Translations under genes and position numbers: made by a program
Shown here: one piece after another, positions 1 through 64,000 of the stretch
Position numbering within the stretch: position 1 is the stretch's first letter
How the letters are laid out: each line of letters opens with the position of its first letter
Assembly: GCA_036867785.1 (NCBI GenBank)
Contig: CP145411.1
Location: 1,178,001 to 1,242,000 of the forward strand
From: Plasmodiophora brassicae
Lineage: Eukaryota
Length of the DNA stretch: 64,000 nucleotides
Direction of reading: 5' to 3'
The notes under the pieces: model-generated
The model's input: the letters and a program-made list of their open reading frames with translations, nothing else
Told to the model about the DNA's origin: nothing
Database searches by the model: none

Positions 1-305
1 CGCCAGTTGCGTTCGCGAAGGTAGGTGTAGATGGAATAGAACGGCAACAGGAACACAAGAATGGAAACCATGGCAGACAGGTCGAACCGCCAGCTCGTGC
101 GCCTCGTATCGCGATCGAGCGTATCCGCGATCTCAAAGACGAACAGCTGGAGCATGGAGCAGGACAGGGCGAACGTCGCGGAGAACAGGGCGCGCACGAG
201 CGTGTTCTTGACCTCGTAGTCCTTGAAGAGCTGCCGGCGGAACCACTGCCAGCCGAACGCGAAGTACAGGATGTGCGTCGATGCGAGGACGACCAGTGGC
301 CACAT
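1..305 (-). CDS. GPR89: Golgi pH regulator / GPR89 (GTG-like), 5' part; runs off the window start
   Basis: Manual translation from ATG at 305 gives MWPLVVLASTHILYFAFGWQWFRRQLFKDYEVKNTLVRALFSATFALSCSMLQLFVFEI..., matching the GPHR N-terminus (FGW..F.RQLFKDYE, FS.TFA.SC..F.L..FEI). Not in the ORF track because it is truncated. Confidence 0.92.
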   Translation of the reverse strand, partial: MWPLVVLASTHILYFAFGWQWFRRQLFKDYEVKNTLVRALFSATFALSCSMLQLFVFEIADTLDRDTRRTSWRFDLSAMVSILVFLLPFYSIYTYLRERNW

Positions 306-551
306 CGCATCCGGCCGGGCGCTCCAACGGACGAGGCACGGGCGGCGACGTGCGCGGATTTTCCTCCTGGGCACCGCTATACCTACTGCCCCGGGCGACC
401 GGCGAGTGGTCTCTGCTGCCGCAGCAATGACACGAACCCCTTTCTGCAATGCGTTTCCGACACTCCTTCCCAGCTATACGTCTGTTTCGCCACGGTATAC
501 CCAAAGCATAGGCCATCTACCAGCTATACGGTTGTAGGGTTGCCGGCAGTT

Positions 552-1565
552 TTATAGTCGGTCTAGAAACGCGTTAAGTGCAAACAGGATCTGTGCTTGC
601 TCGTTCGGGTTCTGTGATCGGGACAGCTGCGCCATCAGCTGGTCGAGTTGCTGCAACCGAGGGCCTGAGTTCGCGGTGCGATGAAATCGGGCATGCCCAT
701 AGATCCGACCTGGACGTTCGCGCTGAGAGCATTGGCTGTGTCGAACTGCCCCTGCGCCCTTGCGTCTTGGACGGCGCGAACCAGGCGGTTCTTTGTCCAA
801 TTGACGCGATCCATATCGAGGACGGGAGCAGAGGCGGTGTAACCGCGAGGAGGGCGATGCGGGGGAGGGGGTGCTGGTCCTCGGTCATACCCTGGGTGAG
901 CGGTCGTCGGCATCGGTGGGGGCGCTCGTTGAGGTGGTGGAGGCGGAGGCCCTCTTCGAGGCACGATGTCAGAGAATTCATAGCAGATCAAGGGGCGTCG
1001 AGGCAACCTGGGAGGAGCTGGATGCATCGTTCTAGACGTGTCGGCGGCGGCGCTCGACGACGAGTGCCGCAACGTTTTCGCTGGATCGGGCGCCAGGCGA
1101 GGGGTCTTCTTGCAGATTCATATTGTCAGCATCCCACGCCAAACGTGCAGTGGACGACACCGGCATGCCGCTTACATTCCTAATGGCAGGCAGCCGCCGC
1201 GTGACATTGCCAGACACGTATATCTTGGGACAGTTGGTGTACGGGGGCGGCGGTGGCAGATCCGTATGGAACGCATCGCTGGCCATGATCGGGTTCACCG
1301 CCTCCTCTTCATCGGTCGGAACGATCTTGCGGAACGACGTCGTCCCATCATCGCCAACCGGGCTATAGGTCGTCACGTTCGGCGCATACGACGGCGGCTG
1401 GTCCGGCGATGGCGGCTGCCCAGCACCATGCGGCGACACCCGCTTCGAACTCCATGTCGGCAGGCGTCGCACGAGCCCGCCCTGCGGCGGCGTCGGATTC
1501 GGGAACGCCCGGACCAGCGGGCGCGGCGGCTGCCGAAGTGGCGGTGCGGGCGGATCAGACGCCAT
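552..1565 (-). CDS. Hypothetical proline-rich protein (multi-exon)
   Basis: Minus-strand ORFs 1032-1565, 635-1072 and 552-800 appear to join into a Pro-rich protein ending in a helical segment (LQQLDQLMAQL...LNAFLDRL*). No family recognised. Confidence 0.55.
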
Positions 1566-2115
1566 CGCAGCCTATGATAGGGGCCATACAAAACCCGGTC
1601 GATCGGCGAGAGGGGCCCACGTTACGCGCGCGCGCAGATGACGCTGCCCAGTGCCCACGCACTCGGAACCTATCATCGCCGGTGGAGACAGGCAATACTA
1701 CACCTACCTACCTACAGTGTACTACAGGGATAGCAGTACAGAGTGAAGCCTCAGTTTAAGCACGTATACGTGTCCTAATCGTGGGGCGTGTCTGACACTT
1801 TCCAGGGATAACCCTATGGGCAGGTAAAGATAATGGGTTTATAACGGGCCACCTCTGGTAAACTGGTAGAAGCGCATCTCATCCGACGATATCCGGCGCG
1901 TACCTACTACCATATGAAGGAGTTTGTCGCGTACTGCAAGGATAGGTGCACTGCCCGACTAATGGAACGGCACTTGGGCACTTGGCGGTTGTGATGAATG
2001 AAGCGCCAGTAGAGAGCGCATTGTATCGCTCGCTGGTGCATTCGCCGTCACCGACGACAGCATGTATTTATTGGACCTATCGTACATAAAGTACCGTCGA
2101 TGGGGGCGACAACCG

Positions 2116-3074
2116 TCAACCAGCGACGCCTATGAAGCCATTGAAGACGCCCAGTAGGAGCTGGGCAAGAATGAAACTCGCGATAGCATATGCGTACTGC
2201 ACGCGCCGGACGTCATGAAGGCCGTCGATCTCGGCGATGAACGTTGAGACGGTGCTCAATGCACCCGCTACTCCAACAATGACGCTGGATTTCGGATTTC
2301 GCGTTATCAGCAGGGTGACGCCAACGATAGCGCATGCCAGCGTGTTTGAAAGCAGTGTCCCGAAAGGGAATCTTGTCCCGCATCTGCCATGGATGCCTTC
2401 GTTCAAGTACAGCCCGAACATGTACCGGGGCAGACCGCCGACGGGTCCAAGTGCAACGCCAATGTATGCTTCTTTCGTAAGCGGCATAAACACGGCTAAA
2501 CAGACGGCCACGACTGCTGTCGCCGCTAGAACGAACCACAGTCCAAGGCCCTGAGTGTGCTTGCCGACCGCGAACACCGATATCCAGACGGCCATCCCGA
2601 CCAGAACGGCAACGAACGCAACGCCTACATTGCGCTGTACGACGCCTTCAACGCTGGCATACTGTTGCCCTAACGCATGCAACGAGTAAATCTGCTGAAA
2701 CAAATCTCCACAAGCAGAGAGCCCGTTAACGTACAGCTAGAGAACGTCGTCAACGCGCCACAGAAGCCTGTTGTCAAGACAGTGTATGCCCGCGGTTCCA
2801 GTGAATTTCTCGAGGCAACCGCCATGCCCATGATAAAGGAGCCCAGAGCGTTGCAGAAGAGCAGCTGGGAGAACGACATGCCGTCAACGTTCGGCAGTGT
2901 GCAGCGCACGAACACGCCGACGCAGGACGCGACCGAAAACGCGGCCACGAAGCCGACGTGCTCGACGACCCGCGTCCGTCGCCGGACCTGGACACTGACG
3001 GCCGGCGCCATGAGGTCTTCGACGGCGGAGGCAGCCACCTCACGGTCGTATTCGACGGGGTCCCAGTCAGACAT
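2116..3074 (-). CDS. FEX1: Fluoride export protein (two fused CrcB/Fluc domains), one intron
   Basis: Motifs NALGSFIMG and TTGFCGALTTFSS in domain 1; FPFGTLLSN and GALSTVSTF in domain 2. A GTACGT...TTAG intron restores the canonical TTFSSWQ. Start at MSDWD (3074) is uncertain. Confidence 0.88.
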
Positions 3075-3328
3075 GGGCCTGCGTGGCGGGACCTCCACGA
3101 CTTCGAGGGGAGGAACGGACCTGTCGTGTGCCCGCCCGTCGCCCCCCGCCGTCCTGCCCGTACAGCTCCGCTGTACGGACTCCGGCAGCGACGCCAGTCA
3201 CCTATTCGGCGTCGTATTCGTATACCTAGCAGCACGATATGGTAGTTGCAGCATGTCGACTGAACGGGTGTGACGGTGCACAGCGCCCGCTGCTCGTTTC
3301 AGAGCACGCTGTGGTGTGATGCGATGAC

Positions 3329-5715
3329 ATGACGACGATGGCGCGCACGCCTGGCTGGACTGTGTTCGTCGTGACTGCGATTGTCCTGGTGGCCTCCGTT
3401 TCGGCGCCTGGCAGTCCGAATCAGACGTCGGCTGCGTTGGTGAAAACCTCCACTGGTGTGAGGAAATCGGCGACAGTTCACCGGAAGCATACCTCGGTGG
3501 TACTCAGACCGTTGAGACCGACGACAAGTCATGGAGCGTCTAGGCACGTCTTGACAAACTACATGACGGCAAAGCGCACTTCGACGAATCTTAGAGCGCT
3601 TAGACGCGCATCGACAGGACATCGGACGTCTAAACGAACGTCGCATAAGCATGCAATGACGTCTAAGCGAACGTCGCATAAGCATGCAATGACGTCTAAA
3701 CGAACGTCGCATAAGCATGCAATGACGTCTAAACGAACGTCGCATAAGCATGCAATGACGTCTAAACCCACGCAGACCGGCCATGGAGCGTCGAAACGTT
3801 CGGCAACAGTGCGCGGAACATCCAAACGCTCGCCGACAGCGCGTGGGACATCTAAACCCTCGTCGGCAAAGCACAGACCCTCGAGATCCTCTTCGGCAGC
3901 TGCACATCGTGTGGTCGAGCCACCGCCAGTCGCCTACACAAACCGACCATTCCGGCGACCTGCTACCACGTTCAACGCGGCTGGCGCGCAGGCTGGTGCT
4001 GGCGCGCAGGCTGGTGCTGGCGCGCAGGCTGGTGCTGGCATACCAACAACAACGCGAGCACCACTGGATACGACTGGCGGTACGCAGGTGCAGTGTTCGC
4101 CTGGCCACGTCCCAGACACGACGACGAAGGCCTTTTGCGTTGAGTGTCCCCAGGGACGAATTGCGCATGCTGGAGACCTGACTTGCACATCATGCCCGGC
4201 GGACGCCTACACAGACCGGCCTGGCTCTTCGTCGTGTTTGGTATGGCCTTCGAAAGGGTTGACGAAGGCACCGACGTCGGTCACGCAGGGCGTCGTGATC
4301 GCAACCGCATCAACAACGGCTGCCCAGACAGCCATGGTCCAGTTTCCTTGGTCCAGCGTCGTCTATGGCAGTACGATGCAATCATCGTCTACAGGAGCGG
4401 GATGGCTCCCCATCGACTATATGCAGAATCTGCTGTTAATCGGTTTGGTTGACGTGAAGCTCCCTGACGTCATGCGATCCTCCATGTGGGCAACATCGTT
4501 GATGTCTGGGTTGCCCCAAGGGTTGCATTTTCTGGACCGTATCATCGAACGCGTTCGGTGTGCTTGGGGGGCGGTGGACGCGACCGTGGATTCGACGACG
4601 CCGCGACCGTTCCTGGACGTATTGGATCAGATCGGCATCCAGCCCCGCAATCTGTTCATCGTCACCATTGTCTTGACGTTGATGGCAAACATCGCTGTCG
4701 TAATCGTATCGCAGTTGGCGAACCTTGCGCTGGTGCCGCGATGGTCGACGCGGTCGACGATTCGCCAGTGGGAAATTCGTGTCCATCTTCGCATCTTGAT
4801 GGCCATGTTCCAGACAGTCCTACTGGGATGCGCGTTCCAGGTTCGGCGTATCGTCCATTGGACCACATACCTCTACGCTGATGTTTAACGTATCTTCCAG
4901 ATTGGAGCGGTGCGCTTCGACGCGCACCTGGTCACGAGCCTGGCGATAGTCTTTGGGATAACCACCGCGTTCATTGGCAATTTCGCCCTGGTTGCGTTCC
5001 TGCACCGGCATAAACCCCGGTTGCAGACTCGCGAATTCCAGGCGAAATATGGCCCATTCTACGACGACTACAAGCGCGAATGTTGGTATTTTCTAACAGT
5101 GAAACTGGCCTCGAAAGCGATCGGTGCGGCCGTGGTCGGGTTCGTCCGCGACTCGTTCGCGCAGGTTCTAGTCCTGTTCGCTGTCAATCTGTCGTATGCG
5201 GTGGTCTTCTCAAGGCGCAAACCGATGGTGTCAAGGTAAATTGGATCTGCGACGCAGCCCATACCGACCTGCTGACGTGATTACGTGCAGCGTCCAAAAC
5301 CGAATCGCATCGATTATCAACTGGGCCCAGACAGTCAATGTTCTCATTCTGTTCGCGTTCCTGACATTCTCGAACCTGTCTGCGACTTCACTCGTCATTC
5401 TGTCAGAGGTAAAGGAGCGCTCTCCGCGTTGCTGCCAGCAACAGCACATCATATGTGTCGCTACTTTGTACGGTAGGTCGTATTGTTCCTGCACGGCTCC
5501 ATCGTTGGACTGTTCGCTATGTCCCGTGTCATCTACGTCATCATCAGCATCTGGGCCATGGTGCAGCAGGCTTGTTCGAAGCTACCAGAAGGTACGTCGT
5601 GCTTCGGATCACTCCAAGATTTATCACAATAGTCGTGGCCGCTCATTCAGGTTCATCGCAAGCCGAAAAACTACACGATGTGGAAGAGATGGAGATGGAG
5701 CTGCACGAGATGTGA
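3329..5715 (+). CDS. Signal peptide + basic Thr/Ser/His repeat stalk + Cys-rich (GCC2/GCC3, TNFR-like) module + multi-TM TRP-like (Flc/Pkd2-type) membrane domain; multi-exon
   Basis: Hydrophobic N-terminus; CxxCPxG...CxxCPxxxY Cys module; IDYMQ.L.LIG...V.LP and YGPFYDDYK..CWYF motifs typical of the TRP-like TM family. Joined from ORFs 3329-4888, 4910-5239 and parts of 5196-5732. Confidence 0.7.
3625..3767 (+). repeat. Coding tandem repeat, 33-bp unit, 4 copies plus a partial (TSKRTSHKHAM)
   Basis: GACGTCTAAACGAACGTCGCATAAGCATGCAAT at 3625, 3658 (one mismatch), 3691 and 3724; partial copy at 3757. Confidence 0.95.
3980..4039 (+). repeat. Coding tandem repeat, 18-bp unit, 3 copies plus a partial (AGAQAG)
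   Basis: GCTGGCGCGCAGGCTGGT repeated three times. Confidence 0.93.
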
Positions 5716-6073
5716 CAAGTACGATGACATAAAGCACAACCGTTCATCGGACGAAACTCCAGTTGGCGTACCAGTTATCAATCATTAAGAGAGACAAGGT
5801 TGTCGGATCGTCGCGGGAGAAGATGGTTCTATTCATGCGCATTGATGACCGCTCGGTCAACGTTTCGTTTCAGAACCCGCGCCGGTTTTCGCCCACAGTT
5901 TCAATGGACTGCTGCAGGCTTCACACGGCCTACCGCAACCGCAATTGCACTACGTACCGTCTATGCACGAAACGTCGAGGGATGACAGTGTCCCAGAAAA
6001 CACAGCATCAGTACTTTCATCATTGGGGTTAGAAATGACGGGCACGCCGCCATCGTATTTCCGAATTCGGCAT

Positions 6074-6614
6074 TCATGCTTCAGCCGGTTCCGGTTCACC
6101 CGATTCGCCAGCAACGGGGGCAGCGGATTCCGTGACCTTCGTTTCTTTGTGGGACTCGCCCTCGGCAAACACAACTTCAGCCTTCCGTTTCACCGGCGCC
6201 GCCGACTTCTCTCCCGCCTCCCCGCCGGCCACGCGATTCTTTAATTTGCTCAGGACCCTGATATCGTCGGGGTGAGCGAGTTGCGTGCATTCTCAGCGCA
6301 TCCCGAGCATCCGCACTCACTCGCGCTTGTCATCGTCGGGCAACGAAGACACGCCTGGAATATCTTCCAGGGATCCGTGCGCGCTCTCAGCCGACTGAAG
6401 CTGCTTCATGCTGACACAGTCAATACAGAACCAGGACGTCGTCGCATCGCGCCTGGACCCGAAACGGAGGGCATTCTTCTGAATGCCGGACTTGCAGGTC
6501 TGCACAGTACGTCAGCGAACGGCTCTCGTGACTGGAGGACCCGTGGCGCGAACGGACTTTGCACTTCGACCGGCTCGATTTGGCGTGCTCGAGTTGGTAC
6601 GAGACTACTGTCAT
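6074..6614 (-). CDS. Small stand-alone PARP-type zinc finger protein (3 exons)
   Basis: Spliced product MTVVSYQLEHAKSSRSKCK|TCKSGIQKNALRFG...SWFCIDC...IPGVSSLPDDDKRE|VLSKL...EA* fits the zf-PARP consensus (EYAKS.R..CK.C...I.K..LR.G...W.H..C...G...L...D). Confidence 0.8.
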
Positions 6615-6716
6615 GGTTGCTGCACCGACCGATTGGAAGTAAACTGCGTCCGCTGAATCGCCGCCCCGGCGTCGGTGAGGGCCGGTGCCGACGGTGCGCC
6701 AAAAAAGAGATCGCCG

Positions 6717-7160
6717 ATGAATCCCGATCGCAGTCCGGCCGAGGCCCCCGGAAGCAGCTCAACTGCAGCTTCAGTGCTCCTTTGTGACATCTTCGAGCAA
6801 TCCAGCGTCGCAGAACGTGCGTATCGAGATTGGGACACCAACAGTCGCCAGCTGTCATCGGAGCGGTCCAACTCTTGGTATTGGAGAGAGGTGTGCCTCG
6901 AGTACTGTATCTATGCGTTAGATTTATTACACAACGTAAATTGTGTAATCCCTGAGAGGAAGTCCCGGCATTCATGTTCCTGCTTGTCTACATCCATCCA
7001 GTCGCACCATTATGGGGTCCTGCGGACACCTGCGGGAACTCGGCATCCGGTTACATCAACCGCAAAGCTCCCAAATTACGCACGCCTTTCCGCCGACAAA
7101 CGCTGCGCTCATGCAGTCATGCTGCTACTACCTACAGCCTACACGGTCGCCAGCCGCTAG
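6717..7160 (+). CDS. Possible small hypothetical gene; structure unresolved
   Basis: First exon MNPDRSPAE...SNSWYWRE followed by a GTGTGC donor-like site. No family recognised. Confidence 0.25.
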   Translation: MNPDRSPAEAPGSSSTAASVLLCDIFEQSSVAERAYRDWDTNSRQLSSERSNSWYWREVCLEYCIYALDLLHNVNCVIPERKSRHSCSCLSTSIQSHHYGVLRTPAGTRHPVTSTAKLPNYARLSADKRCAHAVMLLLPTAYTVASR

Positions 7161-7250
7161 ACATCAGGAGCGCATTCGTTTTCGCGAAATTTGCCGTGGC
7201 TGGCGTCGCGTTGTGCCGCCTGATTCCATACTGCAATGGGGCGGCAGTCG

Positions 7251-8963
7251 ATGCGAATGCGGCCGCCGCCGTCGGCCCTAGCCTCGCAAGACCATGTGGT
7301 TACACGTGCGTAATCCTGTTTGGAGTGGTACCAATCCAGATCTAACTGCCGCTGCAGTGGCTGGTCTGTCGGCGCCGGACCGGCCGACATCCGGGAGCGG
7401 CGGCCAGTTCACCGTGTGCGAGTCGGGGTTCGCGCTGGTCACTGTTGGGCCGCGACAACCTCTCGAACCGCAGCTCGATCAGAAATCCTTGCGTCTCGTC
7501 GTGGACCGGGATCGGTTGCGGTATTCGCCTGTCTTGCTTCCGTCACTGTCCCAGTTGCCTGGCTGCAACCAGAACGGCCAATCGACTTCAGAGGAATTCA
7601 GGCCCCTATTTGGTATCGACGCCGAAGGCAATCCTCACGAACTGCCTTTGCCATATGATCAAGCCAAACCTGTCCTATCGGCACTGTGCTGGCATCCAAC
7701 CAAGCCCGTCAGTCGCCTGACCCGCGTTGCCTCATGACCCTGTTGACTCTTACGCTCAGATGATTGCAATCACGTTAGCGAATAACCTCACGTACTTCCT
7801 CGACGTGGCAACTGGGTTCTGGTCCGACCTTGTCCTGCAACACGAGTACCAGCGAAACGTGATCGCAATGGCGTATTCACCCGTCGGTGGCAACGACCTC
7901 GCAGTTCATACGGGCGATTCCGTTTGCTTGTGGCATATCGTCGAAGGCATGATGGGTTTGCTGTATGCATACGCCGTAGTACTGATCGTGCCTGCAGGCC
8001 AGCGGTCGGCATGGGTGATGCGTCTTCATCCGGACGACTGGTCGGAAAGACCAAGCACGTCCGGATCATTGTCCTACAGTCCCTCTGGCCGTTTCCTCGC
8101 ATTCGCGTCCCATGGGCAGCCTTCGATTTCCGTGTGGGATTGTGTTCGCAAAGGGCCCGCTGGGCACACACCATTGGCAGCGAGAGGGAAACGTATTACC
8201 GACGTTTCATGGTCGTCCAACGGGCTGTACCTAGTTGGGTTCTCTAGGTCGTCCTCGAATTGTCAGTGGTTGTTTCCGTTATCGTTTGCTCTACATTGAT
8301 CTTGGCAACTGGCAGTCTATGTTTGGGATACCACGAGATGGGACTGTGCAAGGTGGACGCTCGGGACTGGTGGACCCCTTCAAGGCATTACCTGGCATTG
8401 CAACCAGAGTCTGATGATGGTCGCTGGGAGCGACTGTTCGCTGATCCATTGGTAGAACACCGTCAGCAGGTCTCCGGGATCGACACCGCTGATGTTGTTC
8501 TTAGTGTCAGACTGGATCCTTTGGAAATCTGGCCCGGGTTAGACGTTGATCAGGATCCGGATGGTCTTGGGGTCGGGGGCAAACCTAACCAGATTGCCTG
8601 GTCACCGACTTCGCAGAGGCTGGCTATATCGTTCACTGAAGACAGCGACGACTGCGCCGACATGATCGCCATTATCGCGACGTCCATTGACGTTTCAAAC
8701 CACGTCCGGTACACGCCGATCGGCTGGATTCGCGGGCCGCAGTCGCCCGTTTCGCACATGCTGAATCGGTGCCGCTGCGTCTCATGTCAACGCGAACGCC
8801 GCCGTTCTTACGCCACGATTGCAGGCCCGTGTTCATGTGCTTCCGCCCTGAATTTGAGCACGGCGCGTTGCTCTGCGTTGCCTGGCGGCATGGCCAAATC
8901 ACTTTCTATCCCATGCTGTTCGCCCATGACAGCAAACCTGTGCGGCCGTCGGCACGTGCCTGA
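7251..8963 (+). CDS. AAAS: ALADIN WD40 nucleoporin (multi-exon)
   Basis: GQFTVCE near the N-terminus, LCWHP, LQHEYQRNVIAMAYSP...LAV, GGKPNQIAWSPTSQRLAISF, and C-terminal FRPEFEHGALLCVAWRHGQITFYPMLF match ALADIN motifs. Confidence 0.82.
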
Positions 8964-9152
8964 ATACAATCTACGTACATACAGCTCTGCAATTTTGCCC
9001 GCTTTGTGTGGCCCTGACTCGTGCGTGTCGGTCGATGTGCTAAAATAGCGTTGTGTGTTTCTATTCTTGTGTGTCCAGTGTTCGCGCCGGGGATCGGATT
9101 ATTTTCCGCTCCTTGTCGTCGTGACGTCAGACGCGCCAGGGACACCATCGCC

Positions 9153-10377
9153 ATGCTGACGTCGCCGGAGACCAGCAACCGGATACTGGAGGAGACCGTG
9201 GAATCCATTGTGAACGCGTCCGTTGCCGAGCCGCGGTTCGGTCCCGTTTGGGCGCGCTGACCCATGGCCGTACAGGGAGAAGCGTGTCTCGACCGAGGTC
9301 AAAATCTGCGACTTCGACAAGGCACAGTTCTGGGTCAGAACGACGAAGCCATCGTCGGATGGTGCTCACGACATTCTTCTCGTATCGCTGGCGCTGCCCG
9401 CATACAAGGAGGTCGCCGCGCTCGGCGCCGACGAGTACCTGAAGTTGACCTATGGCGACCTGCTCGTTACGCCTGACGATGGTAGCGATGTCATGCTCAG
9501 AATGGATTTGGCGTCTATCCCCGAGAAGCATCGACAGGTTCTCTCAGTCAACTCGAATCGCCCAGCAACGGCTGATCAAGGCGTGTAGGATTTGATATCA
9601 GTCGTGTGCCGGCTCAAGGAGAAGATCGCCGGGGCGCCGTTCAAGAAATACTTTACCGCGTTGGCCGAGAAGAAGACGCTGTCGCCGGCGACGTTCAGTT
9701 TGCACGTCGACTGCCCTGTATATATCGTACCGAAGAACGACCGCGTCGTTATTGTGTTCTCCCTGAACGTCAGGGAACGATCAGACGCTGTCGTTACCAG
9801 GTGGGAATTGACCATGGCCCACCGCGATACGTGAATCTCATGCGGTGTATTATAGCGTCTTCCTGACGGAATTCGCCGAGGCACGACGTAAAGTTCCAGC
9901 TGGGCCAATCGTGACATTCACGGCGATGCCACCGAAAGAGATCCAGGATGCGTTCAATATTACTGAAGCGAAGGGCAACGTCGGCTTTATTAGTTTTGGT
10001 AAGCGTTTCCGATTGGTCCTATTAGCAACGTTTTAATGACCATCGGTACGTGTAGCGATGCTTCCAAGCCATGTCGATTCGCCGGCAAAGATCGAAGCCG
10101 CCGCCGCTATCTTCTCCGGATTCCGAACGTACGTCCAATACCACATCAAGTGTTCGAAGGCATACTTCCATTCTCGCATGCGCGCTCGGGTTACCTCACT
10201 GCTGAAGGTTCGTCTTCGCGCGCAGGACCCACGGGGACCCCTTCGTTTCCATGACGCTGTATTTGCTGACCACTGTCACAGATTCTCAACCGAGCAAAGA
10301 ACGAGGAGTTCGACGACGGCAAGGAGAAGAAGAAGAAGACCTTCTCTGGCAGGACATTCGAGCAAAAGTCTGCCTAG
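9153..10377 (+). CDS. ARPC2: Arp2/3 complex 34-kDa subunit (multi-exon)
   Basis: [60 protein letters not shown]...LLKVLNRA...[12 protein letters not shown]. Confidence 0.95.
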
Positions 10378-10453
10378 AAGACCTGCGATGTCTGTCGACG
10401 CCAATGACCTCCATAAAGTCTACGAGTCGCAACCCGTTCTTGCTGGGCCCGCA

Positions 10454-11461
10454 CTATTGCAATGCCGCGTTCATTTTCTTACGAATGTCCACCATGCTTG
10501 TGTAGCGGACGTAATGCAGTGACCGGGTCTCCACTTCCAACTGCTGTCGCGACCGCTGCAAGCGCGACGCGATTGCACTCAGCTGTGCCCGAACATTGGC
10601 AGGTACGAGAGTCGGGCAATCGGTCATGCTGGCCAGGAACGACATGGCCGGCGCATCCACCTGGATCGACTGGTGAACGTGCCAGTGCGTTTGCGATGAC
10701 GACTCTTTCGACGGGATGTTCCGCCGAGGCCCAGATACCGCAGCATGATGGGCAACCTGGGAAGATCCGCGCCGATCATCCTCGGCCGTGTTGTCGCTGG
10801 CGACAGGTCTGGGTGTTCCACAGGCCGTCATTGGTTCGCTCTCAGTGCCAGCGTCTGCTGACTGTGGCGGTCCAGAGCTCACTGCGACGAGTGATCCCGG
10901 GCTAGCGCCTTTGCCCATCGCGATGTTCGGTTGAAGTGGCTCTGGATCGTACTGATCGCCATCCCCCGACGACTCGTTGCCCAGATTGCCGTCGTCGTCA
11001 TCGTCATAGTCGTCCACGAAGTCGTCGGAATAGGCGCTAGACTGGGACGATAGCACGTCGCGCGACGTGGTGGGAACGACCAACTGGCTCAGCGGTATCG
11101 AAACATTGTCCTGGTTGGTCACGGTGATCGTTGACGTCGGCGGTGTTGGCTTCAGATCGACAACGACTTCGTTACCGTCGTTGTCGTCGTCACTGAAGAC
11201 GACGATCTCCTCGTTGTCGCTGAAATCGATGGCAGTAGTCTCCGGGCGTCCTGCCGCGGGCGGCGACGACGTCGACGCGTCATCGTCAGAGAACGAAATA
11301 ATCACGGGAGCATCAGCATGATCGTCGTCCGCGGACGCGCCAACCGGAACATCGTCCTCAAACTCCGACATGCCCGACAGCGAATCATCGTCGGCGGATC
11401 GGCGCTTCACCCGGTTCTGCAACAGGTGTCGCGCTCGGAGCACAACTTCCTCAGCCGACAT
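10454..11461 (-). CDS. Acidic, low-complexity hypothetical protein; C-terminus weakly resembles DUF4614 (C19orf44-like)
   Basis: Open frame from [11 protein letters not shown]; Asp/Ser-rich; C-terminal helix [15 protein letters not shown]...[13 protein letters not shown]. The family call is tentative. Confidence 0.6.
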
Positions 11462-11755
11462 GGAACCCAAATGACCATCGCGTGTGACTGTAACACGCTG
11501 ACGAACGCGCCAGCGGCGATGGTCGAAGAACGGCGGCGTTTCATTGCAACGCGCGCCCGCCGAAACGCCAACGAAAGCAGCATGCCTGGCTGGACACGGT
11601 GGCCTTGAATGTCCGCTGCGAACGAACTGCGCGTGCGTCCCGCGTGATTTGTGCAGTGCCGCAGGTGGGGGGATCCCGCTACAACACGGGTCGGTGGGTC
11701 GCGCGCGCCACTCGGAACTGCTGCCTAGCTGCATCGGCGTCGACTGGCGAGCTGC

Positions 11756-12457
11756 ATGGCGACTGGACTGCGCAGGGCACTGTCGACGGTCGCCTACGAC
11801 CGGGCGACCACGATCCTGTGCGTGCGACGCGGGTCCCAGGTCGTCATGATGGGCGATGGGCAAGGTCGGGCGACCCGATAACGCCTCTGCATGGTGGTTG
11901 CGCCCCCCCTGGGCTAACGCTTGGTGTAGTGTCGCGCGGAAGCACGATTGTGAAGCCGAACGCACGCAAGGTCAGGACGCTGGCGGATGGTCGCGTGCTG
12001 TGCGGGTTCGCGGGCGCCACCGCCGATGCCCTCACGCTGCTGGAGCGTCTGGAGTCGCAGCTGGAACAGCATTCGGGGCAACTGCTACGTGCGTCTGTCG
12101 AGGTTGCCAAGGCCTGGCGGACCGACAAGTACCTGCGGCGTCTCGAGGCTCTCATCGTTGTTGCCGACAAGGACGTCTCCCTGACGATATCCGGCGTCGG
12201 TGACGTCCTGGAGCCGCATGACGGTTGGTGCCGGCGAACGTGTGGCAACGCGCCCGGGTGACTGATCGCTACGAGCAGGCCTGATCGGGATCGGATCCGG
12301 TGGCGATTACGCGCTGGCCGCCGCCCGGGCGTTAATCGACATCCCCGACCTGTCCGCGGCCGAGATCGCTCGCCGATCAATGCGCATCGCAGCAGGCATT
12401 TGCGTCTACACGAACGACATGTTCGTCGAGGAGACGCTGGAGGCCACGGCCGCCTAA
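11756..12457 (+). CDS. hslV: Mitochondrial HslV (ClpQ) threonine protease subunit, 2 introns
   Basis: Presequence-like [17 protein letters not shown] then catalytic TTILCVRR...MGDGQ|VS.G...KPNARKVR...[12 protein letters not shown]...[12 protein letters not shown]...[16 protein letters not shown]...ICVYTN. Confidence 0.95.
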
Positions 12458-12601
12458 ATCGTTGCACCGAACGCTCTCGAATACATTGTATACCTGGCGA
12501 GTGTGGGCTGACGTTACAGGGTTGGGAGAAGTGGTCCCGCCGTCGGGTGGTCCTGTCAGCCAGTGACGTTCTGGCAGCGGTTGACGGGCGTCGTAGCGAA
12601 G

Positions 12602-13665
12602 ATGGCCTCGACTAGAGGGGAGGAATCCGATTCCCACCGGTCCAAGGCCCCTCGCCAGCGCGCCAGTCAATCGCTTCGCAGCATCTCCCGTATGGTGTGC
12701 TCCCGAATGTGTACCGGCCTGATAACGAGTACGGGCTGGCCGAGGCGCTCCCCTCCCGCCCTGCGCACCGCTGATCCATGTGCAGATTACAACGCGGTCG
12801 CAACCAGGCTCATCAACGATCTGCGAGCCGGCGCCGAGGAAAAGGTCCCCCCGATTCTCGCAGGCGCTACGTCGCATGTGACGCTGACGTGCCTGGGCAG
12901 GACAGGGTGGACGAGAAAAGCGTCCGCAGGCGCGTCTATGACGTTTTCAATGGTCAGCGCTCCATCGTCGTACCGATAGCTTGCCCGGTTTGCGAGACAT
13001 TAACCCTCCTTCGACAGTGCTGTTCGCATTGGACATCATCGAGAAGGTTGGCAATCGGCCCCCGTCGTCTGCCGGCGTGTTCACCTGTAAGTGAACGCCC
13101 CCTGAACGCAGGTCCCGTGGAACAAACATGTTCGCTGGAATGGGTACCGCCACGTTGTATTCAAGCGGTCGCCCGACCTGCAGAGGCAGCAGGAGCGCTG
13201 CATGGCGCTACACGCTCGCGTCGAAGAGAAACTTCGAACGTTTCTCGCCAGGCAGCGGCACTACGCGTCGCTGAAGGCGATCCTCGACCGGAACCGCGCC
13301 AAGGGCAACGACGCATCTGACAAGCTCCCGCTCCCATTCGTCATCCTTCAGTCGGCAGCGAACGCCAACATTGAGTGCCAGGTGGGGGGCACACGCGCAT
13401 GAGCCACCGTCTATCGCGACAGCGGGGGAACACCTGACTGACAGCGTTGTCGCAGATCTCGGTCGACTCCACCAGGGTCGACTGCGAATTCTCAGACAGC
13501 GTCCAGGTGCTGGAAGACGTCAAGGTGCTGGAGCAAATAGCGAGGGCGTCCTGCAACGTGGCGTGGCCGGAAGGAGACACCAGCAGTGCGAAGCGAAGCG
13601 TGCCCATGACGCCGATGCAAGCAGGGCGATCAATGGGCAACAGTCCCAGCGCAGTACTTATATAA
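12602..13665 (+). CDS. DP: E2F dimerization partner (DP) transcription factor, multi-exon
   Basis: SLRSISRMVC...YNAVATRL, EKSVRRRVYDVFN|VLFALDII, LDRNR, LPLPFVIL, IECQIS.D, EDVKVL fit the winged-helix and DP domains. Confidence 0.85.
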
Positions 13666-13695
13666 TATTGGCATGCCGTCCAGCCAAGCAATGTA

Positions 13696-15215
13696 TCACT
13701 TGCACTGCTCCAGAATGTCGCCCAGGTCGTCATCCAGAGCAAGACTGAACTCGTTGCCAGATTTGACGGAGGGCAACTGCCTGGGGGCGGGAACCGGGCT
13801 GGGAGCGAGCACTGGACTGGGAGCGCCCTGGAACGCAACGCATGAGACGGCATCATTGTATCGCTACTTGATATACTGACCGACGAGTTGTCATCGCTCG
13901 AAGGCGCCGATTGATGGAGAGGCAACTTGGGATAACAGAACTGGGTGATCTCTGTCTGGCCCTTCGCCTTCCTCGCTTTGGCGCGTGTACCTTTCGACGA
14001 CGTGGGCGTCGGTTTACGAGGCCGTCTTCTGGGTTCAGGAGCCTCGTCACGGCCACGCTTTCTGGCAGCCGGGGCCCGTTTGACCTGCGTGGCACCGTTG
14101 CTGGCACCGTTGCTCTTCTTTGCCGGCACCCTGTAGTGGTGATCGCCATCGGATTCGTCCGAGTCGGATACAACTGGCCGCGTGATGCCCCTCGTTGGTG
14201 GAGTTGGCAGTGTAGGGCGAGAGGCGAGCGACGCCGCCTGAGGAGACGACGGGCGACCCTGAGACGATTTCTTGGGGCGCGGGGGATGAACAGCAGGAGG
14301 ACTCTGGGCAGGCAGCCGCGATGCAAACGGGTCGTTGATCAGACCGGCGTACGCCGGGTTGCTCTCCTTGAGCAGTGTACAGTGCTGCCTGACGGATTCG
14401 ACAATAACATCGGAGGAGCGCACGCCATCGACACTGCTAGGGACCAGGTTGAACTGCTCGAGGCGGACCATCGATTCGGAGGGCGTCGGCTCGAGCATCT
14501 TCACCTCCGTATCGAGCGTCAGTATGTGGCCTGCGTCCAGCTCGACGGGGATCTTCGTCTCATCGATGCGTTCGGCGTCGTAGACGGTCAGGACGCGCGC
14601 GTACGCCGCCGCTTCGGGTCGGCCGGCGATCATACCCGGGATCCAGTAGAACAGACGCGCGCCTGCAGCCAGATCGACGCGAGCGACGCTGGCCCTGCAC
14701 GACAGATTCCAGTCAGTCCCGGTTCAGCGAGAGGCGGGCCACGTCCGACCACCGACCGGTGAAGGCCCTGAACGTCCTGGCAACCTGGACACGCGCAGTG
14801 CTCAGCGAATTGTGCACGGGGGCGTTATATTCGGTCGCTTACCCTGCGTCAGCTCCTTGATCTTCTCGTCGTACTCCTTGCGGTCGACCGCCATGCGTGC
14901 TTCCTGAATCCTCCTGGCGGCATGGACCTTCCTCATGTAGGCCTGGGCGCCGGTACTATCCGGCGTCTTCTGGACCGATGGGGGCCCAAGCGCGGCCGCC
15001 TTGCTCGCGTCGAACACCTTGAGATGCTCGCCGGGCAGCGGGAACTCGTTCTTGTCCAGGTCGCCGTTCTCATCCGTGAACCGGACCGTCAACGTCGACC
15101 GGTCGTCGATGGATGTGACGACGGCCGGGAACCAGGGCCCGCCGTCTTTGATCGACCCCCAGCGCTTGGGCAGGGCCCAGACGACATCGCCGAGACGAAC
15201 GCCGTCGATGGGCAT
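13696..15215 (-). CDS. PWWP/Tudor-domain chromatin protein with basic disordered tail (multi-exon)
   Basis: LGDVVWA...GPWFPAVV...LTVRF is a PWWP-like signature. Continues through ORF 13341-14633; inferred last exon GAPSPVL...DILEQCK* ends at 13696. Confidence 0.65.
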
Positions 15216-15617
15216 CGGTCCACCAGACCCCGCGCGCGCCGCCGCTGAGACCCGGACACCGCGACGGCGTCTGCGAGAGTCGAATCGAGACGCCCGCCGC
15301 CCCCTGCCCCCCCAAAGCATCGCAGTGGGGAGTCCTGTGTGGGAATAGACCGTCATTAGACCACGAACTTCGGCGGTCGTTCCTGGTACTACGTCTCGCG
15401 CACTGATCATGTTCACAGCGAATACGCGCGCGCGCGCTACCAACTCGCTGCTGGGCGTGTCCCGCAGGCAACTTGCGGAGGCGCTCGTTGAGCAGTAGCG
15501 GTGGTGCTCGCCAAGTAGGGACATTGCAGGAATCCAGACTCGTGGCATGGACCTACTGCCCGGGACGGGGTCTCGTACAGGCCCATCGGCCGGTGTTACG
15601 CCAGCAGAATATACCGT

Positions 15618-17172
15618 TTACTTGTGGAGGATCACGTTCGCGCCTGCCACCTCATTAGTGTTGGGGGTCTTCCTGGCCGGTCGGGATTCCAGGCTCGGTT
15701 TGAACATGGTGACGCGAAAGGCGCTGTCGAGGGCACGCCCGGTGTAGGCCATGCCCCAGGAGGCGATCCAGCCCCACGATGGCTGCCAGGTGACCTGAGG
15801 GGCGAGTCCCAATATGGCTGTCCCAGCACAGAACATGAGCGTCGACAAAGACAGGCCCAGCATGCCGCGGGTCAACCGCCCCAACAGTCTATCAACGCTG
15901 GGTTCGGCTCTGCGAACCGTGTCCGCAACCCCATCTTGGATACGGTTGGCGGTTCGGTAGTATCGAACCAGAATCCAGAGCACCGAGGAGCTGATTGCCA
16001 ACTGACAGACGAACAGCACCGACGACCCGACTACAACAAACGCAGGTGCGAAGTAGTACGATGCGAAGCACACGCTCATGGCCGTATCCATCGCTATGGG
16101 TATAGCACATAGTGCCGCGGTTAACAGGTGCCGGTCGCCGCGTATGACGCGGAGCGTTAGGGACTGTTCGGCGGACGGGACAATGAAGCTGAGCTTGCTG
16201 GCCCAGACCGCTGCGGACAGCACTGAGGCGGCGAACCCCCATCCGCCTAGCAATGACGTGAAATAGTTCTGAACTGGCGCTGGCAGGTTCGCCGTGCTTT
16301 GGTACCCACCAACTGCCAGAACGATGCCAGATACCGTCGATGTCGTCACCTCAATCAACAGGACCGCGTGTGCCGAATCGAATTTGCTCCATCCGAACTT
16401 CAGACGCCGACGAACCGTACGCTTGGCGTCAACGGTGCAATCGCAGAACTTCTCATTCAGGATGATGACGTGTCCGAGGAGGAAGGCGCCCGCAGTGATG
16501 CCGGACGCCAGCAGCACGACGCAGGGGATGATCCGGATGAACAGCTGGTATGGCCACGATGAAAACAACGGTCCCCAGACGTTGCTGTCGGGGTATACAG
16601 TGACGTTCACTGGTGTCCCTTGGCTAACCATCAGCTGGTAGACGTCCGGGGCGGGGCGTATCACGAGGAACGGGACTCCGAGTTTACGCGTACGGGCACC
16701 GAACGTCCCGTCATGCCAGTAGATCGTGTTGGTGGGTATCTGCTCCAGGTTTGGCCCTGCGCGGTCGCCGCCGGTCAATGTTTCCATTCCCTCATACCGT
16801 ACACGGATGAACGGGCCAACCGCTCTTACACAGATATGCCATAGCACCGGTTGCCACCATGTTCAGGTAAGCCGCCTCCATGGAGCAGTGGACGGCGTAG
16901 AACGCGTCCGCCGTGGCCATCACGACTTTTCCAGTGGCATTCAACGAAAGGAACGGGGCGCATAAATCGCCGTCAGCGACCACGATCGGGCCTGTAACTG
17001 GAACGTTGCCATCCCCCGACTGCGGCCCGGCGAAGGCCGACGCAGTCGGCGAATAGACCGACGCACCATGAAGCGGCCCGCTGGTTGCCGACGGGAACGT
17101 CACCATCCCGTGAACGCCGAGAAGGGCGACCGCACACGGAAGCAGTGCCCTCGGCAGCCGGCCTTGCGGCAT
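15618..17172 (-). CDS. Signal peptide + PA-like ectodomain + 7TM receptor-like protein (paralog A), one intron
   Basis: Signal MPQGRLPRALLPCAVALLGVHG; VTGPIVVADGDLC...GKVVM...CS.E....MVATGAMAYL resembles the protease-associated domain; seven hydrophobic segments in ORF 15618-16847. Confidence 0.75.
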
Positions 17173-17639
17173 TCCCCACGGTTCCCTAAGATTCACGAAG
17201 TCGGTACTGATCATCATTGGACGATCCGCCCCTCTCGAACGGCGACACCCAGCGAATCTCCTCGTTCCGCGTTTCGTACTGCTGCTACACCAGCTTCAGC
17301 GCTTCGAACGCGCCAACGAGATGGTGGTGAGGTCTGGGGCGCGCAAATGGCCCCAGAACGGCCCGCCATGGATTTCACGACGACAGCAGACACGGTTAGC
17401 TGGCGTCGACCTTGGCAAGACGTTAGCCAAAGCAAGCACGTCGGGGAGGGTTGTGCAGGTGCCAAAACAACGCCGCACAAAAACGCGCCCTGGAGAAGGG
17501 GCTGTCGAGAGGTGCTCATTCAGGGCACACACTCACTGGCACTGGCGCGTAGCCCTGGCCAGAGAATCTGGACGGACCGCACACTGCACACCGGCAGGTG
17601 CGGCGCAGACAGTGCGGCGCCAGAGCTGCCGCTGGACGA

Positions 17640-19249
17640 ATGGGGGATGCCGCGGGCGACGACGAGCAGATTGCCGCCGACCGCATCGCCATGCGCCGAT
17701 GGGTGCGCGCCGTCTGCGTCCTCGATTTCGACCTGTCGACCGGGCCGGTCGTCGAGATGCAGTACCCGCCGGACGCGCTGGCCGACGAGCAGACGACGTC
17801 GCTGTGCCGGATGGCGTTCCCGGATGGGCCGACGGACGCGGATGCTCGCGAGGGCGGCGCCCGCCCCGTCTACTGTCAGCGCCTCTGCCGGCCGCAGTCC
17901 TTGTTCGTCACCGTCCTGTTCCACCAGGAGCGGGACAGCGGGCATGAACGCGGCGCGATTCAGAAGGTGCTCGCCATCTGCTCGCACCTGCCCCTTCCTG
18001 AACTGTTCGCCCCGGTCGTTCGCATCCTCGGCGACATATACTTTGAGCACCCGGGGCGACCCGTTCTCGAGGCAGCCGCCAGGCAGTGGAGCCAGTGGGG
18101 CGACCCCGACTTCCGCAAGGCGCACCAGCTGCCCTTCCTCGGCACCGTTGTCGATCTACCTGCCAACTGTGTTCAGGACTGTAATGGCCTGCCGATGGGC
18201 ATGTTCTGCGGGTACAGTCGCTGGTCCCGGGACCTGGGCGCCGCCGTCGCCGACCTGTGGGCCATCTGGGAGTCGGTCCTCGTCGGCCAGCCCGTCCTCG
18301 TCATTGGCGAATCGCCGCAGCAGGTGTCGAATGCGGTCCTGGCGGTGCTGTCTGTGATCGGCCCCCACCTGGCGTACCATGCCGACTACAGGCCGTACAT
18401 GACGATATCGGATCCCGATTGTCAACACTACCAGACCATGTGCAGCCGACGTACGCTCCCGCCTTGCGTGCTTGGCGTCACCAACCTGCTCTTCAACGAG
18501 GCACTCGCCGACTTCCCCAACGTCCTCCGCCTCGGTTCGTGGCGTCTCGACCGTGGTGGGACTCGTTCCCGTTCTGACATCGCGCTGTTGTGGCAGCGAA
18601 GCCCAATGCCTCGTTCTCGGCGTCGCAGTCGCACGTCATGACCCCGGATCGGCCGTTCCTCAGGGCGCTGGCTGGTGCTGCCCATGCAGAGGCGATGCTG
18701 CGTGCCGAGTTCTCAGCGCTGACGTCCACGTTTCTGTCCGCCTTTTCGCGAATGTTCAAACCGGTGCCGCACCTGCAGCGCGTATCGCGCTCGGGATGCT
18801 CGGCTGGGGGCCCGGCCGAATTCAACCCGTACCTGGACGCGCCCAGGCTGCCTGCTGACGTCAGGGACGACCTGATCGATCATCTGGATATCGACGCCAG
18901 CAAGGGCCGGCTGCGGCTGACCCGTCGTCAGGCGCGCACACTGTACAAGCACTTCATGGCCGGGCCCAACTTCCTGCCATGGTACACGCGGGCGCGGTTG
19001 CTGGCGCAGATGGAGCTCGATGGGCGAACGGACGCCGCGATCATCGCCGCTGACAGCAACCTGGGCTCCATGGCCGATGGCCTGACGCTCGGCGAACTGA
19101 ACGCCATCCTCAAGGAGATCGACAGACGTTTGCAATGCCCGAGATCGTTGTCGCGGCCCGCCCTGCTGAGCGCCTTGCAGACCCATCGCGCGTCCATGGC
19201 GCAGCGTGCCGCGTCCCTGGGCTCTGTAATGTACACGTCGGGTTCCTGA
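17640..19249 (+). CDS. DENND6: DENN domain protein, DENND6-like Rab GEF, one intron
   Basis: WVRAVCVLDFDLSTGPVVEMQYP...LCRMAFPD, LWAIWESVLVGQPVLVIG.SP, DYRPYMTI, LGVTN, LYKHFMAGPNFLPW. Confidence 0.85.
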
Positions 19250-19275
19250 GTCGCGCCACCGACAGTTTATCGCAG

Positions 19276-20655
19276 CTAGATCGCCACCGGATCCTTGGTC
19301 TCGACGTGTATCCATGTGCGGCCGTCGTACCGCATCGAGCAACGCGACGTCTGCGTCACGTTCGGGTTCGCCGGCGTGCCGAACCGGATGCCGGCGTACT
19401 CGAGGTAATCCGCTAGCGGGCGTTGCATGCCCATGCCCAGGTCCTCGATTTCGGTCCGGTCGATCTCGTCGTTGACCTCGGCGTCGGCGGCGACGTACGA
19501 CTCCAGGATGATTCGAGCCCGCGCTTCGGCGAGGCGACCCTGCCGGGCCCAGTCCTGTTCGGCGAACACGGAGTGCTTCCTCTCGCCGTAGACGTGGGTG
19601 ACCAGGTTCAGGCGAGGCGTGAACAGGTCCCATCCCGAGGTCCAGAGGCGCGCCGCGATGAGGATCTCCTCGCCGTGGAACAGGAACTGGAGGTACCTGT
19701 CGAACGGGACGTCGTGGACCCAGGCAGCGTACCCGGCCATGAACCCGGCGCCGACGAACGGCGAGTAGCATGTCGTCGGGCGCCCTTGCGCGTCCAACGC
19801 GACGCCATCGGCCATGTTCTCGGGGCGGCACCAGTCGGGGACCTGATACAGGAGGCCCGGGGGCGCGTACTCTGTCGTCGCCATGCAATTCCACTGACGC
19901 ACGTGGTCGCCGAGCTCCTCGACGGCGCCGGCCGGGTAGTGGCTCAGCATGGTGCGGTACGGGCGCGGCATGGCGCCCAGGTTCTCCAGCAGCAGGTCGT
20001 CCCATCCCTGCAGGAACTTGGCGTGCGCGTCGATCTGCATGAAGACCGCCTCGCCGTCCCACAGCTTCGACCCGATGTACCGCGCGTGCGTCGGCCCTCG
20101 GCTGTTGCTGGCCGCCAGGCGCACGATGCGGACCTGGGAATGCACAGAGGCAGGCAGCAGGCTCTCGCATGGGATGTCGGGCGCGTCCTCGTGATCGTCG
20201 TCGTCGGTGCCCGCCAAGCGGATTTGGTCGACGACGCCGATGAAGACGCGGCTGGGGTGTGTGGCGCGCGCGAACGCATGCAGGACGGTCTCCTGGCACA
20301 GGTCGTCGCGGAACGACGCGATGGAGATGAAGATCGTGCCAGGACGTATCATCGGCAACGTACGCGCCATTCGCGCGCGATACTCTGGCACGGATTCGTT
20401 AAAGAACGGCATATCGTCTTCGGCGTAGACGTGTTCCGCCAGCGAACGGATCTGGGGCGCGTACGCCATCGGCGCCGCGGGAGCCGGCGCAGGCGGGACG
20501 ATCACCAGCACGAACAGGACAACGACGATCATCGCGAGGAACGATATGAACAGCGCAGTGATGTGCCAGGGAGACATGGCGCCGATGCGGGTCGCGAACC
20601 ATGATCGGCGGCGGCGCGGCAGTAACGGGAGGTACCTTCGCGATCGCGGCAGCAT
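19276..20655 (-). CDS. GT60-family alpha-GlcNAc transferase (Gnt1/Gnt2-like), type II membrane anchor, intronless
   Basis: TIFISIASFRD..C..T, SRGPTHARY, FMQIDAH..F..GWD, FLFHGEE...AARLWTSGWDLFTP; N-terminal TM helix. Confidence 0.9.
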   Translation of the reverse strand: MLPRSRRYLPLLPRRRRSWFATRIGAMSPWHITALFISFLAMIVVVLFVLVIVPPAPAPAAPMAYAPQIRSLAEHVYAEDDMPFFNESVPEYRARMARTLPMIRPGTIFISIASFRDDLCQETVLHAFARATHPSRVFIGVVDQIRLAGTDDDDHEDAPDIPCESLLPASVHSQVRIVRLAASNSRGPTHARYIGSKLWDGEAVFMQIDAHAKFLQGWDDLLLENLGAMPRPYRTMLSHYPAGAVEELGDHVRQWNCMATTEYAPPGLLYQVPDWCRPENMADGVALDAQGRPTTCYSPFVGAGFMAGYAAWVHDVPFDRYLQFLFHGEEILIAARLWTSGWDLFTPRLNLVTHVYGERKHSVFAEQDWARQGRLAEARARIILESYVAADAEVNDEIDRTEIEDLGMGMQRPLADYLEYAGIRFGTPANPNVTQTSRCSMRYDGRTWIHVETKDPVAI

Positions 20656-20912
20656 GCGTGTGTGTACGCAGGTCGGCGATGGCAACGGCTCGAAGGCTTC
20701 CAGAACGTTGTGTGCCGTGTGGCAGACCCGCTGCCGGCTGCAGTCTGGCAGGTACTACTCGTCCCAGAGACACGTTGCACACCGGAGCACACATGATGCC
20801 CGGTGTGGGGTCTACAGCGCGGTGTCGCAGGCAAACGTGACGACGACGCGGAGCACATGGCGATGTCAACGCGCCGGAAACCCACAATTGCCGTATTGTA
20901 CATTACGCTATG

Positions 20913-21372
20913 CTAGCCCTGAAGCAGGCTGTAGACTGTAATCCAGCTGACCTGAACAAAGAGGCAGACGAAGATGAATGCACGGGGGCGCCACGAGTTC
21001 ATCGGACCGACCAGGAATAACGAGTAGGACGTCATTGCGCCCTCCGACAGCAACGACCATTGGTCGAACTCCTCGGAGTCAATTCCCAGATACTGGAAAT
21101 ACATCAATGAAAGGATGACGTTGAGGACGGCGAACGCCGCATTCCCAGCTAGGCCTTGCAGGGGAACAATGCCCCATACGATCCCGCACGCAACGCCCAG
21201 CGCCTGCCGCATCCAGTGTACGACGTTCTCCAGCTCGCTCTGCCAGACCGATTGTCAACTTGCAGACGTACAAGGCATGGCTAGCATCGCTCACTTTCTC
21301 CCACAACTGATCCCTGCTAACGGCTTTGACGAACGGATTTGCCATCGACGCACGCTCCTTCGACGTCGTCAT
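20913..21372 (-). CDS. RAB5IF: RAB5-interacting factor / OPTI (C20orf24; Rab5ip family), 2 introns
   Basis: W.K|SELENVVHWMRQALGVACGIVWGIVPLQG...YLGIDSEEF...EGAMTSYSLFL|VSWITVYS. Confidence 0.88.
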
Positions 21373-21841
21373 GAGCACTTGGGGCTTCGGCGCACTGCGC
21401 GACACCGTGAGCCACAAAGGCCAAAAAGTGTCGCAGCACGGCGTTGGCCGAGGCGCGCCCAGCTGGTCTGACCACCACCACCAGCGCACCCGATCCGTGA
21501 GACCGTGACCCGCGCGCTGAAATGGTACAGCGCCCAGGTTCTAGCCGACGGTAAACCACATAGAGGACGAAGGGATGGGACCCGAATACAACCTCGACAG
21601 TGGGGGTACGCTGCATCCATCACCAGCACGGCCCTCGCCGTTACATAGAAATGCAGGAGAGAAACCGCGTGTGTACAACTGTGCACTCATTAGTCATCAA
21701 CCAGAAGACCATGGCCGGTGCTGCCAAGTCAGGGTGGGGTTTCCACTTTCCAGGCCAGGCCCGTTGTTTTTATTTTGGGCGCAAATTGTTGTTGTTGCCA
21801 GTCCGCGCGGCGGCCCCGGTGCAGTGCGATTCGGCGGAATC

Positions 21842-23522
21842 ATGTCGCTGGCGGACGAGAGCACGTCGACGCCCAAGCTGACGCTGGACAGTGAGCGCCT
21901 TCACAGTGTTTGAAACGGGACCGCTGCGCACACTGACGATGATGCGCTGCAGTATTCGGCGAACTACATGCCAGCCAGATGGCGAACGGGCTTCGCCACC
22001 GGAACTTCCTGCGGTATCGCGCGTACTGCTCGCGACGTCTGAGACGCCTACGCCGCTCGGTGAGGTTCCTTCATGGGCGCGGGAAGTTCGTCCAGAAGCG
22101 TGTCGAGGCGGAGACGGTGTCCTCTGTCCGCCACCTGCTGATCGTGCTGACGCTGGCGGAACGCGCGTGGTCGCAGGCGATGGACCTGCAGGCGGATCAG
22201 GAGGCGGCCACCTGTCGTACGCATTGCCACCAGCGACGTCGACTGCACAAGGCCGCCCAGTGGGCTGAACACCTGCGCTCGCTCTGCCAGGCGATCTGCG
22301 ATACGCGGACGGCGATGCAGGCCGAGGCGTACGCGGCCTGGATGCAGGGCAACGACCTGCTGGAGCGGGAACGGCACGCAGACGCCCTCGGGCTCTACTC
22401 GCGTGCGCAACGCCTTGTCGAATCCCTGGTCACCATTGCCGAGACGGACGACGATCGCGCCATCCTGCAGCAGCGCCTGAACTCGCTGCAGAACAGCATC
22501 CGGTTCTGCACGTACCATGCGAAAGGGTCGGTGGATGCCAGGGACCTGCTGCAAGCGCCCAACGATCAACTCGGTACGTCTGCTGCCGGTGCCCGGCGGT
22601 CTCCTGCCTCAGTCTAGTCAACCCTGGTGCAGACGTGATGCTGCAGACGAAGCTGGACGCGATTCGTAGCGAGCGGGAGGCGCATTTGGTGGCCCATGCC
22701 GTCGACTATGTTGAATTCGCCGGCCAGCGTATCCCGATCCTGTCGGACGCTGTCAAGACGGCCATCACGCGCGCGATTGACTCCTGCAGCGGCGTGAACG
22801 ATGCGACGCCGCTACCAGCGATCCTGACGTGTTTCGACAATCTGGACGCGGCTCGCAGCGCCATCAATGCGTCGCTGGCGTCGCCGGACACGCCGTCGGC
22901 CAACCGGGCGCCTCTGCAATCGCTGCTCCAGTTCGTGTCGCATGCGAAGGCCACCGTCACGCTGCAGCGTAACCTGAACCTGTACGCCCAGCTGGCGCAG
23001 GCGCCGAACGCGAACGAGCTGGCCGTCGTCACCGACAAGATCCTGGATGGCCTGCGGTCAATGGATCCGCGGCACGCTCGCCACGACGAGCTGTTCCCCC
23101 TCTATCAGGCGAGACGGGCGCTGCACGTCGGCCGCGCCCTGCTCCAGCAGAAGGAGTTCGCCGCCGCCCATCACTACTTGCAGCTGGCCGCGAGCACGTT
23201 CGCGCCCGATCGTGCCCAGGAGATTGACTCTGCTCGTGCGGCCGCCGTCCAATGCAGGGCGCTCGTCGCCATGCAGCAGTCGCCGCCGACTGCGACGCCT
23301 GCGTCGTCGGTGGACGCCACCACCGTCCCGCTCTGCGATCGCCTCGACGAACTCTACGTGGACGGCCCCGGTTTGATCCAGCCCCTGCCGCCCAAGTTCG
23401 ACTGCACGATGTGCAAACCCGTCACGTACGACCTGGCGTCCCAGTTCCTGGCGTACCCGGAGGTCGAGGCGCAGGCCCCGAAGGCGACCGGCGGGGGCTG
23501 GCTGAACCGCCTCTGGGGATAG
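21842..23522 (+). CDS. SRP68: Signal recognition particle subunit SRP68, 2 introns
   Basis: NGLRHRNFLRYRAYCSRRLRRLR, LAERAWSQAM, RRRLHKAAQWA, AEAYAAW, SIRFCTY, C-terminal PP.F....CKPVTYDLA. Confidence 0.95.
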
Positions 23523-23693
23523 GACGCCCTCTCTCGCCCCGTCGATCTATCGGTTCGTCCAGCTGCGTCGTGATACAGCGTGTCATTGTTGTCACATTGG
23601 GCGTGTCGGGCCCCGTCGAATCCCACAGACAGATATTGGCAAGTCTGGAAACGAGGCACGCGTACCTGCTCTGCGTCAGTCAGACGCTGAAAT

Positions 23694-26600
23694 ATGCCCA
23701 GCGCCGGCCAGGACGACGATGAGATCGATGTCGACGACGCCGTCGACCGGCAGCGCAACGAGCAGCTGTCGTTGGCGGCGACGGCGCGCGCCACCTTAGT
23801 CGGCAAGTCGATCCGCGTGCGCCCGTCCGTCCTGCGGTCGGGCGATGCCGGGTCGGTCGTCGCCCAGCCCTTCCAGGACGAGGCGTTCATGTCGAAGGTC
23901 AAGGAGGACAGCGGCGCCGTCGACGTCGGCCACATCGACGACGTCGCCCTGCCGGCGCAGATCCCGGCGAAGGCGTCGGCGCCGGTCGAGGTCGCCAACG
24001 ACGCCGACCAGAAGGCGTCGCTCGTGCCGCCCGCCGGCAGCGACCCCGACAAGGGCACCGGCGACCAGCGCCGCGCCTGCTTCTCCATGGCCGCACGCGC
24101 CGTCCTCGGCCTGTGCACCAGCGATCGTGCCGACGAGCTCGAGAAGCAGTGCGTGCAGGTGCGTGCATGCCGCGCGCCCACGCGTCCACGCACCAGCGCT
24201 CAGCGTCGCGCTGTGTGTGTGTGTGTAGGTCCTCGCCGAGTCGTTCGGCATCGACGGCAAGGTCGTCGATGAGGAGCTGGGTGCGTTGCGGGACCCGGCG
24301 ACGGTGGCGCACCTGATGCGACGCGACCTGAAGCAGCGGCGGGCGCGGGTCGCCGCCCAGGGCGACGCGTTCGAGCGGGCGGGCGCGCACGGGAAATGGC
24401 ATCAGGCGCAGGCGCAGGCCATGGACGAGGTCGAGATCGCGACGAGCGAGTTCGCGAGCGGCCCCGACCAGTTCATCGAGGAGCAGCGCGCCGCCCAGAG
24501 GTACACCTCGAAGGGGGACGACGACGCGCACGGCGAGAAGGGCGAGGACGGCGACGACGACGGTGTCGTGTACTTCTGGCAGCTGTGCTGCTGCTGCTGT
24601 TGCAGCGGGGGCGGCGACGACGACAAGGTCGAAGAGGAGGCGCAGGCGGCACCCGATCCGCCCCGTCAGCGGCGGCACGTGGCGTCCGTTCGCGACTCGT
24701 TGCACCCGGGCGCCAACGCGTCGTTCGCCCTCGGCGGCGGCAAGGACGACGCGTACGCGGTCGACGTCGAGCAGGGCCTGATCTGGGTCGTCATCGCGAT
24801 GCTGCGCCACCTGAACAAGGGCACCGGCGCCGTCATCAGCGTGAAGCCCAGCGGTAGGCCCATCAGCGCGTTCGCGAGCGTCCGCCATCGTCGCTGACGA
24901 ACGCGCGCACGCCCAGCGGTCCAGAAGCAGGAGGGCAACGACACGCTGTGGCTGACGGACGAGTGCCTGTTCATCGTGGACAGCTGGTGCCGTCGGTACG
25001 GGATCGGGGAGGCGCACCGCGCCCTGGTCCTGCTCGAGTTCCTGACGCGCCGCCCGATGATCGCCTCGCACTACTTCTGGGACGCGCTCGACCTGTTCGA
25101 CGTCGTCGGCGCCGTCGCCAACGACGGCATGCTGAGGCGGGTGGAGCGCCCCGCCCTGATCCGGGTCGCCACCATGACGTCGTCCTGGTGCAAGGCCTGC
25201 CTCGTCGCCTACCACGACAACTTCAGCGGCGACCTCGCCTACAAGGGCCTCGGCGAGTGCATCCGCCTGGCGCTGATGTGCCACGCGATCACGTCGGCGA
25301 ATCGCGACCCGCCGCCGGCCGTCGTCGCCCCCATCTGCCAGACGGCCCTTGCCGCTCGCTACGAGTACGTCGTCGCCGCCGCCGCCGCCATGGAGAAGAA
25401 CGAGACGCGGCAGCGCGGCGCCAAAGACGACGACGTGGTGGTCGCGCGCGACACCCAGAAGGACGCGGTGGTCGTGGTCGGCGCCGGCGCCGGGCCCGCC
25501 ACCGGGCGTCGCATCCGCTCGTCGTTGCACATGATCTTCGTGATGCAGCTGCTGAGGAAGGAGGTCGGCAACGACGTGAACGCGTTCGGGCCCGTGTTCG
25601 AGCACGAGGCCGGCGCCGGGTTCAGCGCCGTGCAGACGGCGTCGTCGACGTACTTCCCGCTGGTCTGGGCCGACTTCCGGGCGTTCCTGTCGGACGCGAC
25701 CGCCGACATTGAGGTGCTGCGCGCGCGGTACGGCAACTCGCCCGACGCCCTGGACCCGTACATCTTCAAGCTGTACAACGAGCTGTCCGACCTGTACGAG
25801 TTCTTCGCGCCGCACGCCGACCTGCCCGACATTGTCGTCGGCGAGCACTTTGCGCCGTTCGTCGACCGGTGGCTGGAGATCCAGCGCGAGCACTTCTCGA
25901 CGACGCGCATCGATTCGGCGCTGAACAGCGACCAGTGGGTGGCCCTGCAGGACACCAAGTGCACGACCAGCGTGATCGACCTGTACGCCATGCTGTACCC
26001 GCTGGCCGACGCGTTCAAGTCGGCGCCGTTCTCGTCGGAGCAGTCGGTGACGTTCGCCGGCCTGCTCTCCGACATCGTCTGCCACTACGTGCACCGCCTG
26101 GCCGTCATGCTCGACGCCGACATGACCGCCTGGCCCGGGCGTGTCACCGACGTCATGGTCCTGCGCTTCAACGACATGCACATCTGCAAGGTCAAGCTGT
26201 CCGACCTGCTCAAGGCCATCGACCTCGAGAAGGCGTCCGTTTCGGCAGCATGGCCAGTTGCCCCGCCTTCCTGACGGTTGTTGTGGTTGCCTGTGCAGGT
26301 ACGGGAAGCCGCCGACGCTGGTCGACAACGACGGGCAACCGGGCGGCGGCGCCGGTGACGACGACGCCGAGTTCAAGGCGTTCATGTCGGATGCGATCGG
26401 CGGCAGCAGCCTGGATGCGCTGCGTTGCAGCGGGTCGTTCCGGTTCATGCAGGACGCGATGAACGGGGCGGCGCACAAGATCGCCGTCCCGATGAACAAG
26501 CTGTGGTCGGCGCTGATCACCGAGCTGGTGTGGAGGAAGCCGCTGACCGACGCCATGGACGACGATGCCGTCGAGGCATTCCTGCAGCCGTTCTGGGAGG

Positions 26601-27128
26601 ACCTGGCCGCCAAGGTCGAGCCGCTCGTCGCCGCCATGATCGAGCCGCACGTCCTGCTGCGCGCCTTCCTCGCCCACCTGCTCGTCGACGTCGAGGGCAA
26701 CCTCGTCCCGCAGTCGAGGAAGACGGTCCTGAACCCTGCCCAGCTGGGCCGCCTGCGCTCGGCGCATCAGGTGGGTGGGGTCGCTTTAGGGGGAAAGGGC
26801 GCCACCCGCTGACGAACCTTCGCTACAGTTGATGCAGGAGTTTTTCATGTTCTACGGGCTGCCGAGCAACGTCCTGGACGCGATGAAGGTGAACGCCCGG
26901 GCGACCTTCCTGATCCAGTTGCAATCGGGGCCAACGGCGAACCTGATCGGGGTCTGGGACGCGATCCCGGACGACGACGAGTCGATGCCCGAGGAGGAAC
27001 GCATCAAGGCGCCGCCGTACCTCGGCAGGAAGCACGTCCGGCGCATCCTGGAGCGACGGAAGCGGGACGCGGCCGACCCGGACGCTGACGCGTTCCTGAA
27101 GGACCACAAGAAGAAGGGCTGGTTTTAG
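23694..27128 (+). CDS. Munc13-homology (MUN/MHD, CATCHR-type) helical protein, multi-exon
   Basis: FIVDSWCRRYGIGEAH resembles Munc13 EIVDEFAMRYGVESIY; IDSALNSDQW...KCTTSVIDLY resembles MHD1 (A...D.W...SSSVVD.F); RFNDMH. Joined from ORFs 23694, 24286, 24976, 26141 and 26829; strong GC3 bias. Confidence 0.7.
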
Positions 27129-27250
27129 GTGGCCCCGCTGATAAATCGACGGCTACGTGCGGCAGGGCACTCTTGGTCATGCACGGCACATATCGAACGC
27201 CGTTTACGGTGAATGCTTCATACATGTGGAACAGGGCTGTCCCCTGAACG

Positions 27251-28699
27251 CTATGCCATGCCGAACGCGATGGCGACGATCGCCAGAGCAACGGCGGCCC
27301 CCGTTGGCGACCGTTGGAACGCCGGGCTAGCGCCCTGGAGGGCCTGCTCTGTGTCGTGCGTGGCGACGCCCTCTGTTGTGGCATTGGCAGCGGGCTGGCG
27401 AGAGGCGGGAACTGGACGCCTGGACGACGGATGTGGAACCCGTGGCGGGCACGTCGCAGCGGTCCCGTTGGCGAGTGGACGCACCCAGACGTTCGACGTG
27501 CTGGGCCCCGACCCGTACACGTTGCTGGCCGCGACCCGAACGATAATCAGGCGTGCGGTGTCGGTCAGGCCCGACAGGACGACGGCGTTGACGTTGCCAA
27601 CGTTGACCCGCCTGGCGAGGTATGGTGGCCGGTACGTGTCTTCAACGGCGAGCAGCGTGCTCTCGACCTGGTAGTAGACGGTGTAGCCCGTGATCGGGGC
27701 CACCGTCGAGTCCGGCGCCGACCACGTCACCTGGCGACCGCCGCTGGTCAGTGTGTGTGTGTGGGGGGCGGCGGCCTGGCCATGCACGTACCAGGACAGA
27801 GGACCGGGCCGGCGTCAGGCGCAGGTTGGTCGGCCGGCCGGGTGTGTGGTCACCGGTCCCGAGGATGATCTCGCCCAGCTGCGGCGTGAAGTACAGGTCC
27901 TTGAGCGGGGACGCGTCGAACTCGTCGACGGTGCCCGCCCAGCCGGGTGGCGGTAGCGACAGGCAGCGACGCTGGTCGGCAGCGTACCGGGCGCCAATCT
28001 CACCTCGGCACGGCGCCGGCCAGATCGCCTTCAGGTACCTCATCGGCTGCGTCCAGTTGCTCCTCTCGACCTTCTTCCGGTACCAGCACCCTCCCGTTGC
28101 AACCGTGCACTCCATATCCCTGGCGAACCGTCGACAATGTCAGCGGCGCGTCCCCATTACTGCCATGGCCCGATCGTCGTACAGGCCGCGCTCAACGTTG
28201 GGCACGTCGTAGAACGTGACGCCGTCCTCCGAGTACTGGTACTCCATGGCGCCGTACTTGATGTCGTTATCGTCCGCGTAGTAGACGCGCGCCCATAGGT
28301 TTGTGAAGCCGCCGGGGACGTGCCAGGTGATGTTGGCGTTCGGCCAGTACGTCCCATAGCGCTTATAGCGTGCCGTGTCCCACTGCCGAACGGGAGGAAC
28401 CTGTCAGATCCCCCCGTCGTCCAAGGGGCCAACGTACGCGGGGCGACCTGAATATCGTCGGCGTTGCGCGGGTCGATGACAAAGTCGAGGTGAGCGGCGC
28501 TGTTCGCTGGTGTATACGGCGCGATGTCCTCGTTGTCGCACTCGTCCTTGAAGCCGACGAACGGGATCTCGTCCTGGTTCACGCCTGGTTCCCCGCATTC
28601 GACTCTGACCAGATCCATCAGGGTCGTCCATCGCGTGTCGCCCGCAGCGACGATCCCGTAACGAAGCGCGAACACGACAACGACCCCTTGCAGCAGCAT
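27251..28699 (-). CDS. Secreted, probably GPI- or tail-anchored surface protein with discoidin-like and FN3 domains (multi-exon)
   Basis: Signal peptide; YQYSEDGVTF and PMRYLKAIW (F5/8-like); PGRPTNL...VTWSAP...PITGYTVYY...VRVAASNVYGSGP (FN3); hydrophobic C-terminus AAVALAIVAIAFGMA*. Confidence 0.72.
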
Positions 28700-29011
28700 G
28701 TGTAGAACGGCAGTGAGCGATCGGCAGCAACGTGTACGGAGGCTAAACGTAGTGACAAGTCGTCGTTGCCGTCAACAGGTCGACTACAGGTAGAGTCTAC
28801 TGGAAGGTACGTTCGTGTCGACACCCTGTGACGTCGTGCCGGGACCCCGGCCGAAGATATTCTATCCGCGCGCCTTCCAGAACGAGCGGCAGCGGGGGAA
28901 CACACCTGCAGGCCAACGGGTCGCAGTGCCAGCGGATCCAGGCACGCGACGAGAACGGGATTCCAGATTCCGATCTGTACTATAGAAAGCGGCCCCATGC
29001 AGGTTGGGCAA

Positions 29012-29730
29012 TTACATGTGAAGAACAGGCGGCGACGGCGCACTCGCCCTGGAGGGTCGTGGTGATGGGGACGCGCGTACCTGAGCCTCCAGCTGTGCGA
29101 TCCGCGCCAGATCTGCCATCCTGTCAGGCGGGCTAACCCTGCGCAGCGCATACTGAACGTTGTTACACGTGGCCTGCTGTACCCGAAGCCTGTCCTGCTC
29201 CTCGTACACCTCGGCGACCATGGACGATACGGTCTCAAATTCCAGGCGCGCACCACCAGTCTCGGGGGACGACGTGGCCCGATCGATATAGTCGCGAAGC
29301 CGCGTCAGCAGGTCGGTGGCGACCGACGACCAGTGCGATTCCAGGGTCCTGCGCGTGCACACAGCAACAATCTCAGTCGGCGGACGCCCAATCCCGGCGG
29401 GCGCGCGCTGCGACACCTCTTCTCCAAGGCGACCGCCGTGATCTGCTTCTGGAGCCTGTTGACCCTGCACCCGACCAGCAGACGTCAGCCCCTGACGACG
29501 CGCTCCGACACGGGCGCACAGACACACACGTACAGGAACTCCTCCTCGCGGTCGACATCGAGCAGGATCCGCGTCCGCTCGTCCAGCGCCGACGTCCGCT
29601 CGTGCGCCATGCGGTCGACCTGGGCCCGCAGCTGCGCGACCGTCTCGCGCTCCCGCCGCAGCTGCTCGGCCAGGTCCGCCGGGTCGCCGCCGCCCTCCGT
29701 CGGCACCGCCGCCGCACCCGTCAAGCCCAT
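29012..29730 (-). CDS. Coiled-coil protein, CCDC6/DUF2046-like; 3' end uncertain
   Basis: Spliced DVDREEEFL|VNRLQKQITAVALEK resembles CCDC6 EQEQEALVNRLWKRM; heptad pattern. Confidence 0.55.
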
Positions 29731-29919
29731 GAATTAATGATGATGCGACGCAAATAGGTACCCCGGGCCGAGGGGCACACACGCACCCTATGGGCACATT
29801 CTGTATAATTACCGTATGCCAGACATGGCGACCCTTTCCGACACGCGCGCGCGCGCGCTGACCAGTGATGTCCGACGCGAGGGAGGGCGGCCCGCGTGTG
29901 ACGAGGTAGAGACGGTCGG

Positions 29920-32900
29920 ATGGATGTGAAGGCGCGCGTCTGGCGGGTCTGGGTCGCGCGCGTCTCCCTGACGATCGCGGCGCTCGGCTTCCGCCGCTGG
30001 CATCTGAAGCATGCGGCCGCGCGTCGCTGGAGGTGCCGGGCCGCCGCGCGGGTCGCCCTGCGACGCCACCTGGTGGCCTGGCGCGGCGCCTCGCACGACG
30101 GCCCGGGGCGCGCGCAACGACGACGCCACCTGCGCGTCTGGCGTCGTCTGTCGCGCGCCACCCGCCTGCTCCGCGTCGCCTCCCGCGTGCACGGGCGCGC
30201 CTGCCTCAGGCGGTGGCGGCGGCAGGCGGTTCGCGGCCGCATCGCCGGTCGGCTTCGGCGCCGGCGACTGCGACACGCGTTCGCGTCGTGGTCGTCCGCG
30301 ACGACGGCCAGGCGGCACTTCCTCCGTCGCCGGGCGCTGCCCGCTCTTCGTGCGCTGCACGACCGTGCCCTGAGCGCGCGCCGCCTGACGTAAGCCGCCG
30401 ATCGGGGGTATACCCGGACGTCGACGATAACAACATGCCTAGGGCTGCCGCGGTGGCGTTCCATCGGCGGCGCGTGTGTACGCGATGCTTCCAGGCGATC
30501 CGGGCGCGCGCCGCTCGGGCGTCCACCGTGTCGCGGTACCGCCAGCACCGGGACCTGCGATCGCTCGTCCGGCACTGGGTCGGCTGGGCGCAGGTCGTCC
30601 ACGATCTGCACGAGCGGGCGCAGCGGATGCGGCGCCGGGTGCTGACCCGGCGCGCGATCCGGTACCGGCTTGGCGTGCATCGTCGCCGTGCACACAGCGC
30701 TGACCGGCGCGTTCCGACAGGCGATGGGTTCGCGCCCATCGACTGTTCGTCGCCGCTCACAGCGTCGTCCGTCGGCACGGGCGCTGTGTCCGACGACGGG
30801 TGTGGCGGCAGTGGAGACGCCGCATCGCGGCGCGTCGTCGCAGGCGCCTGACGATCTGGCGTGCATGGCGGCGTGTGCTGTACCGCAACCTCTGCGCCCG
30901 ACACGTTCGCCGCCAGCACCTCCTTGCATTGTCGTAAGCGTGCGCCATGCGGCAGACCAAGGCGGAGCGGCGGCTTACTCGACGCGATGGCAGGTTTCAT
31001 GGGTGGCGGCAGGCCTGGCAGCGTCTGCTCGCTGGGCGGGATCGCGTTCGACGACGCGCCTTGCGACGATGGCAGCGCGAGTTGTACCTGCATCGTGTCG
31101 TATTCGCGATGTCGACGCTGGCGCGTCGGCAGGTGATGCTGAAGGCGTTCCTGGACTGGACGACTGCTTGGCAGGGCGAGCGGCGACGGTCGGCAACGGT
31201 GCAGGCGGCGGCGACGTGGCGTGGCCGTCGGTGCCTGTTCAACGTCGTCCGCGTGGCTTGGCCGCGTTTCGTCCAGCGAATGCAGCGGCGACGAGGCCGG
31301 CTGTTCCTAGCGGACGAACACAGGCGACGGCAGTGGTGGGATCGCTGGGCGAACGCGTTTCGTCGGGGCCGACCGCACGGCAGACGTCATGGCGCCGGCC
31401 GAGACAAGGAGAACGTTGCGGCCGAGCCGGCCCACGCGTCGTCGAGCAAACCACCGAAACGTCATCCCAGCGCACCTCTGTGCCCTCGAGTCGCCACCGT
31501 TAACGTCGTCGCCCCTGAAGTGATCCTCGTCGGGAAGGACGCCGAGGCCGACGTCCTGGACAAGTCTGTCATCGAGTTTGTTGGAATCGAGGACGACAGA
31601 GCAGAGCGGGGCGCGCCGGTGCAAGCCGTGGACGATGCACAACCGTCCAGTATGGAGGCAGCCCTTGACGAGGCGATGCTGCTTGCCGCCGAGCACGCCA
31701 GGCTCGCCGTCGAGCGCAGGCATCATCTGGTCTGGGTCGCCGTGTGCCAGCGGGCGCGGCAAGGTCGAATCCGACGCGCCATCCACGAACAAGGAACGAC
31801 TCTGGCCTGCTTTCGCGCCTGGAGGGCGGCCCTGCACCTCTGCCGCGAAGCGTCCAACCTGTTCGAGACGTTCCAGGTTCGCCGAACCCGACACCTGCTC
31901 CGCTCGTGGTTGCGGCAAGTGGACGTTCGCCGAGCACTCCTCGTCATTCGACGTCGAATCGCGATTCGAGCATGGCGAAAGGCGCGGTTGCACCGGCAAC
32001 GGCTACGTCGACGGGCGCTGGCGACATGGCGAGCGTGGGCGTTCCCCAGGCGGCGCACACGACGAATGCGCCGCCTGCGACTTGGTCAGCGTGGGCCTGG
32101 CGCGGATCCCGATCTGCGAACTGAGCGCCTGCCACAGGTCGCCGGGTCTGGGACGCCTGGCAGCGCGCCCGTGCCGTACGACGATTCCGGATGCACCGGG
32201 CGGTGGTGTGGTGGGCAGGCACCTACCTCGGACGTCGTACAGCGGCAGAGGCGCGCTACCGCAAGGCCGACGATCGCTATCGGCAGCGTTCCGCTCGTGC
32301 CGTATTCAGGCAGTGGCTACGCGCGCGTTCGATTGTTCGTGCTGCTCGACAACGGCGCTGCTTCCGCGACTGGCTCCATATGGCAGCAAGGTAGCCCCCG
32401 TCATCGTTGCACGGTCGTTCGTCGGGCTGCTTCATCCCAATGCGGCGCTTCGCAGGATGCGCCGATGGCGACATGCGATGGCGGCGTGGCTGACTGATCG
32501 CGCTCTGGCGTCAAGGTACGGTATCCCGTTCGTGGCGCCGAGCATCCCGTACTGGTACAGGGAACGCCCGCGGTACAAGGCGCTGGCTTCACCGTTCCAG
32601 GCCTGGAGAGGGTTCGCGCGATCGCGATCCAGGCGCCGTCGCGCCGAACAGCATTGTGTACAGGGGCGCACGCGGCGCCTGCTTCGTGCAGTGACGCTCC
32701 TGGTGCGGGCTCTGCGTCACGACCGCCGCCGGGCTGCCTCGCTGGCCTTTCGTTTCATGCTGGTTCGAGCTCGCGCGCGACGCTTCCAGAAACGCGTCGA
32801 TCGGGTGTTCGTACGCAGCTGGGCGAACCACTGGCGATCAACGGTACGTTGTACCTGCAACATACGTCCAGCTGGTTCGCTGATGCAGCCCTTTCCCAGA

Positions 32901-33436
32901 TACGTATCGAGCGCGCTGATGCGTTCCTCCGAGCCAGGTCCCTCAGCAAGCATTTCGTCGCTTGGCGCGAACTTCGAAAGCGTGCATCAGCGGAACGTCT
33001 GCACACGTGCGCCGTCGTAGTATCTGCATGGAAGGCGACCGTCGTTTCTGCTCGGCAGCAGCGTCAGCAGGCTGCCGTGGGCCATCGCAGATTGATGGGT
33101 AAACGTCGAACTCCTTCCTGAAAGGCCGACTCTGATATTAGTGTGCGCGCGCCAGGTCACATACGCCACGTCGGCACGTTGTCACGGATCGCCCGAGTAT
33201 TCCACCGGCTCCGTCTTTGTCGCCGAGCCTGGCACCTATGGGCGTCTGCATGTATGCGTCAGCAGCGTGATGCGCAGGTGCTGTACGAGAGGATGGTGAA
33301 GCGCCGCGCTCTATGCCGCTGGTGGCATGCCTTTGGAGACCGGCTTGTCGAAATGGAGTGGCGAATGGCACACGGGGGCGAAAAGGCGGCGCTGCTGCCT
33401 ACTCCAGGAACCTACTACACGCCGTTAAGGGAGTAA
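29920..33436 (+). CDS. Sfi1-like centrin-binding repeat protein (Arg/Trp-rich, multi-exon); start uncertain
   Basis: Recurrent A...(H/R)...L...F..W(R/K) units such as LGFRRW, HAFASW, KAFLDW, ACFRAWR, PFQAWR and KHFVAWR across ORFs from 29920 to 33436. Confidence 0.7.
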
Positions 33437-33511
33437 TCTGCGAATGGAGTAAGCAAACCATACAACAGGTATATAATAGACGGATACACGATGAGGGAGT
33501 GCGGTCCAGGT

Positions 33512-34924
33512 TCAGGTGCCGCCGCTGTCCTGGTTGTACCCACCGGTGTTAGACAATTGCCAACGCACGGCGTCGCGACATGCGTCGTGAACGGTCTTTG
33601 CGGGCGTCCAGTTCAGGACACGTTCGGACTTGCTGACATCAGCGACTGCGGAACGGTATCACTAACCAACGGCGATAAGCGACGTGTTGCTTGACCTAAG
33701 GTGCCCACATCGCCCGGCCGCCGGGATTCTATTTGGAACGGCAGGTCACGACCCACGGCAACGTTGACAGCGCTGAGCACCTCCTTCACCGATGTTCCCC
33801 GACCAGTACCGACGTTGAAGACGTGCACAGTGCCGCGAGGCAGCCGCAGGCCTCGGTCCAATGCACACGCGTGTGCGCGTGCGACATCCTGCCGCACCTG
33901 CTTAGCCTAGCCCGCCGTGTGCAGATCGCAGGCCTCCGACCTCAATGTGGACATAGTCACGAACTGGCGTGCCGTCGGGCGTGTCCCAATCGTCACCAAA
34001 GATGCGAACCAGCTGGTGCTGGCCGACGGCGACGCGGCAGATGTACGGCATCAGGTTGTTCTGTCAGGTGGCAGTAACTACATGATTGGCGGATCCAACA
34101 AGGGCGATCCGCAAACCGCAGGGCCGACGGGATCCTCGCCAATTAGACCAGACGGGTGCGCTCCCACAGGGTTGAAGTACCGGAGAATGACGACTGACAG
34201 GCGAGGATCTGCAGCAGCTGCGCCGATGTCGATCAGCCCTGCGACGACATGCGACAAGCCCTGGTCCATACCGCAATCGGACAGGATGGACTCGATGATC
34301 ACCTTTGTCCGGCCGTATGGCGTGGTAGGCGACATTACACTGTTCTCACTGACGACGCCGAAGCCGGACGGGTTGCCTACAGGCCAACCGCTTAGAGACC
34401 CGTCCATCGACATGGCAGACAGGCGCAGTACGAACCGTAGACGGTTGCAGACGATGAGAATATGATTCGATGGACGTTATGGTCGCGCATGCTGCGAACC
34501 AAGTTAATCGCACCGACCACATCGTTGCTATAGTATTCAAGCGGCTTCCAAAGACGACGTCAGACGCACCGGCCGTCAGTGATGCGCTTAGAGGTCACCT
34601 GCAGGAGGGAATCGCGTACAGATTTAAGCGCAGCACAATGGATGACACAGTCGAACTGATGCCGAGCGAACACGCCATCGAGGGCGCCGGCGTCAGTCAG
34701 ATCGACTCTGTAGAACAGCACAGACCTGCCGGAAAATCAGTCCCGGGTCGCAGGAAGTCGCCTGGCCCGCCCTACTGCTTCGCAGCGGCTTCGATCCGGT
34801 CGATGACGGCGGGCGATGCATTGCGCATGCTGTCGACGATGGCGACGCGGTGCCCGGCCGCCAGCAACTGCACGACGACATGCGACCCGACATAGCCCGC
34901 CCCGCCCGTGACACATATCAGCAT
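33512..34924 (-). CDS. galE: UDP-glucose 4-epimerase (multi-exon)
   Basis: MLICVTGGAGYVGSH, PYGRTK, ILRYFNPVGAHPSGLIGEDP, VFNVGTGRGTSV, RRPGDV. Confidence 0.93.
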
Positions 34925-35296
34925 CGCGGCACCGTCGTTGACAGAAGTTGCACAGCCAACACGGTCAACCTACTGGGGGGCAGCTCAGCGCACACACGCG
35001 GCCCGCACGGTACTATTTGCACCTGGGCCTTGCCGCTGGCCGGGCGTCGCAGCCTCTGCTACGCAGGTGGACCGATCGTCGTACCTCGGCCAGTGGCGGG
35101 ATTGGCGCCACCGACATTTATAAATGGAGAGCCGCCTCACTGGGAGGGCAACTGCCGCGAGAAATCGGATCGGTACCCACATGTCGCACAACTGAGAAGG
35201 CGGCCGAGAATGGCACCGCCCCTGTCAGCGGCGGGCGGGTCAGCAACTGCACACGGGTGCAGTGCGGCATTACGCTTTTTGCTGCTCAAGCAGGAC

Positions 35297-35319
35297 CGAG
35301 AGAGCGAGAGAGAGAGAGA
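35297..35319 (+). repeat. (GA)n microsatellite just upstream of the USP start codon
   Basis: GAGAGAGCGAGAGAGAGAGAGAG. Confidence 0.8.
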
Positions 35320-35343
35320 GTCAAAGGCAGAGAGGGTGACGTC

Positions 35344-35973
35344 ATGATCGGGGAAACCGTCGGACGCCAGGACATGGAGGTACGCCGCATCGGCAGGAAT
35401 GCGAAAGAGGACGACAGCGGCCCGCGCCACATCGCCGTGTTCGTCAACTCGCGCTCCGACCATGTCCATTCGAAGCGAACCTGGGATTGGGCCAAGACCA
35501 ACATGATCCGCAAGGGCGACGTGGTCACGCTGGTAACGGTCGTCCCGCCGGCGACGCCTGCCGTCCCGGAGACCGATGACCTGGCACCCGATCGCGAAGG
35601 CGTGTGCACCGTTGAGCTGTCGTTGGAGCGCAAGGAGCTCCATTCTGACGCAGAGAAGGTTCGTACGATCCGCGTGCATATCGCGGTGCCCCCTCGCTGA
35701 CCGCCGTTGTTCGTTTAGACGCTGGAGCAGCTTGTTGCCGGGACGGACCGCAACGGATGGCAACTGGAGACGCAGATCCTTCAGCAAGTCGGCAGCGTTG
35801 GCGAAACGTTGGTGAGCTGGCTCAACAGGCACCACTGCGACGAGGCGATCGCCGGCGCAACTGAAGTCCATGGATTCAAGCGCGTCATGCTGTCCCTGGT
35901 CGGCGGGGCTGGGTCCGTCTCCAAGTACTTGGCGAACCACGCCCCGAATTCCGTCATCATCGTCAAGGACTGA
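35344..35973 (+). CDS. Universal stress protein (USP domain), one intron
   Basis: RHIAVFVN...SKRTWDWA...GDVVTLVTV; exon 2 ...CDEAIAG...GFKRV...GSVSKYLANHAPNSVIIVK*. Confidence 0.85.
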
Positions 35974-36111
35974 TTCCGCCCCCGCGTGTCGAATAATCCT
36001 GCCATGGCATTTCGTTCAGTTATTTGCTACGAATACATTCGAAGGAACTGCTTGTCTGTAGTATTCTACTTGTTGCCACGTTAGTTTAGGAACATACTAT
36101 ACAATACTGTG

Positions 36112-36540
36112 TCATTCAAGTTTCTCGAGTTCGGTCATCCGCGTCAGTATGGTGCTCTTATTGGTCTCCTGGACCTCGCCGGCGAGGACGAACTCGTCGA
36201 TAATCGAGTAGACCTTGTGGAAGTTGAAGACCAGGTCGAGCTCGCAGACGTTCCCAAAGTACTTGTCGAGGAGCTCCACGAAGAAGTGGATGGCCTCGAG
36301 ATGCGCGAACTCGTTATCGCTGACGTCGACGCAGAACGTGAAGTAGAGGCCCGCGTACCGCCTGTAGATGATACGGAACGTGCGGTACTCGATGAAGTTC
36401 GTGAACTTGGAGTCGCGATTCACGATCAGGCGGTGGATCTCGCGCTCGACGCTCCGCTTCTCCTGGTTCTCGTACGGGGCGTACCACTTGGACAGGCGCG
36501 TCTTGCCCTGCCTGTTCTGCAGCAGCACAAAGTGTATCAT
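36112..36540 (-). CDS. AP2S1: AP-2 adaptor complex sigma subunit, 142 aa, intronless
   Basis: [20 protein letters not shown]...RDSKFTNF...YRRYAGLYF...[15 protein letters not shown]...LAGEVQET. Confidence 0.96.
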
Positions 36541-36866
36541 CGCGGCCCCGGACGCCCGACTGGGATCGCACCCACTCTGGCGGACGAGGCCTCCGGGGGC
36601 GCGACGTTCCGGCGGCGGCGCGCGCCTCTGCAAAAAACGACGGCCCCATGCATCCGGCGTTTTTTGGGCGCCCGCACCTCGAAGGCCAGCGGGGGCGCGG
36701 ATCATGTATGATTCCGTGCCGCCTCCCTGCGGGGTCTGGGCCGGGACAGGGTGGGCGCAGGGCAGATCCTATGGTAGGTATGGTAGGTGTATGGATGGCC
36801 GCGTATACAGAGAGAGAGAGAGACGCTTGCTCGGCTACGGTGTAGATAGAGCTGGTGTGTACAGCC

Positions 36867-37523
36867 TCATGGGTGTATGGTCGTGTCGTCGTCGGTGCTC
36901 AGCAGGGAGGGCGAGTCGGCGAGTCGTGACGCGGCGCCGACTTTGGAGAGCAGGTCCATCTCGCGATCGAGCGCTGACGCCGCGCGGTCGCCGATCCGGA
37001 TCGGGGCGGCCTTCTCCAGCATGATGACGGTGATGACGGCGGCCTCCTCGGACGGGTCGTGCTTCATGATGTGCTTGCGCGCGTTGTACGCCCTGCAGAA
37101 CATCTGGCTGCAGGCCGAGCAGGCGAACGGTTTCTCGCCCGTGTGGCAGCGCTCGTGCCGGTGCAGGGACCCGGCCTCGGCGAACGCCCTGGCGCAGACG
37201 TCGCAAACGTAGGGTCGTTCGCCGGTGTGGATTCGGAGGTGCCGCTTCAGGTCGGACCCCTTGCGGAACGTCTTGTCGCACACGCCACAGGCGAACGGGC
37301 GCCCGTCCCTGTGCGCCATCGTGTGATCCCGCAGGTCCATCATGGTCGGGAACTTGAGGCCGCACCCGGGGAACCGGCAGTGCAGGTGCGACGACGACGA
37401 CGACGAGGCGGACGTTGTGCTGTGATGCTGTGCCGGCAAAGGCGCCGCATCGCCACCGCCCGTCGACGTGGCCAGCGTCAGCAGGGCCGATGATGCCAGG
37501 GATTCGATGTGGGACAGCGACAT
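36867..37523 (-). CDS. C2H2 zinc-finger transcription factor, 4 fingers (paralog A)
   Basis: CxxC...HxxxH fingers with TGERPY and TGEKPF linkers; first in-frame ATG at 37523. Confidence 0.9.
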   Translation of the reverse strand: MSLSHIESLASSALLTLATSTGGGDAAPLPAQHHSTTSASSSSSSHLHCRFPGCGLKFPTMMDLRDHTMAHRDGRPFACGVCDKTFRKGSDLKRHLRIHTGERPYVCDVCARAFAEAGSLHRHERCHTGEKPFACSACSQMFCRAYNARKHIMKHDPSEEAAVITVIMLEKAAPIRIGDRAASALDREMDLLSKVGAASRLADSPSLLSTDDDTTIHP

Positions 37524-38358
37524 GAGTGCCGGGACGGGACGGCGGCGGCGCCGTTGCTGGTGGTGGTGCCCGGTGGGTTCGGGAACGCGCGACGCTTGCC
37601 GTGTGTCGTGCTGGGCGTTCGGCAAGCACAGGTCGGGCAGCGGGCGGCACGCAGCGCCCGTGGGCACACATCACTGGGCACCGGCTGCCCGGCACTCGAG
37701 CAACCTGGGCACTATGCAGGGTAGCCGCTGCTGTATGTACTAGAGGCCCCTGTGCCCACCACCGGCGGCCGCTGTGCAGAGCAGCGCCACCATGTCGGCC
37801 GCATCCAAGCAGCGGCCTCGATGAGCTGCCTGCGTGGCTCTGCTGGACGACTCGTCTCGTTCGACGATGCACGCCTCGTACGTGGCCTGATATGCTCTGG
37901 GAATGCGGTCGCCAGTGAGGTTCTACTGCCAATTACGAGTGGTCCAGGTCATGTGCAGTCGCCAACATCCTTCACGAGGCGACCAATGGACAGGCGTGCA
38001 GAAGACCGAACAAGCTTGTTGACGTTTGTCAACGAGCGTGTTGCGGGTCCAGCGTTCCCCAGGGACCGTCACGCCAAAGACAACCTTGTGTGGGTACACT
38101 CACGCGCAGCGAACGCCTTTGCCGACCCCGCTCATTCTTCTGAGGCGCTCCAATGCCGTCCTGACCACATCGCACTATGCGTTTGCGTTCTGTTGCACAA
38201 AGTGTACACCTGAGCAATGGTGGTCGTTTCTTAATCTAATAAAATCATTGGGTCTAGGAGGTATGCGATAGTTTCACCGCATTCGGGAGACGTCGGTGCA
38301 GGGCGATGAGGGAACAGCGAATTCGGATGACGTCGTTGCAGGGCAATGTGGGAAACCG

Positions 38359-39952
38359 TCATGAGACGGTTACAACGGATTGTCGCGGCGGTTCGACTTT
38401 GAGGGTTCGGGGGGCTTGTGACGTAATCGAGGCGTTAGCAGTTGGCCTTCTAGGCGTTAGCATGATGACACGAAAGATACTGGACATCGATCTGCCAAAG
38501 GCGTACAGCGACCAGGCGAAGGGCCAGCCAGTCGGCGAGTAGAACTGGTCCCCCAGCAACGGGATCAGGGCAAGTGCAACGACGGAGCAGAGCAGGGCAC
38601 CTCCTAGCCCGATCGCACAGTGCGACAGCCGGGCCAGGACGGCGTCGAGTGCCGCCCTGGAGTTCGACGTCGACCCGCGTACCTTCGACCTGATACCGGA
38701 CGCCTTGATCTTGAACAGTACGGCGCTCCTGACTAGGATGATCCCGTACACCAGCTCGGTGATGGCGAAGCATGCCCCGTTGATCGTATCGAACCCTGGG
38801 TATTTCAGGTCGAAGTGTGTCGTGTAGAGAACGCTAACGGAAGTGTCCAGGGTGAGCAGGGCGACGCAGAGGACGACCGTGAACGCGGGACGATCGCCAC
38901 GAAGTAGCCTGGTGACCTTGGACCAGTTCGCCGACGGGTCGATCGCATCGAGCTGGCGGAGCCACATGGCAGATGACAGGCAGGTGACGGCGAACCCGGC
39001 ACCCGACAGGTTCGTCACGAAGAAATCGATAGCGGGCCCCGGTAGGTTCGAGGTCGAATACCACCCACCGACAGCGTAGACGATGGCCAGCGTGGCCGAT
39101 ACGACGGCATCCAGGGCCAGCGCGGCGTGCTGGTACCCTATGCGTCGCCAGAGAGCGCCGGTGAACCTGAAACCGTGCAGCCTAGCCACGTCGGGGTCCT
39201 GCATCTTGATTCGAACGTGCTGGAAGAGGTGCCACGCTGCCAGGCAGGCTGCGACCGTGAAGGTCGCCGCTGGCACCCATCGCAGCGCGACTTGGTACAC
39301 CCATGATGTGTACAAGGCGCCCCAGACGTTCACGTCCGGGCTAGCGGACACGCTGATGTTCGATAGGCGCCCGACCGCGCTGTCGTCGAGACGAACGTAC
39401 AGGTACGGCATCGTGTGAGGGCGGCGCATCAGCAGGCCGTCTGGGTCATCTCGGAAGTTCATGGCCAGGCTGGGGGTCTCGGTGCGGGTGACCTCTACAA
39501 GCCGTCAGGTCAGTCGACAGCGTCGGACGCGGTCAACTCGCGTTTCGGCTACCGATGATGGCAGCGGCGTGCTTGTCGTTGAAGTTCCAGTACTGCGTTT
39601 CAAACGAGCACGCGCTCGCATAGAAAAGGACAACACGCCCGGACACCACCGAGGAATCGACGGCGGCAGGCTGGCAGGCATCCCCAAGGAATACCAGCGC
39701 CGGACCACGAACGGTGACGTTAGTCGGTGGCTGAGGGCCAATGAACCGGGTCCTGGGGCAACTGTACAGCGACTGGCCCGCCAGTGGCCCCTCAAGAACC
39801 GTCAGTCCGGCCAAGGCAGTATGGTGCACCAAGCAAGCTGGGCAGGTGTCACTTCAGAGGTCGCCATACCGTTCATGTAGTCACGACAAACACGAACCGA
39901 TTGCCAGGACGCTTAGACATCGTCCGCCCTCCCGAGGTGCATGGCCAGGCAT
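38359..39952 (-). CDS. Signal peptide + PA-like ectodomain + 7TM receptor-like protein (paralog B), 2 introns
   Basis: Spliced signal MPGHAPREGGRCLSVLAI|ACLVHHTALAG; GPL.G.S.YS, F.GPQ, GDACQ...SGRVV...CSFE; PDVNVWGALYTSWVYQ, AVGGWYSTSNLP and seven TM segments, all aligning with 15618-17172. Confidence 0.75.
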
Positions 39953-40533
39953 CACCAAACGACGCGACTGGAACGCGAACATAACCATGTCGGTAATAGT
40001 AAAGTACGCATCGCGTGATCGATCTGTTATCTATACCGCAGGCGCGTCCTATGCTAGCAGGGACGTCTGCGAATGGTCAGTGTTGGCCGCCACCTCACGT
40101 TGGCATGGCCGTCGGGTGTCCAAGGGGGTTAATCAACCATTGCATGTGATCGGTTCTCAACGACGCCGTTTCAAGCGGACGAGATAGCAGTACTGAACGC
40201 GGCGCGACCTGACTGCCCTGATGTGACCAATAGTTGCCTCTTTATTGTGTCCAGGCCACCACAATTTTCTGTTAGAGCTATCAACGTCGACTGAGTGAAT
40301 ACCTTGGCGCTATGGCGACTGCGCGCGTTGCTGTGGCCCCTCCACGTCGTCGTTACAGGGCGTTCCGATGCGTTTGCCAGGTGGAGAGACGTCGGTGGCG
40401 CCCAGTGCTCGGCGAACGTCAACGCTTGACGTTCATTGGTGGCATCGTCAGCGTACGAGCGCAGCCCCCTGGCCCTGGATGAATGGATTGCGGATCCAGC
40501 AGTCGTTCGTACTGCCCGTCACGTCGGCCGCTG

Positions 40534-43500
40534 ATGTCGTTGTACCTCGAGTGCCGCGTTGAGTCGCTGTCGGATTGCTCGGCGCCGCACCAGGACACGC
40601 GATGGAGCGCCCCCGGCGACCGACGCGCCCTGGCCGTCCTGCGGTCGCACGGAGAAGTCGCCATTGTGGACGACGAGGTATCGGAATGCCTAGCCGCCCA
40701 GCGCCTGTTGACGACGGTACTCAGGGCAACTCGTTCGGTACGCACCCGTCGATTGTGCCCGATGACAGCGATGCGTGCCGCATTGCCTGGCACCCAGCGC
40801 AGCCGGTACTCGCCATCGGATGGAACAATGGTGCGACGCCGAGCCCGCCGCCCGTTGTGTCGGCGACGGGACGCTGACCACGATGCGGTGGTGGTGGTGC
40901 AGGTGCGCTGTCGCTCTGGACCGAGCAGTCTCAGGGGCACGGTGACCTGCTGAAAGCGTTCCACCATACGCCCATCACGCTGCTGGCCTGGGCGCCGCGT
41001 GGCGACCGCCTGGTCAGCGCCGAGACGAGCGGGGCCGTCTCCGTGCACGCGTACCACGACGGGGCCCTGCGCCACGTCAGCGCGTACGCCGCCGATTCGC
41101 CCGTGACGCATGGCGCGTTCCTGCCGGCGCGTTCCGAGTCGACCACCTTCCTGCTGGGCACCGGCGCCGGGTCCCTGTACGTCGCCGACGACACGGGCGC
41201 CTTCGCGCGCATCGGCTCCATCGGCAGCGCCGTCAGCTCCGTGTTCGTCGCGCCCGTCGACCAGTACGTCGTCGTCGTGTCCGTCCAGGCCGTCATGTTC
41301 GTCTATCAGGTACGGCGGGCCGGCGGGCGCGTGCGCACCGGCAGGGCGGTGGCGTGAACGCGACGTGCGAACAGGTGGGCGCCGACGGGAAGCTGTCGCA
41401 GAGGAAGAAGGTGAAACTGTCGGTGCGGGGCGACGGTGCCGACCTCCGCTGCACCTGGGACGGGTACGGCCTGGTGATCGGCGCCAACAACGAGGCCAAC
41501 GTCCGCCTCTGGTCGATCGTCACCGACGAAAGCTACGTCCTGCCGCTATCCGGTCATTGCCGTCGTCGTCGTCTGGTGCCTCCCCCTCGTTCGTGACTGG
41601 CATTGCGCGCAGACCCTCGCCACATGGCACGTGGCGACGATACGGTCGTGGCGGTGGCGTTCAGCAACGCCGGCCGCGTCCTGGTCGGTGGCACCTCCAT
41701 GGGCCGCGTGGTCATGTGGCGTTACTGTCGTCGGAAGCCGTCGTCGGAGGGGTCCCGGTCGGAATCCGACTGGACCGTGCTGCCGCCGGTGAACGCCGGC
41801 CTGGACTGCCCGGTCGTCTCCATCAGCGCCGGCACGACGCCCGGCCTGTTCGCCATCGTCTATCGCACCGGCATCAGCATCCTGACCGACACCGTCCTGC
41901 ACTGTCGCCGCGCGTTCGCCCTGACGGTCACGCAGGTGGCCGCCGACAAGCTCATCGTGCAGTCGGCGAACGGGCGCGCTCGACGCCTAACGTCGAGCAT
42001 CCGCGTCAAAGGTCGGGCGAATGCTGCGAATCGACGCGTGCGCGCGTGTGTGTGATGGGCGCTCAGGGGTGGCGGTCGGCGACGGCGTCGTCGTCGTCTG
42101 GAACGGGTCGAAGGTCGAGGTCAACGAGGTCGGCGAGCAGATCAAGTTCGCCGGGGCGTTCAGCTGCCGCGCCCGCGACGCCGCCGTCCAGGCGCAGACG
42201 ATCTTCGTCGCCGTCGACTGCCGCATCGACGCCTGCAACCTGCAGGGCACCGTCAAGAAGGCGTTCTCCTTCTCGGAATCGGAAGGTGCGTGCGCGCGCG
42301 CGCACCCGCACCCGCACCCGCCTGACGGATACGCAGGCAACCCGATCGTGGTCGACGTCGCCGGCGACTACCTGGCGGCTGCGTCCGACCGAGGGACGCT
42401 GAAGATGTGGGAGGTCGGGCGTCGCGAGCCACGCGCCGTGGTTCCCGGGCGCCAGCTGCCCGGGTCGGTCGGGTCGGTGACGCGGTGCCGCGTGAATCGC
42501 ACGGGCACGCACATCGCCATCCTGAGCGCGTCCACGGCCGACCCTGCGGTGGGGCCTCGGCCCGACAGCAGGCTCGTCGTGTACGACGTTGACCTGGACC
42601 GGTTCGACGAGTACGATTTCGCTGTCAAAGGCGCCCTGCCGTCGTCGTTGCTCTGGGACGACTACGACCCGCGCCTCCTCGTTGTCGTGGTGCACCCGGA
42701 CGCGCCGGCCAGCGGCGGCGAACGCGAAGGCGCGACGGGCGGGGCGCTCGTCTACACGCTGTTCGTCACGACGGAACATGGCATCCGTTTCCAGGATCGG
42801 TTCCCGATCGGCGACGACGTCCTGATTGGCAGCGAGACGCCCTTCACGTACTACATTCAGGGGCAGACCAACGCGTACCGACGTGCCTCGCCGCCGCGTC
42901 GTCTGCTGGGATCTGACTGACCGGGACGCGGCAGGCCGGGCGGCGCGGCCGGCATGCCCAGGATCGAGAAGCGCGTCATGAGGGATTTCGTCGGCCTGGA
43001 GACCGTCGACGAGGCCACGCGCCGCGACCTGGTCCAGTTCAGTTTCCAGATGGCCATCGGCAACATGGACGAGGTGCGTTTGCGGTTGAGCGCACGCCCC
43101 CCGCCTGGATGCGGGCCTGACGCGCGCGCGCTCTGCGTTTCGGCAGGCGTACAGCGTCGTGCAGAACATCGAGAGCCCGTCGATCTGGCGCAACATGGCC
43201 AAGATGTGTGTCATCACGCGCCGCCTCGACGTGGCCAGCATCTGCCTGGGCAACATGGGGTTCGCCGTCGGCGCCAAGGCGCTGCGGGAAGCGACGGCCA
43301 GGTACCCGGAGGCACAGGTCCGGTCCCCAGCGAACCGTCGCCTGTTTCACCTGTAACGAGACGACGTTGTGCAGGCCCGGCTGGCGTCCATGGCCATTGA
43401 ACTGGGCATGACCGACGAGGTACGCGACGCCACGTGGCGTACACACACACACACGCGCGTCCAGGGGGTTGATCTGGGACCGTGTCGACGACAGGCCGAG

Positions 43501-45748
43501 GCGCTGTACCGCGAGTGTGGGCGCTACGACCTGCTCGTGGCCCTGCAGCAGGCGGCCGGCCGATGGGATGCGGCGCTGGCGACCTGTGAGGCCCACTACC
43601 GGATCCACCTGAAACCGCTCAAGTTGGTTGCGCCCCACTCGCACGTGGCGTGCGCCGCCCTGATGCGCGCTCGCCGCCCCCGCCCTGCATAGGTACGCCC
43701 ACGCCAAGTACCTGGAGAACCGGGGCCAGATCGCCAAGGCGATCGCCGAGTACGAGGCGTGCGACGCGCACCGCCTGGAGGTGCCGCGCATGCTGCTGGC
43801 GGCCGGGCTGGTCACCGACCTGGAGAAGTACATCGACAAGGCCAACGACCCGACGCTGCTGGTCTGGCTCGGGCAGTACAACGAAGGGCGCCGCATGTTC
43901 GACGCCGCTCTGGCGTACTACAGCCGAGCCGGCGACCACGTGTCGTGCGTTCGCATGCACTGCCTGCAGGTGCGCCCCTGCGCTGTCGCCCCTGCCGAAC
44001 GTCAACGCTGACGATGGTCGGCCTGCAGGGCAACCTGGAGAGGGCGCGCGCGATCTGCAACGAGACCGACGACCTTGCGGCCTGCTATCATCTGGGGAGG
44101 CACCTCGAGCAGGACGGCATGTTTGGCGAGGCGGTTATGATGTTCACGCGCGCCAAGCGGTACAACCATGCCCTGCGGCTCGCCAAGGAGCAGGCGCAGG
44201 TCAAGGTTGGTCGAACGCGGGGAGCGTCCTCGTGTGTGTGTGCGCGCGTACCGATCGCTGATGTTGGTGCTGCTGCGGCGGGGGGCAGGAGGTGTATTCG
44301 TTGGCGATGCAGAGCCCAGCGGACCTGCAGATCGAAGCCGCCGAGTACCTCGAGTCGCAGGGCGTCTACGACAAGGCGATCCTGCTATACCAGAAGGGGG
44401 GCAACCAGGCCCGCGCTCTCAACCTGTGCTTCAAGGTTAGTCGTCACGGTTTGCTGATCTTGCGCCCGGTGACTGAAATGGGGGCGGCACGGCGCGGCAC
44501 ACACACAGACGAACCAGTTCGACTGCCTGAGCGCGCTGACAGCCGACATGGGCCCGTCGACGCCTCCCGACCTGATCGCCAGGTGCGCGTCGTTCTTCCT
44601 CAGCAACCAGCAGTACGAGAAGGCGGCCCAGCTCTACATCACGGGCCGACGGTACGCGGACGCCCTCGCCGTCTGTATCGACCATCGCCTGGCCATCTCG
44701 GATGAAATGGCCGAAGCGCTGACGCCCCCGAAAGCGTCGTCGACCGCCGCCGCCGCCGCTGACGACAACGACGACGACGCGGCGGCGGCCGGCAACGACA
44801 CCGCGGGTGTATCCCGGACGTCGCTGCTTCGGAAGCTGGGCAAGTACCTGGCCTCGACGGGCTCCTTCCACATGGCGACGAAGAAGTTCACACAGGTACG
44901 TGCAGGGTCGCGCGTTGTGGTGCGCGTTGTTGACGGGCGGCGGCGCGCGTCCACGCAGGCGGGCGACAAGCTGTCGGCGATGAAGTGCCTGATCAAGTCG
45001 AACGACACGTCCAAGATCATCTACTATGCGACGATGACGAAGCGGCGGGAGATCTACATGCTGGCCGCCAACTACCTGCAGAACGTCGACTGGCACGCCG
45101 ACCCGGAGATCACCAAGACCATCATCGCGTTCTACACGAAGGCGAACGCGTTCGACTCGCTGGCCACCTTCTACGACTCGTGCGCCCAGGTCGAAATCGA
45201 CGACTACCGCGACTACGAGAAGGTACGGGGGTCGGCGAGGGCCGGCGACGACCATCGTGTCGTAACTCGTCGCGTCAGGCGCTGTCGGCGCTGCACGAGT
45301 GCCTGGCCTGCCTGCAGAGGTGCGCCGGCGATACCGGCGACGTGCAGAGGCGGGTGCACCTCGTGCAGCTGTTCGTCCAAGCCAGGTCGCTCATGGGCCA
45401 GGGGCAGCAAGCGGACGCCCTCCAGCTGTGCCAGGGCCTGCTCCAGCAGGACGACATCGAGGTAGGCACCCGTCGTGCTCGTTCACCGGGGCCGGCGTCG
45501 TCGCTGATCCGGATCGGGCGGCGCAGGACGGCGTACGCGAGGGCGACGTGTTCGCGCTGATGATCGAGTACCTGTACGGGGCGGGCGACCCGGCGCAGGC
45601 GTCCGCCCTGCTGCAACGCATGCTGCAGAGGAAGCTGGACCCGCGCCCCTACATCAAACCGGACACGCTCAAGGGCATCGGGTTCGACAACGACGCCGAG
45701 CCGGCCGCCGCCGACGACAGCGACCTCGGCGAGGAGGTCGGCGACTAA
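40534..45748 (+). CDS. IFT140: Intraflagellar transport protein 140 (WD40 + TPR), many introns
   Basis: AWHPAQPVLAIGW, MRDFVGLE, IWRNMAKMCVITRRLDVASICLGNM, RIHLK, EVPRML, AACYHLGR, ATKKFTQAGDKLSAMKCLIKSNDT, AANYLQ, FYDSCAQVEIDDYRDYEKAL. Confidence 0.96.
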
Positions 45749-45948
45749 CGACGACCGGGGGCACCGTATGCAGCAATACATTGCCGGGTTCGCAACGACC
45801 ACGTCGCGCCGGGCCCGGGCGGAACCTTCCTGGGCAGGTCGTCGTCGTACACGACGCGTGAGTCACGTGCCGAGACATGGGCATCCGACGGGTCGGCACG
45901 TAGCCCCATCGTGCCCAAATGTCCAATCCCATGCCGTTAGACACGCTC

Positions 45949-48324
45949 ATGAGGCGACGCACCATACCACTGCTGCTGCTGGTGTCGCTGGTGGTGACAA
46001 TGGCCGGCGGCGTCACGGGCGCCTGGAACGGGACCGGGCCGCCCGAGTCGCTGTCCGCCTTCACGAAGCGCGTCGCCGAGTTTCGCGACCAGGCGGCGTC
46101 GCTGCGCGCCTGGGTCATCGGGCACCCGCCCGGCGCGCGCCAGGCGAACCGCACCGACGTCGGCGCGTTCCTGCGCGATGTACGCACGCGGCACGACCAC
46201 GAGATGGGCGTGCAGCGCGCCGCCGACCTGCACGAGGCCAACAACATGGATGTCCCCGAATGGTTCCGTCGTGCCCGCTCGGCCGTCGCACGTCGCGCCG
46301 CCGACGCCGCCTCGCGCGGCACCGACTACGTCATCAACGGCGGGATTCGCGCGCTGAACGTCCTGACCGGGCTGAACGTGTCGCGCGTCGTACCCAAGGG
46401 CGTGGAGCGTGCCCTGGAGAACACGATCGTCTCGGTGGTCACCCGTCAGGACATGAAGGCGGTGGAGGCGGCCGGCCACGTCGGCCCCGTCCGCACGTGC
46501 CACGGGTCGCGTCTCTGCTCCTGGATGGTGAAGCGCCTGTCGCACCGGGGCGCCATCGCCCTGTACGCGTCGCCGGAGCGCGCCTCCGCCTTCGTCACGC
46601 TCAGCAACTTCACGCTGTGGGAGGGGCGCCGCGCCCCCCGGCTGATCCTGGCGCAGCTGGGCGTCGCCACGACCATCTGGATGGGCGTGCCGACCAGCGC
46701 CGTCGTCGAGGTCGGCGGCCTGATCCGCACGCCGAACCCGTACCCGGCGTTCGGCCATGGGTCCGACTTCCACTTTGGCGCCTACCTCGACTTTGGCGTG
46801 TACCCGGCGCCCGACATCACCGTGACGCTCGTCGGGCGCGGCCGGTGGCTGGCGCCGTTCGGCCTCAGGTTCCTGCACGTCGAGGACGTCCAGGGGTCCG
46901 TCACCGTCACGTACGCGGGCGTCCCCGGCGGGTTCTCGTTCGGCGCGCGCCTCTGGATCGGCCACCGGGACGCCCGGGGCGACCTGTCGCCCGAGACGGC
47001 CATCGAGGTGTCCGCCTACGCCGGCATGTCGACCAGCCTGGCCACGCCGCTCTGGTTCATTGGCAGCGTCAGCGACGTGTCGCTGCTGCGCCTGTGGCAG
47101 GTCCTGACAAAGCGGAACGCGACCGCCGACGCCATGGCGCTGCCGCCCTGGATCACGGCGCCCGGCAGGACGGGCCTGTCCGACGTTGTCGTGTCGTTCT
47201 CGCCGAGCGAGGGCGGGTCGATGTTCAAGACGATCCCGGGCGGGTTCCGCCTCGAGGCCACCGTCCGGTTCCTGGGCGTCCAGGCGATGGCGACGATCGC
47301 CGTGGAGACTATGTGGGGCATGCCGACCCGCCTGCTGCTCGACCTGGACCTGTCGGCGACGCCGCAGCGCCTGGGGCCCTTCCTCTCGATCTGCAGGTCG
47401 AGGGAGCAGGCGCACCTGGGCCCGAAGGTCTATGCCGAGGTCTGGGTCCTGCACCTGTCGGCCAGCGCCTACATCGAGGGCTACGTCTCCGTCCTCGGCA
47501 TCAGCGCGCACGTCGTCATCGCCGTCAACAACCGCATGGCCGTCTTCCACCTGGACGGGTCGCTTTTCGGCCTCGTCAACGCCAAGCTGGCCGTCGAGGC
47601 CACCGACATCCGCTCGCTGTCCAAGGCGAACTTCCTGGCCCGGGCCGACATCTCCATCGGGTACTTTGAGCGCGCCTTCCGCGACCGATTGGCGAAACTC
47701 GTGCAGCCGCTGCGACGCGCCGGCAAGGCCCTGGCCGACCTGTTCCTGCGGCGGCGCCGCTGCTCGAAGCAGGCGCAGGTCTGCCAGATCGTGTCGAAGG
47801 ACGAGGCCGACACGCTGGGCAAGGACGAGATCCGGGCGCTGCTGGCCAGCGATCCTGACGCGGACGACCTGGGGAAGGACCTGGCCAGCAACGGGGACCT
47901 GGCCAAGGGCCTGGCGCTCGAGGGCGAACAGTACCTGACGCTGGCGTCGATCATGGCCAAGTTCGAGATCGGGGCGCACCACGGCATCGAATTCGAGGCC
48001 GAGGTCACCCTGTACCGGGGCAGGAACCGGGAACCGTTCCGCCTCGACGTCGTCGTCAACCTGGGCGATATCGTGCGCACCGTCAAGAACATCATCAAGG
48101 CGGCGTGCCGATGGGTCGGGCGCAAGGTCGCCCAGGGCCGGCAATGGATCGCCGACAAGCTGTCACCGGCGCCCAGCAGGAAGCCGTCCATGTTCTCCTG
48201 GCCCTTCTCCAAGCGCAAGGACGGATGGCAGCGCCTACCTGACGACGACGACGACGACGGCAGTGACGGTGGTCGCGGAGGCGTCGTCAAGATCGACAAG
48301 CAAGGCCGGTTCAAGGCACCGTGA
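45949..48324 (+). CDS. Secreted, beta-strand-rich hypothetical protein of about 790 aa, intronless
   Basis: 801-codon ORF with strong GC3 bias; signal MRRRTIPLLLLVSLVVTMAGG; long alternating hydrophobic/polar strand patterns. Start could be 45919, 45931 or 45949. Confidence 0.85.
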   Translation: MRRRTIPLLLLVSLVVTMAGGVTGAWNGTGPPESLSAFTKRVAEFRDQAASLRAWVIGHPPGARQANRTDVGAFLRDVRTRHDHEMGVQRAADLHEANNMDVPEWFRRARSAVARRAADAASRGTDYVINGGIRALNVLTGLNVSRVVPKGVERALENTIVSVVTRQDMKAVEAAGHVGPVRTCHGSRLCSWMVKRLSHRGAIALYASPERASAFVTLSNFTLWEGRRAPRLILAQLGVATTIWMGVPTSAVVEVGGLIRTPNPYPAFGHGSDFHFGAYLDFGVYPAPDITVTLVGRGRWLAPFGLRFLHVEDVQGSVTVTYAGVPGGFSFGARLWIGHRDARGDLSPETAIEVSAYAGMSTSLATPLWFIGSVSDVSLLRLWQVLTKRNATADAMALPPWITAPGRTGLSDVVVSFSPSEGGSMFKTIPGGFRLEATVRFLGVQAMATIAVETMWGMPTRLLLDLDLSATPQRLGPFLSICRSREQAHLGPKVYAEVWVLHLSASAYIEGYVSVLGISAHVVIAVNNRMAVFHLDGSLFGLVNAKLAVEATDIRSLSKANFLARADISIGYFERAFRDRLAKLVQPLRRAGKALADLFLRRRRCSKQAQVCQIVSKDEADTLGKDEIRALLASDPDADDLGKDLASNGDLAKGLALEGEQYLTLASIMAKFEIGAHHGIEFEAEVTLYRGRNREPFRLDVVVNLGDIVRTVKNIIKAACRWVGRKVAQGRQWIADKLSPAPSRKPSMFSWPFSKRKDGWQRLPDDDDDDGSDGGRGGVVKIDKQGRFKAP

Positions 48325-48484
48325 AGAACCACCCCCCAGATCTACATACAATCAATTCGAAATCCGAACCGGCAAACGGGGCCCGGTCCTCATCGGAAGT
48401 GCCAATACGGTTATTATATATAGTATACGTATGGTTGGAACGACGACGGCGGTCGTTGGTCCGCCTGCCCTCGCTGTCGCCCAT

Positions 48485-49413
48485 TCACGGGTGCATGATC
48501 GAGTCGAGGACACTGGAACCCGTCGACAGGCACGACGCTCTTGCCGCGGACAGGAGGTGGCGTGAGTCGACGACGTCATCGGCACCGCGCCCGCCGCTAC
48601 TGCTGCTGCTGTTGCTCGTGTGGGCGCCAGGCGAGCCCCTGGACTGATGCGGCGCGCCCGTTGATATTGTCAGCGCCTGGATCGGCTGCATGCCGTTCAT
48701 GGCCCCGGGCAGACGAGTCGGCGCGACGACGCTGGCCGTCGTAATGACGTGCGGTTGCTGCGCCGGTGCACCCTGCTGGGCGACGACAACTTGCGTCGGC
48801 TGCCTCCGGGACGCCTTCGGCAGCTTGGTGACGATGACGGAGGCGGGGTCGGTGGTCCCGTGCACCTTGGTGTGCTTCTTGGCATTGTACGACCGAACGA
48901 ACTGTTTGTTGCAGATCGAGCAGCTGTACGGGCGCTCGCCCGTGTGCATTCGCGAATGCCGTTGCAACGACCCGCCTTCCGCGAAGCACCGCCCGCAGAC
49001 CTGGCAGACGTACGGCTTCTCGCCCGAGTGGATCCGGTCGTGACGCTTCAGATCGCTCGCCTAGCACACTGCGGTCAGGTGGGCGAACGCAGGGCGACTG
49101 GAGCGAATCTAGGTACCTTCAGGAAACACTTCGAGCACGTCCGACAGGGAAACGGGCGCTGGCCCAGATGGCATTTCTGGTGACGCTTCAGGTCGCTGCT
49201 CTTCGGGAACGTTTTGTTACACGTCGGGCACGCGTGCCTGACAGGCGCGTCGTCAACCGGGAACGCTAGCGTCGGCGCAGAGCCCTGGGCGTTGAGATCG
49301 ATCGAGCTGTCGGGCAGGACAATATGGGACGAGGTTAATGACAGGTCCAGATGGCCGACGGCGTCGTCATCGGTGGGCCGTGGCGAGGCGGCGCCATAAT
49401 GGATGGTTTCCAT
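48485..49413 (-). CDS. C2H2 zinc-finger transcription factor, 4 fingers (paralog B), one intron
   Basis: [78 protein letters not shown]. Confidence 0.9.
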
Positions 49414-49747
49414 GCGGGTGGGGCGGGGATCCAATTGGGGCCCCCCCGTTCTATCGGCCCGGTCCTGTCCGGGTCCCTGGGACGGTGCAGTGCGTGTCGC
49501 GCGAGGGGCCTCCGCTGGCTGTGCTGGCTGCGCGCCCTCCTCCTCAGTGTCCGCTATATTACTATCCCGCAGACGACTGACGGACACGAAGGCCGCGCGG
49601 ACCGAACTGGACCGCCCACCCCGCGACCCGCACTTTTTCGTGGACCGGTCGCGGGTGACTGTGACAGGTCATGCCGCGGCCCCGAAATAGGCCGGCCATA
49701 CTAAGTACAGTAGGGCCAGCCGTCTTTATTACGTACCTACATATACA

Positions 49748-50713
49748 TCATTCCACCTTCCTGGGACGACGTTCGAAATCGTCAATGTTCTTCGCGATGT
49801 AGGGCAGGCGGAAATGCTTGGCTTGACAGTCGCCTTCATGGTACAGGGCTTCGTTGAGGCCAACGTCCTGCTGTCTGCGGAGCGTTCGCAGCATGGCCTG
49901 GACAATTTCTGGCGGGTTCGACGCGATCTGTGCGGCAAGCTGCCCGGCGCGCTCCTTGACGCTGTCAACGCCATCGGCAACCTCGGATACGATGCCGAGA
50001 TCGTACGCCTGCCTCCCGGTTAATACCTCGCCCGTCAGCAGCAAACGTGTCGCAATGTCCGGCCGAACTAGTTTGGGCAGGTAGTAACTGCCAGCCATTC
50101 CTGGACGCGGCGCACGTCATGACGCTGGACCTGGGTAGGAGAGCCATAGACCCTGAACCTGAGTGGATTCCGAGCCGGGCGAAGTTGAATGACAACTTGG
50201 CCGAGGATTCGCAGATGCGATAGTCGCAGGCCAGGGCGAGGCATATGCCAGCGCCAAACGCGGTCCCGTTGATTGCAGCAACCACCGGCACTCGTGACTT
50301 GCGGACGACCAGGAACCTGGAATAGAACTCGACGAGCTGGGCCCTGTACGATACAAGTGATACATATCGACGCGAGGAACGGTCTACGACTACAGTCGAC
50401 GTACGCGGATTCCCTGGGATCGCCATCGATTCGTTGCTTTAGGAATCCGAGGTTGCCGCCGGAGCTGAATGCGGGGCCCGCTCCAGTGACGACGAGCGCC
50501 CGGACGCTCATGTCCCGGTTAGCGGCTACGACGGCCGCCTTGAAGGCACCTCCTCTACGATGGCCAAACCCGGTTAGGCGCAGCGGATGCACGGTCACAT
50601 GTGCGATCGGACACGTCGGGTGTCATCGAATTGAGCGTACGTGGCGTGTTTAGAACCAAGGTGCGCACGCCCGCCGCCGACGTTGACAGCAAGACATGCG
50701 CCCCGGAAGCCAT
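49748..50713 (-). CDS. Enoyl-CoA hydratase/isomerase (crotonase) family protein, multi-exon
   Basis: LNTPRTLNSM, VVTGAGPAFSSGGNL, PVVAAINGTAFGAGICLALACDYR, FARLGIH, LLLTGEVLTGRQAYDLGIV. Confidence 0.92.
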
Positions 50714-50860
50714 CGCCTACCGACTAATTTTAACCGTCGCGCGATCGGCCACAGCCGTCTCGCTCAGGCGTGCGCGTCGGTTGACTCTCTGTTCATGCGA
50801 CGCAGGCACAAGATAGGACGACTGTAGACCAGTCGGTGGTGCGAGTACATCAATCATGAG

Positions 50861-52219
50861 CTATGGTTCGGCGAGCAGCGGTTTGGTGAGTTCCGAGGAC
50901 GAACCAGGCGGCAATATGGGTGCCGCTAGAACCGCTAGAGCGACCCCGAGTATGCAGGTGGCGAATATGGATGCACCCATGGACATGCCCACATACTGGA
51001 GCAGGGCGCCGCCCACCACGGGCCCGATGATCTCGCCCAGGCTATACGACGCGATGACGACGCCAGAAACGACGTCCGTCGCGCCAGCTCCCAGGTGCTT
51101 CGTCAGCTCCACCATCTGCGGCACGACAGGTACGAGTACCATGGCGGCTCCCGCCGACAGGAACACGAGCGACCCGCATCGTAACGACAGCGCTCTGGGG
51201 ATGAACCCAATCGGGGCGGGCCCAAGCACACACAACGACGCGGCAACGAGCGACAATCCGAAGACGATCAGACCCCGCGTATTGGCAGGCGTTGACACCC
51301 ATCCGATGGCGGGTGCCGCCAGAGCGTAGATCAACGAGATCATGACGAACAGAAGGCCGACTGAGGACGGGGACACGTTCTGCGACGCGAGTTCCGGTTG
51401 CAGGGCCAGGTCCAGGAACGAGAACACGGCCATGCCGACGACGGACGCGGCGAAGATTAGCGCGACCCCTGGCGTGGTCATGATCTGGTACACGGTCACC
51501 TGCGACCGCTTCCGAGGCGTTTTGTCGCGCCTTGGAATAAGGCACATCAGCGGAACAATCGTTATCAGGGTCAGGGCGCCAACGACGAAGAACGGCAACC
51601 GGAAGCCGCCGTACTCGAACAGGAACCCGCCGAGGAGCGGGCCGAGCATGTACCCGACAGATACAGATGCCGCAAGGAGCCCGGCCACCTTGCCGACGTC
51701 GCACCCGGTGAACATCGACGCTATAAGTGCTTCCGACCCAGTCGACGAGGCGGCACTACCGATGCCCTGTACGAGACGAACGGCGAGGCCGGCCACGACA
51801 AACGGCGTCCCTTTGAAATCGTCGATGAGTGCGAAGGCGGCCGTGGAGATGCCCGAGGCGATAACGCCGGTCAGGATGAGCGCTTTGGGACCCAGGATCG
51901 GGATCAACATTCCGAACGTGGGGGCGGTTACCAGGACAGCAAACGGGAGCACGGACAGGACGGCACCGGCATCCACGAGCGAGACGTCGTGGCGGACGGC
52001 CTCCCCAGGGAAGAACGGGCCGACCAGCGACAGCGGCAGGGCCAGGACCAGGCTCAACATGCAGAGGACGACGCATGTGGCCGTATATCGGGGGTGCGTC
52101 GTCGGAGCCACGTCCGTCCCCTTTGGCAAGTTACAGGTGACGGGCTGATGGGCGTATGTGTCGTCAGTGTCAGAAGGCATGTGTGTCGGTGATGGCCCAT
52201 CCACGGGCCCAGCCGGCAT
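50861..52219 (-). CDS. MFS transporter, SLC18B1-like (tandem copy 1), intronless
   Basis: About 12 TM segments; GPFFPGEA, RLVQGIGSA, GPLLGGFLFEYGGFRLPF, SLGEIIGPVVGG. Confidence 0.92.
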   Translation of the reverse strand: MPAGPVDGPSPTHMPSDTDDTYAHQPVTCNLPKGTDVAPTTHPRYTATCVVLCMLSLVLALPLSLVGPFFPGEAVRHDVSLVDAGAVLSVLPFAVLVTAPTFGMLIPILGPKALILTGVIASGISTAAFALIDDFKGTPFVVAGLAVRLVQGIGSAASSTGSEALIASMFTGCDVGKVAGLLAASVSVGYMLGPLLGGFLFEYGGFRLPFFVVGALTLITIVPLMCLIPRRDKTPRKRSQVTVYQIMTTPGVALIFAASVVGMAVFSFLDLALQPELASQNVSPSSVGLLFVMISLIYALAAPAIGWVSTPANTRGLIVFGLSLVAASLCVLGPAPIGFIPRALSLRCGSLVFLSAGAAMVLVPVVPQMVELTKHLGAGATDVVSGVVIASYSLGEIIGPVVGGALLQYVGMSMGASIFATCILGVALAVLAAPILPPGSSSELTKPLLAEP

Positions 52220-52619
52220 GACCTACCGGATAACCTATAGCGATCCTCCTCACACTGGCTGATAGGGCACGACGTCAGTACTGTAGGTCCCTTGAGTAGA
52301 CCGACCCTATACACTGTACCTACCATCAGAATCATAACGGGAGTCTGTCTGACAGCCCCTCCCCATAGTGCTTCCTGGCGAAGGGCATCTGCAATCCTGA
52401 ATGTGCAGGTTGCAGATGGCTCAGCGGTCGGCATTCAACAGGGTTCTGTCGACTCAGTCTGGACGTGATGCGACTGATACGAGAATGTCAACCATGTGAA
52501 TCGCGCTAAACCAGAGATGCCTGAAAAGAAAGATGACGGATGCATTTCGTCCAAAGGCCGATCGGACTGATTCCCGCCATGCCGAACACTATACGACGCG
52601 ACTGGATTCGAAGATCCTG

Positions 52620-52785
52620 GAGGTTCCAAGAAGCGCTGTTCTACCTGCCCGATGACGACGTGGTGGACGTCGTCCTGAAGTGGTGGCGCCTGCATTCTTC
52701 ACGTAATCGTCTGGTGCTGCACGCGCTCTGGCTCGGTTTACGAGCAATGCCTATGCGATGAGAGGCGTTGAGTAAGCTGATCGGC
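52620..52785 (+). mobile_element. Possible degraded hAT transposase C-terminal dimerization-domain fragment
   Basis: FYLPDDDVVDVVLKWWRLHSSR...LRAMP.R*EALS resembles hAT YL...D.L.WW....S.YP.L...LAIP...ERAFS, with an in-frame stop. No TIRs identified. Confidence 0.3.
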
Positions 52786-52928
52786 TGACGCCGACGTTGA
52801 ACCCGCGAACACGAGAAGGTGAAACGTCGACCTACTTGGCGTTCCGCCCGATTTGCATTTGCAATAGGTTACGCAAGGCGAGCTCCAGCAGATTGGATAT
52901 TGTATTGTGGAATATATCAGACAATGGA

Positions 52929-54263
52929 CTAGGGTTCTGCAACAGGATACTTGCCGGCGAGCAGAGGTTTGGCGAGTTCCGAGGACGAACCGGGCGGCAA
53001 CATGGGTGCCGCTAGAATGGCTAGTGCGATGCCGAGTATGCAGGTGGCGAATATGGATGCACCCAGGGACATGCCCACGTACTGGAGCAGGGCGCCGCCC
53101 ACGACGGGACCGATGATCTCCCCCAGGCTATACGACGCGATGACGACGCCAGAAACGACGTCCGTCGCGCCAGCGCCCAGGTGCTTTGTCAGCTCCACCA
53201 TCTGCGGCACGACTGGTACGAGTACCATGGCGGCTCCCGCCGACAGGAACACGAGCGACCCGCATCGTAACGACAACGCTCTGGGGATGAACCCAACCGG
53301 GGCGGGCCCAAGCACACACAACGACGCGGCAACGAGCGACAATCCGAAGACGATCAGACCCCGCGTATTGGCTGGCGTTGACACCCATCCGATGGCGGGT
53401 GCCGCCAGAGCGTAGATGAACGAGATCATGACGAACAGAAGGCCGACCGAGGACGGGGATACGTTCTGCGACGCGAGTTCCGGTTGCAGGGCCAGATCCA
53501 GGAACGAGAACACGGTCATGCCGACGACGGACGCGGCGAAGATCAGCGCGACCCCTGGCGTGGTCATGATCTGGTACACGGTCACCTGCGACCGCTTCCG
53601 AAGCGCCTTGTCGCGCCTTGGAATGAGCCACATCAGCGGGATAACGGTCGTCAGGGTCAGGGCGCCAACGACGAAGAACGGCAACTGGAAGCCACCGTAC
53701 TCGAACAGGAACCCGCCGAGGAACGGCCCGAACATGAATCCGATAGATCCGCACACCTCGAGGAACCCGGCCATCTTGCCGATGCTGCACCCGGTGAACA
53801 TCGACGTCATCAGCGCGTCCGACCCGGTCGACGAGGCGGCGCTACCGATGCCCTGTATGATACGAATCGCGAAGCCGGACACGACGAACGGCGTCCCGTT
53901 GAAATCGTCGATGAGTGCGAAGGCGGCCGTGGAGATGCCCGTGACGACACTGCCAGTCAGGATGAGCGCTTTGGGGCCCAGGATCGGGATCAGCATGCCG
54001 AACATGGGGGCGGTGACCAGGACGGCGAACGGGAACACGGACAGGATGGCACCGGCGGCCACGAGCGAAACGTCGTGGCGGACGGCCTCCCCGGGGAAGA
54101 ACGGGCCGACCAGCGACAGCGGCAGGGCCAGGACCAGGCTCAACATGCAGAGGACGACGACGGCAGTGATTCGGGGCCGCGTCGTCGGACCCGCGGACGC
54201 CTGCTTCGGTACGGTATCGCTGACGGGCTGATAGGCGCACGTGGCGTTCGTGTCAGACGGCAT
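52929..54263 (-). CDS. MFS transporter, SLC18B1-like (tandem copy 2), intronless
   Basis: Close paralog of 50861-52219. Start taken at MPSDTNAT; the ORF extends further upstream. Confidence 0.92.
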   Translation of the reverse strand: MPSDTNATCAYQPVSDTVPKQASAGPTTRPRITAVVVLCMLSLVLALPLSLVGPFFPGEAVRHDVSLVAAGAILSVFPFAVLVTAPMFGMLIPILGPKALILTGSVVTGISTAAFALIDDFNGTPFVVSGFAIRIIQGIGSAASSTGSDALMTSMFTGCSIGKMAGFLEVCGSIGFMFGPFLGGFLFEYGGFQLPFFVVGALTLTTVIPLMWLIPRRDKALRKRSQVTVYQIMTTPGVALIFAASVVGMTVFSFLDLALQPELASQNVSPSSVGLLFVMISFIYALAAPAIGWVSTPANTRGLIVFGLSLVAASLCVLGPAPVGFIPRALSLRCGSLVFLSAGAAMVLVPVVPQMVELTKHLGAGATDVVSGVVIASYSLGEIIGPVVGGALLQYVGMSLGASIFATCILGIALAILAAPMLPPGSSSELAKPLLAGKYPVAEP

Positions 54264-55065
54264 GGCTGTCGGTGTTGTTCCATCCACGGGCCCAGCGGGC
54301 GAATTGCAAGTGACGGCAGCGCGGTGGTCGGCGCAGATCGCGTGGGCGGCGTGAACGCGACGGCAGTGGCCTGGCGCAAAACTGCGCGACCCACCCCGCA
54401 CTGGCAGTAACGACATCAGCAATCTGCGCGCCCCCTCCCCTCGGCCCGCCCCGCCGCCTTTTTGTGGGACACACAGCCGCCTGCGCCGAGTGCAATCCAG
54501 CTGCTGCGTCCGCCCTTCCCAGACTGTCTGCTGCTCCCTCGGGCTGATCGTCCCGGATGCCCTGTGCGCCGGCGGGTGGCGACGGCAGCAGTCGACCAGA
54601 CGGCTCGTGTGCGCTGGTACAGTAGGCGGTGCTGCGCCTCACAGCGCGCCGATGACACTCCTCGTGGAAAAACGCACTTCCACTTGAAGTGTTCTGGCTG
54701 GTAGACTCGCCACCTGTTCTGCCCGTCAACCGGAACAACGTACAGAACGTGACGTCACGCGGTCTCTCGGACGATATGCACTGCGCCAATGGCTCCGGAT
54801 GCGTTTCATGGCCTAGGTAGGCTCCGCCGTTGCGCCGTCTGAGCCGATCGACGTTGGATCGAACCATGCTGATCCACCTGCTGCTATGCTTGGGATACAA
54901 TATGTCAGGACGGGTTCGTGGAATACGGCCCGCTGGCTGGGCAGGGTCCTTTGGCTGACTGTTGACACGATCTAGTGCACATTAGCTATATGTCGTAGTA
55001 GAACCGTACGGTACCCGCAGACCAATCTGCTATTCACCGTTAGGCTAGCATTGTCGTCGCACGGG

Positions 55066-56418
55066 ATGGACGATGCCTACAGCTGGGTGATGTGGACGCT
55101 GCTCTGCGTCCAGGTGTTGCTCTACCTGCCCGCCATGATCCTGTTCCTGGCCCGCATGGACCGGCACCCTATCCGGCCGCGTCTGCCCGTCTTGACGGCC
55201 GTGCTTATCACCTGCTTCGTCATCGACGACATCGTGCAGGGCCTGTGCGTATTGGATTCCGCGGCCCTGCCCGCTGGCCTGTTCGCCTGGGTGAGCGCCC
55301 CCGCCGTCACCGCCCTGTCATCATGTCTGTTCGCGATCGGCAGCGACTGCCTCCTGCTGCGTTACGCGCACGTCTTCTGCCGGTACCGGCTGACGCAGGC
55401 GCGCATCCTGGCGGCCGCCACCGGCCCGGAATCGGGCACCGTCAGCTCCGTTGACCGGTGGCTGCTCAGGCACCCACACGCCGGGTCGCCCCACACGATC
55501 TCGGTAAGCGTGGCGGCCCTGGCCGTCTTCCACGCCGGCATCGCGCTTGTGTACCTGCTCCATCCGTCCGCCTGGCTGACGGCCTGGCAGACGGCCTGGT
55601 CCGCGATGGTGTTCGCCGGCATGGTCGTCTTCGCGTACGCCCTACGGCCGTGCCACGACGGGTTCAGCATCCGATGGGAACTGATCAACGTGACGCGCGT
55701 CTCCTTCGTCGCCGTCGTTGCCGACATCGTGTTCGACGGCGACGGCGTCCCGATCACGTTGCTGGTCCGCTGGGTGGCGATCCAGTCCCTGATCGTCCTA
55801 ACGCTCATCATGCCGCTGGTCTGGTCGGTCCGCCAGGTGGGCCCCGCCCGGGTCACAATGTCAGAGATGCTGGAGACGACCGTGTGTCGGGCCGCCTTCC
55901 GCCTGTTCCTGGCGTCCGAATTCTGCATCGAGAACCTGCTGTTCCTTGACGAGGTCGACGCGTTCCACAGCCGATACTATCGGCGGCACAAGCTCGTGCA
56001 CTTCTCGCCGTCGCTGAGCGCCACGCCCGACAGCGACTCGGTGCTGTCACTGTCGGCCGACAAGCCCATGCCGGACGAGGACAGGTTGCAGGTGGACGCG
56101 CAGCTCATCTACGACAAGTTCATCAAGCGGAACGCGCCGTTCGAGGTGACGCTGTCCGGCAGGTTACGCGACAGATACGCGATGACGTTCGAGGACAGCA
56201 GCAGTGCCGAACCGCAACATCGATTCAAGGTGAGCGACGTTGTGCCCGTCGGGACAGGCATGTCGACGCCACAAGGGTCGCTCCACATGATCTTGGTCGT
56301 CGACAGCAACGTGTTCCGGGAGGCGGCCCGCGAGGTGACGTCCCTGCTGGAGAACGGCCCCTGGGTCCACTTCCAGCAGACGCCGATCGCGCAGGAGCTC
56401 CTGCATATGGGATGTTAG
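55066..56418 (+). CDS. 7TM-RGS protein (membrane-tethered regulator of G-protein signalling), intronless
   Basis: N-terminal hydrophobic helices with PIRPRLP and DGFSIRWEL; RGS box FRLFLASEFCIENLLFL...AQLIYDKFIKRNAPFEVTLS...VFREAAREV..LLE...W..F. Confidence 0.9.
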   Translation: MDDAYSWVMWTLLCVQVLLYLPAMILFLARMDRHPIRPRLPVLTAVLITCFVIDDIVQGLCVLDSAALPAGLFAWVSAPAVTALSSCLFAIGSDCLLLRYAHVFCRYRLTQARILAAATGPESGTVSSVDRWLLRHPHAGSPHTISVSVAALAVFHAGIALVYLLHPSAWLTAWQTAWSAMVFAGMVVFAYALRPCHDGFSIRWELINVTRVSFVAVVADIVFDGDGVPITLLVRWVAIQSLIVLTLIMPLVWSVRQVGPARVTMSEMLETTVCRAAFRLFLASEFCIENLLFLDEVDAFHSRYYRRHKLVHFSPSLSATPDSDSVLSLSADKPMPDEDRLQVDAQLIYDKFIKRNAPFEVTLSGRLRDRYAMTFEDSSSAEPQHRFKVSDVVPVGTGMSTPQGSLHMILVVDSNVFREAAREVTSLLENGPWVHFQQTPIAQELLHMGC

Positions 56419-56543
56419 GTAGGTGGGAGGCAGGCGGCACCCCTTGCCTCTATGTGCCGGTCCTGACGTGAGTCACGGCAGGCTAACCTGGTTCCGGGCG
56501 CGCGATCCTTCCCATGCATACTTGTATACGACGCTGCGCGCCA

Positions 56544-57596
56544 ATGCCGGCCAGACTTCCAAATCGATGCCTGCTGTGGGTCTGGCGGCTGTGCTGCGCC
56601 CTGCTGGCCTGCGTTATCATTGGCATGACCGTCGTCACGTTTGACGTGGGCCTGGGCCGGGCGCTGCTCCCCGTACGGCGACCGTTCTCTGAACCCAACG
56701 TCCACGAGTGCGGTTTCGTCAACATTGTCTCCTACAACGTACAGTCGTTCCCGTCGTGGGCCCAGTCGGCGATATACGCCCCGAACGACGACCGCATCGA
56801 GCATATCGCTGGAACCGACGTCCTGCGGGCGCCGCACGTCGACGTCGTCGTCCTGCAGGAGGCGTTCTCGACGCCGACGGCGACGCGCTTGACGCGCGAC
56901 CTGTCGGCCATGGGCTTCAAACACATCACCAAACCCGGGCGACGATCGCTGCTGTTGAGCGGCGGCGTCCTGGTCGCCACTCGGACGGACGTGGTTCGCG
57001 AGGCCAGCCAGGCGTTCCGCAGGTGCTGTGGCACCGACTGCCTGTCGTTCAAGGGGTTCACCTTCGTGGAGACGCGCATCGACGGGCGATCGGTCGGCAT
57101 CGTCGGCACGCACCTGCAGTCGGACGACCCGCTGTGTGCGTCGTGGTCCACGACGACCTACGAGCAGGCGCGGCGCATCCGACAGGATCAGATTCGCCAG
57201 ATTCGCCAGTTCGTCGACCGGGACGAGAACGCCCACCTCGATGTGGTGATCCTGGCCGGCGACATGAACGTCAACAGGCGTCAGGCGGCGAGTACCGAGC
57301 GGGGCAGTAATCCTGACGAGTGGGCCGAGATGGTTCACGTGCTGGAGGCGGCGCCGATGGTGCTAGAGACGGATGGCGCTCTGACGGACCACTCGGTGGA
57401 TCCGGACACGAACGCGTATCTGAGGCGTTTAGGCGGCCATGCGCACGAGCATCTAGATTACGTTCTTTCGCTGCGCGTCAATGGGCGATCCGGGCCGCCC
57501 CGGGCGACGTCGCTCCGTGTACGTACAGCCAGGCACCCGACCACGAACCGCGACCTGTCCGACCATCATCCCGTCCACGGCCGCGTCCCATTGTGA
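56544..57596 (+). CDS. Neutral sphingomyelinase/phospholipase C-like EEP enzyme with N-terminal signal anchor, intronless
   Basis: SYNV, DVVVLQEAF, SGGVLV, D.LSFKG, GTHLQS, LAGDMN, LDYV, LSDHHPV catalytic motifs. Confidence 0.87.
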   Translation: MPARLPNRCLLWVWRLCCALLACVIIGMTVVTFDVGLGRALLPVRRPFSEPNVHECGFVNIVSYNVQSFPSWAQSAIYAPNDDRIEHIAGTDVLRAPHVDVVVLQEAFSTPTATRLTRDLSAMGFKHITKPGRRSLLLSGGVLVATRTDVVREASQAFRRCCGTDCLSFKGFTFVETRIDGRSVGIVGTHLQSDDPLCASWSTTTYEQARRIRQDQIRQIRQFVDRDENAHLDVVILAGDMNVNRRQAASTERGSNPDEWAEMVHVLEAAPMVLETDGALTDHSVDPDTNAYLRRLGGHAHEHLDYVLSLRVNGRSGPPRATSLRVRTARHPTTNRDLSDHHPVHGRVPL

Positions 57597-57614
57597 ACCT
57601 CGATAAAATCGCCC

Positions 57615-58110
57615 ATGGCGTCGTCAGCGTCTGCAACGTTGCAGGTCAAGCAGAGTCCCTGCTGCCGTTAGGCCGGGAGGAGGGATTGCCCCCTCATAAT
57701 ACTCCCTCTGTCCGGGAATGATTGTCCGGTTTCAGTTGGTCAGAAGGCAACAGTGATGAAACCGCTGATTCGTTGCGGGGGACGCAAATTGAGGGCGGTA
57801 GGTAGCGGAGATGGCGAGCATTGACCAGGTCGCAACAAGCGTTTCTGGGCAACCACCTTACGACCGAACAGTTATACGAGAGTCTGGACACTGATGCGTT
57901 CGAGAACGATCTGCCCGAGATTGAGATGGACCTTGATGACGGCAACACCGATGAAGATGCGCTCTGTGGCGTCCCTGCTCCCGGAATGAAGGTCGGAAGC
58001 CAACTAGAAAGGGTGCAGGCGCCGGCGCCCCCATTGTCGGTGCAGGGCGCTCATCTGGCCCCCGAAACGTGCCACGTACGGCGACGGTCGACCGTATATT
58101 CTAAGGTTCA
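57615..58110 (+). CDS. Possible small acidic hypothetical gene (multi-exon); end unresolved
   Basis: Phase-consistent GT-AG splicing gives MASSASATLQVKQSPCC|LGQKATVMKPLIRCGGRKLRA|LYESLDTDAFENDLPEIEMDLDDG... Confidence 0.35.
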
Positions 58111-61100
58111 TTGTGTACGTCGACGCGTCAGCTGGGGCCGCAGCGCGTTCCACAGGTCCCTGAGGTGGGTGCCGGTGGCCATGGACCCCCGGATCCGGGT
58201 GATCAGTCGGGGCAGGGCGCCCGGGTCGCCACCGGCCGCCGTCCGCCTCCTGACGACGGTCGGGCTGGCGTTGCTGTTGCTGTCCGTATCGCTGGCGCTC
58301 GTGTCCGACCCGCTCATCGACTGGGCGAACAGCGGCCCGGCCGTCGTCGACGCCGGCGACGTCGAGCGGCGGGGTGACGCGGCGGGCAGCAGGTTGATGC
58401 CCTTGCTGGACGGCTTCATCGTGTTCATCAGCGCCACGTACGACATCCACTGGCGGGTGGCGTCCCGGTGCGATGTGGCCAGCAGCAAGCGGATCGGGTC
58501 GATGTGCAACGCCCCGTCCCTGTCGTAGTAGGAGGCGGTGCCCAGGCGCAGCACCGACACGAGGCCGGCGCCAGTCGGCGTCTCCACCGGTTCGACGTCG
58601 ACGTCGCGGGTCGGCATGCGGATCCACAGGGCCAGCCCCTGCCAGGACCCGTCCGACCGGACCACGTTGTGGAACACCTCGATGCTCATCGTGTCGACGT
58701 CGACCCAAACCGATTTCCAGCGCTGCACCGTGCTGCCCAGCAGCAGGCGGGTACGCCTCGACGACGACGACGACGAGGACGACGACGACGAAGCCATCAT
58801 CGACATGGGCCCGGTGAACAGGACGACGCGGTCGTGGCTGGTCAGGTGCTGCCTGGTGATCATCGTGGCGATGTACTTCACCTGGCGGTGGAGGATGCGC
58901 GACCGGACGAACTCCATCAGGAAGACGGTCGAGAAGGTCACGACGGCGGCGGTGACGTCGTCGTGGCGCAGGTCGGGCAGCGACCGCCGATGCGAACGGG
59001 CCGGGGCGGCGACCAGGGCCGGGGCGTGCCGCGGCCGCAGGATGTCGTTCGTGAACAGGCCCTGGAACTGGCGGGCCAGCTGCGTCAGGTGCTCGTCGAT
59101 CGGGTACCCGGTGCGGATCATGTCGTAGGTGAACGTCGGGCCGAACACGGACGCCACCTTCAGGATCATGCGCTGGCAGTGCGTCAGCGAGTCGACCAGC
59201 TCGCCCAGCGTGTTCTGCAACGTGAACGGCACCGGGAACGCCGGCCTGCGACGGAACCCGTCCGAGACGACGACCTGGACGGCCGGCGCCTCCTGGGTCG
59301 CGTCGGCCGGCGCGACGACCAGGCGCAGGTCGCCCCGGCGCTGGGCGCTGTAAACCAGCTCGCGGCAGATCATCGGGTTGCCTCGCGACCGCTCCAGGAC
59401 GGCGTCGACGAGCAGGTCGGGCAGGCGCGTGCACCCCAGCAGGGTGCACATCAGGTCGACGAGGACGCCGTCGGCCAGGCGCGACAGCGTCAGCGTCTGT
59501 GTGGCCGCGTGCGTCACGATGGCGTCCAGCGCGCGGCAGGTCGGCGCCTGCATGGCCAGGCAGGTGGGCGAGCGGACGGCCAGGGCGATCAGCAGGCCGG
59601 GTGGGCGCCGGTCCAGCAGGGCCAGGACGGCGCGGCACGACGCGTCTTCCAGGAGGTGGGCGCTGTCCAAGACGATGGCCAGCGGTTCGCAGCGGGTGAC
59701 GCCCACGACCAGGTCGGCGATCGGGTCGACGAGGACGTCGGACCCGGGGCGATGGTCGACGACGAAGGCGATCAGGTCGGGATGGGCGCCGATGTCCTGC
59801 AGGAAGGCGCGACGGTTGGCGTCCGGGTCGTCCTGCGCGTACCGCGCCAGGGACGAGCGACGCACGATCAGGTCGACGAGCGACGTCAGGCACTGGCGCC
59901 AGGCGAACATGGCGTCGCAGGTCGGCAGGCGCAGCGCCCTGCCGCAGACGACCATGATGGGGGCGTCGCAGATCGTCGAGGCGAACAGGTGCGTCTTGCC
60001 GAGGCCCAGGTCGCCCTGGACGACCAGGCATTGCGGGGCGCCCGTCTGCAGCAGGTCGTGGACCGCATGGGCGATCCGCTGGCGCTCCCGGTGCCTGCCC
60101 TGGTTGATCCGCGACACGTCCTGCTCGGCGACGACCGACGACGTCAGCGCCAGGTCGAGGATGCCGCCCGTGCGGTTCGCGTCCAGGTCGTGGACCACGA
60201 TCGGCAGCACGTCCAGGCGCAGGGCGTCGTCGACGACGATCCGCGACCGTAACGACAGGAACGACAGGGACGCCGGCCCGGGCGACTGGCGCTGGACCTG
60301 CGGCAGGCGCGCCGCCTTCTGCTTGGCGTCGCCGACCAGCGTCACGTCGGTACAATCCAGGTAGACCTACAGCGATGGGGGGCCCCCGCGTTAGCGCACG
60401 TCATTGGCCGTGTGCCGACGACGTGTGGAACGGACCGTGTCGCCGTCGTCGAGCGTGACGTGCAGGCCAAAGACGGCGGATCGGGCCGGGTACGTCTGCG
60501 CCGGCATGGTGGTGGGCGACGGCGCCACCGCCGCCCCGGCGCCCAGAGCGGGCGGCAACGTGAGGTGGAACGGCGCCGGCGCCGGCGACGACGACGTGCC
60601 CGGGCTACAGTGCAACGCGTCGCGGTCGCTGACGAACAGGTTCAGGTGCCTGGGGGAGGGGAACACACCCCCTGTCAGCGGTCGGCCTGCACGGTGTGGG
60701 CCGATCGATGCACACCAACGTACTCGAGCGGGGACCGTCGGTCCGGCCAGGCGTGCCCCTGGGCGAACATGGCCGGGACGAACAGGCGCGTCTGCCGGTG
60801 CTTGCCCTTGACGGTGATCGGGTCCAGCGCCCGGAACGAGATCAGCAGGCGGGTGGCGTAGCGCGTGGCGTTGTCGACGACGACGTGCAGGCGGTGGGCG
60901 GCGGCGTACTGCATGAGGCGGGCGGAGATGTTGACGACGTCGCCCAGCACCGAGTACTCGCGGCGCGTGTTGCCGCCCGTGACGCCGCAGAAGGCGTACC
61001 CGGTCGTGACGCCGCAGTTCACGTCGGCCTGTGTGTGTGTGCGTGTGCACACAACGTGTCGCGGTCAGCGCCTCCTGTTCCGCCTGCGCCCACCCAGCGG

Positions 61101-62426
61101 ACGAACCTTCATGGCGGGCAGCGCCCCGCAGAGGCACAGGGCGGCGACGACGCCGCGCAGCGAGTCGTTGGCGTGCGCCGACGGCAGCAGGCCGAAGACG
61201 GCCAGCACGGTCAGGCCCTTGTCGTCGAACAGGAACTTGTTGACGGCGCCGCCATTGTCGAGGACGGCCCGCTGCACCGTCTCCATGACCTGGGGGAGGG
61301 GGCGAACGCGGTCAGGGGCGGGTGCCTCGGTCGCGGATCCGATCCTGCCCGACCCGCTGCAGACGCGCCAGGCCGGTGCCGGTGCCGACGTGCGCCTCGA
61401 CGGCCGGGTCGACGGTGGTGTGCGCGAACAGGACCGTCACCTTGCGGATCTCGGACGCCCAGCGCTCCTCGAGCTCGCCGACGAACGGCAGCACGCCCAG
61501 CGGCACGTACCGCTGGAGCAGGGCGGACAGGTCGGCGGGGCTGTCCACGCCCGCCACGAGCTCGTTGGCGGTCGCCATCGACGAGGCGATACCTCGTTTG
61601 GACAGCGGGTCACGGCACGACCGAAGCTCGACGCCGACGACCGGGCCGCTGGGCGTCGTCGGGCGCGGCCGACCCGTCCGGAAGTGGGGCTCGACCAGGG
61701 CGGCCGCCTGCAGCGACACGACAACCTGCAGAGGCAGGTCAGCGAAACCCTGAAGCGCGCGCCCGGGCGGGCGGATGTCAGGCGGCGTACCTGTCCGGGG
61801 TCGGCCACGTTCTCGCAGGTGAACGCCTGGGCCAGCGGGGACCCGATCGCCAGGTACTCGGTGCGCTGCTCGACGCCGCCGACGTGGACGATGTCGACAT
61901 CGCCGACGCCGATGCCGATCTTGAGCGACAGCTCGTAGAGGTTGGCGGCGCCCGAGTCCTGCAGGGTCAGGCCATGCAGGTGGCGCTGGATGTCCAGCGC
62001 GCACTGGCAGGACCGGCGCGCCAGCACGCCCAGCGTGTCGCCCGTGTCGGGCCAGACGACGATGACGGCGTCGCCGGCGAACTTGAAGACGTCGCCGCCG
62101 TGCCTGGCGACGACCTTGACCAGGATGCCAAAGTACGCCTTGACGATGCGGGCCAGGTCCTCGATGCCGTTATGCGTTTCGCCCAGCTGCTCGCACATGG
62201 CCGTGTACCCGCTGATGTCGGCGAACAGGACCGCCGTCGTCAGCCGGTGACGAGCGGGCAGCGACAGCGGCACCGGGTCCGAGCAGTGCCCGGCCAGGAA
62301 CTGGACGACCACCGACGGGATGTACGAGCACAGGTTGATCAGCGACGCCGACGACAGCGGGACGGGCCCCGGCGCTCGCCTGCTGCTGTCGTCGCGACGA
62401 TACCTGCCGCCGCCGTCGTCTGTCAT
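58108..62426 (-). CDS. Soluble adenylyl cyclase (ADCY10-like): two class III cyclase domains + STAND P-loop NTPase, with putative Ubl/RA insert and C-terminal PH domain
   Basis: C1 VLFADISGYT and GGDVFKFAGDA; C2 VNKFLFDDKG and RREYSVLGDVVNISARLM; Walker A GDLGLGKT; LDSAH; RSRGNP; LKVASVFG. Confidence 0.9.
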
Positions 62427-62573
62427 CCCTGCTGATGGGCGCCCTGCACCGCACGAGCATGCGCGCGCCGGATCCCGACGATGCCCCACTGGCCGGGTCG
62501 TATCTACGACGATCAGCGGTACCTGGAACGTACCCGCCACACGACCTACATAGGCAGGTGACCGGGTTGTATT

Positions 62574-64000
62574 AGGCGGGGAACTCCATCTTCTTCAGGA
62601 AGTCGTCGATCGCGGCGCCCGGCTTGCTGCCGGCGACGCTGGCCTCCCGCGGGTCGTCGGCGTCCTTGCCCTTGAGGTCGTCGGCGACCTCCTTGGCGAT
62701 CACCTCGGACAGGCGAGCGGACGGCTCCCTGGCCCTGTACGCGTAGTCGATCACGTAGTCGGGGCGCAGGTCCTTGATCTTGGCCTCGAAGGCGGCCGCC
62801 ATGGATTCGGCCCGGACTGTCAGCACCCCGCCCCCCGATCAGTACTGTGGGACACAGGCGGTCGTGGGGCGCGCCGCCTACTGCATCGATTGCCGAGGAC
62901 GACAACGTTGCGTTTCAGGGACGCGTTCTTCTGCTCCAGCAGGTCGACCTTGGTCTCCAGGGTGCGGATCTGCTCGCGCGCCTCGGCGTTCTTGGCGGTC
63001 AGCGCCTCCGTGTGCTGTTGCCGGCGCGCGATCTCCATGACCTTCGTCTGCAGATCCGTCCGGGTCCAGTTCAGGTCGGTCCGCATCTACAGACGTGTGG
63101 CGAGACGCAGTCAGCCGCCCACACGCGCTGCCAGACGCATGGCCCGCAGCAGTGTGACCTGTCGAAGGATCTGGCTCTCCAGCTTGAGGCTGTCCAGGGC
63201 GGCCGTGTCGTGCTGGGCGGTGGACCGGCGACGACCCCGAGCCGAACGTGCCGGGCTAGCCGCCGTCGTTACGCTCGGCAGAGTGACGTCGAGCTGGCCA
63301 CGCGCCTTCATTGCTGGGCGGACAATCGATCAGGCGAAACAGCAGGCGGTACGCGCCGTGCGAAACACCTTCGACCCTGGAGGCCCATCCCTCGAAGCGC
63401 TTGTCGTTGATGAGCCGGTCCTTCTGCGTCGCTTGGATTTGCCGTTTCAGATCGGCGTTCAGTGCGATCTGTTTCTGCAGGTCGCCCTTGACGGTGTCCA
63501 GCTGCTCCTGGGCGCTGCGAAGGGCGGTCTCGGTTCTGATGCGCCCGTGCAGGGCGTCGGCCAGCTCCCGAGCCACATCCGATTTGCTGGTTCGAGCAAC
63601 CACCAACTGCACGGGCCGGGCCATGATCAGCACAGCCGCCGAGCAGTACAACTTGACAAACGAGGGGACGCAACCTGCTGTTTCAGAGCCAGCAGGCCGG
63701 ACTTGGCGTCGGCGATGTCGGCGCGTCGGCTGAACTCGCTCTCGACGAGGGCCCTGTCCTTGGCAAGCGATTTCGTCGCTGTCGCCTGCATGCGCTGCGA
63801 TTGCAACCGGTGCTCGGCGCGTACTTCACTGATCTCCGTTAAGATCTCATTGTCGCGCGACTCCTGCCGGCGCTGGTTCGTCTCCGCTCGCCGCACCTGC
63901 GCCCGTCTCAAACAAGGCGAACTGGTTGCGACGAGCACGCGTACCCGGGCGTTGGCCATTTGCAACTCGGCGACAGCCCGGTCGCGCTCCTGCTCCCACT
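62574..64000 (-). CDS. Coiled-coil protein, 3' part (multi-exon; 5' end beyond the window)
   Basis: Successive heptad-rich exons in ORFs 63627-63965, 63256-63651, 62820-63086 and 62572-62826, ending ...FLKKMEFPA*. Confidence 0.7.

Follow-up and report, generated by a model that had tools for sequence, protein, structure and literature searches.

PA domains are ligand-binding modules, usually joined to proteases, RING ligases or vacuolar sorting receptors. The single-pass sorting receptor VSR1 carries one that has a two-cysteine pattern and a non-catalytic role, together with a signal peptide and further lumenal domains, and the arginine of its RGxCxF motif binds the carboxylate of peptide C-termini (PMC8740768). 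In the PA-TM-RING ligases ZNRF3, RNF43 and GRAIL, the domain is placed directly ahead of the only membrane helix and the protein also carries a RING; ZNRF3 and RNF43 act on seven-transmembrane (7TM) receptors in trans. To our knowledge, a PA ectodomain occurs in no class of GPCR, and our searches brought up no such case.

Three families share the GPCR fold but lack class A motifs, namely PRRT3/PRRT4 (PF25987), THH1/TOM1/TOM3 (PF06454) and GPR137 (PF27607). PRRT3 and PRRT4 carry six arrestin codes and, according to PMC13581589, recruit arrestin and not G proteins; PRRT4 is listed as GPCR-like in PMC10041065, where the GPCR fold is also ascribed to non-receptors. PMC2530877 reports that TOM1 does not bind GPA1 while the TOM1-like Cand3 and Cand5 do in yeast; ARL8, a small GTPase, co-purifies with TOM1 (PMC3234234). 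GPR137 is lysosomal and is given no domain beyond its 7TM part in PMC12716839. The behaviour of PRRT3/4, TOM1 and GPR137 therefore means that a GPCR fold does not settle G-protein coupling. In Plasmodiophora brassicae, 7tm_3 proteins fused to solute-binding-protein (SBP) domains have been described (PMC4815078), and a GPCR-pathway inhibitor lessened clubroot symptoms according to a passage in the review PMC9180986.

Here we analyse a P. brassicae gene, PBRA_002883 (CEP02916.1; hereafter gene A), which lies on the minus strand at 15618..17172 of a 64,000-nucleotide stretch of contig CP145411.1 (the window) and joins a predicted PA ectodomain and a predicted GPCR-type bundle in one chain. Our preferred reading, to which we give a probability of roughly 0.6, is that its product is a PA-capped, ligand-sensing 7TM receptor from an unnamed and broadly eukaryotic family.

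Gene structure and the PA-type ectodomain

Gene A begins with an ATG at 17172 and its stop codon finishes at 15618, and since this span of 1555 nt equals 1 mod 3, an intron is required. Exon 1 (16830..17172, minus strand) encodes the signal peptide and the first two-thirds of the PA domain, and exon 2 (15618..16756, minus strand) the remaining PA domain, the linker, the 7TM region, the tail and the stop; the two exons are separated by a phase-1 GT-AG intron of 73 nt (16757..16829, minus strand, donor GTAAGA). Splicing was checked in contigs from 4 of 24 listed runs, belonging to four studies. The intron was removed in all four, as 16757-16829 in three runs and as 16757-16820 in one, where an alternative donor at 16820 (minus strand) gives an intron of 64 nt and an exon 1 that reaches 16821; the contigs were otherwise identical to the window. 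Although no run containing gene A is recorded as RNA, the 'RNA' label being a program's guess, the contigs represent transcribed cDNA because the GT-AG joints are spliced out, and in two runs they measure 1.7-1.8 kb and extend little beyond the gene. Gene A is a real, spliced and transcribed P. brassicae gene, and both of its in-frame donors, 9 nt apart, are in use.

The 73-nt intron yields a protein of 493 aa and the 64-nt intron one of 496 aa, which is identical to the annotated sequence (P0008) and which we use for residue numbering; in the cluster of the exon-2 ORF this 496-aa record is titled 'hypothetical protein PBRA_002883 [Plasmodiophora brassicae]'. Donor choice decides whether the GAxA strand ends in L-W-P (73-nt form) or in L-C-K-S-G-P (64-nt form); the closest paralog reads I-W-P at this site, and the annotated form gains a cysteine, C115, outside the conserved Cys pair. 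Isolate, stage or assembly choice could be the cause of the 3:1 split. Two intronless ORFs, one of 389 aa from 16787 and the 409-aa P0003, were rejected as gene models, as their starts fall within the intron or exon 1.

Residues 1-22 (17107..17172, minus strand) are basic, then hydrophobic, and end in V-H-G; judged by eye and by hydropathy, and with low pLDDT at residues 1-20, they form a probable signal peptide, in agreement with an earlier note made from the sequence of this DNA. The ectodomain that follows (residues 23-171; 16596..17106, minus strand, split by the intron) contains sequons at N78 and N168 and all of the PA hallmarks to which that note had drawn attention (GPIVVADGDLC71, GKVV, C96SME and GAMA). 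When residues 22-185 were modelled alone (pLDDT 92) and compared with 48161 chains by VIA-align, every one of the 18 chains at Z>=8 was PA-bearing, while the top non-PA chain reached Z 6.9. The best match was the PA domain of VSR1 (Z 12.2, rmsd 2.8, 138 aa), with zebrafish lysosomal N-glycanase tied (Z 11.7), and the next were ZNRF3, RNF43, PA-aminopeptidases, GRAIL and the transferrin receptor, the three ligases scoring Z 9.5-11.1. Foldseek returned 27 matches at E<=0.001 (best E 4.6e-5), mostly the PA domains of ZNRF3, RNF43 and GRAIL, and the clusters listed in an Atlas structure search were also mostly PA-bearing. The modelled ectodomain of gene A thus has the PA fold that had been claimed for it.

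Sequence profiles see little of this. Pfam PA (PF02225) was not found in gene A, with 0 families for P0008 at E<=0.1 and none for exon 1; it appeared at E<=0.1 in 17 of 87 family members, and among the scores seen only the distant member P0136 passed the cut-off (29.3 vs 23.9 bits). The family profile aligns its GAxA/Cys stretch with the PA domain of keratinase KP1 at E 0.005. A 6-row profile gave a single match in the PDB, 21 residues of designed Kelch-type proteins, which was judged to be chance.

Both cysteines are well conserved (C71 in 63 of 68 rows, C96 in 65 of 69), as are G109, A110 and A112 of the GAxA strand (51-54 of 69 rows), and C71 and C96 would be expected to form a disulfide. 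An RGxCxF-type arginine at position Cys-3, in contrast to VSR1, is present in only 3 of the 60 rows having the cysteine (68 aligned), gene A reading AVHCSM, and VSR-type recognition is therefore not conserved; this result gives no support to the proposal, made in the earlier note, that the protein senses peptides or host cues. By residue count, not superposition, the conserved P125-G/T..Y.HDG loop would fall at switch III of VSR1, which lines the cargo site, the distance being 29 residues both from C96 to P125 and from C98 to T127 in VSR1. The alternative splice donor is located at the start of this loop.

The seven-helix bundle

The PA domain is connected to TM1 by a PD-N-W linker with a short helix (residues 172-184; 16557..16595, minus strand), in which N176 is conserved in 68 of 75 rows and W178 in 64 of 74. 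An AlphaFold2 model of the whole protein, built on an 87-row alignment, reached pLDDT 91.0 and pTM 0.89, values that imply a defined packing of the PA and 7TM parts. The bundle (residues 185-468; 15705..16556, minus strand) is formed in this model by helices 185-224, 245-267, 277/288-309, 327-349, 355-394, 403-435 and 445-468. Hydropathy alone gives six strong membrane segments in addition to the N-terminal signal-like segment, and the seventh helix (445-468), which is amphipathic, comes from the model and from GPCR superpositions covering residues 179-472, in agreement with the seven segments counted previously. The loops hold 8, 0, 4, 0 and 8 K+R residues, which places the N-terminus outside and the C-terminus inside.

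The basic region between TM5 and TM6 that had already been noticed (residues 382-414; 15867..15965, minus strand) comprises 33 aa with 8 K/R and 4 D/E, and in the model it consists mostly of helical extensions of both helices. Overlooked in the earlier note was the TM1-TM2 cytoplasmic loop (residues 212-247; 16368..16475, minus strand), which, with 36 aa and 8 K/R, is its equal in length and basicity. A long basic TM1-TM2 loop is untypical of GPCRs. The cytoplasmic tail (residues 469-496, 28 aa; 15621..15704, minus strand) contains no arrestin-code pattern.

When the full model was compared with the same 48161 chains by VIA-align, MRGPRD came first, superposing over 240 aa (residues 179-472) at Z 19.2 and rmsd 3.6, and the best 50 rows were made up of 49 GPCRs and LYCHOS (Z 15.1), with a similar outcome in a second such search. 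TOM1/GPR137-type structures were absent from the best 50 rows of both searches, which excludes nothing, and Foldseek with the full model gave nothing at E<=0.001, its rows being a mixture of PA domains and GPCRs. Judged from the model, the 7TM part of gene A has a GPCR-type bundle fold. Class A receptors (MRGPRD 9dqj/9dqh, GPR75 9xqn, MRGPRX2, P2Y14, PAR1) share with it the seven-helix, N-out arrangement at Z 17-19.5 and rmsd 3.5-4.2 over about 240-260 residues, and in both TM5 and TM6 are extended on the cytoplasmic side; however, identity to gene A is only 8-11%, and the long TM1-TM2 loop and the PA ectodomain set gene A apart. A scan of gene A for DRY, NPxxY, CWxP and HETx was empty save for a PxxG-like PSWG outside TM6, the model has no helix past 468 that could represent helix 8, and no 7tm Pfam family scored above cut-off, the best being 7tm_7 at E=0.011 in one of 87 members.

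Family range and conservation

A 7-row profile was run against 1.84 billion representatives, with clusters defined at 50% identity, and matched 126 clusters at E<=0.001 and 74 at 1e-10; the PA-7TM layout was kept across these 126, down to about 15-20% identity. Twenty-five clusters were looked up, of which eight were from P. brassicae, one from Spongospora subterranea, one from chytrids (Clydaea vesicula, Lobulomyces angularis), two from EukProt transcriptomes and 13 from other records, and Atlas clusters at 0.94-0.97 belonged mainly to Endomyxa and Zoopagomycota. The family thus occurs well beyond clubroot and was therefore not invented for host sensing; such sensing by the phytomyxid paralogs is possible. 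P. brassicae itself has at least nine members, a lower bound composed of eight named records and paralog B, with most other close matches lying outside the 25 clusters looked up; automatic database names for these proteins read 'hypothetical', 'TRP C-terminal domain' or 'PA domain-containing'. Word-based searches for homologs had low sensitivity, giving 5, 4 and 2 matches among 8000 scored candidates, and in an alignment-pattern scan, a method that reaches close relatives only, none of 75 pattern matches in viral contigs and none of 59 in JGI metagenome contigs was a relative.

A profile of the TM region alone was built from 24 close members. Of 47 further TM regions, 43 outscored every one of 282 decoys (highest 10.4 bits), two of them by a small margin; four membrane proteins that are encoded in the window and are unrelated to the family scored at most 3.2 bits. 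Homology across the family therefore includes the membrane part. Among the members, the conserved positions are G49-P-Q, C71, C96, the GAxA strand, P125, D133, PD-N-W (173-178), R192, E253, G289, W302, D341, P443 and R458, and four of these are charged residues in or adjoining helices (E253 in 69 of 76 rows, D341 in 58 of 70 with a further 11 E, R458 in 45 of 60 and R192 in 65 of 75). CREST intramembrane hydrolases have a conserved His/Asp zinc site; no conserved His set for such a site was found in the family, where only H213, on the cytoplasmic side, is partly conserved (40 of 69 rows). Identity among 11 close full-length members is 58% in the linker, 59% in TM7, 35% in the PA domain and 37% in the 7TM region overall, and as PA identity is not below 7TM identity, nothing points to special diversification of the presumed ligand-binding domain. 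By sequence, gene A matches no characterised family, and protease and RING families are absent from the Pfam matches listed for the 87 members (E<=0.1).

Paralog B (38359..39952, minus strand) has a predicted start and two predicted introns (39838-39897 and 39495-39552) and is 29% identical to gene A across the long exon, which is identical to P0034 and has PBRA_002591 as its nearest relative (41%). Like the intron of gene A, its second predicted intron is in phase 1 and directly follows the GAxA-type strand, and many database matches stop at about profile position 93, as would be expected if an intron is conserved at this point. In a quick tree, from which P0034 was omitted as identical to paralog B, the chytrid members P0055 and P0145, both flagged for biased composition, fall within a 36-row clade that holds every named phytomyxid sequence; we read no gene transfer into this placement. 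Some distant members carry cytoplasmic extensions that look PAS-like (P0069, with PF00989 at E 0.24, below cut-off; P0074, by eye). In one public model, P0014 (SPQ99984.1), histone H3 runs on into the last two-thirds of a PA-7TM member, probably because two neighbouring genes were merged.

Receptor reading and alternatives

Several observations speak for a receptor, namely the spliced transcript, the two-domain model, the predominance of GPCRs among the best structural matches of the whole protein and the exclusively PA-bearing matches of its ectodomain. A gene set of this size in a single genome is typical of receptor repertoires, and we also counted in favour of this reading that linker and TM7 are the most conserved segments, that the layout persists across the 126 clusters, that protease and RING families are absent from the listed matches, and that a GPCR-pathway inhibitor lessened symptoms according to the review cited above. 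Against it stand the missing class A/B motifs, helix 8 and 7tm Pfam match, the scarcity of the VSR-type arginine, the PA domain's lack of special diversification, and the fact that the nearest named families, themselves leads only, include proteins that failed to couple to G proteins. The earlier note had proposed an orphan GPCR-like class and had named three findings that would speak against its proposal: a helix count other than seven, an ectodomain without PA fold, and membership in a characterised non-receptor family. None of the three came true: the seven helices, the PA fold of the ectodomain and the lack of a sequence match to a characterised family all stand, and an orphan GPCR-like class is supported. 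G-protein coupling does not follow from this, as the nearest named 7TM families include non-couplers. Overall, we consider such coupling of the gene A product doubtful.

In the receptor that we favour, the signal peptide would direct the protein into the secretory pathway, and the disulfide-bonded PA domain, which in the predicted structure caps the bundle on its outer (or lumenal) side, may bind a peptide or protein ligand, as suggested by the roles of PA domains in VSR1, ZNRF3/RNF43 and peptidases. Given their conservation, the PD-N-W linker, TM7 and residues R192, E253, D341 and R458 might relay the resulting change through the membrane, where the basic cytoplasmic faces (TM1-2 and TM5-6) would engage an effector; this could be a heterotrimeric G protein or else an arrestin-like adaptor, a kinase or a small GTPase. 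The numerous paralogs, divergent as they are, would recognise different ligands. A wider proposal is more speculative still and, as it stands, rather unlikely to hold in full: an ancient, unrecognised eukaryotic class of PA-capped receptors, related to PRRT3, TOM1 and GPR137, present in rhizarians, chytrids and other protists and expanded in phytomyxids, whose paralogs would detect peptides or proteins outside the cell and act via G proteins. If it were true, the family would provide the first member of the PRRT3/TOM1/GPR137 group having a tractable ligand-binding domain.

The alternative that survives best, although we think it unlikely, is an endomembrane cargo receptor or scaffold, whose PA domain captures lumenal cargo while a TOM1/GPR137-like 7TM part in the vacuole or lysosome membrane recruits small GTPases or adaptors, with no classical signalling. 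It can draw on the ectodomain's closest resemblance to VSR1 and the lysosomal N-glycanase, on the lysosomal location of GPR137 (PMC12716839) and the co-purification of TOM1 with ARL8 (PMC3234234), and on the named Atlas clusters nearest to residues 176-475 by language-model features, which are PRRT3 (0.83), THH1/TOM1 (0.82) and GPR137 (0.81), all below 0.9 and hence leads only. The distant member P0136 has both PF02225 and PF25987 (PRRT3) on record, at a strength that is not given, and its TM region scored 74 bits with a family TM profile from which it had been left out, where no decoy exceeded 8.5. However, the 24-row close-family TM profile gave the same region 12 bits (best decoy 10.4), so that the link to PRRT3 is transitive. 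Gene A itself has no direct sequence match to PF25987, PF06454 or PF27607 in the Pfam copy used, which may lack PF25987 and PF27607, and PF06454 is absent from the 25 families listed out of the 31 that match the 87 members with E<=0.1. The scarcity of the cargo-binding arginine (PMC8740768) also argues against VSR-like sorting, and a large set of paralogs would suit sensing better than housekeeping sorting. As to PRRT3/4, their six arrestin codes (PMC13581589) and long disordered termini (PMC10041065) differ from the short tail of gene A, which has 0 codes. Using the short arrestin pattern as given in PMC13581589 and a guessed long pattern, with no shuffle control, we found at least one code in 30 of 57 member rows, mostly in the long Ser/Thr-rich tails of distant members.

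Improbable, in our estimation, is a ligand-gated adaptor for membrane-protein turnover, the PA domain binding an extracellular regulator as in ZNRF3/RNF43 and the 7TM part with its basic loops recruiting a ubiquitin ligase in trans. The placement of the PA domain directly ahead of the first membrane helix is shared with ZNRF3, RNF43 and GRAIL, whose PA domains form the majority of the Foldseek matches, and the nearest Atlas structure to residues 176-475 (TM 0.70) is from a cluster with RINGv in all members and THH1/TOM1 in 13%. Gene A, however, has seven membrane helices and a 28-residue tail without RING, no RING was seen among the matches listed for the 87 members, and the tails of two distant members (P0056, P0076), which look ubiquitin-like by eye, have no Pfam match to support that appearance. 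Least probable is a transporter, channel or intramembrane enzyme of GPCR-like fold (as SLC51A, LYCHOS or CREST hydrolases), to which the PA domain delivers substrate: the conserved charges of E253, D341, R458 and R192 in or beside helices and the sharing of the fold with non-receptors (PMC10041065; LYCHOS above) would suit it, but the family shows no conserved histidines that could make up a zinc site, H213 being partly conserved on the cytoplasmic side, and the top superpositions are signalling GPCRs.

A ligand-sensing receptor would make gene A one of a known kind, the GPCR-fold 7TM proteins with a ligand-binding ectodomain. The fusion of PA and GPCR-fold 7TM parts apparently represents an undescribed architecture and family, although both folds are known. 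We found no description of it in the literature searched; Bi et al. 2019 (Phytopathol Res 1:12), which is outside that scope, may list gene A as a GPCR. The terms 'PA domain' and 'protease-associated' do not occur in the available main text of PMC4815078 (Rolfe et al. 2016) or in that of PMC12716839, a survey of 18 choanoflagellate GPCR families; nothing on PA-7TM proteins was found in PMC12903343, and PMC9831288 names GPCRs only in a reference. As P. brassicae was already known to fuse varied sensor domains onto 7TM cores, the surprise is reduced: its 7tm_3-SBP proteins likewise place a borrowed ligand-binding domain on a 7TM core, but they combine a recognisable class C 7TM region with bacterial SBP domains and form a distinct family (PMC4815078). 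Sequence tools miss the PA-7TM family, so that it would go uncounted in any GPCR census relying on Pfam 7tm models. Its PA domain, being small and soluble, lends itself to expression and ligand screening, which orphan 7TM proteins that have no ectodomain do not permit.

Further genes of the window deserve mention. An intronless ORF of 450 aa (55066-56418, plus strand) is hydrophobic in its N-terminal half and carries an RGS domain towards the C-terminus (PF00615, E 1.9e-11), making it a candidate 7TM-RGS protein; tried as a relative of the PA-7TM family, it scored 0.9-3.2 bits and is unrelated. The ORF at 3329-4888 (plus strand) starts with a signal-like sequence and contains membrane segments, a stretch rich in Cys and a tandem repeat of basic character (about MTSKRTSHKHA); by eye it resembles a stalked surface receptor, while two tandem, highly similar ORFs at 50861-54416 (minus strand) look like MFS-type transporters. 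Also judged by eye, 58004-62426 (minus strand) presumably holds an adenylate/guanylate-cyclase-like gene with an ATPase-like region, and 41000-45800 (plus strand) contains a WD40/TPR gene that we take to resemble IFT140.
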